Assembly: GCA_036867785.1 (NCBI GenBank)
Contig: CP145425.1
Span: 1 to 64,000 of the forward strand
Length of the DNA: 64,000 nt
Direction of reading: 5' to 3'
From: Plasmodiophora brassicae
Lineage: Eukaryota
This document shows, in pieces, positions 1 to 64,000 of the stretch. Each line of letters starts with the position of its first letter. The stretch's first letter is position 1. The notes under the pieces were generated by a model, which saw only the letters and a program-made list of their open reading frames with translations, ran no database searches and was not told where the DNA came from. The position numbers and the translations under genes are program-made.

Positions 1-368
1 AAAAAACCCTAAAACCCTAAAACCCTAAAACCCTAAAACCCTAACCCTAAAACCCTAAAACCCTAAAACCCTAAAACCCTAAAACCCTAAAACCCTAAAA
101 CCCTAAAACCCTAAAACCCTAAAACCCTAAAACCCTAAAACCCTAAAACCCTAAAACCCTAAAACCCTAAAACCCTAAAACCCTAAAACCCTAAAACCCT
201 AAAACCCTAAAACCCTAAAACCCTAAAACCCTAAAACCCTAAAACCCTAAAAACCCTATAAAACCCTAAAACCCTAAAACCCTAAAACCCTAAGCCCCTT
301 AAAAACCCCTAAAAAAACCCTAAAAAACCCCCTAAAAAAACCCTAAAAACCCTAAAACCCTAAAACCC
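1..368. repeat. Telomere, (CCCTAAAA)n = TTTTAGGG on the minus strand
   Basis: Near-perfect 8-mer tandem array from base 1 to ~248, then variant units with altered A/C run lengths to ~368. C-rich on +, so this is a left chromosome end. Confidence 0.97.
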
Positions 369-932
369 GACCAACTTCCGCATGATGTCAACAGTACATG
401 TGCTGAGCATATGTTCGGGCCATGCATGGCCCTGGCGTACGTTCGACGACTTGTTACGACGTCGACGTACTCGGCGACGACCGCAGCAATCGGCTGATCA
501 CAAGTCAGCTCTAGACTTTTGCGTTACCTGGATTCTCCAAAGGCCAGTTGCCTTGATCGTATATCCTGCCGAGATCGGCTCTGGTCAATCCTGCTCCAAC
601 GTTTTGTTCACCATTTCGGCGTTTCCAATCGCAGCCATCGATTTTCATTGAATATACAGAGCTTACTATTCCTTCTTCGCTACCAGTACTGGCGAAACTC
701 GTCTCCTCACTACAGCGTATGCAGCCAACGCTGGCTCCCATCGAACCATTGACTGGACGTCAGGGCTGGGTTCAGTCCCAACTGATATCACATATACGCA
801 CTGCTTCCCAGGCCTGACAAGTACTTCTTAGGATCCAGCATCAGCATCGTAGAGCGCTGGTAACGTTTGTGGTTTACAAGTACATCGGAACCGAGTCATA
901 GGACAATCGTTAACGGCCGCTGTTACGTTGGG

Positions 933-3900
933 TCAGGGTTCGTCACCGTTCGGGACGATCATTTGTTTCACATTCTCCATTTCGTTCAGGATGTTGTCGG
1001 GGATGAGGAGTAAGAGCATGCGAGTTCGCTTGCTCTCGTAATCCATTGAGCTTATTAGACGGCGTACGACGAAAGCGTAGTGGAGGATAAGGGCGATGAT
1101 AATTGCCACCAGGTAGGTTTGCTCCTTCGATAGGATACCCTGCGACGTGTCGTCGACAATTGTCTGAAACAGCGTCATGACGACTGAGAAGGCAGGATAT
1201 AGGTAGTCGGAGCAGAAGGCACGCAACGTCTGCAGGCTGTTCACGTTGGCGGTGATTTGATCACTCGGTATCAGCAGCCATACTCCAGTGCTGTTCGGGG
1301 TAGAGCTGGCCGCAATGACATCGTGCGTTGTCTGGTCGATCCGGTGGGCTAAGCTGCGTCCCAAACGGATAAACTCGATTGTTGCTGGGTGCATTCCGCC
1401 CGCCATCACCCCGTTGAGAAAGGACCTGCACATACGCGGCGTTATCGTGGCGCCATACTGGCCGGTCTGGTTGTCGCGGGTGCACCCGTCCGCCATCAGC
1501 AACGACAGCACCGGGATACTTGCATCCCCCGCCCAGCCTGAGATGAGCCCCGCTATGTCCTCCTCTGCGTTCCCGTACAGGACCCACTTGTCGTAGTCAG
1601 ATATGAGGTCAAGATGGGAGAGCGCCGTATCCAGATCGATCGTATTGAGGGCCGGGTAATCGTCTATGCCCTGGAAACGCGTTCCGCTGGCGAACATTTG
1701 CAACAAGAACATGGCGTGAACTGGATGCTTGCGCAGAAAACCGGCATGGTTCAAGTAGACAGGCGCTTCGTGCAAGACGTTCACAATGGCGTATGTGGAC
1801 ACGCTCGACGCCGAGAAGTAGACGATCACGAAAACGACAACAGCGCCCACGCGCAGCATGATTCCTGTTTCGGCCCGTCGCAGACAAGCGCCAATCAACG
1901 AACGCATCTCGGCCGACCATTTCCAAATCATCTTCGCCTTTGGCTGATGCTTGGTGCCCACATGAGCAATCTCGCCCTTAACGTGATCTTTTGACTTCGA
2001 CCGCTTTGTTTCGATCGCATTCGTCTCGAGCATGCTGATTCCATGGACGGTCTCGAGGCGGTTTTGAACGTTACTCCGAATCGACACGATTTCATAGGAT
2101 GGCATTCCGGTCAGTACCTCTAGCGTATGGCGCTTGGATTCCTCGATGCGTTTGGCAATGGGCAACAGAACTACGGTGAGAACGGATGTGATGAGGGCGA
2201 CGCAGAAGACAGAAATGACGACGCCGATCGTGCCTGGCAGCCGTCACGGATCAGAATTGTAAGAAGGTACGAAACAGTCTGCCTGCTGTTACCAAGGTTG
2301 GCAGCCATGGTTCGGGATTGTTCCATAAGGTAACGGGTGGACAGTTCGACCTTCAGGTAATAGGATTGCGCCCCGATGACGTTGGCGCACAATAGGAAGA
2401 CCACCGGGTTATCAGACACGAAGGAACTTAGCGGGGCTTTGCTTGCCTCGATCGCTGCGTTGACATAGATGCTCGTCACGTCGTACAAGGACCTGTAGGT
2501 GATCTCGGTCCTGGCCAGACCATGCTGGCCAATCGTCGAACTGATCGTTGGCTCGTTGACCAGCTGTAGTAGCCGGCATGTGGGCTGTAAGTACAGAGCA
2601 GCGTGCTCTGGTGTCAATGTTGCTCGCCCTATGCACACGGCGCCGATTTAGACGAAATGCGCTGTACAAATACCGAACCGAATTTGCCTTGGAACGCAGT
2701 GCTGTCGGCAGTCTGGAGCGTCTTCAGAGCGCTGAGGATCATCGCCCGCGACACGGTTTCGACGTTAGCGCTCCACGTCAGGTTTGCTCCGCCTTGGTTG
2801 AGGAGCAGGAGCGTATGTGTTTGCAACGCAATCTCGCTGATCGACTTGCGTCGCGTCGTTACCAATTTGAATCGGGCCAGATGCTCGGCATACGATGCCA
2901 CCATCTCGTAGCGGTACGTGTAGAAACTGACTACCATTGCCATTGTCAGCAGCAGTACGGCCAGGAACAGTTTGTGGAACCGGCTCAGGGCGGGATCCAT
3001 TTTGTTGCTGGCTCTGATCATCGCCTGTCTCACGATTCGTGATTGCACATCAGACACGCCGCTGTTCGAAGTCTGCTCGCTGGCATTGTCGTCATGTTCC
3101 GTAGTGACGCTGGCGCCGCCAACGACGACGACCCGCTTAGCCGGCTTCCTCGTCGCCTTCCGTCTCATCGAGGTTTTATGGCTTGCGTCCGTTCCACGGG
3201 CGACTCCTGCTTCAGATGTCGGTAGGGCGCCCACCGTATCGTCATCAGCGACGCCCGCACGATCGGATTCCTCTTTGGGGGCATCGGCCACCTCAGACGC
3301 GCCCATGGCTCGGTTGACTTGGAGCACGGGAATTTCACCAACGCTAGTGTCGACGTCGTCCGCGTCGGTCGAGACGTCTTTCTCGTCATCGTCGGCGCCT
3401 CGTCCAGTATCTGCGATGGCAAATTCTCGGTCGTCTCGCGGGACGTCCGATGCGCATGCGGCGCCCTTCGCGGATGCGATGACCTCGACGGCAATAACGT
3501 CGACGGTGAAGTTCATGGCCGAACAGGCCGTGATGGAGAGGTGGAGTTCGCACGGGACGTCGTTCATGAATGAAGGAGTGATCAGCAGTCCGGTGGCGCC
3601 GCCGGGCACCATGAAGAGCTCACGCCGTTCGCGGTATTCGTCGACGAGGTCGAACATGGAGACCGATCCGGAGCTGACGTCGGCTCTCGTCGTGTTGAAC
3701 ACCTCGATGCACTTGTTCGTCATGGCGTGGACGAGGCCAGTTTCGGGATCGGCCAGGACGGTCAGCGCCGGCTCATGCGTTGCTCGGCCCGGCGTCGTGG
3801 CCGGAACGATGGCGATGTACAGATCGAAATCGATGCCGTTCGTGCTGAAAGGCGTGAGGGAGATGTGCACCGGAAACATAGCGCTCGACGTAGACCGGCA

Positions 3901-6103
3901 GTAAGCCAGATGCGGCGCTCCGCCAAAGTACCTATCGACGCCGTGCTCGAGGTACTCCGTCGCGATGATCGGGATAGCGTGGTTCCAGGGCGGGAGCAGG
4001 AAGTGCCCAAGCCAACGCGACGTGACGTCCTCGCCGAGCAGAATGGTCGCCATGACGTTGCAGCTGACAATCGTGCCGACCGGATGCGTTTGGCGTTCCG
4101 ATGCCGACACAGCCACCGCAGCTGTGAACTCGTCCAAGTGGGCTTCGGCGCCCAACCGACGCCCCAGTGCCTTCTTTCGGTCCTCTCGCTGCCCCTGTTG
4201 CCTTCGTTCCTGTTGTTCCGCCTTGATGTACACAGCGCGCGATCGTCCGGGCTGTTGACGATCGTCTCGAGGAATCCGGCGTACATGTAAAGCGTTGCTG
4301 GTGAGTTGCTCCCCATCCGGAGCAGGTTAGCGTACGCCTCGCCGGCCTTCTTTGTCAGCAACGACACCGAATTGGAGTTCGCCACGACCATCAGCATGTC
4401 GGGCTTCGGCGATAGCAGCTCGCCCCAGAACTGAAGGAGCGCCCGGCAGCACTTCTGGTCGAGCATCTTGGCTTCGCGTATGTACTTTTCTCGCTGAACG
4501 AATGACAGGACACCAGAGTTGCAGTCGACGCCGTCCTCGAGGGCGCGTTTCTGCTGGTAAAGGAAGAAGCTCTGGTCCAGTGTGGGACTCATCTGAACAG
4601 CACGAAGGATGTACCGTCTTGCGATGAGCGGTGATTTCTTGATGTACTGTAAGAACATGGAGTAGAATATGCACCTGGGGAATACGCGTTCAGCCAAGTT
4701 TGCACGGTCAGCTGATGCAGGCGGGGTACGGACAGGAAGATGGACGATGGGAAACGGTCAAACCCCTGGACGAACTTCGCGCTTGACCTATCGATGTCCT
4801 CTGTCGCAATCTCTGTCTTGTGTGCGACATCGACGTTCGCGATACGACAGCAAAGCTCCACTTCGAACTCGTTGCGGCAGTCGGAGATCGACATAGTGCT
4901 GAGAAGGGCTCGGCGAGAGCGTGTGCAGAGTATGGCCAGCGGGACTATGAAGACGTACCCGCCGAAGAAGAGCGGAGCGATACTGGCGGTCGGTTGGAGG
5001 ACTTGGCGCGCGAACGTCCCAGCAAGCACTGTCCACGTCGCAAGCCAGGAGGCAACCGCCCGTCGCTCGTTGGCCACCGTTCTGTAGTATGGTTGGTACC
5101 AGGTGTATAGGAAGGCCACCGTTCCCGTGCAGGCGAGTGAGATTAGGGCGAAAGCCATCGGCGCCGCTCCAGTTGACGTCTTTTCCAGCATTGCCGACAG
5201 GCAGACAAGCACCGTCTCGAACAGGTTGTGCAGGACGTCGATGCGAGAATGGGAGCGGGACGTGAAAGTCGCCGCCGTGGGATCCGGTTCGAAAAAGGTG
5301 GCAGCGACCATGAGCGACATGCCGGCGAACACCACGCCCAGAACCACCATGATAGGCGTCACGATCGAGCAGCGCCAATCGGGTAACATGCCGCTCGCCT
5401 GGCACATGCTGATCTCGGTCGTGAACAGACCAAGAATGGGGACTATGGGATTCATAATTGCGTCAGATAAGGCCGCTGCAATGTTGGACTATGATGGATG
5501 GTACCGTAGAGGATGGTGACGAGGAGATGCGCAGTCTTGCGAAGCAGGCGAATGGTCCAGAAATGGTGGAAGTTCTTCTTTCGCCAAGAGTAGCCGACGT
5601 ACAGGCCGTTAAGCAGTGACGCAGCGACGACGCCCACCGACACGTAGATGGGTATCCAGCCCAGCCAGTAGATCAGCGCCATGTCGACTTTGCTCAAGGA
5701 GGCGATGTAGCTCCACGTGTTGACGCTGGCCTCCAAGTGGAAGTCCCATTTGCTGGAATGAGGCAAGACAACGGCGATCTGTTACAGTACGGTCTGAGGC
5801 CAGCGACGACGACAACCGCAAACGGGAAGTACTGACGAGCTGTATGCAACCGATGGACACGTAAATGGCATCCGCCGTGTTGGAAACGACCGATCGGTGT
5901 GCCATGATGTAGAGCACGCCGACCAGCCCCGATTTGAACGCATCCACGGTCCGGACGACGCGGCCGACAACGCCGCCACGGTCGTCGTCATACGACAGAG
6001 CCGTGAGTGTCCCCGCGCCTGATGCCGCGTCACCCGCGGTCGCTCCTGCATTCAATTCGCTCAAGGCATTGCCGACGCTGCCGGCGCCAACCGTGGACGC
6101 CAT
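933..6103 (-). CDS. Large multi-TM PAS-domain protein, tiny macrocysts TmcB/TmcC-like, multi-exon
   Basis: Joins ORFs 5609-6226, 5452-5766, 4589-5455, 3762-4697, 2629-4233, 2171-2638 and 933-2165. Introns include 5779-5836 and 2234-2292. N-terminal TM bundle, helical segment (LLQFWGELLSPKPD..YANLL..YMYAGFL), PAS-like segment (GTIVSCN..LLG..FLLPP), further TMs, C-terminal 'RTRMLLLLIP'. Apparent 1-nt frameshift near 4240. Confidence 0.75.
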
Positions 6104-6803
6104 TGTCGCCTGGTTGTATCTGGTGACAGTTAGCCCACTTGGGTCGTCGGGTCTCAACGTGGTACAACGAGGCTGATCACAGGTTATAGGAGGTACGGTC
6201 GCCAACGGTCCCCGCTGGCCGGCCAATCCGAGTGCGCCCTATAGATACACTAACGTGTACACTGGGGTGTGTACGTGAGGGACTTCTTTCACACATACAC
6301 TGTTGGCCCCCTCCAATGTATTCTCCAATGACGGGTTTATGGGTGGTCAACCACTCAGCAACCCCCGGGTCCGAGCCAGCGCCCCGGCTAGGCAGGCGTT
6401 GCGCGCTCGAATCGGTACACCTCCAGCTGGAACAGTTCGACGCGCGCCCCGCTTATACTCGCGCACGGTCACAGCTGACTGAGGGCGCCTGCGAGCGCGA
6501 GGGCCACCGCGTCCCGTCCCCTGTACCTGCCGACCTTCGCAGGCCGACGACGCTCAGGACCCGTCCGCATGCAGCTGACCATGACGGCGACGCTGAAGAG
6601 GCATCCCACAGCACATCTGCCCCAAGCTGGGTGTGTGTGCGCTGCGCCGAATCGCGTGACGGCGCCGACATGCAGCTGCGACTGGCGCATGCCCGTCCCG
6701 CCCAGTGGCAGCTGCACGCAGGCACGCGCTGTCGGCCGGCCCGCTGCCTCCATCGCATTCATTATTGTGATCGTGTCCCGGGCGCCAGCGGTGGTGCGGA
6801 TCG

Positions 6804-9566
6804 ATGGCGTTGCGCCCGGCGGCCGCCGTCGTCCTTGACGTACGGGGGCGCTCCGGCGGCGCCGCCTTTTCCGGGCGTTCGTCGACAATGCGCGCGTCGC
6901 GCTCGACGAGGCGCTGCAGGCCGATTGCCTGGCGCGCACCTGGGGCGACGGCGCCGCCGCTGCGCCGATCGGGCCGTCGCTCAGCCTGCTGACCTGCCGG
7001 TTCGACGGACCGTCCCGGACGGCGCTGTCGCCGCCGTACACGCTGCAACTGGCGCGCGAGGTCCTCGAATCGATATCCGCATCCGTCAGCGACTCCTCCA
7101 AGAAGAACGCGTCGCTTGAGAAGTCCAGTAATTAACGCGCCCGTCCACATTATCCGATGCTCCAATCATTCGATTGTCCTACTCATAGACGTGGCCATCT
7201 TTCGTGAGGTCGTTCAGTTGCGCCACAGCCTGATCCGTACCCTGGATCTCGGCACGGTTCTCGTCCTGTCTCCGTTCGTCACGCGGCCGTCGTTCCTGTC
7301 AGCAGCGGTCCTCGAGGTGCTCGCCGAGCTGCGCGACAAAGCCATCTCCGTCCGCCTGGTCGCCTGCGTCCCCGACTGGCGTTGACAATCACAAGGTCTT
7401 TATTGTCACCGGGTCCTGGTCCGGTGCTGGGGCCGTTCCTCATCTTAACGATGTGCTTTTGCGACCACAAGTCGAGCAGTACTCGAGACCGTGCAGCGGT
7501 GCGTGCCTCTCCGATAAAGATGTGCCCCACGAGAAAAGCGTGGTGCGGTCAGTCGGAGGCCCCTTGCGTCCTGGCCAAGTTCTCGTCCTGGCGTTCAACC
7601 CATTCGAGGTCGCAGGGCCGAACAGAGCCGTCCAGAGAAAGAAGCGTCCCGTACGTTCGATGGGCACTGACCTTGCTTACGAATGCGATTCACGGATTCT
7701 CTTATACAGGATGTCGTTCGTCTAGCAGCCAGTCCTCTGCAGCGCGTCAGCCTCGGGCTCCGACTGCATCCTCTGTCGCTGGATCCCGCCCTACATCAAC
7801 GCAGAGGAACCCCTCCAAGAAAGCCAGCCGTACCGCATCGGACGATAATGCGGCACCGCGCGCAGGCAAGAAGAGGCGTACTGGATGGCACGTGTGTGTA
7901 TCTCCGATTGATATACAGTACTCATATGAAGTTGTCGTTTTACCGCTCAAAACAGACGTGCCCCTCCTTCGTTGATGGATGTGTCCAGGTCGATGTAGGC
8001 ATTGGTGTCTGCGCTGAGGTTTCCCCTAAACTGGAAGATGATGTATCCCACTGGGTGCAGGATAACGTCGTCTAGGTGAACGACTCTGACTAGCGTAGAA
8101 AAGAGGGATCGAGCGATAGGGAACTCAAGCACCTCAGCGTGGTCGTCGGGCTGCCATCGGACGACCTTAAACGGGCACTTGCGTATAACCCATCACACTT
8201 ACTAATTTCAGGCGCAATGAGAGCTGTGGCTGATGACTCGACCCGTGGCACATCTGGCGCCGTTCGCGCGCGTGACGAAGACGACATCGACGAGAACGAC
8301 TGTTTTTCGGTAGTGTGACAAGCGGCAAGGTTTAGCATGACAATACCAGCTGTCGGTTGTGGCCAACGGCTTCGCAGATGATGGCGTTAATGACGGCACT
8401 GACGTTCGGTGGGCCATTGCACCGATGACAACTGGGACACGTTCCTAACTTCACATTGCTCGGTACCATTACAATGTCGAACTGCTCGCTGCAGGCAGAT
8501 TGGCGGGCCTATGTTTCGTGGCCGGATCCGCGCCCGTCGCGCCGCGTCATTTGTGATCGGCGGACCGCCCGCATGCTTCGATGGATGTTCTGGGGGCGCT
8601 GTCGACCCGTCGCTCATTACCAGCTTGGTCGCGTACCTGAACCGTATCCGGCCGGATGACGCGCCGGCGCTGATCGATCCCGGCGTCCAGCCCGACTACC
8701 GTAACGACCGCATGCCGTATCGTCCGCCGTGTCGCTGCTGACATGCTCGGCCCGCAGGTACATTCAGTTCCTACACGCGAGGCAAGTCGTTCGATGTGTT
8801 GGTGCTGGGCAGCCCCCGCATGAGCCGAAACGTCTTCCGCTGTTGCAGCCAGCGGCAGATCCTGGATCAAGTTGTCCAGGTCCCGTACCCGTTATATGCC
8901 ACTCAGCTTTACGCTCACGTGGTGGACAGATGGTATCCAACAAGCCGTCTCATGTGCTGATCGCAAAGCGCTCGACGAACGGTCGCGGGAACGTCTTCAC
9001 GGTTGGTCTCCGTTTTCGCTGGCAATTTTGGTCTGACCTGTCTCCTATGACAGTGTAACACGATACGAACGCATCTTCAGAACCGTTCCTAATCGACTTC
9101 TGTCGCGAATCGGTAACGATGCCGTGCGCCAGCTGCTGTCGCGTTGCAGTGTGTTCGAAGCGCTCGACAACGGGTGCTTCTTGCAGGTATCCGGGCAAGC
9201 GATTACGCGGGACAACGTGCAACAGTGTCCTGTGAAGCAAGTGTCGCTGTATTCGGCGACTGTCCAATGCTCGTCGACGCTATATGCTTGCCGCAGCAGG
9301 CGGGTCGCGAGCCGGGCTTCCGTCTACCCACATTCTGAATCGGGTCAACGACAATGTGCTTGCCCTGCTTGCTGACATCTTCGTTTCAAGCAGCAAGCGA
9401 CGGGCGCGGCGAACGCCATCGTTGCGGCCAACAGTTCGGAGGCTGGCATCCATCTTTCGCCGCATCATTAAGGTTGTTGTTTGGCTATGTCTTCTCGAAG
9501 GAGCGCCCAGTTGCTGCTGACGACGTCGAGAACGGTGACATATCTCTCTCGAACGACTCGGAGTAA
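6804..9566 (+). CDS. Hypothetical multi-exon protein, boundaries uncertain
   Basis: Protein-like, GC3-rich segments (RAFVDNARVALDEALQADCLARTW; DVAIFREVVQLRHSLIRTLDLGTVLVLSPF; ELKHLSVVVGLPSDDLKRALA; ends NGDISLSNDSE*). The start MALRPAAAVVLD needs a frameshift at the T-run ~6867-6870. No family recognised. Confidence 0.4.
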
Positions 9567-10102
9567 TGCTAGACTATCGCCGCATGGTCTATTCCCAAGA
9601 CACGTGTGTGCGGACGTACTAGACCGCCGACTCGCCGTGACCCATTTTACACTGTACGAAGATGATAGACCACACAGAAGTAAAGTACCGGATACCCTGC
9701 GCCCACGATCCCGCACGCGTATGACACGCCGTACAGCAGCACGTCGCTGAACAGCATCACGGCTTAGACGCGCAGCAGGTTCTGCCCACCGCACCGCTTC
9801 CGCAGGACGCCATGCGCCAGGCAGCGTTGTGGCGGAGCGGTACTGGGCGGCTGCGGTCCCCCTGGCTTACACACGCACGAAAGTCTCCATCAGATCTGTA
9901 CCGACCGTTGCCTGCGGCGTTCAGGAATGGAATGGGTCCGCGCCCTGCAGGGCCACGTTAGTTCGGTACAGAAGTGCTGACCGATTTTCGCGCGTGTGTG
10001 TAAGCGCCAGGGACGGCAGCAGCCGCCCACTGTACTGCCCAATCTAAAAATAGCTGGACCTGAGATGAACTCCACCTGCACGTTCTGACGGCGGGTCGGT
10101 CG

Positions 10103-11800
10103 ATGACGTCACGCGCTGGACACGTTGACGCTGCTTCCGGACCCGGCACGCGGCTACCTAGCGACGAGGGCCAGTTTAAAATCGTCTGTCGAGGCCGTAC
10201 GCCGATGAAGGCGACGTCAATCGGCGTGCGTGGCCGGCGCGTCGTCTTCATTGACTGGATGCGGACGATCGCCATCTACCTGGTCGTCCTCGTCCATACA
10301 GTCGTCAGCCTGCGACGGGTCACCGGTCCTGAGACCGACGACCTGCGCGAGAAGATCAACGCCACCATACGTGGCCTGCTCCAGTTCGGCATGCCGCTCT
10401 TCTTCTACTTCAGTGGGCGGGCGGCCACCGTCACCGCCCAACGAGGGTTCCTGCATTTCGCAAGTCAGCCCGGTGCCCGCCCCGCACCTATACGTCCAAC
10501 TGGGCTGATCGTGGTGTGTGCCATGCAGGTTCAAAGTTCATGCGGTTGATCGTGCCGCTTCTGCTCGGCATGGTGTTCCTTGTCCTGCCGACCAGTTACA
10601 TCGGCCGGGCGTACCGACCGTGTGCGGCTCGATCCATCGACGGCTTCTTCGCGTACGCCCTGGATTTCTTCACGAATCAGATCGCCTGCGGCGGCCTGGA
10701 GTGGTTATGGTTCCTAGCCGTCCTGTTCGCCCTGGCCGTCGTCAACCACCCGATCGTCGGCTTCGTCAGCGGGCGGTACGCGCGTACCCCCACCCGGAGC
10801 GGCTGGAACGGAGACGACATCGTCCCACTGGTCACCGTCGGCTGCACGTTGGCGGCGTTGGTCGCCGTATCGACGCTGTGTCATGTCCCGCACGAGTGGA
10901 CCGTGCTGATCGTCATCCCGTACGTCGTCATTGTCCTCGTGGTGTCCTTCCTGGACGCGATCCGCCGCTGGCATTGCCTGCCCGTCGTCTTCGTGTCGTG
11001 CACGTTTCTTCCGATGCTGCTGATGGCGTACACGAAGACCAGTGGCATCGCGTTGCACCATCAGGTGATGGCGTTCACGTTCTACAACCTGTTCTATGTC
11101 GAGGGCGCCCTGAACCAGATCTTTGACGAGGAATACCTGGCGTACAGGCAGACGCGCGTGTACAAGGCGTTCATGCCCGTTCATCTGCTCGTCATGGTCC
11201 TCCTGCTGTGCCTGTGCTCGCCGTCCTCCGACCACAACATCGGGTACCTTTACGTACGTCGCCCGACGTTGCTGCTGTGTCGTCACCCCCATGGGCTAAT
11301 CGGTGCGTGGTTAGTCGTTCCCGATCTACAGGGACGCCATGAACTGTATGCTCTACGTGGTGGGCAGCTGGAACATGCTCATGCTGATCGTCCGCTGGGG
11401 GCAGACCTTCTACGACGGCACTCTCAACGAGTTCCTGTTCCGGCACGGCACGAAATCGACCATCGTCGTCTACATGGTCCACTGGCTGTTCATCGAGATC
11501 ATCCAGGCGCACGTGGTCCGCCCGTACGGGATCTCGCTGGTACCGGCCCTGGCCATGACGTTCCCGCTGACCCTGATGTGCTGCTGGGCCGTCTACGCCA
11601 GCGCCCTATGCGTCCCCTTCATGGGCATCGTCTTCGGTATGGGCCCGTCGTCGACGTCGTCGGACGCCAGGCCGGCGCACGAACCGCTGACCGACGTCGC
11701 ACAGGAGGACTCCTTTTCCGACACCGACGTCCTGGAGTGTGACCCGCTCATCATGAGCGATCCCGAGGCAGTCCCTGAAGTGGGCGCCAGTGCCGCATAG
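10103..11800 (+). CDS. Acyltransferase family 3 (OafA/MdoC-like) membrane O-acyltransferase
   Basis: Motifs RVVFIDWMRTIAIYLVVLVH, MPLFFYFSG, KFMRLIVP, LWFLAVLF, STIVVYMVHW; about 10 TM segments. Introns 10464-10528 and 11254-11314 restore the frame. Confidence 0.85.
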
Positions 11801-11880
11801 CATGATTCGCTATGGTACACATTATATAGTCGTTCGTCCTGAGTGCCACGGTCTGGCTTTCGTTTGGTGGCCACTGTTGC

Positions 11881-11881
<1 letters not shown>

Positions 11882-11913
<32 letters not shown>
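11882..11913. repeat. (TG)16 microsatellite
   Basis: Direct dinucleotide run in an intergenic spacer. Confidence 0.95.
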
Positions 11914-11918
<5 letters not shown>

Positions 11919-12109
11919 GGAGTGATGGTCGTCGTGGCCTGTCGCTGCTGCACGTCCTGGGTCCAGGGGGATCGTCGTCAGGCGCGGGGTCGCACCGTCC
12001 TTCTGATCCGCATGCTGTCCCAGACTTGTGTGTTGCCGCCGGGGCGCGCTGGCCGCTCGCTCAACGCACCAGGCGCCAGCTGTCCAGTCCCTGCCGCCTG
12101 TGCCTGGCA

Positions 12110-12863
12110 ATGCGTGCGCTCGTGGTGGCGGCAGCGATCGTGGCGGCCGCTGCGGCTGCCTGTCCGCACGAGGAGGTGGGTGGCGGCCGTACCGCCGCCC
12201 TGCGCGCCCTGTTCCAGACCTGGACGTCGTCGTGGATGAAGGGGCCAGCAGCGCCGCCTGCTCGTGGCGACCTCCGCTCCGGAACATCGCCATGTCAACC
12301 CTACATCGACGTGCTGTGCGGCAACGTGCCCAACGCGCACCTGCCCATCGTGTTCTGCCTGGCCCACAACGTGCACGTTGTCGACGACCAGTGCCGCGAC
12401 GACCTGCTCCTGCACGGCGAGATCGCCTGCGCCGATGACGCCCAGGTCGTCGGGTACGTTCGGGGCCCACCTCGCAATCCAGTGGGTGACGGCAAGTGGG
12501 TGCCTGACACATTCGTTCAGGGTGCTGTCCCTTCGTGAACTTGCCAAGTACAAGGACGTCGTCAGCGCGGGTTGCCGGGCCTACCTGGCCGACCATGTGC
12601 TGGGAGACGCCCCCGGTGTCGTCGAGTTCGACAGCGACCCTGTGCTCGCGGGTGCCCAGGGCCAGGATGCGGACGGTGTTCAGGTTCAGCACGCGCACGA
12701 CGCCGTCGTCGTGCTGCTGCTGGCCCTGCTGACCGGGAGCGTCGTGGTCACCATCGCGGCCCTGTCAAAGATCACGTCGCTGACCGACCAACAGGACGCC
12801 CTCGGTGACAAGTCATCCAGGGCCGACGAGTCGACATATGTACCTCCGGCGCCCATCGCCTAA
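12110..12863 (+). CDS. Type I membrane protein with GLG1-like cysteine-rich repeats
   Basis: Signal peptide MRALVVAAAIVAAAAA; CQPYIDVLCGNV..IVFCLAHNVHVVDDQCRDDL plus a second partial repeat ending VSAGCRAYL; TM AVVVLLLALLTGSVVVTIAAL. Intron 12454-12520. Confidence 0.65.
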
Positions 12864-13284
12864 CAAACGCTGCAGCGCTGATGGGCCTGCATGAGCGCGT
12901 GTGTTCAAGAGCGCACGTAGGGACCCTTGGCACCTTGATCGATAGGCGCGGCTGCACGTCAGCAGCAGGCGCGGGTGGCAACACGTTCAGCGGCACCTTC
13001 ATACGTGACGACCAGAAAGGATCGGCTTGCTCCCGAGGGACGATACCGGTCGGATGACAACGCGACCTCCTGCTGTGTCCATGGATGGGTGGGTGCGTCG
13101 ACGCTGAAGAACGTGTGCCCGACGTCGAAAGCGACGTCAGCGGGTCGGGATCACTGCCGGTGTGTGCCTGTAGCGTATGATCGTCAGCACCGATAAGTGA
13201 ACTGCCGAATGCGGCTAATAGTCCATCCGGCAGGCTGTTTGACATCCGAAGACCTGGAACAATCTACCTAGACTGATTTCGTTT

Positions 13285-14511
13285 TTATCGTTCGAGGTTG
13301 GCTCTGATGGCGCACAGGGCGATGCTGTCCTTGATGGTCACCTGGTCGGGCATGGGCGACGAGTGACGTCTGTGAACACCGGTTGTTGGCCTTCGCTGAT
13401 GCAGTCGTATCGTTGAGGACTGTCGAGCCTGTGCCTTCGTGCACCAGTCGTTCTTCCATCCGATCAGGTCCAGCGGGGCGCCGATCGTCACGTTGCCGTT
13501 CCCGGCGGATGATGACCTCAAACGTGGGCGGGCCGGTACGGTCGACGCCGTCGATGGCAAGCTAGGCGCGGCCTTGCATGTGGTCCATCCAGGCCACCTT
13601 CGAGCGATGCTGGCCGGGCTGTCGCCATACATATCGATAGGCATCTGGAACTGTTGTACCTGCACCGCCCGCATCACAGTAGGTGCTGCTTCGTTCATCG
13701 CCGCCATCATGGCATTGCCGTCCATCGATGCGGACCTCGCATGACCTCCATGCTGCGGGACACGCTCCCGATTAGAGGACTCAGCAGTCCTCAGCGACCC
13801 CGCCGATGCCCATCGACGCATCTGGCGCTGGCCAGGCTGCACAGTTGCAACTGAAGACGGTGGCGGTGACGTCGCAGAACGCTGCCGACGACGTGGGTAC
13901 TCTGGTGCAGCGGTGCCGACGTCGTCGCGAGCGAGGTCTTTGTATACGCGAGCGGCGGCGCCACCCTGGGGATCAGTAATCCGCTCGAAGAGGACATCAA
14001 GGAAAGCCGCGTAATGCCCAGGTTGGAGCGACGCGGTCCACAGGTCGACGACCTCGAACAGCGAAGACAGGAACGCGTCTTTGGTCATGCCGTGTTTGGA
14101 CGCCCGACCGGGTGGCAGGTCACGTTGCCATTCGCGCCTCGCCTGGACGCGCCCCCCGTGCCCAACGCCCAGGGCTGTACAGATTAGCTTGTAGACCTGG
14201 ACGAACTGGTCGCGATGGAGCACGTCGCGAGCGCCGAACGCATGCCAGAAACGTTCCAGACGCTGTACGACGGCCGGGTGCTTGCGCAGGGCCTCGCGCT
14301 GACGTAACGCTGCCGACGAGTACATGGACAAGTCGCCTTGCGCGCGAATCGTATGCACGTCCACTGGTGCGGTTACTGCACGACCTTCCGTGGCGCCGTC
14401 CCCATGCAACAACGGCGGTTCGAACCAGAACTGCCTCGGGTGGCGGCGACGGACGCGTCGACGGTGCCGGGCGCCGTGGATCCCGATTCGGGATGCATCC
14501 ACAGCCGCCAT
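13285..14511 (-). CDS. Conserved hypothetical protein with EF-hand-like helical domain and disordered C-terminus
   Basis: Long ORF; segment QGDLSMYS..REALRKHP..FW..REWQRD..MTKDAFLSSLFEVVDLW..YAAFLDVLFERI resembles uncharacterised protist EF-hand-like proteins (from memory). Confidence 0.6.
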   Translation of the reverse strand: MAAVDASRIGIHGARHRRRVRRRHPRQFWFEPPLLHGDGATEGRAVTAPVDVHTIRAQGDLSMYSSAALRQREALRKHPAVVQRLERFWHAFGARDVLHRDQFVQVYKLICTALGVGHGGRVQARREWQRDLPPGRASKHGMTKDAFLSSLFEVVDLWTASLQPGHYAAFLDVLFERITDPQGGAAARVYKDLARDDVGTAAPEYPRRRQRSATSPPPSSVATVQPGQRQMRRWASAGSLRTAESSNRERVPQHGGHARSASMDGNAMMAAMNEAAPTVMRAVQVQQFQMPIDMYGDSPASIARRWPGWTTCKAAPSLPSTASTVPARPRLRSSSAGNGNVTIGAPLDLIGWKNDWCTKAQARQSSTIRLHQRRPTTGVHRRHSSPMPDQVTIKDSIALCAIRANLER

Positions 14512-15913
14512 TCTCCGATTACAATGCCATCTTTGGCAATCAGACGACCTGATCTTAACAGGAAGCGTACTAATAATTGGCGATCGATGGGATGAAACGT
14601 GACTGGAATACCACGACACTGTCCTTCGCAAGGACGTGATCTGATCTACCGAATCAGATGCCCGCCAGGCATATCGTTAGTCGTGCACGTTTTAATTTGG
14701 TCTCATGTCGCCCCTTGCTTTGCGCGCGTCGCTGTGGTGAGAGGTCCGGGCCTGGCTCCCTGCGGCCATTGACGTCGGCTGTACTCGAGATTGAGGAACG
14801 CATCGACAATGCTCCCTTTGATGGAGCCACTTCACCTGTGTCAACACTATTGCTGATCAGCGACCGACTGCCAGCAATGTGGTTAACCACGCTCCACAAC
14901 AGCCCGTCCACGTGGCACACACCTCCCGGCGCTGTTTGAGGAAACAGCTGCGCTCTCTCAGCATGCTTTCCCCTCCAATGTAGAGCGCGAACGAGATCAG
15001 TGGGCTCCCCCGTTGCCCGGCCGGGATGCTTTTGTATGTGTGCCGTCCATTCCTCTCTCCTTGTCAAAGTAGAGGAATACCGAATGGCGCTCTTGACAGA
15101 AGAACACGAAGCTAGCGTTTATTTCGGCAGGCAAATACCACACTCGCATTCAATGACGTGCACCCAGCGATTCCAGGCCAGCGGAAGGCCTCATCGGTCC
15201 GGTAATCGCCTCGATGAGATTGCCTTCCAGCGTACGTACGTGCTCGGTTGACAAAGACAAAGGGGAAATGCAGACCGAGTCTGCATATTCTTGGCCCCGT
15301 CGACAAAGGCGCAAGATGGAACGCAGATAATATTCGATACGTCACGTCTATGGATAGCGACTGCTTAGTTAGGGAGCCAACAACGTGGTGCCATCAGGCT
15401 GCACCGTACGTGCAGGTCAATACATGGATCAAGGGGTAACGACCGGCGACAGACGAATTAGGTGCTGATGACGTCGACGATGGCAGTAGACCAACGAGGA
15501 GTGGAAGGAGCAGCAGCAAGCGGCGCCATACCTCATGGGCATCGGAGGACAGGGCGGCGAACAGCATGACCAACGGTGTTCTTGGTGACAGAACTGGACA
15601 GCAGGCCGTCCAAAGCAAACCTGAATTCTGTGCGGGCTCCTGGACCTGGTCCCAAGCCAGGACGCACAGGCAATCGTCGGCGGGAGTTGGCCGATGGCTC
15701 GTGACGTCAGGAGCACTTCCTGACCCAGTGACCTTACCCTAAGCTAATGCAAGTCGTCGCAGCGACGTGGGTGCCTTCACGAGAACGACCGCAGTTAGAA
15801 CAACAGAGCACGGCCTGTCGAGACGGGATCGAATAGGTATGCACAGACCGGGGCACCAAGCGACATAATTCGCACTGAATTGTACTGATTGCCTATGGGT
15901 GGGTATTCCGGTA

Positions 15914-18900
15914 TCAGAGCTCACCTTTGTCGGACTCGGCGGATGCCGCGCTGTCGTCATCAGGCACGGTTTCCGAGTCTGCCTGTCGCGGTTGCGCCGG
16001 TTCTTCGGTGTCCTTGCTGGTCTCCGCCTTGCCGGATTTCGCTGCCTTGGTATTGTTGGTCTTTGCCTTGGGCTTGGGCGGTGGTTTCGGAATGCGAAGC
16101 AGACGGTCCGCGCTCAGTTTGAGCTGTTTCGCCTCTTTGACAAGATCGGCAGCCATGAACGCTGGATTGTCGTATGCCGACTGCATGCACGCAAACGTTA
16201 GGTCACACTTCGACGAACACGAAACGGAGACAAGGCGGTCACGCGGACCTTCTGCGCCTGCCATTCGAGCCGCTCAGCGAGGTACGCCGCGGTCGAGTTC
16301 AGGGCTCCTTCCAAGGCATCAACGGACGAGGACGGAATCCATTCCATGGACTTGCGCATTCTCTCGATAGACGAACGCGTCTCTGTGGACAAGGGAAGGT
16401 CTCAGAATGGTCGTAGAGGCTTATGCGAACAGTCCGTCTTACTTTCGATCGTATCTTGGGCGAGACGGACCGCCTCAGGTCGAGCCCTGGCTTCCCGAAC
16501 GCGAACGAATATGTTGTCGGACAGTTCCTTAAACGACGCCAGCTTGTTGTTGTACAGTGACGGGGACTCCTCCTCGGGATGGTCATCGTAGATCCAGTCT
16601 TCGGCCTCGGTCAATGCCTTCACGACCGCTTCTCGTTCGGCCTCGCGCGACACCTCCTCGACGTCCGAATCAGACATGCGGGGCCTGGTCTCGTAGATGT
16701 GCGCCTCGAGTCTGTTGCGTGCCTCGGCAATATCAGCCGTCCATTGATCGGCCTTGTCCAGCCGCTCCAGTGTGTCACGAGACGCTTGCAGAGCCGACTC
16801 ATCCATCAGGCCAATCGGGCCGAGCGACGCCACCGAGATCGTCAACGATGTGCGGTGCGTCTTGGTAACGGGTCGCATCTCCACCGTCTCCGATTTCTCG
16901 TCGGGTGCCTTGTCGTCAGACGACACGTCGTCCTGTTTATCGCCACCATCCTCTGACTCCGCCTTCTTGTCATCTTTGGTCGACACCTTCGCCTTGGGTG
17001 ACGCCTTTTTCGGCGCAGGCTCCATGGTCGTTTGCTGGACGGTGACCTCGCCGGACACCAGGCTAACGACGCCATCGGATGTCAGCTCGAACGACAACTG
17101 CACCTTGGGTTCGCCGTGCTCGCTGTACTTCGCAACGGCGTCCTTGATACCGGTGACCGTGTACTTGGCGATGCGCGGGTCGGCTCCGACCGGCAGGCGC
17201 CCGGCTTCATCGTGGAACAGCTCGACCGTAACATCCCCGCTACGAGGCACCGTCACGTGACGTTTCGCATTGACGCGAGCTCCTCGGCTAAACAGCGACG
17301 CGCGCTTCGTCCACGGGTCGGCCCCATCCGATGCTGTGCAGAACAGGGGTCAACAGCGAATCCAAAACTAACGACACGTTCGTTACGCGTACCTGGTTCA
17401 GCATCGGCGAGACGGATGCCGACCGGGAACTGAAGTTTGTCGATCATACCAATCTTGCGCACGCGGAACGAGGCACTCTTGTTGGCAGCGTGGAACGCGG
17501 CACCCTGCGCCATGGCTTCGTCGGCGTTCAGGTTCTGCTCCAGGTCGCTCCGCTGGAGCGCTTCCTTGAGGATTTCGTGCACCCGCGGGATACGACTGCT
17601 GCCCCCGATCAGGACGAACGCGTCGACCTGGTCCTTGGTGACGCCCGCTGCAGACAGGGCGGACTCCACAACAGGGGCGACGCGTTCGAACAGGTCGGCG
17701 GACGCATCGTACAGATCGGACCGCAGGACGTGCGTCTTGAAGTCGAGGTCCTTGAATACGCTCTCGACCTGGACAACGATTTCCTGCACAGCAACACTCA
17801 GCGACATATTCCCGGGACCGATCATTCGTTCGGCACTGACCTTGTTGGCCGATAGGATCTCCTTCGTCTTCGTCGACGTGTCGCGCAGCTTCGCCATCGT
17901 TCGTAATGACGACCGAATATCGTCATCGTAACCTGCCTTCTTGGCCTGTTCCTGGACCCTGGCCGCCAGCATGTCCGTCAGACGCAGGTCGAACGCCTGC
18001 CCGCCCAGCGATTCGTCCCACGCTGACCCGAGGACCTCGAACTGGCCAATGGTCTGGTTGGACAACCCTGCGATCCGGGAGGCAGGTCAGGTTGCAGATT
18101 CGAAACGCACGACCGGCAGGCAGCAAGTACCGCTCTTGACGTTGTAGGCCGAGTACTTGACGACGGTGACGGAAGTGTCCGTCGCGCCCATGTTGAAGAA
18201 GCACGCCGTGTGCGTCTCGGACACGTTGTACTGTCGGTCGATGCTGTACTGGACGGCGGCCGCCGTGTTCTCGTTGATCAGCGAGATGACGTTGAGGCCG
18301 GCGATCTTGGCGGCATCCAGGACGGCCTGTCGCTCGGCCTGGCTGAAATAGACCGGAACCGTGATGACGACGTCGTCGATGCTGATGCCCGTCTCCTTCT
18401 TCGCGTTACGCTGGACAACGCGTAGCAGCATGGCGGTCAGCTCCTCCACCGTATACGCCTCGCCTTTGTATTCCATGGCGATCGTCCCGCGTTCGGTCGG
18501 TTTGAACACATACGGAAACCCTGCTCAGCGACAAATGAGGAGACTGCTTCCCACCCTGGCCGACTCGTTCCTGTACCTGCATCGATCAACTGTTGCTGCT
18601 GTGGGCAGCCGAACGGCTTGCCCAGCAGGCGCCGGGTCCACGCGAACGCGGCATCCGGTGACTTTGCCAGGCGCTCCTTGGCGTTCGTCCCATACAGCCG
18701 TTGTTCACCGCCGAACGCGACAATGGCGGGCATGGCCCGCTTCGACGCTTCATCCAGGACGATGGTGAATGCGAAGCCGGGCGCCACCGCCGACGTCTTG
18801 ATAAACAGCGTCCCCAGATCGATACCCAGCACGGCCGCATGCCCGGCACCGCCGAGCAGTACGCCGACCAGCAGCACGGCGACCAGCGCCCATCGTGGCG

Positions 18901-18916
18901 CCGCCGCCGACGACAT
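15914..18916 (-). CDS. HYOU1: ER Hsp70-family nucleotide exchange factor (GRP170/Lhs1), multi-exon
   Basis: Signal peptide, VLGIDLG, VITVPVYFSQAERQAVLDAAKIAGL..LINENTAAA, LGGQAFD, LIGGSSRIP, LNADEAMAQGA, ARNRLEAHIY, acidic insert; ends KGEL*. Confidence 0.9.
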
Positions 18917-19326
18917 TGTTTGCCCGGATCACACTGACCAGCTCGCGCGTTGTCACTGACAGACGAACGAGAGACGACGGCCCGGGACCGTCGCGGACTG
19001 CGCAATGTCGACCCACCCGATGGCGGCCAGCGATGACGTGGCACCGACACCGTGGCGAATCATTTGCCATGGCGTGCATCGTTTTTTTTTGTTGTTGTTG
19101 GATGCCCAACTGACGTGGCGCAGACGTTTTTCGTCAGCGTTCTGTCCATCCCACTCCGTGTCGCTCAAACGAATCTGGTCGCGCGGCATTGCAGCTTGAG
19201 GGGCACCGTACCAGTAAGAGTGGTTGACCTGGCGATAGGCAGCGTCTCGTAAACGACCACGTTTGACGATCGGACCCTTCCCACGAAACGGAGCGGTTAT
19301 ACATTTATGTACAGATAGTCTATCGT

Positions 19327-19926
19327 TTATTCGGAAAATGAATCCTCGGACCCTTCGAGTTCGTCGTCGTCGTTGTCGTCGGTGTCGTCGATGATGCTGT
19401 CGAGGTCGGGCTGCAGAGGGGCGGGCGCCTGGTTCGCCGTGCTGCTGGCGGTGTCGATGCTGGCGAGCCGGTGTGCGGCCATCTCGCCACCGCGCCGGTC
19501 GTGCGTCAGGTTCTTGACGGTGACGGCGACGCCCTCGAGGCGGAACGACCCGCCGTTGTCGTCCGGGTCGAACACGAGCATGCAGTCGACGGCCTTGCCG
19601 GGCTCGGCCTTGCCCTGGAACGAGATGGGCGCGCCCGTCGCCGACTGATTGTGCAAATCGCAGACGGCCTTGTCCGACGCGGACACGGTCAGGCACCCGA
19701 CGCGGTCGACATCCGCCGACTGCGGCCGGAAATCATCTACACACGCAGCACACGACGAGCATCAGGCCTTGCCCCAACGCAGAGAAGAGCGCGCGCGCGT
19801 GCGTGCTCCCTCCATACATCGCAACGCGTAGATCGACGGGCAAGACAGGTCGCCGACGGTGACCTGGTAGGTTCGGGACGGGTCCGGGCGGTCGTCCGCG
19901 ACGACATCGGCGGCGATCGACGCCAT
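19327..19926 (-). CDS. ELL-associated factor (EAF) domain protein
   Basis: Exon 1 ends YALRY, intron 19737-19817, then DFRPQSAD..FQGK..DCMLVFD..FRLE and an acidic tail, matching the EAF domain pattern. Confidence 0.8.
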
Positions 19927-20047
19927 CTCCGCTCGCTATGAATAGGGACCCCGGGCGGGAGTCGCTGACTTGAACCGCTAGCGCTGTACGTACGCCCGCG
20001 TACCAAACGCTACCGCGAGCCGATCTGTATTCGCAGGTGGACGGGCG

Positions 20048-21475
20048 TCAATCGGACCGGATCTGGTCGGGCAGGAGGAGCGTGTCGGGGCGCTCGCCGA
20101 CACGTTTCATGGTGAGCAGGGCGGCCAGGCGGCGGGCCTCGGCGATGGACCCGGCGGTGGCCTCGGCGACCAGGTCGTCGCGGATGAACAGGCCGACCCG
20201 GAACCGATTCAACCGGTCCCGTTCGTCGGCGCATTCGTCCAGGACGCGGTACGCTGGCAAGCCTGCGATCACGTCATCAGCAGCGTGCGACAAGGCGGGT
20301 GACAAACGACAACGTCCTGACATTGGTGTTTCCGTTGACAGACGGTCTGCACCCAGCTGATCGGGTCGACGTAGTACGAGTCCTCGCGGTTGTCCCAGAG
20401 AGCGGGCAGCAGACGTTGGTGGAAGAATCGGGAGACGGCATCGAGCCCTGCGACCCCGCCAGGGCATGAGTGTCACACGCGCATCGACAGGCGCAGAGCG
20501 TACCCTGATCCAGGTAGATGGCGCCGAGGAACGCCTCCAGGGCGTCCGCCTGAAACCGCTGCATGGCCTCATCGATCAGCGGCTTGCGGCTGCTGACGAC
20601 CAGGAACGGCTTCAGGCCGATCTGCGTCGCAATGGCGGCCCTCGACAGGACGCTGTTGTTCGTCATCGAGAACTGGTTCTTGTGCAGGCTCGCTGCCGAA
20701 CGAGCGCGTCAGCACGCATGGGATACTATCGCGTCACGACGGACGTGACACCGACCTTCGGAGACATTCTGCAGGGTCTGCACCGAGAACGACGCGCTGC
20801 GGCAGATGATCAGTGTCAACGGCGCGGCAGTGGATGGGATGCGGCTCACATGAGGAAATCCAGGAGAGCGTCGCCGACGAACGCCAGCGTGTGCAGCTTG
20901 AGAGGCAACGTCGCGTCCTTGATCCAGTCGACATCGACGAACGACGGATGGATCAGGGCCTGGGCGACGACGTCGACAGTGCAGTCGTGGAGGCCATGCC
21001 CGGCCAGGAACTTGGCCAGGTCGCCGAGGTACCCCTTGCGCAGCGGCAGCGTCGCCGGCAACCTGTACTCGGCGACCTGGAATTCCGGTCGCTGTACGCT
21101 ACCGGGCTGGAACTTTGGTAACGGCTCGTCCGACGACGGTTTGACAGCGACCTTTGTGGCTGGCCGCTGCAGTAGGTGGCCGAGACCCAGGCCTCCCAGC
21201 ACGGTGGGCCCCGAGTTCGCCGCCCGCGACACGCCCGGTGACACGTCCTGGCAATGCTGCATCATCATACCCCTCAATGTTTCCATGCCCGCCCCCTTCG
21301 CAACGTCCTGCGCCTCGCCATGGCCCGCCTCGTTCTGCGCCCGCTTCTTCTTGTGCTCCCGCGCCGGTTTCGGTTTCTCCTTGGTCAGCAGATGCCCCAA
21401 CCCGATCTGTTCCAGCACGGACGGCTTGCCACTGAACGCTCTGGCCATGCCCACCCATCTGACCCGCATCGTCAT
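20048..21475 (-). CDS. RNase III + dsRBD protein, probably mitochondrial, with degenerate signature
   Basis: QALIHPSF, LAFVGDALLD, NNSVL, ADALEAFLGAIYLDQG; dsRBD-like FRVGLFI..AEATAGSIAEARRLAA; Arg-rich presequence-like N-terminus; multi-exon. Confidence 0.8.
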
Positions 21476-21903
21476 GCCTGCAGCAGGCACGGGAGGGGCG
21501 GCTGGCGCCCGAAACAGAGTCCCGCGGTCGAGCGCGCGCTGCAGCCGTGCAGCACCCACCAGCGCAGGCGCACGGCAAAACGCTGCGGCAACGCTCCTCC
21601 CCGTCCGTTGCAGATCGACGCGACCGCAACGAGCCTTATGCGTAATCATCCACCTAGTAGTACCGACCACTCGCAACGTCGTCGATGGTTCAGGTGCCTT
21701 GCGTTTACGTGTACTCTGGAGGAGTTCGGGGGGTTTCTGCTGCGCCGTGAAGCGCATTGGGTTGCTTCAGGGACATGTACGAAGCTGTGCGATCGATACA
21801 ATGCAGTCTGGGCGCGCGGACGGGGGCGGGCGGCGCTGTTCGCACCCGGCAAAACGGGGAGGTGCGGCACCGACGTCCCGGTAGGTACAGGTAGGTAGTC
21901 GAA

Positions 21904-23855
21904 ATGGCGTCCAGCGTTCCCGTTTGGGTGGGTGCGGTGGCCCTGGTGGTGGCGTGCGCTGGGCAGGCGGCGGCGGGCGCTGAGTGCCAGCATGTTGCCG
22001 AGTCGGCCAGAGCGCATGGCCTGTCGCAATGCGCGTACGCGCGCGCGTACTGTGCGGACGCCGCTGCCGGCTTCATCGACTGGCCCCGGTTCCGGTACTG
22101 CACGTCTTGGGTGGGGCCGCTTATCATCTGGCCTGCGCTCGTGCTCGCTTTCGCTGTTCTGCTGTCGCTGCTGTCCAGTACAGCGTCGACCTATTTCGTA
22201 CCCCCCGCGTTTGCGACGCATCGTTCGTCGTGTTCACCATCAGGCTTAGGCCCCATGTCTGCACCAGCTATCGCGGTCACTGCGCCTATCGCCTAACGTT
22301 GCGGGCGTGACGCTGCTGGCGTTCGGCAACGCCGCCCCCGATGTAAACCCCCCGCCGGCACGTCATCGGCGATGGCGTTTCTAATGGTGGCGTCGCAGAT
22401 CTTCACAGGGCTTGCCGGTGTTCGATCGGACAATGTCCCGCTGGTCCTATCCAGTGCTGTCGGTGCCGGCCTGTGCGTCGTTTCGTTCTGCCTCGGTACC
22501 CTGTTCGCCACTTGTCGACCATCGTTGCCGGCATTCATGCTCCGTCGGTAGGGTGTGTAATCATCGCCGCCCCAGCAAGAGTGGAGCACAGCACCCTGTT
22601 CTATCGCGACGTCGCCGCCTACATTGTCATCACTGGCTTCATCATCACGATTAGCGTCGGCCATCGTGTCCCAATGTGGCTGGCACTGTCGTTCCTCGTT
22701 CTGTACACGCTGTACGCCGCGTCCGTCATCGCGGCCTCCTTCATGGCACCAGCTCCTTCCGCTGTCACTGTACGAATTGCCACTGAAGATCGCCTTGTTG
22801 ACGGCCACCTGGATGAGTGCATTGTGTGCAGAAGGTGACCCTGGCTGGATCCGCAGGCGACATGAACTACGCCCTGCTTGACGACGAGCGAGAAGACCAA
22901 GGCCAGCAGGTTCCACTTCGTATCGTGTTACTCGAACGAGGGCAATCAACCGATGGTGCAGGCTCGTGTCGAATTGCAAGCGCAGACTGCCCATGGCCCT
23001 GACGCACTGCCGTTGTACGATTTCGGTCCACCCGGTGACGAGCAACGTTCCAGACCACGAACCAGTGAGCCGGATATGCTATCGTCAGCGACGTTCCTGA
23101 AACGTGCACGCCGGGCTGTCGAGCACCCGTTCACCGTATTAAGGTCAGCTACAATTCCTGATCCGGATGGTGGGTGGACGTTCCACGATCGTATCCAGAT
23201 ATGCGCGTCGCCCGTCGTTATCGTTGTTCTGTCGACGCTCGCGTTCGCGAACACGTCCGTCTTGGGCATGTCGCCTTGGGCGCTTGCTGTTGCAGTGTTC
23301 GGCTCAGCAGCCCTGTCCAGGTTGACGTATCGGCCCAAAGCATTGGTCGCCTCCTTCGGGTTTGTCTCCTCCATCGCATGGCTGTCCCTGCTGGCTGCCG
23401 AACTGGTCGGTGTCGTTCAAGCCATGGGCATCATCGCCAACCTGTCGACGTCGACGCTCGGTCTGACTGTACTGGCCATTGCGAATTCCGCTGGCGACAT
23501 TGTCACAAATGTCACGATTGCGACGCATACTGCAAATGGCCCAGCTTCCGCCATTTCGGCCTGCTTCGGTGCGCCGATCATGAGTGATCTTCTTGGCCTA
23601 GGGATATCGCTGACTACCGCCTGTGCGACCGCCTACCCGGCCGACGTCACCTTCAAGGTCGACCACCACGTTACGATCGGATGGGCGTTCCTGCTGGGCG
23701 TCCTGCTGGTCAATATGGTTGCCTTCCCGATGTACGACTTCGAACCGCCGCCTCGGTACGGTTGCGCGCTGATCGCCATCTACCTGGCGTTTCTGCTTGT
23801 ATCTGTACCACAGCGTTCTGGCTATTTGTGGACGTGCCTCGATGCAGGTACGTAG
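21904..23855 (+). CDS. Cation/Ca2+ exchanger (CCX/NCLX family), multi-exon
   Basis: Alpha-1 repeat LRLSPNVAGVTLLAFGNAAPD (~22280-22340), FYRDV, alpha-2 repeat LGLTVLAIANSAGD..AISACFGAP; signal peptide. Confidence 0.9.
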
Positions 23856-24836
23856 GTAGTCGAAACGTAGTCTGCACCTTACGACGAGTACGTCATCGGG
23901 GGTACCGTGGTTCACACGAGCGGACGGATCCACACCAGGATTAGCATCGGATGTGCCACCGCGATAGTTCGGCGGGCATCTCTGCACCTGCTGAGAGGCA
24001 CCGTACCGATTCCGAGGCGCATGGCCAACACCACAGCAGGTCCGCCTGGCAGGACGTGGAAAGCGGCACGGCCTTGCTGCGTCTTATTGGATTTATTCCT
24101 TGTCGCGGGTATAGTGGCTCTAGCTCGGCCAGTTCTAGCTCGGCCAGTGCCATGGTCGAGCACGAACACTCGAGTCGTCCTTTCTGTGACCGCTTGGGCT
24201 ACTGGTGCGTCAACCTGTTGGACGTCAGAGTCAGCGCTCGTCCCTGATACGGATGGTCACGTCTACCGTTTGCATCTATGTAGATCTGTCACAACTGAAA
24301 CATGTTTGATGGTCGTCTGTGGCAAATGTCGTCTTGCCCATCCACTCCCTACCGCTGCACGAGATTGCATCTCTCTTGGGGCCCTAGCGTCAAACTGGGG
24401 AATCACACGTCAGTACTGGTGACCACGTACGGCTTTCGTAGACAACACATCAAGCAATGCCTCCCATCGACCGTAGCCAATATATAACATGTCGCCGAAA
24501 TGGAACACGATCCGATCACGACCGGATAAATCTGATTCATTGTTATAACCGCACGCAGATAGTCTTCCAACGTCTGCAATTGAGGTCGGTGGTCGTCGCC
24601 CGGCCACAACGGGGTTCGCCAGGTACTACTGAGGTACGCGCGACCGTTACCCAATATGGTAGTACGGTGGCATCATCTGCGACGCATCGTGCTGCGCTGC
24701 TATCGAATGCGTCATGGGCCGAGCGGTTGGCCGCGACCGCGTGGTGACGGTGACTGGTCCGCCGACCACGGTAACAACCCGTCGCGACCTGGAGGACCCT
24801 ACGGCGTTCCGACAGTCCGTCGCCCGAGGACACGGG

Positions 24837-27800
24837 ATGGCCGACCCCAGCGCCACGCCCTCGCACGGCCACGACGACGTCCTACCGATCGATGCGCACC
24901 GCGATCGCATCATCGACCACATCGACCGGCATCGGGTCACCGTGATCCAGGGCGAGACCGGGTGCGGCAAGAGCAGTCGCATCCCGTCGATGATCCTGGA
25001 CGCCGAGGTCCGTCGGGGCCGCCTGCCGCGCATGATGGTCTCCCAGCCGCGGCGTATCGCGGCGCGCGCCCTCACCGAACGCCTGCGCACGTCGCGGCAC
25101 GGCCCCGTGTACGGCCTGCGAATGGGGCACGGCGAGCGCTCCGAAACGCCACAAACCCGCATCTGGTTCGTCACGTCCGGCTACCTGGTCCAGTACATGT
25201 CGCATCACCCGGACGCGTTCGCCCAGCACACGCACCTCATCATCGATGAGGTCCATGAGCGATCCGTCGACAGGTACGCCTGACGACTCCCCCCACCGGC
25301 CGACCGCGCGTTTATGTCTTGACGCAGCGACCTGCTCTGCATGCTGGCACGGCGCCTGTTGACGCAGCACGAGCACCTGCGCCTCATCGTCATGAGCGCC
25401 ACAATCCAGTCGAAACTGTACTGCGCGTACTTCCGCGTCCCCGATGTACGTGTCTCGCCTTGGTCGTGCACCCACGGACGTGTCTGAACTTTGGCCATTT
25501 GCGGCGCGCAGGATCAGACGCTGTTCGTCGGGGCGCGGCGGTTCCCAGTGGAGATCTGTCATACCGGCGACATCCGGCGCATGAAGCCGCCCAAGGGCAT
25601 CCAGTACAAGCTGTCGCAGCTGGAGGACGCCTGCACGAGGAGCGTGACCCAGATGCGACTGGCGGTGCCCGCTTCGACCGCCAAGATCCAGTACGAGATC
25701 GCGTTGTGGATCCTGGAGCGACTGGCGGCGGCCCCGGATCGACGCCCGGATTCCGCCGTCCTCATCTTCGTCAGCGGCATGAGCGACATCCTCGAGCTGT
25801 CCGAATCGATCGAACGCATGTCGACAGTGGCGCTGACGTACAAGGTGCTTCCGATCCACTCGGAGCTCCCCATTGAGACACAGTTCCGCGTCTTCGAGTC
25901 GTGCGGGTCCGTCACGCGTTGTCGTTGCCTGCTGCGCCCTTGCTGATGCCAACTGTAGGCAGGGGGAATTCAAAGTCGTCATTGCGACGAATGCTGCGGA
26001 ATCGTCGTTGACGTTGCCCGATGTTGATACTGGTACCGTGTTCCGTGCCGGTGCTTGCTCCCAAGTTGGGTAACACGGTGCGTGGTCAGTGATCTGTCTC
26101 GGGACGCACAAGCAGGTCGAGCGCATCGGCGGGTCCGACCAGACGCAACTTGTAAATACGTGGGTGCCCAAGTCAGGCGCCATTCAGGTACAGGGACGGC
26201 AGCACTGCCGTGTTTGTCCTGACTATTCCTGTACGACAGCGTGCGGGAAGAACGGGGCGTGTTCGTCCTGGACGCTGTTTCCGTCTCTACTCGTCCGACC
26301 TGTTCGAAAGCCTCCCAGACTACGAGGTTGCCATTGTCTGCTCCAGTAATCCGCTCGATCAGTAACAGTGTGCTTGCAGGTTCCAGAGGTACGAAGGGAG
26401 CCGCTAGATAAGCTCATTCTACGCCTGCGCTCGATGCTGGACCAACCCGTTCTGCCGTTGCTGAACGACTTGATCGAGCCTCCGTCCTGTGCCGCCATCG
26501 ATGCTGCGTTCGCGTCGTTGCACCGCATGGGGATGATCCAGGCCGCATCCGATGACGGCAACCTCACGGTCAGCGGCCGGTTCGTGTCCCGTCTCGGTGT
26601 CGATATCCGCTGCGGACGACTCCTGGCCGACTCGTTTGTCCTGGGAGGTATGCGCGCTTCTTCAGCGTCGTTCAACCCTACTGAGTATGGGCGTTCGCTT
26701 GCCTGTAGTCATGGCGGAAGCGATCGTTGTGGTTGCCACGTTTCAGTTGGCGCATAACCCGTACCGAATGGCGATCCCGCTGCTGCAGACGCCCGAGGAG
26801 TACAACGACATCGTCTGCAGCACGATGCTAAGTGCCCATCATCACGACCAGGGCATGTTCTCGGAGCCGTGTGCCCTGATGCAACTGTACAAATCGTGGC
26901 TGGGGTCTCACAGCCGGGACCAGTGGGCCCGAACGAACTGTGTCGCATCCACTCGCATGCGACAGCTTGATACCATCGTCAGACACTTGACTGAGCGCGT
27001 CTCTAAGGTTCGACGCCTTGGAGCAATTGTTCATCGTAGCGTGTGTTGTAATTCTCGCCTCCTATTGTAGTCGCTGGCCATACCGGTTGACGCGATCCAG
27101 CTGGATCCAAACGAGCCGCTCCAGCCCGGCGTCCTTCTCTTCATCCGTCTGCTGTTGACTTGGACGTTTCACGATCAGGTAGGGCTTGCATCCGCGATAC
27201 TCTCTCTGCGAATGTGCCAAGTTGTCGCGCAGGCCATCAGAGCGAAACGCACAAAAGGGCCACTGACGACGCCGAATTCCGTTATGGTCGACAGGGACGC
27301 GTTGGCTCCCGCCGATGTTCGTCGTGCCTTCCGCTCTGTGAACACGATCCTCAACGCTGACCTAGAGCGCATCGAATCGGCCACGTTCACCGTGTCGCAC
27401 TGCGACGTTAGCCGGTGTCGACCGGCGTTCACCGACAAGTGTATGGCCGATCTGAAAATCCAATTCGTTAGTCCAGGCTGCCGTTCCGCACCTCGAAGCG
27501 GGTGTGGTGATCTAACCAGTTGCTGTCTTGTAGGTTATCGTCTTGGGTACGGAATCGGACCGCACGTTCTGGGTGATCTGCTGCAAGGAGCTCTGGCCGG
27601 CGTTCAATGCGGTCGGGATCCATGTGCCATTCGGCCTATGAGCAGCCGTGTAACCGCGTCTCCTAGTCGATTGCGAAGGAGCTGTCTGGGGCGGGCAACT
27701 TGAAACAACTGCCGTCGTCGCATCTAACCGCCCAGCACATCACTGCCGAACTGACCATCCCGACCGTCCGCCAGGTGAGGCGCACGTCTGTTCTTCGCCT

Positions 27801-29580
27801 CCTGGTTCGCTCTTACTGGATTGCGTACAGCACAAGGAGTTCCGCAAGCACCTGAAGAGCGCGGTCACCCAGCCGTCCATGATCATCACGTTGCAAAAGT
27901 CGCAGGCCGCCCATGTCGTCTGCACGCGGTGCTGCCCCACCGAAACGATGTCGGCGCACATCTTCGGGGCGAAATCGAAATGGCACAGGTCGCAGTCGAC
28001 TCACGTCGAACGCATCACGTTCAACGATGTCCCAACCCAAGGCGTCCCTGTCGTCCAGGTAGCACGTAATCGATTCCGTCAGGCCCGCGAAACGTCTGAC
28101 GTTTGCCGTTGCCCAGGATTGCACTGGCCTGGGGCCAAAGATCCTGACCTCGATTATGCACGGGTACCGGGGTGAGCCCGCATTGAAGATCACGTCTGTG
28201 GACGACCCGAATCGGGTCATCGAAGCTCGCGCCACTGTCTGTCGAACGTCGTGGGAGCTCTGCTCGGACCTGTCCGAGTCCGGGTCCAGCGCCAGCGCCA
28301 ACGTCCCGCGTCATTCGCTTCTGGAAGGGCTCGGCATCCTGAACCTGAAACGGCACCCTGTCTTTGCCGTCGCGAGCGGCGTCATGTTCTTCGGGAGCAA
28401 CCAGAAGTCGATCCGCGTCGAGGGCGTCACCGTCCTGCCTCAGGTGATCACTGCAGCCGTCGATTGAATCGTTGCGTCCCGACTCCAATATGGTGTGCAG
28501 GGCGAGACCTGGTTGCACCTGGCGCTGCTGCTGATTGGCATTGATACGAAGTCCTGGCTGGGCGCACGCGTGCAGCAGCCGGCACGACAAGCGGCCATGC
28601 GCTTGCATGACCGCCTAGCGCCCGCGATGCGAGGCCTGGACACGACCGACGCCGACCTGCCTTACGACATCTTCTCGTTCTTCAACGACAGCACCGATCC
28701 CATGGCTCGGGACGCGGTCACTGATAATCCCGCCGAACCGATCCCTCAACCGACCAGACCCGTCGTTCACGTCCCGACCGAGTTCATGGGCGACCAGCGC
28801 GGCCCGGAGGACACGAACGACCTCGACATCACGGACGTGTCCGTCCTGACCCGGCTGCGCGACATGGCCAAGGGCAAGGGGTGTGGTCACAAATCCCACA
28901 AGGACGGCGGGAACAAGCTCAAGTACGCTTGCCTGCGATGTGGCGCCCGGTCGACATGGAAGAAATGCCTGGTGAGCTGGACGGCGCCCCTGTACTGTGT
29001 ACCCGCCCGGTCTAACCGCCCGCATTGCCAGATCCACATGTCCACAAAGTCGTCGTGCAAGGCGTTCATCGCGGCGGTCATCCAGGACATCGAGAAGGAG
29101 CTGGCGGATGCGAACGCACCCGCCCCGGCTCCTGACGTGTCGTCGGCCACCGAGGTGTACCAGTGCCTGGCCTGCGGCCGCCAGGCGCCATCCTGGGACA
29201 CGTGCCTGGAGCACATTCGCGGTTCGGCGGCCTGTTTCCAGGCGATCGTCCAACTGCAATTCCAGGAGCAGGACGAGTGGACGGTGCCGTTGGCAGCGCG
29301 GATCGGCCAGGAGTGCCTGCGATCCAGCCGGGACCCGTCCGCGTTCCAGTGCCCTGGATGTGCGAAACTGATGCCCTGGGATGACCTGCAGGACCATATC
29401 GAGTACGACCCGTCGTGCCGAAACGTAGGCGTGTCCTGTGCGATTCGCCGGCAACCCATTGTTGTTCATACCCGATCGTCCCTTGTGCAGGTCTGCGAGG
29501 AGTCGTTCGACCCGGACCCGTCTGACTGGATGAGCGCGACCCTGGTCGTCGATGGCCTGCGCGAGCGCTGCCGGATCTAA
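24837..29580 (+). CDS. DExH-box (DEAH/RHA family) RNA helicase with C-terminal zinc fingers, multi-exon
   Basis: LPI, GETGCGKS, QPRRIAA, DEVHER, MSAT, LIFVSG, ATNAAESSLTLPDV, Q|RAGRTGR, HA2-like region. An alternative upstream ATG lies at 24714. Confidence 0.9.
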
Positions 29581-30106
29581 TCATGCATGGTCCAGATCGT
29601 CGTACCTACCATGGTCGAGAAGTACATCATACATCTGCGATCAAACTCGTTGCGAACGTCCCACGCGTCGGTAATCCCATTTGGTGATTCGTCACAGGGG
29701 GCGTACCTACTAGACGATGATGTCCTGGACGGGCCTGGCCGCGGTCCAGTGAGGCGATTTCACCGACCATAATGTGACATCGAGGGGTAGGAGGCCGTTC
29801 GTCTTCCTCATGGTGTTCTCCTGCTAGCTCTACGTCGTGGTGATCTTGCCGGGCGCGATACGTTGACGCAAATGTCTGTGAAGCAGCGGATACCGATGTG
29901 TGGACGCAGTCAGCAGGAGGCTCTTGTCGAGTCATCCAAGCAACAACGTCGAACAGATTCCTCGCTCAGGAACTGCCAGAACCGGATGCCCGTCTTGATG
30001 AAGGAAAACGTACACGATGCGACGCTCAATTCGCACATTACGCGTCGGCCGGATCCGTCGCAAGTCGCCCTAACGCCGGGCACTTTCATTCATGTTTGAC
30101 GACGAG

Positions 30107-33100
30107 TCAGAAGCAGATGCCGGTCCCACGGGACGTCGTCAGCAGGGTGTCCGAGGAGCGGTAGCGGTGCCAGATGAACAGCTTGACAGAAGCGAACGCG
30201 AGTAGAGCAGCACCAGCGATGATGCCAATGGTTAGGCCTGCGATCCCACCGGCCCCAATGCTGCCGCCGTCGACGCCCGCCGTTGCTCCAGCCGTTTCCA
30301 TGTGGGCGACTGCCCATTTCGCCTTGAATGTCTTGAGGAAGTCGGTTGTCTTCAAGGCTGCCACAACCGCTCCCAGAGCAACGCCCCTCAAAGCCCACGA
30401 CTTCTTGATGGCTTTCGGGGCGCCGCCATTGGCGGGAACCTTGTGCGGGCGGGATGCGTCATCACGATGGCGCGCGTACTGATAGACGCCGCCAGCCACA
30501 AGTAGACCGCCAACGACGACCTTGGCCAGAGTAGGCAGGGCGTCCCCTTTGGGCTTCGCCCAGGTGACGCCCAGGTGTTTCAAGCTCGTCTTGCGGTCAT
30601 CGGTGTAGACGAACGTGCCCATCTTCGGGTCCGTGTTTCGAAACACGCCCGCCGGGATCGCCTCCAGCTGCTTGCACTTGGAGAAATCTCTGTATCATCA
30701 CGTATCAGCCCTTCAACTGAAACGGTGGATCACGAATCCCCAGGACCTACACGATGTGCAGCTGTTTGCACTCGGTGAACGCATTCTCGTGGATCGTCGT
30801 CAGCGACGAGCCGTGCATGTCCAGGGATTTGAGATCCCCCAAGCTCTGGAAAGTCTTTTCGGCAATGTTGAACGGCTGTTTGACATTGGCCACCGTCTTC
30901 AAATGATCGTCAATGGCCAGCGTTTATCAAGGGAGACACCTAGGTCAGTAACGTACCAAACTTTGCAGGCGCGTTAACGTCGAAAACTGATCAAAGTCAA
31001 TTCGACTTATGCCGTCCAACGTCCTACACGCAATACCAAGTCAGTGCGGTCGGCACGCTCGAAGTGCTTCAAGGCAACGTTACAGAGATGCGAGATTCGG
31101 GAACGGCAGCAACTTCCGGTTGTTGCCGATCGGGGCCAATCGAAATGATGAGGACGAGGAGATTGACCTATAGGGCAGAAACGTCATGCTTGCGCGGCAG
31201 ATCTGTGCGTCAGACAAGGCTCACGTACAAAGATGTGACGGCGCCTCCGTGCACAGCCTTCGTTCTGTAGTAAACAACTTGGGGGCAGTTCCTGATTGTC
31301 CTATAGGAGGGTCGTTCTGATTCCGTGGCCACGAATCGATGCGGGGCACGCCCGAACTTACAAATGCTGTAGGGCGGGCATGGACGAAATGTCAATCGAG
31401 TCCGCCTGCAGGTCGACCAGTTCACTGATATCACCCAGTTAGGCGAGATACGCGCCGTGGTCCAACAAGGAGGTCAATGCTGACGTACAGAGTCGCGAGG
31501 CCAGAGAAATGCCTGTTGATCACATCTGTAGAGCAATCGGCCCTTCGAAGAATCAGCTTGTTTGCCCCGATCATGCCGTCGCCGACCAGTCCGACCCAAT
31601 CGACCATACCGCCGATGTCCCTTTGTTGCATAAACGAGTCAGAGCGGGTCTGGCGTACGGTCTGAACAGCAACCCATACAGCGTCCGTAACTTGGGCAGA
31701 CGAGCGATAGCGCTTCGAGGTACAACCAGGCGCGCGTCCTCAGGAACCTCGATCGTCCTGCAGTCGTAGTTAGTACCACGGCCGCCACTCAATATCCAGA
31801 ATCGGGAGAGCGACGAACAGGCTAGTCAGCTCTTCGGCACCGTAGAAATCAGACAAGGCGACCCAGTATATGTTGGCGAGGTCCTTCCGGCCGGCCCTTT
31901 CGATGACATCGCTCGTAATGGTCCTGTTGGCAATGTTAGCATAGGGCATCGTTGCAATGGGACCAGGGCGCGCCGCACACACATCGATTTGTCGGATCGG
32001 GCGTTCAGGTCTTGGATCATGGCATAGCTGACCAGGCAGCCATCTTGCAGATGTACCTCGGTGGGATAGTATCCGTCGCCACCCGACACAAGCTCGGTGT
32101 ACGACGCGAGGTCGGCCAGTGACGTCAGCGAAACTCGTGCAGCGATATCCACCAGCGCGCGTCGTTGCTCAGCCGACAATCGCTTGAGGTCGGTGCATAA
32201 ACCCGCGCGTGCACAAGTCCCTGTAGCATCGATCGTAGTCGGAGCAGACCCTTTGCCAGACCTGAGGACGGCGCTCTTGACCTTATCGGCCACAATGTCC
32301 AGACGATACGCCGTACTCCTTCCCAGTTCCTCTTCAGGCCTCCCGGTGGCAAACGACAGCACTTTCCCGAATACACTGGTTGCCGTAGACAGCAATCCGT
32401 TTCCATCAGCGTCGTCCGCAACCCACTCTTCAAAGTCGTCCTGTTCCGGGCACAGGACGTACGGGACAAAGCCATGCACGGCGGTCCTGGCGCGTATTCG
32501 TTGGTCGTGACCATAATGTACCACCCCGGCAGTGTGTTCGAATTCGCAGTAGCCATCGTCACCACCGTCGTCTTTCCTGTTCACCTGATCCCATAGGTCG
32601 AACGCGCTCCGGAAGGCGCTTGCGAATTGACCGTCTTTGCCGTTCAGCACCACGGCGAGGACCGTCCTCAGGCCACCTGCCGCGTGGGGGATTTCCCTGG
32701 CGACCCGACTGGCCTGGCACGGTGGCAGTAATGGTACCAGGCCATGGCTGCGGGTAACCCGCCAGGAAGTCGTAACAAGTTCGCCGTAGAACCGCGCGAA
32801 TATCGAGTTGCCCACCCTAATGCAACGCCGCTTAGCACGCTGCTGTGCAAATACGCATGGTGGGACCGTGTTACTTGGGAGCACCAAACGTGTACACCAT
32901 CGTGTCGTACTGACGGTGCTCTTTGATGGCCTTGAACGTGGCGGCGGACAATGTCGCTAATGCACCGCCCAGACCGTGGCCAGTGAAAAGGATGGTGCAG
33001 TCGGAGCGCGTCCGCATACGTTCCGCCAACAGCGAGTTCAGTCGGGTGCGGCGCGCAAACAGCTCGTACAGCTTCAGGAACCCCTTGTGAACGGTCATAC

Positions 33101-33571
33101 CCTTGTGGGTGTTGGTCCAGTGGGGATCCGCTGTTTTGAACGGCACCGATTGGTGGTCGAAGAGAACGTCGCCAGCCGGGCCATCGCCACTGAACGAAAC
33201 CACGACTGCGGCAAACAGGAAACATTAGGGCAGGCATGCATGTCGCGCATCAGGGCAGCATTACCGAGCTGCGGTGTCGAAGCCGCGGCGCTGAGCTGAA
33301 CCTCGCCTCTCGTCACGCCGATAAACGCTTGGTGACCGCCGGCTGTCAGCACTTGCACGTCCGTCAATGACTGTTCGAACGGCATCGACTGGGCAAAGAA
33401 ACTGCTCCACGACTTGATGCAGTCGACGTGCTTGGAGTGCGCCCCATATGCATACTTGAACGCGACCTTGCCGAACTCGTGGGAGTACGGGTGGCCGGTA
33501 ATTGGTGCACTCCAACAGCATAACGGTATCGCCCGTATCAAGAAGGCAATTGCTGTCACGCGAAGCATCAT
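30107..33571 (-). CDS. Signal peptide + inactive lipase class 3 + LRR array + TM (receptor-like protein), about 10 introns
   Basis: Signal peptide MMLRVTAIAFLIRAIPLCCWS; VHKGFL, FTGHGLGGALA, YTFGAPK|VGN. Spliced LRRs: LTSL|TIE, LPKLRTL|DIG, FSGLATL|EL, MPALQHL|TIRNCP, FPNLASL|TL, LTRLQSL|TV, LGDLKSLDMH. C-terminal TM GIAGLTIGIIAGAALLAFASV. Introns include 31758-31818, 31168-31228, 31024-31083, 30897-30956, 30690-30750. Confidence 0.8.
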
Positions 33572-34955
33572 CGGCAAGGTCTCTGCAGACCGGCGCGCCT
33601 TCTCCGCAAAAGACTTCGCCTGTGAAACGTTCTGATGTCAGTCAGGCTGGACCTGCACTGGGACGGCCAGCTGCTGACCGGTTCGCTCCCGCTCGGTTCG
33701 GTCGTTGACGCTGGTTCAGTTTCGACGTGTGGACAGGTGCGCGAGGCGCAGGTGATCCGTATGGCACGTGTGGCTCAGGCCGTAATTGGACCGTGCCACT
33801 GTACTACATTGGTGGCTGCATCCAGGACACCCAATTTAGCATCGGCAAGTCGTCGGGCGTCATAAATAGGCCGAGATATGCAGTTAAGGGCAAGGTTTGC
33901 GGCGCGTTATCGATCGTCAGCGAGGCTAATCGGCCTCTATTGGCGAAGCAATATTGTATTCAGGTCGGCGTGATCTGCCTGGCGACCAGATCGAGTCGCG
34001 CCGCACAATCCCAGTGCAAGCACGCGGCATGACTGGCGAGTATGCTAACCCTGGCGCACCAGGTGTCCAGGTCCACTGGGGTTGGAGCCGGTGGTTCGGA
34101 TCGCCCCGGGTGTGTGCCCATGCGTCATGTTGACGGGTCTGAGAAAACTAATTAACGTGGACCTGATCCTCCCAGGACATTTGCCCTCGCCTGCGCGGAG
34201 CCGACTGGGGTCGAAGCCCACGTTCGACGGTGATTCACGGCTAACGAGATTTGCCAGCCGATGCAAGTCGTCACTGGCAGTCATGTGTCAGCCGGGAGCC
34301 TCGTTCGATGTGGCCTGCGCACAGGCAGGCTGACATTGGGAGACCGAGACCATCTCTTTCCTGCTCTGCGTTGCGGGCTCCTCCGGGAGCAACATCAAAT
34401 TTCCACTGGCAAATTAAAGCACCAGTACCGGCAACGTGGCTTCGCCAGAGGGTGGCAACCCGCCCAGGCGCTATGCACGGGCAGACGCAGGAGCCCACAA
34501 TGCGAGATAACGACGGTTATCGGACGCCTTCATCGATCGCCAACGTCGATAGCCCGTAAGATGATGGTTCCAGGAGCCTGCGGATCGTATTCTGCTTGGA
34601 TTCGGCAATGTCCTGCGCGTACGTTTCACAGGCACGCCCCATGGAGAGAGGGCGCACGTTTCTGCAGATTGCGGGCAGGGATGCTGGCCAAGGTACCCTG
34701 CTCCAGCAGCCGGTGGATGGCGCCTTCTACCCGCCGCACCAGGGTGGTCCCACAGTGCCCGCGACAGCGACTGCTCGCCAATCCCCACCCACGGCACGGG
34801 CGGCAGTGGATTGGTCAGGCAGAGCTCGCCATGTGCTGTGCAACGCAGCCAGTCTCGATTCGTGTCGTGTCACGTCGCGACCGGGGCCATCGACGCGAGA
34901 GATGACGACGCTCTCGTGTTTATTTCAGTTGTAAGCGCTGCATCGATCGACCAGG

Positions 34956-36461
34956 TCAGTGCGAAGCGTACAAAGCATACATCCAGTTGAGTTGCTGGAT
35001 GAACATGAGGAGGGAAATGCTAACGACCAGCGCGGACGTCATCATGGTGAAGTACCACGCTTTCCTGTCCGTCTTCAGCAGCTCATACCCGATGTAGAAG
35101 AAGCTGACGTTGTCGTCGGAATCGAATCTGTCGAACGAGAACGCGCTCGCAATGGACATGACGATCAGGGCGCCACTCTCGCAAGCACACGTGATGCAGG
35201 CCAGCTTAACGGAATGCCAATACGTGTCATCGTCGACAGGGCGGAATGCCAGGTATCGCCCGTTATAGGAGAACTGCGCTAATGACAACATGGTCAGGAA
35301 CGCGGCCGTGGCGTTCACCTGCGCGAACCATCGCATGAATAGACTGATGCGAGCCTCCTTGTGCCACTCTCCCATGGCTGCGGTTCGCTCGCCCTCGACA
35401 GCAATGTCGCTGTGCGCCGCCGGCTCGACGCGGGTCGACAGGGATGCTGCTGCGGACAGGCGACGAATGCCGAGGTTGCCGATCTTGCGAACGAGGCCGA
35501 GCTGGGACGACGGAACCTGTACGTACGGTTGCGATTGCATCCACGAGGCGAACTGCGGGAACAGCCACAACGATCCGACCACGAAGGATACGACGTTCAA
35601 AGACAGCATCAACGCGAAGACGACGGCGCTCTCAACCTTCGGCAGCGCAAGCTGGAAGTAGACATCGGACGCCATTTCGAGGTAGAACGACGAATACTCG
35701 CGCATGTTGCGATCCAGGTGAAGCTGCGGGTGCCGTCCCAGGTCCATCTTGTCGAAAAAGAGCCACGGTATGGCGAACCGAACGCATAGGCCGATGCTGC
35801 CCAGCGCAAGGCCACCAACCGATTGCAACAGGGGGTTGTCCTCCGGAATTTGTGTGAATATCACCAAGCAGATGGTAACGATCATTAGAAACAGCGTCCG
35901 CGACCCTTGCAGGGCGGCCCGAAGCTTGGTCAGCTGCTTCTCGGTCAGGATGGTATGCTTGGGATTCGGCCAGGTCGATGTCTCAATTGGCGTCGACTCA
36001 AAACCGAATGCCTTCTTCAGCGTTACTCGGGTGCTGACAGTCTGGACGACGATGGCAATCGGGTACGCCAGGAAGAATATGGGGTACTTACCAGCTGCCC
36101 ATGGGATGAACGCTGTGAAGATCAGATGGAGGATGACTGCAGCTATGCCAGGGACCGGGTTATATTTGGATCGTCCGGGTTCCCTGAAGAACAGGTCCTG
36201 GGCACTCCCGGGGTAGACGACGAAGATGATGGTCATCAAGAGCGCGTACAAGATGATCCAAGGGATCTGAGACGTATCGAAAGAGGGGCTGGCCGGCGCG
36301 ATTGGTAGAAGGATAAAGACGAGCGCAATGGCAGCAGGAGCAGCGACTGTAACTACGACAAACACGACAATCATGCTGATCACCTCAATAGCATGCTGTA
36401 AGATTGTACGCGGCCGCTGCGGCGACGTTCCGGTCTCTTCGCCAAGAATCACGTCTGCCAT
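34956..36461 (-). CDS. Intronless polytopic membrane protein of unknown function (501 aa)
   Basis: Single long ORF with about 10 hydrophobic segments; no family recognised. Confidence 0.75.
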   Translation of the reverse strand: MADVILGEETGTSPQRPRTILQHAIEVISMIVVFVVVTVAAPAAIALVFILLPIAPASPSFDTSQIPWIILYALLMTIIFVVYPGSAQDLFFREPGRSKYNPVPGIAAVILHLIFTAFIPWAAGKYPIFFLAYPIAIVVQTVSTRVTLKKAFGFESTPIETSTWPNPKHTILTEKQLTKLRAALQGSRTLFLMIVTICLVIFTQIPEDNPLLQSVGGLALGSIGLCVRFAIPWLFFDKMDLGRHPQLHLDRNMREYSSFYLEMASDVYFQLALPKVESAVVFALMLSLNVVSFVVGSLWLFPQFASWMQSQPYVQVPSSQLGLVRKIGNLGIRRLSAAASLSTRVEPAAHSDIAVEGERTAAMGEWHKEARISLFMRWFAQVNATAAFLTMLSLAQFSYNGRYLAFRPVDDDTYWHSVKLACITCACESGALIVMSIASAFSFDRFDSDDNVSFFYIGYELLKTDRKAWYFTMMTSALVVSISLLMFIQQLNWMYALYASH

Positions 36462-37038
36462 GTCGTCGAAGGCAAGCGCTTAACAATTTGGGCGGACGGT
36501 CGTGCGAGATCGCATTTAGTAAATATCAGAAATGCGTACAGTAGTACCTGTACGTACCTACATACATAGTTACTAGCGATTTGACTTGGCTTTGCCTTGC
36601 GTATGACTGCGATGTGACCGTTTAGTGGTCGCAGCCGCGGCCGTGAGCAATTTTGAGTTCTCCGTCGGGACCGCCTCACTGCAAAGCCATTGTCGCTCCG
36701 ACCGACTCTTGAACCGCATAGAGTACCTATGTCTACGGAATGTAGCGCGGGCCGTTGCATCAGACGGAGCGCCTGCGTGTCTCCATGTGACGACAGTCTC
36801 AGATCTTGCTGCGGAAGGATATATGTCTGTCATGTGCGTGCGCGCGTGTCTGTATGTCTGTGTGTGCGAATGTGTGACTGCCGTCCGAGCTTGCTGAGGG
36901 AAGGATGGACACCCGTACCGGTCGGTCTGCCTACCTACATACTGTACGTACAGCGGTCGGCCGGCTGGTCCGCCCATTCGTCGTTTTGGCGAGGGACCAC
37001 CCGGGAGTTGTTGGCCTCGGTCGGTGAGCGGCAGCATC

Positions 37039-38246
37039 ATGTCGATGACGGAAGAGGTGCGGGTCGGCATTGGCCATCGTCTGCCTATCGCGCACGCTGA
37101 ATTCGTACGGGGGCAGGTGCTCGACGAGATCGAACGATTCCAGGAGGTGTTCGAGGGCAATCGCCGGTGGGTTGAGAGCCGCCAATCGGATTTCTTCGAG
37201 CGAACGGTGCGATTGATCGCGTTGATCGTGGGACATGAGTTGGGCCTGACGGGCCGTAATCCTTGGCGTAGTCGAGGACGCAGCAGCCCCGGTACCTGTT
37301 CATTGGATGCTCGGACAGTCGAGGTAACCGTCGATGTCGTCGTCGCCGACCGCTCTGACCACCGCGCTTCTAGTCCCGGCACAAGATATCACTGGCCTCA
37401 AGGTAACCAGTAAGCCGCGATGGGGGCGTTCTTCTCGATTGTGACGGGTTGCAACTGCCAGACGGGCGAGCTGTTCGTGCATCGTAACATTGCGAACACG
37501 GTGATCCAGAGCGACGTCAAGTACGGCGAGACGGCGTGCTTGGCCCTGGCCGTGTGTTCGTGCTGATGCGTTGGCGTGGCAGTCTGCTGTCCGTCGTGGA
37601 GTTCGCTGTCGAGCACCTGCACGTCCGGCACATCATTGGTGGGCGTCTGAACGAGTTCCAGTAGCGATGCCTTACTGCCCCGAACGCATGTAGTTTGTGG
37701 CCATTCCGAATGCGGTGGCGTTCGAGCAGCCATGAACAGACTCGACAAGGGCGCCCTGTCCAGCTGGCTGGGGCACATTCGCGACGTCCATCGCCTGCAC
37801 TTGGACGAACTCAGTGCCATCGACAACATGGGTATTTAGTATCTGTGGCGACTTACCCCGCCGAATGCTGAATCGCTCCACCGTGGTGCAGAAGCGCGCT
37901 ACCGACGCCTCGTGGAACTGAACGTCCAAGAGCAGTGTATCAACCTGTTGGTTATCGCGCGCCATCGCAAACTCTGAATCCCGAAGTAATCGCCTATGCC
38001 GCCAGTTTCAAGATGGCCGTTATTCAGCGAAGCCTTCGCGCGACCGGCTTCCCTCGTATTCATGGGTTGGTCTACGACCTGAAGCACGGGCTGCTGCGCG
38101 AGCTCAACGTCGATTTCAAATCGTTCCGCGGGCGGTATGGGACAATCTACGAATTCTACGACGACGACAACGAGAGCCACGCGGACCTCGACGCGAAAGG
38201 CAATACCAAGGCCATGACGTTGCCGTCGTCCCCGTCCATGCACTGA
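37039..38246 (+). CDS. Beta-class carbonic anhydrase, multi-exon
   Basis: FEGNRRW, QQPRYLFIGCSDSR|VP, GELFVHRNIAN, VCGHSECGG (Zn ligands C, H, C), LVELNVQEQ, IHGLVYD. Confidence 0.93.
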
Positions 38247-38415
38247 CCGGCGCCCTGAGACGTACCGACTTCCATTGCGTAAGCGTCTCCACAATGATGC
38301 CAATGTGACCGCTGCCACTGCCACTGCAGGAATATACACCCTTCGTAAATTGTCGTCCATGAGTGGCAACTGATTGTATGGTCGATTCGAGATGCACGCG
38401 CGGCATGCCGATACA

Positions 38416-39345
38416 TTAGTCGCACATGGTGGTCTCGAGTTGCGCCTCGACGCTGGTCATCGGGACGAATTGCACGCCGTCGATGACGGCCATGTTGACG
38501 GACCCATCTTGGTTCTTGTCGACGGTCACCAGGGACTGCTGCGGCCCGGCACCGATCGCCCCGACCAGGCGGCCACCAGGCTTCAGCTGACCCAGTATGT
38601 CCTCGGGAACGTCCTCGACTGCTGCGCCCAGGTGAATACTAGACGCGCGCGCACGTCGAACTCAGTCGGGACTGTAGAGAATCTGAACGCGGGCCAGTAC
38701 CAGTCGTAAGGAGCGTGCTGCGGCAGCCCTTTGTGCCCGTCCCCAACCATGATCTGGACGGTCTCGCCGCGAATCAGATCCGGGAAATGCTCGCTAATCG
38801 AGGAGATGGACGTTTCCACCAGCTCTGCACGGCCGCTCCATGCGGTCACTGGACAAGGCCAGATGCACACGAGGGAACGGGCGCCGGCACCTACCTGGAA
38901 TATGGTCGACGCCGTACACGTGGCCGCCCTTGTCGCCAACCATCAGGCCCATGACGGCGCACAGGTACCCGCTGCCGGATCCGATGTCCAGCACGGTACT
39001 GCCCTGCAACGATTGCCCCCGTCATCATAACGCCAGGCAGGATCCGTTGCGATGTTGGCAGACAGACCGGCTTCAAATGCTGCTCGAGCAGTCCTAGGCT
39101 GACGGCATGGACACTTGGCGCCGACATTGTCGCTCCATGTCCTGATCATGTGTTATGCCTGACGTGTGGGCCGGGCCGGGGCGCCACGTACCGATGCAGA
39201 CCGGGTGGTCCTCGTAGGGCGCGGGGCAGTCCCGCGGAGCGAAATGGGCGCGATCGACGCGCGCCATGTACGCGGCGACGGCATCGGACGGCAGTTGCCG
39301 CGACTGGCGCAGGTGCTCGATGAGTTCCTCCTGGCTGCCCGTCAT
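38416..39345 (-). CDS. PCMT1: Protein-L-isoaspartate O-methyltransferase, multi-exon
   Basis: VDRAHF..PYED, TMSAP..H, VLDIGSGSGY, VYGVDH, GDG..APYD, IHLGAA, QLKPGGRL, VQFVPMT. Confidence 0.92.
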
Positions 39346-39951
39346 GGCGTGCGTTGTCTGCAGCCCCGCACCGCCAGTCACACTCGGACCCGCGCACTAT
39401 AGGTATTCCTGGATGAATTACCTACCTGCTGGCGGCCACACACCGCCAGACCGACCTCAATACCGCTGCGAATCGCCGGGGACGTCGCCACCGACCCTAT
39501 CTCTTCGTTGACACCATTCCAGGTCGTTCCATTACGGGACGTTCACCAACGCCGGCAGGTCGGTTACAGGTAGGTATAGTAACGGCCGCCCCTGTTGCGG
39601 GAGTCGTGCGGCGACGAAAAGTCGTGCGAGATTTTCGGCAGAAAACGCGGCCCGACTGGCGGGTGCCGACGGTCACGGAGCCCGTGGACGGCGGACATCG
39701 ATCGCAGTTCCGCGTGGTCGTGTCGTGTCGTCGTCGTCGTCATCCGTGTGTGGACGGGCGGGGCGGCGTCAATCGAGGGGCGGCGACGCTCCCGACCCGT
39801 TCCTTATCAGGCGCGCGCGCGCATCGACCGGGTCCGGCGGGGGAGGGGGGCGCGCGCGCTCGCCTGTGCCGCCCGGCAGCGGATTCGACAGGAGCGACCG
39901 GTGGGCGCGGCCTCCGCCCCGTGTGACGCATCGGAATTGGCCGTGACGACG

Positions 39952-42900
39952 ATGCCGGCGCCGGCATCATCGCCCGGCCCGATGGACCCGGCGGCGGCGC
40001 GACGCCCGCCGGACTACTCGGCCGCCCGCCTCGCCGGCATCGACCTGGCCGGCGGCGGCGACCGCGCCAATCGCATCGCCATCGCCGCCCAGCTCCGCAA
40101 CGCCCTGGCGAAGCTACGCACCAGGCACGTACCGGAACATATACCATTTCGTAGTCCTGTCTGTGCACCTGTCCGGTCTGATGGTGCGGCGTTTCAGGCG
40201 CGGTCTCCTCCTGCAAGAATTGCAATCGGTCGCCGAGCTGGTGCCCGGTGTCCAGATTGATAGGCCGGCGTCTGCAACACCGACGGTTGCGGTACCGGCG
40301 CCGGCGCCCGCACCTGCCGCACCGCCGGCCGCGAACGACGCAAAGGCGGCGCCGGCGTCGTCTGGGCCGCCGCAAGCCAAAGCCAAGCCCGAACTCGTGT
40401 ACTACTCCGGCCTGCATCGGGCGCAGGTCATGCAGAGGCGCGGCGTCGACGACCTCGACGAGCTGATCAAGCGGCGCGATGCGCTCCAGGCGCGCCTGGC
40501 CGAGTTCCAGCGGTCGGCGGGGTCGCTGGTCCCGAAAGTCGCCGAGCCCGAACGGTGCCGGACGCAGTGGGATGCCCTGCTCGACGAGGTGCGCTGGATA
40601 GCGAATGACTTCCGGCGGGAAGAGCAGTGGAGACGCGCGGCCTGCCGTGCTACTGCCCAACAGGTTGGTGTGCATTGCCAACGCGTTCCGCTGGGCGTTG
40701 CGTCTGACGCTCGGCGTGCTAGCTCGAGTGGACCATGATGAAGCGGTCGTCCAGGCAGGCGTTGGCAGCGCAGTCGCTCGTGCTTCGTACGCGGCGGCTG
40801 GCGGCGCGCGCCTCTGACGCCGTCCGGAAGTTCTGGGGGGCCATCGCCCGAATCGACCGGTTCCGAGCGGCGTCCACCCCCGACTTTGACTTGCTCGTTG
40901 GTCGGGACCTGCACGGTGACCTGGAGGTCGCTGACCAGGGCATCCCCGAGCCGTCGTCGCTGGACGTCAACGCGGACAAGGTTCGTTTCCCGATGGATGG
41001 CGCGACGGATATCGCCCGGTTCTCCCGTCTGGTCGCCCTGGCGCGCGACTCGCAGACGCTGGATGTGCACCCGCCTCGCGATCTGCTTTCCTCGACGAAC
41101 CTAGCGGACCACCAGCTCGAGGGCGTTGCCTGGCTGTCGACGATGCGCGATCGCAACCTCGACTGCATCCTCGCCGATCAATCTGGTCTGCGCCCGCCGT
41201 ACCTCCTGCTGTGTGCCGGATGATGCTGACCCCTCCTCGTCCGGTTCAGGTCTTGGCAAGCGTGTGACCGTGCTGGCATTCCTTGCACACATCTTCAAGA
41301 CGGGGTCGACCACGCTGATTGTGGTGCCGTCGCGGACGGTGCCCCGGTGGGTGTCCGAGGTACAGACCCGCCTGGAGCCGGACGTGGTCGTCTCCGTCCA
41401 GGTGCTGGCCTACAGCGACGCGTTAAAGGCCAGCGGTAGCCCGTACCAGTTCGACACGGTCGTGTACGACGGCGACGGGGACCGGATCGAGTTCGCCCAT
41501 CCAAGCCTGGCGCCTCTGCTGCGGATTCCCGCGCGGCGACGAGTTCTTATCGCACCGTTCACTGGGGACGTCTCCCAGTTGATGTTCGTCGCGCAAGGCA
41601 CCCTGTCGGACCCGTTCCACGTTGAGGGGTTCGACCGCGTTGACGTCGTCCGACACTTCACGCTGTCTCGGTCGGCGGATGGCATCCGACGCCCGATCGC
41701 TCTGCACGATGTGGAATGCTCGATGACACGCCAACAGGCGTTGAAGTACGACGCCGTCGGCATGACCTCGATATCGTCGTCGATGACCGACCTGCAACGC
41801 CTGCGATGTATCCTGGAGATGCGGGCGGCCTGTTCCCTGACGCAACCGGATGAACGACGGGCGCCCCGCACGCCTCTATGGTTTGATATTCGCCGACGTT
41901 TGCCACGACGCTTGACATCTGCCCTGGCCTGCTATGATCCGCTGTCGCACCTGTCGCCGTCGTTGGTGTCAGCGGCGGCCGCTCTGGAAAGGCTGTCTGA
42001 ATCGAGGGGACCTGGCTGCGATCTGAAGGCCGTTTCGAGCAGAAAACTGGTCTCCAAATCGTCGCCACTCGAGCAAGCCATGTAAGCGTGCCTCCGTTCG
42101 ATGCGCCTTCGTTGCTGACAGCGCCAACAGGGCGGCGTCCCCCTCTGACCGCGTCGTCTCATTTCGGCTGGTTCGTTCACTCCCGGCATCGGTTGTGATA
42201 CCCGGCATCGTGTTCGACCTGGTTCACAAAGGCAACGCGGCGTGTGCTGTGGATCCCGTTGATCCACGACCGTTCCTCGTTTACACTGAACGTGTTCTGT
42301 CGCCCGGTGGCGATCATGCCCCGTGCTCCGACGCCTGTCCTGATATCCCATCCGACGTCTGGCGGTGCATGATGTTTCGACGCACGGGCCCATGGCCGAA
42401 TGCCAAGGTCGCCCTGTCCAGTGGCAAACTTCTGGCTCTGTCGCAGCTGCTCGACGAACATCATGGCAGGTCCATCGTCGTTCTGGCGCAGACACGTGCG
42501 ATGTGCGACGCAGCCCAGCTTCTCCTGCGGCAACGCCGCCAACGCCACGCCCGATCACTCGATGTGTTCTCGCCCGGTACCGTCTGCATCGCCTCGACGC
42601 GCTCCGATCTGTCCGATCTCGACCTGTCGCCGGTCGACGTCGTCGTCATACTCGAGACGGACTGGGACGCCGTTATCGACAGCATGGTGCGGTTGCTGTT
42701 GTTCGTCGTCCCAGATGCCCGTGTGACCCTTGTCTGATTCCTCCGGTGCCCACAGGTGAAGGCCCAGGTCATGCGGTTGAGCTTGCGAAGGCCGGTCGTC
42801 GTGTATCGGATCGTCTGCCCGAACACGATCGATCAGCGCCTGCTGCACGAATCGGCGAGCACGGTGGGCCCCGCCGCTCTGCTCGACGGTGCCTGTCCCA

Positions 42901-45156
42901 GCGGAACGTGGGCCAGGCTGTCGTTCGACGACCGGCAGGTGCTCCTGGGCAGGGCCGAACTTGCCGTCGACCTGCACGCCAAGCACGTGCTGCTCGTTGC
43001 GCTCGAGCGGCGCGCCCGCATGCTGTCCCCGTCTGCGCCCAGCGCGAGCATCCCCCGGCTACTGGCCCGTCTCCGCCCTGTCGAGCAGTGGGCGCTGGGT
43101 TCATCAACGACCCCGTCGGAATTGACGCCCGTCGACCTCGTCAGCCTGCCTGGCGCCGGGGCCGTCGGGCGCCAGGACCGATTCGACCATCTGCCGTCGG
43201 GCGCGCACCCGCCGCCTAAATCGTTCCCGTCGGGCACGGTCGTCGTCCTGACCGACTGCGCTGCCCAGAAACCTGGTCGCAAGTTCGACAGCGTTCCGCC
43301 TGGCGTCGTCGCTGCAACGGTATGGCACACACACGCTGGTTCGCCCGACCGCCGTTTCAACGTCGTCCGCTGCAGGGCCGTCTGTTTGCCGGGACGTATA
43401 GGCCCCTTCTCTACTATGTCTGCGCCGGCGACGACGTCGTGCGCCTGTTTGCCCACAAGTACAGGCTCGTGTTCGAGGGTGGCGAGCCGCTGCCGCCGAC
43501 GGACGCGGACGACGACCCGGCGACGACGTCGCACGGGTTGTTCGCCACGCCCGACGCCATTGCCCGTATGTACCTGTCGCCGGCCGCCAAGCGCCGGCGC
43601 CATCGCAGGACGAAGCGCCGCGTGCGCCTGTCGCAGACGATCAACACGGACGGGTCCATCGCCACCCGCATCCGCATCCCGGTCAGCCGGATCGCCGGCT
43701 ACAAGCGCAAGGTCGAGCCGGAGGACGCGTCCGGCATCGACGACGACGAACGGGAACCGGCGAAGCGGCCCCGGGCGGCCGAGGCCGACCACGCCATGGT
43801 CGTCGAGGTCGACCTGGGCGCCGCCCCCGTTGCCCCGGTCGAGCTGCGTCGCGTGCCGATGCAGCATCCGCCGCCCTGGACCGACGACGAGGTCTGGCTC
43901 GGCGGTGTCCTGTTGCTCTGTGTGTGTGTGTGTGCCTAACCGCGCCCCGCGTAGGACGCGCTGATCTCCTGCGCCGTCACGTTCTTTGGCGCCAACTTCG
44001 TCATCGTGGCCAACTTCCTCGGTACGCGCGGCCCGCACGTCGTCGGGTCCGGTTGGTGTTCGCGCTGACGAACGTTCGCCGCAGAGTCGGACCTGATTGT
44101 TCGGGGGCGCCTGCGCACCGCCAAGCAGTGTGGCGAGCGGTACATGTCGCTGATCCGCAAGGGGAAGGACGCGGTGGGCGCGGCCTGGGAGCGCATCGCC
44201 GCCGAGTCGAGGACGCCGGTGCCGCCCGTGCCCGGCGGCGACCTGACGACGAACCATCGGGCGGCGCTCGACTGGCTCCGTCATCGCTGCCAGGTGCGGC
44301 ATCGTGCGCACGCCGAGCGCGCCTACGACGTCCTGGCGCACGCGTCGCGATGCGTCGCACAGCACAACGCCCAGTGCAAGCGCGGTCTGCGCGCGTGCGT
44401 CGTCCCTGTGGCGGCCGACGCCTTCAAGGTGGGTGCTGACGCGCGCCGCCTCGTCACCGTGCTGGGTAGGTGACACGCGCGCGCCTGCGTGTGTGTGTGC
44501 AGGATTCCCTGGTTCGAGCGCACCCGTCGCACGGCGCCGCCCTGGCCGCCGGCCACAAGCGCCTGCTGATCCCGCCGCAGTCGATCGGGCAGACGCTGTC
44601 GCCCAGGCAGATCGTCGAGCTTCGCCACCTGCGGGACCGGACGACCCAGAAGATGTCGGACCTGCAGATGCAGCAGCACCAGCAGCAGGCGGCGGCGGCG
44701 GCAACGGTCGGGCCTGCGCCCAGGCACCTGGCGAACAGCCCGGCAGGTCGAGCAGGGAACGCGGCGCCCGCGTCCCGGAACGCCACCATGGGCATCGTCG
44801 CGAGCAACGTCGTGCCGCCGTCGACGACGCCCACGATGGCCGTGGAAGCGTCGACCGTCATGGAGGCGGCCGATGACGGGAACGCGGTCGTCGCCAGCAG
44901 TGCAAGCGCGTCGGCACCGTCGGCGGCCAACACGCACCTGCTCAAGTCAGTGACGGGGACGTTGACCCGGGGGCAACGACGATTGTGACTGATGACGGGC
45001 CCGTGTTGCCGATATAGGTCGCTGATCGAGAGGAATCCGGCGCTGAAGCCGAGGATCTACGAGATCCTGCAGCACACCGAGCTGACCGAGGCGCAGAAGA
45101 TCGACCACGTGTCGACGTTGCTGCAGAGCCAGGAGGCTCGCAGCACCCCGTTCTGA
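39952..45156 (+). CDS. p400/SWR1/PIE1-like protein: HSA + degenerate SNF2 ATPase + SANT/Myb + Q/A-rich tail, multi-exon
   Basis: HSA: EPERCRTQWDALLDEVRWIANDFRREEQW. SNF2: HQLEGVAWL..CILADQSG|LGKR, SSGKL, STRS, DVVVILETDWD, VYRIVCPNTID. SANT: WTDDE|DALI..FGANF..RTAKQCGERY. Last exon ends STPF* at 45156. Confidence 0.8.
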
Positions 45157-45659
45157 GGCGACGCGCGCGCTCTCGCTCCACCCTGTCCTGCGTCTCCCCC
45201 CCGCATGTACCTACCGCGTCCCACCGGTGCCTCATGTCTTCAGCATAATCTATATACGACCATGGCAATGTCGTTTTATGCAATGTGCTTGCGATGCTTG
45301 CGACGCTTGGCGTCAGCCTGCGGCGCCAGGAGCAGCGCCAGGACGACGAAGACCAGCAGGAGGAGACGCATAACGGGGCCTGCGGCGATGGAATCGATGT
45401 GCTGTTCGCGGGAGCTTAACGCTAGGTGAATGCTCTCTGTGACCCTCTCTGTCAGCGCCCCCGAGATTGGGTGTCTGTGCCCCAGATATCAGTTGACTCA
45501 CGCTCGTCGCCAAACAGGCCAGGGTGGACTCACGGTGCCGTCACGCGCCTGCTGGACCTTCTGACGATGGTGACGATAACGTTCCGAGCACGGTCGCCGA
45601 TACTACTACTATACAATATAGGTTTACTGTCCGATGCATCCGTATACCGCCGCTGGTCA

Positions 45660-48462
45660 TCATCGTGCGCAAGAGAACAACCAGGTCGGCGTCAGCGACG
45701 GGAGGAGGCGTCGCGCCGACGGGCTCCCCCGTCGGTACTCGCCGGGGAACAGCTCGCCGTCGTCCCAGGCGGCCAGCTTGGCTTTGTAGTTGTCCAGCAT
45801 GTGGTCGGTGAGCGAGTAGTTCACGCCCCGGCGCTGCCAGAACGAATCGTACGCGTACCCGTCGTTGCGGAAGTGCAGGACGGCGCCGACGTGGCGCAGG
45901 GCGTACCCGCCGACCTGCGCCGTCACCATGTCGGCGTTGTTCACGACGCGGTAGCAGTTGGCCACCATGCTGCGGAACGCGACCTTGAACCACGTGTTGC
46001 CCTGCACACACACACGACGTCTAAGCGCCGGGGGTTTACGGGCGGCGGCAACGAACACGACGTACGACGCGGGGCGCCCCGAAGGTGGCGCAGAGCAGGC
46101 GCGTGCCGAGCGCGAACCGCGCCTCGAGGTACAGGGCGGTGATGACGGCCAGGGCGCCGCCCAGGCTGTGCCCGGTGAGGAACAGCTGGCCGCGGGCGTC
46201 GCCGTCCCGGCGCAGCCAGGCGCCGACGTGCAGGTCGAGCTGGGCCCGGATCGACCGCCACTGCATCATGAAGCCGCCGTGGACGCGGGCGCCGTCGCCG
46301 ACGTCGAACACCTCCTCGAACGCCGTCGGCTTGAACGACAGGTCCTGCTTGAAGTCCTGCTCGGACATGGACCCGCGGAACGACACGACCAGGTCGTTGC
46401 CGTAGGCGAACAGCGCCGCCTGCGAGTCCTTGCTGCTCTCGAGGAACTCGACGAACCGGACCGTGCACGGGCGCCCGGTCGGCCAGGCGCGCAGGCCCAG
46501 CAGCTGCGCCCGCGACCGGTACGCCAGGCTCGCGAAATGGCACAGGTCCAGCAGCAGGTCGCGGTCGGGCGGGTCGCAGAACAGCGGCGCCGGCCCCGGA
46601 TCCGACCTCGTCGGCACGCGCACGCGCCGCATCGGCGACGACGACGACGCCCTCGTCGCCGCCATCGCCGCCGCCGCCCGCTGCACGAACGCCCCGGTCC
46701 AGACGCGGCAGGCCGCCACGTACCGGTGCATCTCGTGGTCGCTCGGGCGCATGCTGGCCGCCAGGACGTCGTCGGCGACGTGGTCGTACGCGACCCGGTG
46801 GTCGGCGCGCAGGTGGACGACGTCGCCAACGGGGCGGAACGGCGCGCGCCCGCCATCGCTCAGGATGATCGGGTCGCGCGCGTTCACCACCCGGTACGCG
46901 TTCCGGAGCAGGTGCCGGGCGCGCCAGGCGAACGCGTGCCCGCGGGCGACGACCGGCTCGGCGCCGAACGTCACCAGGGACAGGGCGTCGCCCAGGGCGA
47001 ACCGCGCCTGCCAGTGCAGGGCGAGGAGGGCGGCGACGGCGCCGTCGACGCCGTGGCCGGCCACGACGACGTCGCCGGGGCGGTGGTGCCGCGTCCAGTC
47101 GGTCAGCATGCGGTCGGCGCCGCCCTGGACGCGGTCCAGCAGGTCGCGCAGGTACCCGGCGTGCACGCGGACGCTGCCGTCGAGCCAGTCGACGGCAGCG
47201 TCGTCGTCGTTATCGTCCGCGCTGTGCAGGGCGACGACGAGCGTCGCGTGGCGGTCGACCGCGAACGCCGTCCAGCGCGGGTCGTGCTCGACGAGGACGG
47301 CGCGCGCCCCGAGGCCGTCCGTGGCGCGCAACGCCATCGAGATGGACGCCGACGTCGCCGATGGCGACGACATGGGCAGCGACACGACCTGGGCGATCGT
47401 CAGCAGGCGGTCGCGGGCGATCGGGTCAGCGACGTGCGGCGACGGCGCCGGATCGCCCGACGAGGAGGACGACGACGAGCGGGACGACGAGCGGGAGCGT
47501 CGGGCGCGTCGATGCCGGCCGGCGTACAGGGCGGTGGCGCGGCACTTGCGCAGGCGCGCCAGCAGGGCGCCCATGTCGTGGTCGTCCATGTTCGCCAGGC
47601 GGTGGTCGAACCGGGCGAACGTGGCGTCGTAGACGCGCCCGTTCTTGCGCAGGTGGAACACGCGGCCGACGTGCTTCCACTCGCCGACGTTGACGAAGCA
47701 GACGGGGTCGTACCCGTACAGGACGCGGTAGGTGCGGGGCACGAGCGCCCGGTACCGCGCCTGGAACGCGGCGTTGCCGACGCGCGGCGCGCCGAACGTG
47801 ACGACGGAGAGGCGGTCGCCCAGGGCCAGGCGCCGCTGCAGGACGCAGCCCTGCAGGATGGCGAGCAGGGCGCCGCTGCCGTGCCCGGTCAGGCGGACGT
47901 GGGCGTCGGCGTGCGCGGCCAGCCACTCGACGACGACCTGGTCGACCTGCGCGTAGATGCTCCGGAAGCAGTCCAGGGCGCCGGCGTAGACGCGGGCCGG
48001 GTGCGCCGCCGGGAACGCCTCGTAGAAGCGGGCGGCGTCGCCCGGCCGGTACAGGCGTAGGTCGTCCGGGGCGTGGCGGGCGCCGCGGAACGCGACGCAC
48101 AGGTCGTCGGCGCCCGACTGCAGGACGAGGGCGTGGGCGCTGCCGGCGCTGCGCAGGGCGCGCAGGACGCGCACCGGGCGACGCAGGCCGGCGCACATCT
48201 CGTCCGGGTCCAGCTGCGCCAGGCGCCGCCCCGCCATGTACGACAGCGCGCAGGCGGCGCCGCACTCGATCAGCAGGGCGCGGTGCGCCGCCAGGTCGTC
48301 CGCCGCCGTCTTCTGCTGACCGGCGCGCCCGCGCACCGCCACGGTCGCCGTACTCGTCGCCGTCGTCGCCGACGCGCCCGAGTCGACGGACGACGCCGGC
48401 GATGGCGCCGCCGACGTCGTTCGACGCCGCCGCGAGTCCAGGTAGCGCAGAACGTGGCCCAT
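45660..48462 (-). CDS. Protein with three tandem lipase class 3 domains
   Basis: Three nucleophile elbows (LTGHGSG, VAGHGVDG, LTGHSLGG), each followed by TFGAP/TFGAE and a YRV..D motif. Intron 46002-46065 gives FGAPRV|GN, NNADMV, DHML. Confidence 0.88.
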
Positions 48463-48949
48463 GTCGTCGTCGTCGCCTTTCGCCGTCGTCGTCGTCGTCG
48501 GCGTACTACTAATCGTCATACTACTACTTAGCGTCGTCGTCGGCCGACCATGCACGACGCGGTCGTCGTGCCCCGGCTGGCTGGCTGGTGGGCGACAGAT
48601 TTAGATTGGCGAACCCCGCGTGACCGCGCCGCCCCTGGACGAACAGCGGCGCGCGTGGACAGATTACACACCGCCCCCCATCGATGGATTAATCGGTGCC
48701 AATTAATCGCGATCCGTCGTTGCCCCGCGGATTGTAGTGGTGGTGGTGGTGCCGGCCGACGCGGATAGGGATTGCGCCTCTCGGAGCATCAGGTGTCGCG
48801 GCGCATGGCGTTCGTCTTGCCAGGTGCAGGCACCCGAATGCGACGTCGTCGACCCTGCAGGGAGCGTCCGCCATGACGTCGACGCTGCACCTGCGCGCAA
48901 CACCGATGTCGCTTTAGACACCGTGTTCACGGACGACCCAGGTGTTCAA

Positions 48950-49540
48950 TTCTTTTGTGTCGGGCGTCTTGAGCGGGTCCAGAACCGAAAGAGTCGACCG
49001 CCGAGTCGTCCGTGAATTATTGCCGTGTTTCCGGGAACTCCGTCACCGCCTGCACGAGCCGTGCGTCGGGCGCAACAGGTACGTCTTCTTGGGGCCGTGC
49101 TCACGCAATGTCAAACAAACACCGGACGAAAGTGCTCGCTGGGCTTTCATTCGCGGATTGCTTGGTATGTATGTCTTGGCATTCTCGGCAACGGTTGACC
49201 AGCACTTCGATCGCATCATCCGATTGGGAGACCGCTTGCCTGAATACGGACTGACGATAAACTCCAAGAAGACGTACCTGGTACAGCGCGAGGTCACGGA
49301 CCTGGGTCATGGGCTCATGGCGAGTGGATCCAGCCCGACGCATGGCTCGTGCAGAAGAAGGCGCGCACTTCATAATCGAAACGGACCATCGCCCGTTGGA
49401 ATTCCTGCGCGAGGAACAAGATGATGCGCAGCTATGTCGAAACTAGGCCATGAGATAAATCCGGGCGCGTCGATGGCGAACGTGGACGCGTGGAACCGCG
49501 TCGAGTATCGACACCACCCCGGGGAACCCGAATGGATCCA
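48950..49540 (+). mobile_element. Highly decayed Ty3/gypsy-like pol remnant
   Basis: AFSATVDQHFDRI..LPEYGLTINSKKTYLVQREVTDLGH resembles the RT thumb region; FIIETD (~49369-49386) resembles the RNase H start. No YxDD and no LTR seen; limits approximate. Confidence 0.55.
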
Positions 49541-50339
49541 GCGCTCGTGGAATCAGACTCGGATCAGGACGACGGCGGTGACGACTTATTACCGGGCGCG
49601 GCCGAGTGCTCGGCGTCCACGCTAGACGAGGCGGTGGGACGGTCCCGAATGTGGCGGGTCTCAGGGAGCGACAGCGGTCTGATCCAGTAGAGTCGGCTGG
49701 CGGTGACCACACTCTTGGAAGACAACGAACGTCCGACCTGCTCAAAGGGCAGGCGAGCGAAAACAGCGTGTCGTCAAACCCCTGCAGACTTTCTCCAGTA
49801 CGTCATGCAAGCGACGCAAAGTTTAACCATTACGCCGGCGACCCCATCATCCACCGAAACCTTCGGCTTGCAAGGACGCTGTACCCGACAACGATCCGCG
49901 AAGAAACCGATGTCCTACGTATACGATATGACGGCTCATTGCCAACGCCCGATCGGTACCAGTCCGAGAAGGAGTTCAGCGGGAGTGGTGATCGTAATTC
50001 AGTATTAGACCCACGATCGGGCTGTGCCGAACTCATGACGTCGGTGACGCATTAGCACAGGGGCGCTCGCGATGAATACGTTGCGTCTGCGAAACCATCC
50101 GCCGCATGTTTCAGCAGCAAACTGGGCGGCCCGATGCACAAAGCAGACATGCGCGACAAAGCGTGCGGGTGCCGCGGGGGCAACTTGTCACTGCAACTGC
50201 AATGCCAACTGCGCGTCGGTATGTACCAAGCGACAGTGGGAGCTGCAGGCGCGATCGCGGATTGCGCGGGGTGCGCCACTCGCGACGCGCCCACCTGTGT
50301 GGGGGATCCGGCCTGCGAAAACGACGTACAGGCGGCAGG

Positions 50340-51056
50340 ATGAGTACCTGGCCGGTCGTCGTCACCGCCAAGTCAATCAAGAAGGCGCTGCGCGTGCGCC
50401 GCGAGCTGATGGATTTCTGGTTCGGCGACGTGCGCCGGTTCAACTTCAGCATGGCCTCGATGGAGCGGGCGCAGGGCCTGTGGTTCCAGCGCGGCAAGAA
50501 CAGGGAGCAGAAGCGCGAGTTCGATAGCACGCTGCGGCGCGAGCATGAGCCGACGGTGATGAAGGCGAAACGCGGCGAGCTGCGTGACGACATCTGGAAG
50601 GACGAGGCGGAGGGGTCGCTGGCCTTCTGCGTCCTGTGCAACCAGGTCGCCAAATGCATGTACAGAGGCAAAGCGAAGGCGTTCGAGCTGGACCCGTTGG
50701 TGATCGATCGCGCCAAGCACGCCATCGACGTCGGCCACCAGCCGCAACTGCACCCGATCGAGCAGAACTTCCTGATGCTGCCGCTGGTGCACAGCGAGAA
50801 CATCGACGACCATCGCATCGCCCGCGACGGCTACGAGCGCGCCATCGACCAGGCCCGCAACGAGAAGTGCTACCCGTTCATCATCGACAACCTCGTCGGC
50901 TGCATTGAGTTCCTCGAGGAGCACACGCGCCTCCTGGAGCGATTCGGGCGGTACCCGCACCGGAACGATGTCCTCGGGCGCGAATCCACCATCGAGGAGT
51001 GCGACTACCTCGACGAGATCCGCGAACAGTTCTTCGGCGGCAATCCCAGAGTGTAA
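50340..51056 (+). CDS. DUF924 family protein, intronless
   Basis: DFWF..WF..FD, MYRG..AF, FLMLPLVHSE, H..LLERFGRYPHRNDVLGREST.EE. Confidence 0.9.
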   Translation: MSTWPVVVTAKSIKKALRVRRELMDFWFGDVRRFNFSMASMERAQGLWFQRGKNREQKREFDSTLRREHEPTVMKAKRGELRDDIWKDEAEGSLAFCVLCNQVAKCMYRGKAKAFELDPLVIDRAKHAIDVGHQPQLHPIEQNFLMLPLVHSENIDDHRIARDGYERAIDQARNEKCYPFIIDNLVGCIEFLEEHTRLLERFGRYPHRNDVLGRESTIEECDYLDEIREQFFGGNPRV

Positions 51057-51104
51057 TAGACGGCGACCATCATAGAGTCATGGTCATCATCATCATCGTC
51101 GTCA

Positions 51105-51777
51105 TCAGCACCGCTTCTCCTTGCCCGACGCCGACGACGACACCATCCATGTGATGACGGCCGTGGACACCACGTTGCCGTTGCCGTCGCGAAGGGTGAC
51201 GTCGACCGGGAACGGCGTCCCAGCGGCGATGCGGGTGGTGTCGGCGCGCGCCTCCGCCACGACCGTGCCGCGTGCCTTGGCGACGTACTTGGCCGACATG
51301 TCGACGATGATGGCGCGTAGGCCGTCGGGTAGGTCGTGCAGGACGAGCAGGCCGGATGCCAGCTCGGCCGCGTTCATCAGGGCCACCGCATGGATCGACC
51401 TGCGCATGCAGCGTCGACGTCTGTCAGCTGGCGGAACGTGCAACCGATAGCTATGGCAGCCTCATGCGTCGTACCTGAACGGGTTTCGGTTCGACGTGCG
51501 GTCTGGCAGGGAGACTTGCGCGTACCCGGATCCGATCACGTCAACCTATGTACGTACGAGACCAGACATATCAAACAGGGCGGTACGTCGGCGAGGGCGC
51601 AGAACAGCAGGGTCATACGCTGGGGCGGACGGATCCGGAGTAGGGCGAGACCCAGGCGACCAGGTGGGTGAACGTGGCGCGGCCTGGCGCGCCCAGGCCG
51701 TTGCAGGCCGCCCAGAGCGACTTCACGCTGTACGCCCCGGTCGTGATGCACGCCCACAGCTGGACGACGATCGACAT
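51105..51777 (-). CDS. Hotdog-fold PaaI/DUF4442-like thioesterase-fold protein, multi-exon
   Basis: VSPYSGSV, SIHAVALMNAAELASGL, AIIVDMSAKYVAKARGTV, VTLRDGNGNVV..W. Confidence 0.75.
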
Positions 51778-52299
51778 GACATGGCGGGCCGCTACCCAGA
51801 CGCGGTCGAGTGCACACGGTATCGCCTGCGCCAACGCCATTTGCGACCCCCTCCGGCTGCGCGGCCACTGTATCAGTCGACCGTCGACGCCGTGGGCCGT
51901 TCGGCGACGGCGTCCGGCCCCGTCACCGGCAGCGCACGAACGATGCTCATGGTCTTCTAGGTAGACGCTGCCCGGGCCGCCGATCCGGTCACTCGCTCGG
52001 GACAGTGCAACGTGTGCGCTGGTTTGTCTTTGGGGCTGCTACGTTGGCAGGACCGCTCTGAAAGAGCAACGCCACCACAGGGAACCCATGGGGCGCAATC
52101 GGGGTCAATGGCCGTACCCTGCCCAACACTTCTTGACCGCATCGGCATCGCCCATTCGTTTGAGGGCAGAGCAAGTGGGGGAACTTCGAGCAACCGTCGT
52201 ACTGTCCGGGGCGCTTGCACCAACGGGCGTATCGAAAAGCGAAGCGACATTGGAGGGCGAACAGTGTCAATGGTAATTTGTGTAAAGTTGTTACGATCC

Positions 52300-53223
52300 A
52301 AGAGCATGTTACAATGCAAGAGCGCCCTCCTCCTCAAGCGAGGACTTGGCGTGTACGGCGGTATCGCAAGTAAGGGAACCTCGCGCACAGGTCGAGCTGA
52401 CCAAGGTGCTCGCACTAACGGGCGTGTTCTGGTAATACCCGATGCCCGCGTACCTGGGCCGTTCCATAGGGTGATGCAGGAATGCATAGAAGACGCCCAT
52501 CGACGTACAGCATGTCGTGCAGCCGACGCGGCTGATCAGGCCTTGGAACACCTACAGATAAAACACAACGTGTTAACAGAAACCCAATGGAAATGTACAC
52601 ACCCAGGACCAACCCCGCAACTCAGTGAATGGGACGTTTGGCATCGATCCAGGGTGTCGGGGATCTTTGTTTGAACCGTTCTCCATGGAATTTGCTGTTG
52701 TAGAGTGGTTAAGACGTACAATTCACCTGGAAAACGGACACTGCCTACCCGATCACATCGATTCTCGGGAGACAACAAAAGGAGTACACGTATCTGAATA
52801 TATTTGAGCCAAACGATGCAATGAACAATGAGGAATAAAACAGTACGGCGACAACGTCTTTAGTTTGCTAACCTGATCTGGCGTCGCCGCAGAAGAATTT
52901 TCAGGACGCGTGGAATTCACTTATCCTAGAAGACAGGTAGGATCCCAGAATCCAAGCACGTGCGCAACTACGACGTCAGATTGACAAATACAAGAGTGTG
53001 CATTCGTGTTCGCGACCCATACCAAGCAGAACACGTTTACATGTGTGGCCTCGCAAGTAATACGGGCAGGTACAAGACCAAGAGTGCGAGCATGACGAGC
53101 AGATTTCCCAAACTCTGCATGGCCTATCGGCAGAGACCTAAACAGAGCTAGCAATGAAGAGCGATACAGCGAAGCAGCGATGTACGAAATCTGCTCCGTG
53201 TCTTACTTGAAGAAAATCGCGCT
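52300..53223 (+). mobile_element. Possible decayed MULE/FAR1-like transposase relic
   Basis: Lower-GC block with broken frames; 'AEEF/QDAWNSLI' (~52889-52925, 1-nt shift) resembles the MULE EEFE..W motif. Weak. Confidence 0.3.
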
Positions 53224-53491
53224 TATGTTCGTTACTCTTCAAGATGTTTACAACGTCAAGGCGAAGTTCGATTTCCTCGCCAATCTCGGGCAGCGAGAAG
53301 CAGTGCGCGTTGACATTCTTGTTCAGGAGCTTCGTAAGGAGCTTCACGACCACAAAAGTACAGGATCGTGAAGCTCCTTACGAAGCTCCTGAACCAGAAT
53401 GTCAACGCGCACTGCTTCTCGCTACCCGAGATTGGCGAGGAAATCGAACTTCGCTTTGACGTTGTAAACATCTTGAAGAGTAACGAACATA
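53224..53491. repeat. Long inverted repeat (126-bp arms, 16-nt spacer)
   Basis: 53224-53349 is the reverse complement of 53366-53491 with 3 mismatches by eye; spacer ccacaaaagtacagga. Confidence 0.95.
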
Positions 53492-54414
53492 TCTCGTGAA
53501 GGCGCCTGAGGAAACCACGCATCAGATACTATGCACATTTACAAGGGGCATCGAATACCTGTTGCAGGTCTTCGCGTCGGTTGCGATCGCGTAGAAGCGC
53601 GTTGCATGAGGCAACAAAAGTCGGGGTCGGCACACCCTGTTCCAATGGTACCTGAATACTGAGTATCATTGATTTGGGCAGCCTCATGAAGCCGACACTC
53701 TCGGTAAGCGGATCATGCCCCGAATGAGTGTCATAAAAGACGACGTCAACGGAACCATCTGGGAGACTCTTCAGAAAAATATGGGAAGCACACGACGACT
53801 CCAGCTTGCACGTTGGCTTCTGGTATGGGCGGGAGGCGAGATGATCGCCACCAAATTCGTACGACCGCTCTGTGTATGGATGTCTTCCAGACCTTCGGCA
53901 AACCCAAGTCTGTGAGAACGAACCATCGGTACAGAAGCTCTGGTCATTCAGCTGGATGAATCGTGCCTTGTTCGTCTTCCATAAGGACTCGATCCAACTT
54001 TTGGCATAATCATACGAGTCGAATCGCAAGGCTTGCTGCGGCAGGCAATGCTGGTGAACCTGAAGTACATTACTGTCAATACAACGTAGGCACTCGAATA
54101 ATGTCGCCATACAGTTTCAACGTGATATTTCAGTCGCGAAAACTCGAAGATACCGTCAACGTCACCGAATGGGCACGCAAAAGGGGCTTTGGATAATTCA
54201 CTGGCTTGGGCGGGATCATAAGCAGCAGAACTCCCGTCTCGTGAATCGCGATAAGCACGGTCAAGGTGCCGGCGCAGGCTATCCATATCTTTGAGCATGC
54301 TGGGACATTGATGGCAAGTCGCGGACGACTGTCGCTGTGCGACGTCTTCATATGACATGTCAACTTCTTCTTCTCAGGGAACGTTTCCGAGCACACGCTG
54401 CATGCCAATGCCAT
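53366..54414 (-). pseudogene. Truncated Mutator (MULE)-type transposase N-terminus: C2H2 fingers + WRKY/GCM1-like DNA-binding domain
   Basis: CSVCSETF..LTCHMKTSH; CHQC..LRRH; WVCRRSG..TCK..C.SHI..VDVVFYDTHSGH..RLP..I..LEQGVP; after an intron, RDMFVTLQDVYNVK. Frameshift near 54325, in-frame TAG in the hairpin arm, no DDE domain. Confidence 0.7.
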
Positions 54415-54915
54415 GCTAGCAACCAAGTTTGACGCGAAACCAAGTTCGACGCGAAATCGAGGCCGCGTCACGGAGCTGCCGAGACCCAGCAGCACGGTGG
54501 ACGGACGGACGGTATTTCCCGTTCAAGTGCGCGAACCTGGAGGTGCGCCCACCCAGTCGCACCTCCAGGTTCGCCATGAGGACGCGCTCGCCGGCTACCC
54601 GGTTCTTGAAGAAATCCAGCGGGTCGGCCCGATCGGTAAACTTGTCAACGTGCCGGCGTTTACGTGTTCGGCTCTGCAATGACAAATACTGGCCTAGGCC
54701 GGGACCGCACAAGACAATGATGGACGGTGTACGTACAGCGTGCCGACCCATCGGGTGATAATTCCAGCGACATTGGCATCAGCGCGAACCTATCCCATCT
54801 CGACGAAAAGGCCGTTCGCCACGTTCCACTTCGTGATCGCATCGGCAGCTTGCAGCCTGCTGATCGCTTCACACATGATCTGCAAACGAACTTGGCTGCT
54901 GCAATGGAGTCAGAG

Positions 54916-55391
54916 CGTCCCAGGTTATGTCCTGTAGTACGGGCCGGACGGTCAACTGAGTGCCGGGTCGATCGGAACGTCCGCTGCCTGGAGAGGTCGC
55001 AGAAACGTGCTCATCGGGTCCAACTCCAGCGTGTCGGGCGCGGGCCCAGCGTCGACGCGAGGTTGTGCAGCTGGTGGTTTGCGGTCGGTATCCGAGAGCC
55101 GGCATCGAACGGACTCGTCGTCGACCCGCTCGCCTGTCAATTCTTCGGGTCGTTCTGCAGCGGATAGGCAATGACGCAACGTGGTTGGCTTCAACGTTGG
55201 GGCGACCAGAAGATGCCGGCTGCGAAAGACCCACTACATGCACAACATCGCGTCGACGCTGGCGCCCGACAAGCTGGAGTTGGACCCGCTGATCACGTTT
55301 CTGCGACCTCTAAAGGCACCGGACGTTCCGATCGGCCCGGCACTCACATTGTTGACTGTTCGGCCCGTACTACAAGACAGAACCTGGGACG
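54916..55391. repeat. Diverged inverted repeat (arms ~54916-55106 and ~55212-55391)
   Basis: Core 54916-55069 aligns to the reverse complement of 55239-55391 with about 12 substitutions and 2 small indels by eye; inner agccggcatc/gatgccggct match. Confidence 0.85.
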
Positions 55392-55798
55392 AGTTCACGT
55401 CCGAAGCGTCTGGCGGTTCCGTTTGTTGCAGCGGACGTCCCATCGTCTATAACGTCCGAGATTGCTGATCCGGTGCACGCTGCTGTTCTACCATGGCGGT
55501 ATCGGCAATCGCGGCGTTCGCTACGCGGTCGACCGAATGCTGGGGCCTCGGTACACCGGCGCGTAATCGAGCATTGAACCGGCCCGATTCCACAGGGTTT
55601 GGCGGACAACGATATTGACGCCGCCGTTGGCGACGTCAGCCGCATGGATCTGAAGAACCATCGGCAACTCTACCTGCTGCACAGCAAGCTAAACTGGTCG
55701 ACCAGGCTACCCGCAACGTTTCTCTGCATCAGTGACGACGTGGGTGACTGGCACTGCAGTCTGGGTCAACATGGAGTCGCGGCGGGGGGAGCCGAGAC

Positions 55799-56125
55799 GT
55801 GTTGCCGACATCGCGTATGAGGTTCTGGCGCGCGTGCTACCAACACGTACGTCCGAACATTCCGTATGGTCCGATACCAACAGGAATGACAGTCGATGAT
55901 GAGGAGTGCTGTTCGTTGGTCGGCGCGGTGACCCTGGCAGTGATGACCCTCATTGTTCTTGATGCGCGCAGCTTGCTGGACAAGACAACATCGAAAGTCG
56001 TCTCTAGCATCATCCTTGCCGTCATTCTGTGCTTGATTGTTTTCAAGGCGTCTATGATCGTTCGCCGAGAATGGTTCGCCAGGACGCAGACCAACACGCC
56101 TGATGAATACGCTCAGCTACTGTAA
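55799..56125 (+). CDS. Probable last exon of a small hypothetical membrane protein
   Basis: Two hydrophobic segments (LVGAVTLAVMTLIVL, VVSSIILAVILCLIVF); a possible upstream exon lies at ~55597-55740. Confidence 0.35.
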   Translation: MLPTSRMRFWRACYQHVRPNIPYGPIPTGMTVDDEECCSLVGAVTLAVMTLIVLDARSLLDKTTSKVVSSIILAVILCLIVFKASMIVRREWFARTQTNTPDEYAQLL

Positions 56126-56870
56126 GATGACCGTTGTTGAGCTCTCTAGTTCATAAATCGTGCCCAGCATGAGTGTCCGAGAGTGATCATGTGCATAAGG
56201 ATGTAGATGTCCGCCCGGTTGTCGCGAGCTCTTGTCGAAAGGAATGATAGTTCGATTCACGCTGCGTCGTAGCGAGTCGGCGCATCTATGTTTTACGCCC
56301 TGGTCCGCGTGTACACGCAGGCACATAATTGACGGCGATGGACGCGAGAGGTTCGCTGGGAATTGGCGCGACCAGATGCCTAACGACGTGCGTGCTGCGA
56401 TGCCCTGCATGCGCGCGTTGCTCGTCTGGTATTAGTTTCCATGGTCGACACTCCGGCAGGGGGATATCGTTGTCGGTGCCCTCGATCGGCAACGGGCGCC
56501 GCGCCCTGCACCGACTGCAGTACTGACCGCTGCTGTTCGGCACCGACTGACGCCAGGACGACCTGCAGGGTCGGTGTACGCGCGCGTCGACCTGGTCTGC
56601 TTGTACTGCAGCCTTGTTCTGTTTGAGACGATGTGCCGGCAGGAGATGTCTTGTGACTGGGCCAGGATAGGCGTTAGAGGTGGAAGCGGGACACCCGATC
56701 GAGGCACCGGGGCAGGACCCTGCTTCCGCAGCAGGCGGCTTTGTGCTATGCTATCTGCCTAGGTACACATTCATCTACGGTATCTCCCTCTGGACAGGTG
56801 TGGGAGGCGCGTGCCCCGGTTGCTGGCATATCGGGTTGCGGTGGTGGGCGCGCCCGCCTCACGACGTCGA

Positions 56871-58724
56871 ATGGAGGGCGCGCTGGAGAAGTTGACGAAC
56901 AACAAGCTCGGGCTGAACTACTACCAGAAACGGTACTTCCGCCTCGAATGGTCCCGCCTGCGCTACTTCGAGCGGGCCGACGACGAGACCGAGAAGGGCG
57001 TCATCGACCTGGCCGAACTGCATGGCGCCTACCTGTCCGACGATGACGCCAGCCGGCGCACCCTGGTCCTGCTGTTCGGCTCGCGGTCGCTGCTGCTGCT
57101 GGCACCCGACCCCGAGGAAGCGCGCGCCTGGATCCTGAACCTGCGAACGTACACGTCGCGAGCGGACCCGTCCGCCCCGGTGCGCATGCCGGCCCACATC
57201 GTCCGGGCCCTGTTGCAACTCGTCCGCCTGTGCCGCGACAATGGCGGCGCCAACCAGGAAGGCCTGTTCCGGGTCCCGGGGCGCGCCTCGCTCATCAAAT
57301 CCATCTGCCGGTCGGCGTACCTGAACCGACCGGACGTCGTGACGGCCGACGAGGCCCGCGACGTCGAGTCGACGGCCGGCGCCATCAAGCGCCTGCTCTG
57401 GACGCTGCCGGAGCCGCTGTTCACGGCCGCGTCCGTCACGCCGATGACGCAGGCGACGGCGCCGGGCCAGGTCCGGGCGCTCCTGTCCAGCATGCCGACC
57501 GACAACCGGGCCGTCATCCACGACCTGTTCGGCCTGCTGCGCGACGTCTGCGCGAACACGACGACGACCAAGATGTCGCCGGCGTCGCTGGCCATCTGCT
57601 TCGCGCCCTGCCTGTCCGGGGCCGAACGCGGCGACATCCTCGACATGAAGCCGCTGTTCGAGATCCTCGTCAACCAGTACGACGACGTGTTCGACGGCGT
57701 CGCGTACGAGCGCGCGTCGGCCGGCGACGACGACGAATCCCTGGGGAACATCACGCGCCTCAAGTCGACGTCGTCGGCCCGCATCATGAACCAGCTGCTG
57801 GCGTCGACCGGCGGCGACGCCAAGGGCACGCTGCGTCGGACGCGCACCCGGGTCATGGACACGTTGCGGGTGGGCGCCAGCGGGACGACCAAGGTGCGCC
57901 CGGCGATGCCGACGTTCGACTCGGCGGCGGCGGTGGCGAACGTGCCGGCGGCCAAGTCGCGCCCGTCGTTCATCTCGACGTTGTTCACGACGGGCCGGGG
58001 CAGCATCGCCGCCCTAGGGCGCCCGGCCGTCGAGCAGAGCAAGCCGGCGTCGGTGGCGCCTGCCCCCGCCCAGGAGTACGTCAGCAGGAGCATGTCGGGG
58101 ATGACGATCGTGCCGCGGTCGCCCAAGCCGCCGCCGGACACGGTCGCCGCCCTGGCGCTGCCGGACGCGCCGCCGGTCCCCGCCCACATCGCGAGGCAGC
58201 TGGACAGCCTACGCGATCAGGTTCGCGAGCTCGAGGAGCGCTGCAAGTACTGGAGGAAGGAGGCGGAGACGGCACAGGCCGAGCTGGCCGCGTTCAGAGC
58301 GGGCGGGCCCGTCGCCAAGGCGGACCCGCTGGCACCCAGGAAGGTCGCCACCGTGGTCAACCCGAGGACGCAGCGCCCCTCGGAGGCGGGGCAGGGACCG
58401 GCGGCCGCCCAACACGAGCGGTCGCTGTCGTCGCTCCACAAGCAGGAGTCGGTGGCGACGAACACGTCCGATGAGCTGTCCAGCGACGACGACGACGACG
58501 ACGACGCCGACGATGACCCGCCGACGGCCAAGACCATCAGCCGGTACGAATCCGCGCAGGCCGGCCCGCCCCTGCTGGCATCCAGGTCGACCGACAACGC
58601 CAAGGACGCGCTCAACAGCACGCTCAGCTCGGATAGCAGCAGCAGTCTGAGCGACGGCGACGCCGTTGACGAACCGGAACGGGCGGCACCGAGGTTAGAC
58701 GCCGTCCGGGCGACACTGGAATGA
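56871..58724 (+). CDS. PH + RhoGAP domain protein with C-terminal coiled coil
   Basis: PH: EGALEK..QKRYFRL..LRYF..KGVIDL..EARAWI. RhoGAP: EGLFRVPG (arginine finger), IKRLLWTLPEPLF, KMSPASLAICFAP. Confidence 0.92.
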   Translation: MEGALEKLTNNKLGLNYYQKRYFRLEWSRLRYFERADDETEKGVIDLAELHGAYLSDDDASRRTLVLLFGSRSLLLLAPDPEEARAWILNLRTYTSRADPSAPVRMPAHIVRALLQLVRLCRDNGGANQEGLFRVPGRASLIKSICRSAYLNRPDVVTADEARDVESTAGAIKRLLWTLPEPLFTAASVTPMTQATAPGQVRALLSSMPTDNRAVIHDLFGLLRDVCANTTTTKMSPASLAICFAPCLSGAERGDILDMKPLFEILVNQYDDVFDGVAYERASAGDDDESLGNITRLKSTSSARIMNQLLASTGGDAKGTLRRTRTRVMDTLRVGASGTTKVRPAMPTFDSAAAVANVPAAKSRPSFISTLFTTGRGSIAALGRPAVEQSKPASVAPAPAQEYVSRSMSGMTIVPRSPKPPPDTVAALALPDAPPVPAHIARQLDSLRDQVRELEERCKYWRKEAETAQAELAAFRAGGPVAKADPLAPRKVATVVNPRTQRPSEAGQGPAAAQHERSLSSLHKQESVATNTSDELSSDDDDDDDADDDPPTAKTISRYESAQAGPPLLASRSTDNAKDALNSTLSSDSSSSLSDGDAVDEPERAAPRLDAVRATLE

Positions 58725-58867
58725 ATAACGGCAGTATAGTCGGAGCTGGGATGCCGGGCGTCCTCAGCAACAGGTCGTGACTGAGGGCATCCCAGGTGCA
58801 GGCCCGCAGCAGAGTACCTGCTCGCAGCATGTTTATTGTGGGGCAGAGCCGCGCCGAAGAGGCCGGG

Positions 58868-60684
58868 TCAGTCGGCGCCGGCGGCACCCTGCTCGGGCGT
58901 GTCGCTGCCGAACACGACGCGCCTGTCCTGCTCGTTGCGCAGGACGCCGCGGGGCAGGTACTCGCGCAGCTTGCGGGCGTATTCCTTGAGCATGCGTTCG
59001 CGTTCGCGCTCGACAATGAGCAGGCGCTGCTCCTCCTCGTCGCGCTGGCGCTGAGCGGCGGCGATCTCCTCGGCGCGCTCCGCCTCGAACATGGCGCGTC
59101 GCTCCTCCAGCGCCTTCTGCACCATGCGCCGGTGCTCGAGCTTGGCCCGGCGCGCGCGCTCCGCGTTCATCTGCTCGACCCTGCTGTCCTCGGCGAACTT
59201 GGCCATCATACGCGCGCGCAACGCCTCCTCCTGCTCCTTCTCCTGGCAGCGCTTCCTCTCGATCAGAATCTGCAGGCACACGTCAGGTTCACGTCGAATG
59301 GGCTCGCGCAAGAAACAGGGCCGTCAGCAGCGAGAAGAACAACCGCGCCGAAAACGACGTTAACGGGAAACGGCGCGGAAATGTGTGGACCTGTTGCTGG
59401 CGGTGCGCCTCCTGCATCTCGCGGCGCAGGGCGAGCCGTCGCGCCTCGCGATCCTCGGCGGCCTGGCGGATCTTCTGGTCGGCCTCCTCGATGAAGAGCT
59501 CGATGAGCAGCTGTTCGGTCTCCTCCTGCTCCTTGCGGGCGTTGTCCATGTCGGCGGCCACGCGCCTGTACTTGGCGGCCTCGCGCGCCTTCTGCTCCTC
59601 CTTCTTGGCGGCGACCTCGCTCAGGCGCTGCTCCTGGGATCGTGCCCACTCCTCCAGTTTGCGCATCTCGGCCGCTTCGTTTTCCTTCAGCTTGATCTTC
59701 ATCGTGCGCCTCTCCACCTCGTACTTGTGGAGCATCTCGCGAAGTTCGGCACGCTTCTTGGTCTTTTCTTCCTCTTGCCTAGACCGAAACGCGTCGTCAG
59801 AACACCGCTCTCCGGCATGTCGGCCGTCGTGGTTACGGACAGTCGCTCCTGGTCGTGGACGCGCCTGACGATCTCGTCGACCTGTTTCTTTTCCTGGAGG
59901 AACTCCTCGTACGCGACCAGCTTCTTCTGTTGTCGGTCCTGGATCTGCCGGTCCAGGTCGTCCTTCAGGTTCCCGAGGTTCACCTGGCGGCCCTCGACGC
60001 GTTCCTTCTCCCATTTCTCGGCCTGCTCCCGTTCCCGAAGGAGCCGCGCCTCGAGCTCGACCTGAGCCGCACCAGACGGTCAGCAATACACAGGAGCGAC
60101 CGGGTCGGCGACGTTCACCTCTTTGGCGACCTTCTCGCGTTTGATCCGTAGGTTGGCCTCCATCTGGGCGTGCCGCTCCTTGTTCATCTGGGCGGCTGCC
60201 AGCTTGTCCTTCAGGGCGCGGAGCTCCTCGCTCTGGTCGCACAGGCGGCGGATCCGCGCGTCCTCACTGGCCTGCGCCGACTTGCGGCGCTGAAGCTCGG
60301 CCACCAGACTGGAGAACGCACTGAGACCACCCCTGTCGATTACGTCGCGGCAATGTTCCCTAGGCACACCATTGCTGCTGCTTGTCGAAGATCCGCGCCT
60401 CGTACTCCTGCCGCAGTTTCTGTTCGAGAATGGCGCCCTGCTTCGCTTCCGCCTCCCGAAGGCGCCGTTCCCTGTCCCGGCGCATCTGCTCGACGCGATG
60501 GTCGGAGGCCACCTGCCGCGGTCGCCATTCAGCGATTCGAGTGCCGGCACGCGCACGCTGGACCGACCTCGGCCTTGATGCTGGCATGCGCTTTCAACGT
60601 GTCGGAGAGCTTGGAGATCTCGGCCTCGGCGCGCCGCTCGGCGGCCATGCGCAGGTCGAAGCCACGCGCCGTTCGCGACGCCAT
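58868..60684 (-). CDS. MNS1: Meiosis-specific nuclear structural protein 1 / axonemal microtubule inner protein (TPH coiled coil), multi-exon
   Basis: SEELRALKDKLAAAQMNKER..Q; MMAKFAEDSRVEQMNAERARR; C-terminal YLPRGVL..EQD. Confidence 0.85.
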
Positions 60685-61359
60685 CGTCCTAGGTGCCAGG
60701 CGTACCCTTCAATCGATCGCCCCCAGACAAATGTATACGTATGTATCAACCCGACAGTATCCGTATCCGGCACGCTCGGGCGGCGCTCGCGCGTGTCGTC
60801 CTGCGGGGCCAGCACCAAGCACTGCCCTGACCTCGCCAGCAGCAAGGCGCAACCCGCTCACCAACGTTACGTCGCATGCGACGCGCTGCACACTATCTCC
60901 TGCTCGGTTGACTGCGGAAGCATGCCATCCTATCCGCTGACGTGTCGATAAGCCCAACCGGGTGCTCCAAAGGGCACGCCAAAGTTGGACTGACGAGGCG
61001 GGGATATTTGGGGGACGGTCGACGCGACATTCGTTGGGAGACGCGGTGGCGGGAAAAGGCAAGATGCACCGGAGCCGGGACGCGCGCGGATAAGACAACG
61101 CACCGACACAAGACGGTTGTGTGTATGTGTGTGTGTGATGAACCAGACACGGGAGACCCCCAGGTTGCGGACAGGCCGTGATAGACGACCGAACGTGTCG
61201 ACCACTACACTCGCATCGGCACCGCCGCTGAGATAGGTGGTCATCACGATCCCGGAAGGACGGGCGGGTGCGCTCGGGCGGGAGGAAGCTCGAGGAACGC
61301 GCGCGCGCGAACCATCAGCGCAGCCGAGGCCACGGACTGCGTCAGAGCGCGCGACTACC

Positions 61360-62310
61360 ATGACGATCAAGTCCGCCGCTGCACTGGACGCGCTGAACCG
61401 GGTCATCGCCCGTGTCCAGGCCATCAACGTCGGGCCGGGCCGGGCCGCCCCCGCCTGTACGAAGGCAACGGCAGCGACCGCAGGCGGGGCGCTCGACCAC
61501 AAACTGACGCCGCCGGGTGATATCACGTGGTCGCCCGAGATCCCGCACGGCCACACGTCGTACACGTGGACCGGCGTGCACGCCGCACCGAGGCGCCCCG
61601 CCGCTCCTTCCCAGGCACCGGCCTCGGAACCGCAGGGCGAAGCCGCCGCGTCCGTCAGCGCTGACGAACGTGCCCAGTTCGAACAGCTGGAATTCCGCGT
61701 CGGGCGGATCGTTGACGTGCGCAAGCATCCCGATGCCGACTCGCTCTACGTCGAGCAGATCGACCTGGGCGAACCTTCGCCCCGAGGTACAACCCCGCAT
61801 TGCGTGTCTGTCTGGTACCGGTTACCTCACTGCGGGGCAATGATGACCAGAGATCGTCAGCGGGCTCGTCAAGTTCATCACCGAGGATCGCCTGCGCAAC
61901 TCGCTGTGCGTCGTGTTCGCCAACCTGAAACGTAAGCGACGTCGGCTCTCGTCGTCCCACGCCACGTTCGCCTAATATCGTTCGTTCGTGCGCCAGCGAA
62001 CAAGCTGCGTGGGATCATGTCGAACGGGATGGTCATGTGCGCGTCCAACGCGGACAGGACCGTGGTCGAGCTGATCTCCCCGCCCGAGGGCGCCGTGCCG
62101 GGCGACATCGTCACCATCGCCGGCGCGAACGTGCCGCCTGCTCCGCCGGCGCAGGTCAATCCGAAGAAGAAGGGCAACGCGTGGGAGACGAGCGCCCCGC
62201 TGTTCAAGACCAACGCCGAGCGCGTTGCCACGTTCGCCGGTGCGCCGCTTCAGGTGATCGGCAAAGGCTGTTGCACGTCGCCGTCCTTGCCTGCTGCTAC
62301 GATCAGCTAG
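61360..62310 (+). CDS. tRNA-binding OB-fold protein (Arc1p/AIMP1/EMAPII-like), 3 exons
   Basis: [66 protein letters not shown]. Confidence 0.9.
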
Positions 62311-62392
62311 AAAACTACACGACGCGGACCGACATTGTCGACACAGTTCACGACGTGTTGATGCATTCTAAAACGTCGCGGGTGGGGCGCGA

Positions 62393-63606
<1,214 letters not shown>

Positions 63607-63896
63607 CGCGTTTGTTCACGACTGGGCGCGTCCGGGCGATGGATGGCCCCGCGGACCCACCGTCCGTGACTGGGACGGTCCGACCTGTCCCAAAACCAAA
63701 GCACAAAACGAATCACGAAGCCACTGCACGGCACGGGCCGCCGACCTGGCCCAAAATATCACGCGATGTGCCACTGCATGGCGCGCGTTCCGACGGGGGG
63801 CTGTCACGGCGCGTCGTGTCATGCCGAGGTGAGCAGCGGACCTCGTGACGGGCGTCATTTTGATTGTGGCTGCCGTCTGGCGGGTTGTCCGAGGAG

Positions 63897-64000
63897 ATGG
63901 TCGACGGCGACGGCGCTCGCGTAGTACCGTATGAGTGCAGCGTGCTGGTCGATGGGCGCCCGGTGCAGTGCCGGGTCGATGCCGATCAGGTCGTGGTCGA
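63897..64000 (+). CDS. Possible 5' end of the next gene, truncated by the window
   Basis: ATG-initiated open frame MVDGDGARVVPYECSVLVDG, divergent from HPD. Confidence 0.3.
   Translation, partial: MVDGDGARVVPYECSVLVDGRPVQCRVDADQVVV

Follow-up and report, generated by a model that had tools for sequence, protein, structure and literature searches.

Among the genes of the 64,000-nucleotide stretch of DNA analysed here (the window) is an expressed, spliced one that codes for a protein; the genome is eukaryotic, compact and rich in introns, as would fit a phytomyxid such as Plasmodiophora brassicae. The data support a single transcript that encodes a cleavable-looking signal sequence, a pseudo-lipase, an LRR array and a membrane anchor. 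Judged from these features, the product would act at the cell surface as an adhesion protein or receptor-like protein without catalytic function, and might face the host if the organism is an intracellular parasite, a reading to which we give a probability of roughly 0.6.

A spliced gene on one transcript

The splice model gives a single 2802-nt frame without internal stop, running from 33571 to 30107 on the minus strand and encoding 933 residues. Its 12 coding exons (Table 1) are separated by 11 GT–AG introns of 58–64 nt each, with CTAAC/CTGAC-like branch sites. A sequence-only reading of this DNA had proposed that GT–AG introns of about 60 nt bring the lipase ORFs into one frame with the TM-bearing ORF at 30107–30646, and the 11 introns and open frame agree with it. 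Contigs from all four sequencing runs, representing four studies, cross the 11 junctions at exactly the modelled positions (CT..AC on the plus strand, equivalent to GT..AG on the minus strand). These runs carry no firm RNA label (“RNA?” being a guess) and are taken as cDNA-derived from their intron-free contigs. Lipase, LRR and TM exons lie together on one contig in record 2 of X16 (3162 nt) and in record 1 of X1 (8093 nt), as the proposed single transcript from 33571 to 30107 requires. Across 3.9 kb, none of the four runs differs from the genomic sequence by a letter.

Table 1 Features of the target gene and its paralogous neighbour (window coordinates)
Feature	Position	Strand	Description
5′ UTR	33572..33746	-	Upstream limit approximate, where contig X16 ends
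Coding exon 1, aa 1–102	33265..33571	-	Start codon 33571–33569; N-terminal strands of lipase fold
Coding exon 2, aa 103–213	32875..33205	-	Class-3 lipase core with nucleophile elbow GHGLG
Coding exon 3, aa 213–491	31983..32816	-	End of lipase fold, then ~190 aa matching no domain
Coding exons 4–11, aa 491–740	30751..31923	-	LRR array, small exons of 63–146 nt
Coding exon 12, aa 740–933	30107..30689	-	Last LRR, TM helices, 20-aa tail, stop TGA 30109–30107
3′ UTR	29862..30106	-	Minimum extent; contigs X1, X2, X16
Limits of coding exons 1–6	33571–33265, 33205–32875, 32816–31983, 31923–31819, 31757–31680, 31620–31489	-	
Limits of coding exons 7–12	31424–31362, 31300–31229, 31167–31084, 31023–30957, 30896–30751, 30689–30107	-	
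Triple-Lipase_3 gene, same window	about 48600–45663	-	Three Lipase_3 domains

A twelfth intron (59 nt, GT–AG, 33678–33620) lies within the 5′ UTR. Its joint is read at 33618/33678 (cut +1) in three of the four runs, and the X16 contig reaches 68 nt upstream of it. The spliced UTR, from about 33808 to 33572, holds no ATG, making 33571 the first. At the other end, 29900/29965–30106 is gap-free in X1, X2 and X16, with positions 1–38 of the X16 record falling beyond 29900. The description of the gene as hidden holds for the ORF track only. Introns of ~60 nt and the compact gene context seen here fit the account of P. brassicae excerpted from PMC4471660, and the suggestion of a probable plant parasite is, to that extent, consistent with the data.

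The lipase fold and its catalytic positions

Pfam, structure prediction and sequence searches were run on single exons or ORFs. Exon 2 matches Pfam Lipase_3 (PF01764) over profile positions 22–103 of 140 (E = 3.3e-16, 59.9 bits against a cut-off of 22), and the start of exon 3 continues the profile from 104 to 139 with a weak match (E = 0.041). A phmmer search pairs exon 2 with the stretch FTGHSLGGALAT in solved lipases (E = 1.4e-5). The class-3 triacylglycerol lipases (PF01764; solved structures 1dt3/1tib and 1lgy, which we take to be the Thermomyces and Rhizopus lipases) share a homologous fold with the target, elbow and helix aligning nearly residue for residue. They use a Ser and an Asp in their triad, whereas the target has Gly180 and Gly238, and adds LRRs and membrane helices.

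The elbow GHGLG spans residues 178–182. Gly180 (codon GGT, 32975–32973) sits opposite the Ser of GHSLG, both in the solved lipases and in a canonical paralogous domain of the same window. Gly238 (codon GGC, 32743–32741) lies in the stretch HGLVP and, in a MAFFT alignment, opposite the catalytic Asp of three paralogous domains; an ungapped BLASTP alignment pairs it with Asp as well (SHGLV against NADMV). The “DH” column of the paralogs is a gap in the target by MAFFT, with His307, His313 and His316 nearby. An active class-3 lipase has a nucleophile Ser in GxSxG and an Asp after the strand that follows GAPxVGN; the target has neither. The sequence-only reading had anticipated this picture: the class-3 fold it called passes the Pfam gathering score, the Ser-to-Gly change in GHGLG is read directly with no Ser codon in any of the four runs, and the Asp position does read HGLVP, with Gly238 in the Asp column by both the three-domain and BLASTP alignments.

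By these alignments, the class-3 α/β-hydrolase (Lipase_3) fold is predicted to be complete, with both Ser and Asp replaced by Gly. Gly180 provides no nucleophile, and so canonical ester hydrolysis by the lipase fold would be impossible. Given the loss of Ser and Asp and the fusion to LRRs and membrane helices, the protein is, as far as sequence can tell, not to be filed as a lipase enzyme; it probably binds its target instead of cutting it. Continued hydrolase activity, through an unorthodox nucleophile or a residue contributed by another part of the fold, would find some encouragement in the retained Lipase_3 signature and in the three histidines near the expected catalytic His. The elbow Gly has no side chain, however, the acid is likewise Gly, and the RNA contigs reveal neither editing nor variants at the Gly180 and Gly238 codons; we regard an active enzyme as exceedingly improbable.

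Loss of catalytic residues also raises the prospect of a transcribed gene in decay, a former membrane-tethered lipase on its way to becoming a pseudogene. Two of three catalytic residues are gone, and the library searches described below gave no relatives. Set against this, the 2802-nt frame is open over 11 precise introns, the transcript is variant-free in four of four runs from four studies, and the motifs that define the fold are well preserved on either side of the lost residues, the stretch matched to solved lipases among them. Decay is, on this evidence, a very improbable account of the gene.

The paralogous domains used for comparison belong to a neighbouring gene with three Lipase_3 domains, whose fold is paralogous to that of the target (tblastn E = 1.4e-6 and 2.6e-4). 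Two of the three have Gly at the nucleophile position (GHGSG and GHGVD), which indicates that dead lipase folds recur in this genome. These Ser-less domains keep their Asp and His columns, whereas the Asp column of the target is Gly. The third domain is canonical (GHSLG, Asp, Asp–His), unlike the target fold with its missing Ser and Asp. As read from ORFs, the neighbouring gene also lacks the LRRs, TM helices and signal-like N terminus that the target possesses. An intron in the neighbour, inferred from sequence alone, lies ≤4 nt from the position of target intron 2. A Pfam scan of 67 long ORFs in the window found no SABATH methyltransferase.

That dead and live Lipase_3 domains share the neighbouring gene suggests that pseudo-lipase modules cooperate with active ones. 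PMC4471660 and the discussion of PMC11278463 both give prominence to lipases and lipid droplets in P. brassicae. The target could, on these grounds, be a regulator of lipid metabolism in endomembranes (ER, vacuole or lipid-droplet-associated membranes), assisting or controlling active lipases without being catalytic itself. Against such a location, no retention signal was seen, and an LRR ectodomain preceded by a signal sequence is more usual in proteins that bind ligands outside the cell. We consider an endomembrane regulator unlikely.

The LRR array and the membrane module

The array comprises about 10 LRRs, mostly with one repeat per exon. Six of the seven introns among exons 4–11 are in phase 2, inside the first-Leu codon of the repeat; intron 10/11 is in phase 0. 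Exon 11 gives a marginal Pfam match to LRR_8 (27.4 bits, cut-off 27) and 21.9 bits for LRR_5, and the 7 other LRR exons (20–43 aa), each scanned alone against Pfam, gave no match. Simply counting LxxLxL motifs gives no significant excess (13 versus 8.35 ± 2.5, a value reached by 111 of 2000 shuffles), and after this outcome a periodicity statistic was adopted in its place. Measured this way, 7 LxxLxL-like motifs form a periodic chain with a spacing of 20–29 aa, equalled by 1 of 5000 shuffles; the control region (aa 23–505) has a chain of 1. Together, the LRR_8 match on exon 11 and the chain of seven uphold the proposed LRR array of small exons. The LRRs have no recognisable capping motif at either their N- or C-terminal end, and no sequence link to a specific receptor family was found.

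Signal peptide and TM helices were judged by Kyte–Doolittle hydropathy only. With a 19-aa window, three segments alone exceed 1.6 (aa 1–19, ~790–810 and ~884–913), and elsewhere in aa 30–780 the maximum is 1.19. The hydrophobic N terminus is signal-like over aa 1–21 (33571–33509; 1.83 over aa 1–19), with small residues, read directly from the sequence, at -3/-1 preceding Ala22. An Arg occupies position 13, inside the h-region of the signal. TM helix 1 (aa 791–812, 30538–30473) reaches a maximum of 1.78 and leads into a basic loop of ~70 aa that includes a weakly hydrophobic helix (1.25). TM2 is a long glycine-zipper helix (aa 884–913, 30259–30170) with Gly887/891/895/899 and a value of 2.25. 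The net charge after TM1 is +4, and basic residues stand behind both TM1 and TM2. A low-confidence AlphaFold2 model of exon 12 (pLDDT 47.3) has helices at the same places.

From this profile, two or three membrane passages are possible. The scheme of a simple single-pass receptor may not apply, there being two strong C-terminal hydrophobic helices; the membrane anchor claimed at the outset is thus backed by hydropathy, but as a pair of strongly hydrophobic helices and not as a single one.

The large ectodomain behind a signal-like N terminus would also suit a shed or secreted effector, in which the membrane form is a precursor and proteolysis frees the ectodomain to act on the host away from the parasite. 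The secretome of P. brassicae, should this be the organism, is described in an excerpt of PMC4471660 as LRR-enriched and as containing secreted lipases; secreted Lipase_3 and LRR_8 proteins of P. brassicae changed defence-marker expression in N. benthamiana, as related in part of PMC11278463. Those published proteins differ from the target and are shorter, however (633 aa and 308–355 aa; PMC11278463), and the passages describing them draw no link to the target gene. Moreover, the LRRs are followed by two strongly hydrophobic helices, and the sequence showed no identifiable cleavage motif. A shed effector is, in our view, unlikely.

Relatives, analogues and a proposed surface role

For the ~190 aa that follow the lipase fold, no Pfam family was matched. 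Against solved structures, exon 3 returned a sole row at chance level (E = 0.78) and its first 50 aa returned nothing. Searches for homologous proteins with exons 2, 3 and 12 found no relative in the protein libraries. Among 1.84 billion representatives, 5 proteins matched exon 3 at E ≤ 0.001, among them P0001 (329 aa, 100%), an ORF of the window itself. Each of the remaining four is a long, repetitive protein with a match over a short stretch, and we read these as composition or repeat artefacts. In metagenome contigs, 159 pattern stretches were matched and 0 were confirmed as related loci. The libraries evidently hold prokaryote-style ORF calls without the spliced proteins of this organism, which makes these blanks weak. 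The ESM Atlas scored exon 3 at 1649 for recognition (below 2300), with unnamed bacterial clusters as the best matches (0.91) and a Lipase_3-fragment cluster at rank 10 (0.89), a result we treat as a lead only. Run without an alignment, AlphaFold2 reached pLDDT 32.4 on exon 3 and 47.3 on exon 12, both below usable confidence. No description of a lipase–LRR–TM protein was found among the open full-text papers searched, in line with the sequence-only reading, which did not know the architecture from described families.

Three known systems bear comparison with individual parts of the target. In EDS1, PAD4 and SAG101, a class-3 lipase-like domain serves as a non-enzymatic interaction scaffold, and the EDS1 family is described as reported in seed plants only (both from passages of PMC8813719). 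EDS1 chains match the target weakly (E about 3e-3) over the lipase-like part only, and no stretch passes alone. EDS1 keeps its S-D-H triad, is cytosolic or nuclear and has a C-terminal EP helical domain, whereas the target has a broken triad and LRR and TM partners. The EP-type domain that marks the EDS1 family was found behind the target's lipase fold neither by Pfam nor by solved-structure search.

Cholinesterase-like adhesion molecules are membrane-bound, lack at least one triad residue and have a binding role, as summarised in part of PMC9958613. Neuroligins, gliotactin and neurotactin present an α/β-hydrolase-fold ectodomain on the membrane, as the target would, a likeness that is analogy and not homology. 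They are animal proteins of the carboxyl/cholinesterase family without an LRR array, whereas the target fold is Lipase_3; no target exon matches a carboxylesterase-type Pfam family. LRR receptor-like proteins and BspA-type LRR surface proteins have the layout predicted for the target, in which a putative signal sequence, an extracellular LRR array and a TM helix would combine with no kinase. The target differs from both in its pseudo-lipase N-terminal of the LRRs and in a second, glycine-zipper helix past the TM. LRR receptor-like proteins are recognised by exactly one TM and a short cytoplasmic tail, against two segments ~70 aa apart in the target.

The non-catalytic surface protein proposed at the start would have its analogues in cholinesterase-like adhesion molecules and in lipase-like scaffolds of the EDS1 type, both of which offer precedents for a non-catalytic α/β-hydrolase fold. 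The predicted signal sequence and TM1 would place both pseudo-lipase and LRR solenoid extracellularly or within the secretory lumen. There, the lipase fold would be a binding module, offering either a lipid/acyl-chain pocket or a protein-docking surface, with the LRR array as a further surface for binding. Oligomerisation, or pairing with TM1, would be promoted by the glycine-zipper helix. The protein lacks a kinase or any other domain for signalling and would depend on a partner for any output. The sequence-only reading, of a surface lipid-binding sensor or effector, is supported in part: its structural reading stands, with one transcript for the signal-like N terminus, pseudo-lipase, LRRs and anchor, and the surface position, lipid binding and sensor or effector role are proposals.

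A more specific version, which we consider unlikely, makes the protein the founding member of a lineage-restricted receptor class at the parasite–host interface, in which the Ser/Asp-less lipase would be the pocket for a ligand (for example, a host lipid or acyl chain), the LRRs a stalk and the zipper a module oligomerising on binding. If true, this would give a protist its own equivalent of the pseudo-hydrolase signalling of the neuroligin and EDS1 types, independently assembled.

For annotation, the locus carries a lesson: LRR arrays are here cut into exons of 63–146 nt and are entirely missed by ORF-based views. Among the open full-text papers searched, we found no earlier protein that would couple a dead class-3 lipase to membrane-anchored LRRs. 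Pseudo-enzymes of the α/β-hydrolase fold have repeatedly become binding or signalling modules (neuroligins and EDS1), and the target would add a third such case, independent of these, from a protist. Should the organism be the agent of clubroot or one of its relatives, the protein's place would be where the parasite meets the cytoplasm of its host, which would make it a candidate molecule for recognising the host or sensing lipids in a system in which few surface molecules have been characterised.

Transcript evidence for the gene model

We modelled the target gene, a predicted pseudo-lipase with a leucine-rich repeat (LRR) array and membrane helices, from the three-frame translation of the minus strand between 33800 and 30000. 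Its 12 coding exons splice into one frame (2,802 nt, 933 aa) without an internal stop. The 11 introns are short (58–64 nt) and all GT–AG, most with a CTAAC/CTGAC-like branch site 10–25 nt before the acceptor. The window is eukaryotic in character, with a GC content of about 57–67%.

Twenty-four sequencing runs were listed, none recorded as RNA; the target stretch is present, in whole or in part, in 20 of them (9 studies), and we compared it with contigs of four runs from four studies (X1, X2, X9 and X16). Every predicted intron is a joint in all four runs, at the exact predicted bases once 'cut +1/+2' ambiguity is allowed for, reading CT..AC on the plus strand and thus GT..AG on the minus strand. 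The runs are labelled only 'RNA? (a guess)', and we take their contigs to be cDNA-derived because introns of the genomic window are absent from them. An intron upstream of the start codon is removed in three runs (X9 has no cover at that place), and the first ATG in the RNA-supported 5′ UTR is at 33571.

All introns are missing from an X16 contig (record 2, 3,162 nt) that spans the gene from past 29900 to roughly 33746. The target is likewise intron-free in X1 record 1 (8,093 nt), which extends into neighbouring transcripts and was left out in defining transcript ends; in X2, coverage of the gene is split between two contigs (29965–32815 and 32931–33618). As single intron-free contigs span them, the lipase, LRR and membrane exons lie on one assembled RNA in at least two studies. 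The sequence-only reading had proposed just such a hidden, receptor-like gene with a single transcript, and its observation of this gene is solidly confirmed. Across 3.9 kb, contigs of the four runs contain no other letters, insertions or deletions, although contigs may miss rare isoforms or rare variants. That this intact, spliced frame belongs to a decaying gene strikes us as very improbable. A competing plus-strand gene at this place is without support, every joint in the four runs being a minus-strand intron.

A Pfam scan of 67 long open reading frames (ORFs) across the window returned ordinary eukaryotic genes; the two ORFs flanking the target match no Pfam family at E ≤ 1e-5. The X1 contig continues 4,772 nt beyond the target 3′ end and 142 nt beyond 33800, so neighbouring transcripts, including the convergent plus-strand ORF, overlap or abut enough for joint assembly. 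The runs holding the target stretch carry at least six organism labels across 9 studies, which would fit an organism sequenced with various hosts.

Features of the target gene and its surroundings in the window
Feature	Position	Strand	Details
5′ UTR intron	33678–33620	minus	59 nt, GT–AG
Coding exon 1	33571–33265	minus	gene model
Coding exon 2	33205–32875	minus	gene model
Coding exon 3	32816–31983	minus	gene model
Coding exon 4	31923–31819	minus	gene model
Coding exon 5	31757–31680	minus	gene model
Coding exon 6	31620–31489	minus	gene model
Coding exon 7	31424–31362	minus	gene model
Coding exon 8	31300–31229	minus	gene model
Coding exon 9	31167–31084	minus	gene model
Coding exon 10	31023–30957	minus	gene model
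Coding exon 11	30896–30751	minus	gene model
Coding exon 12	30689–30107	minus	gene model
Flanking ORF	28468–29577	+	370 aa, GC3 0.81, several paired-Cys motifs
Flanking ORF	34959–36479	minus	507 aa, many hydrophobic stretches
Triple-Lipase_3 gene	~48600–45663	minus	854-aa ORF
HSP70, Na/Ca exchanger, HSA-domain protein, RhoGAP+PH, TPH, DUF924, HPPD-like dioxygenase	in window		Pfam

The lipase-like domain and its catalytic positions

Exon 2 matches Pfam Lipase_3 over profile positions 22–103 of 140 (59.9 bits, E = 3.3e-16), and the start of exon 3 carries the profile on to positions 104–139, weakly (E = 0.041). Against the PDB, phmmer finds 14 distinct sequences for exon 2 at E ≤ 0.01, led by lipase chains, 1dt3 and 1tib among them (E = 1.4e-5); EDS1 chains match at E ~3e-3, with no single stretch passing alone. 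In the alignment with solved lipases, target FTGHGLGGALAT lies against FTGHSLGGALAT, placing Gly180 (codon GGT, 32975–32973) at the position of the nucleophile Ser.

A search of the window with the target model (tblastn) revealed a neighbouring gene with three tandem Lipase_3 stretches (Pfam E = 6.1e-49). Its domain 3 is canonical, with GHSLG, an Asp within NNADMV and a downstream DH. Gly occupies the Ser position in domains 1 and 2 (GHGSG and GHGVD), which nevertheless retain the Asp and DH columns. With these three domains as internal reference, a MAFFT alignment puts Gly in the Ser column of the target, Gly238 (codon GGC, 32743–32741) in the Asp column and a gap in the catalytic His column. 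The same register recurs when the beginning of exon 3 is compared with the final exon of the paralog by ungapped BLASTP, with SHGLV over NADMV (E = 0.035, single comparison). The sequence-only reading is therefore right on both counts, the Ser-to-Gly change in GHGLG and HGLVP in place of the catalytic Asp; judged from these alignments, the target is a lipase fold that lacks both the nucleophile Ser and the catalytic Asp. With Gly at the elbow the nucleophile is missing, so the fold would do no more than hold a ligand or serve as a docking site for a protein; a cryptic active enzyme is the least credible of the alternatives. The neighbouring gene has a GC3 of 0.96 (regional GC 74%), and the place of its predicted 64-nt intron (46065–46002) differs by at most 4 nt from that of target intron 2.

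Residues ~330–515 of the target have no match to a Pfam family or solved structure. For the exon-3 region, the sole true match among 1.84 billion representatives is the window's own ORF, and a single-sequence AlphaFold model of the exon is unusable (pLDDT 32.4).

The LRR array and predicted membrane segments

Exons 4–12 encode units of 21–28 aa, starting with L-x-[LI]-x-[LIV] and followed by F/I-x-x-L, at one or two repeats per exon in exons 4–11. Six of the seven introns in this stretch (30751–31923) are phase 2, cutting the codon of the unit's first Leu, a pattern expected if the array grew by exon duplication; intron 10/11 is phase 0, and intron 11/12 is phase 2 within a Val codon. Exon 11, the only one long enough alone, reaches the Pfam threshold (LRR_8, 27.4 bits, cut-off 27; LRR_5, 21.9 bits); the seven others (20–43 aa), searched singly, gave no Pfam match. 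The number of motifs by itself is not significant (13 observed, 8.35 ± 2.5 expected, 111/2,000 shuffles reaching 13); their periodicity is, with a longest chain of seven motifs at 20–29-aa spacing (1/5,000 shuffles), and in a control region, the 483 aa preceding the array, the longest chain is one. The small-exon LRR array suspected earlier is thus borne out.

Only three segments exceed a Kyte–Doolittle mean of 1.6 (19-residue window): residues 1–19 (1.83), ~791–812 (TM1; 1.78) and ~884–913 (2.25); the maximum between residues 30 and 780 is 1.19. The first is followed by small residues at −3/−1 before Ala22 and resembles a signal peptide, notwithstanding Arg13, which breaks its hydrophobic core. 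TM1 begins ~25 aa after the last LRR, and the basic residues behind it (net charge +4) would fit an ectodomain-out orientation. A weaker helix (839–856; 1.25) lies between TM1 and the final 30-aa helix, in which Gly887/891/895/899 recur at i, i+4, presumably a 'glycine zipper' helix-packing motif, before a 20-aa tail. A low-confidence AlphaFold model of exon 12 (pLDDT 47.3) has helices at the same spots, and the predicted C-terminal helices may cross the membrane two or three times. We regard release as a shed effector as unlikely, and a role inside the cell as an endomembrane lipid regulator as equally so. The predicted ectodomain (residues 23–793, 771 aa; 30473–33508) contains 12 Cys and zero N-x-S/T sequons.

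Predicted function and known counterparts

We propose that the pseudo-lipase/LRR ectodomain is placed outside the cell, where it would bind rather than hydrolyse, the LRR solenoid offering a second binding surface. Because the protein has no cytoplasmic signalling domain, any output would depend on a partner or on the membrane helices mediating oligomerisation. Two groups of proteins already described work in the manner proposed: cholinesterase-like adhesion molecules, which are membrane-bound and miss triad residues (PMC9958613), and the EDS1 family, whose lipase-like domains are scaffolds (PMC8813719). Membership tests exclude the target from both families.

No relatives of the exon-3 region or membrane module were found in protein libraries (lacking this organism's spliced proteome) or metagenome contigs, and no description of a lipase–LRR–TM protein in the open full-text literature searched. 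For P. brassicae, PMC4471660 reports a secretome enriched in LRR proteins and seven lipases that are putatively secreted, and PMC11278463 a secreted Lipase_3 protein (633 aa) together with three LRR_8 proteins (308–355 aa); neither text describes a lipase–LRR fusion. The target would accordingly be a variant on two known themes, pseudo-hydrolase ectodomain proteins and LRR receptor-like proteins, with a predicted function.
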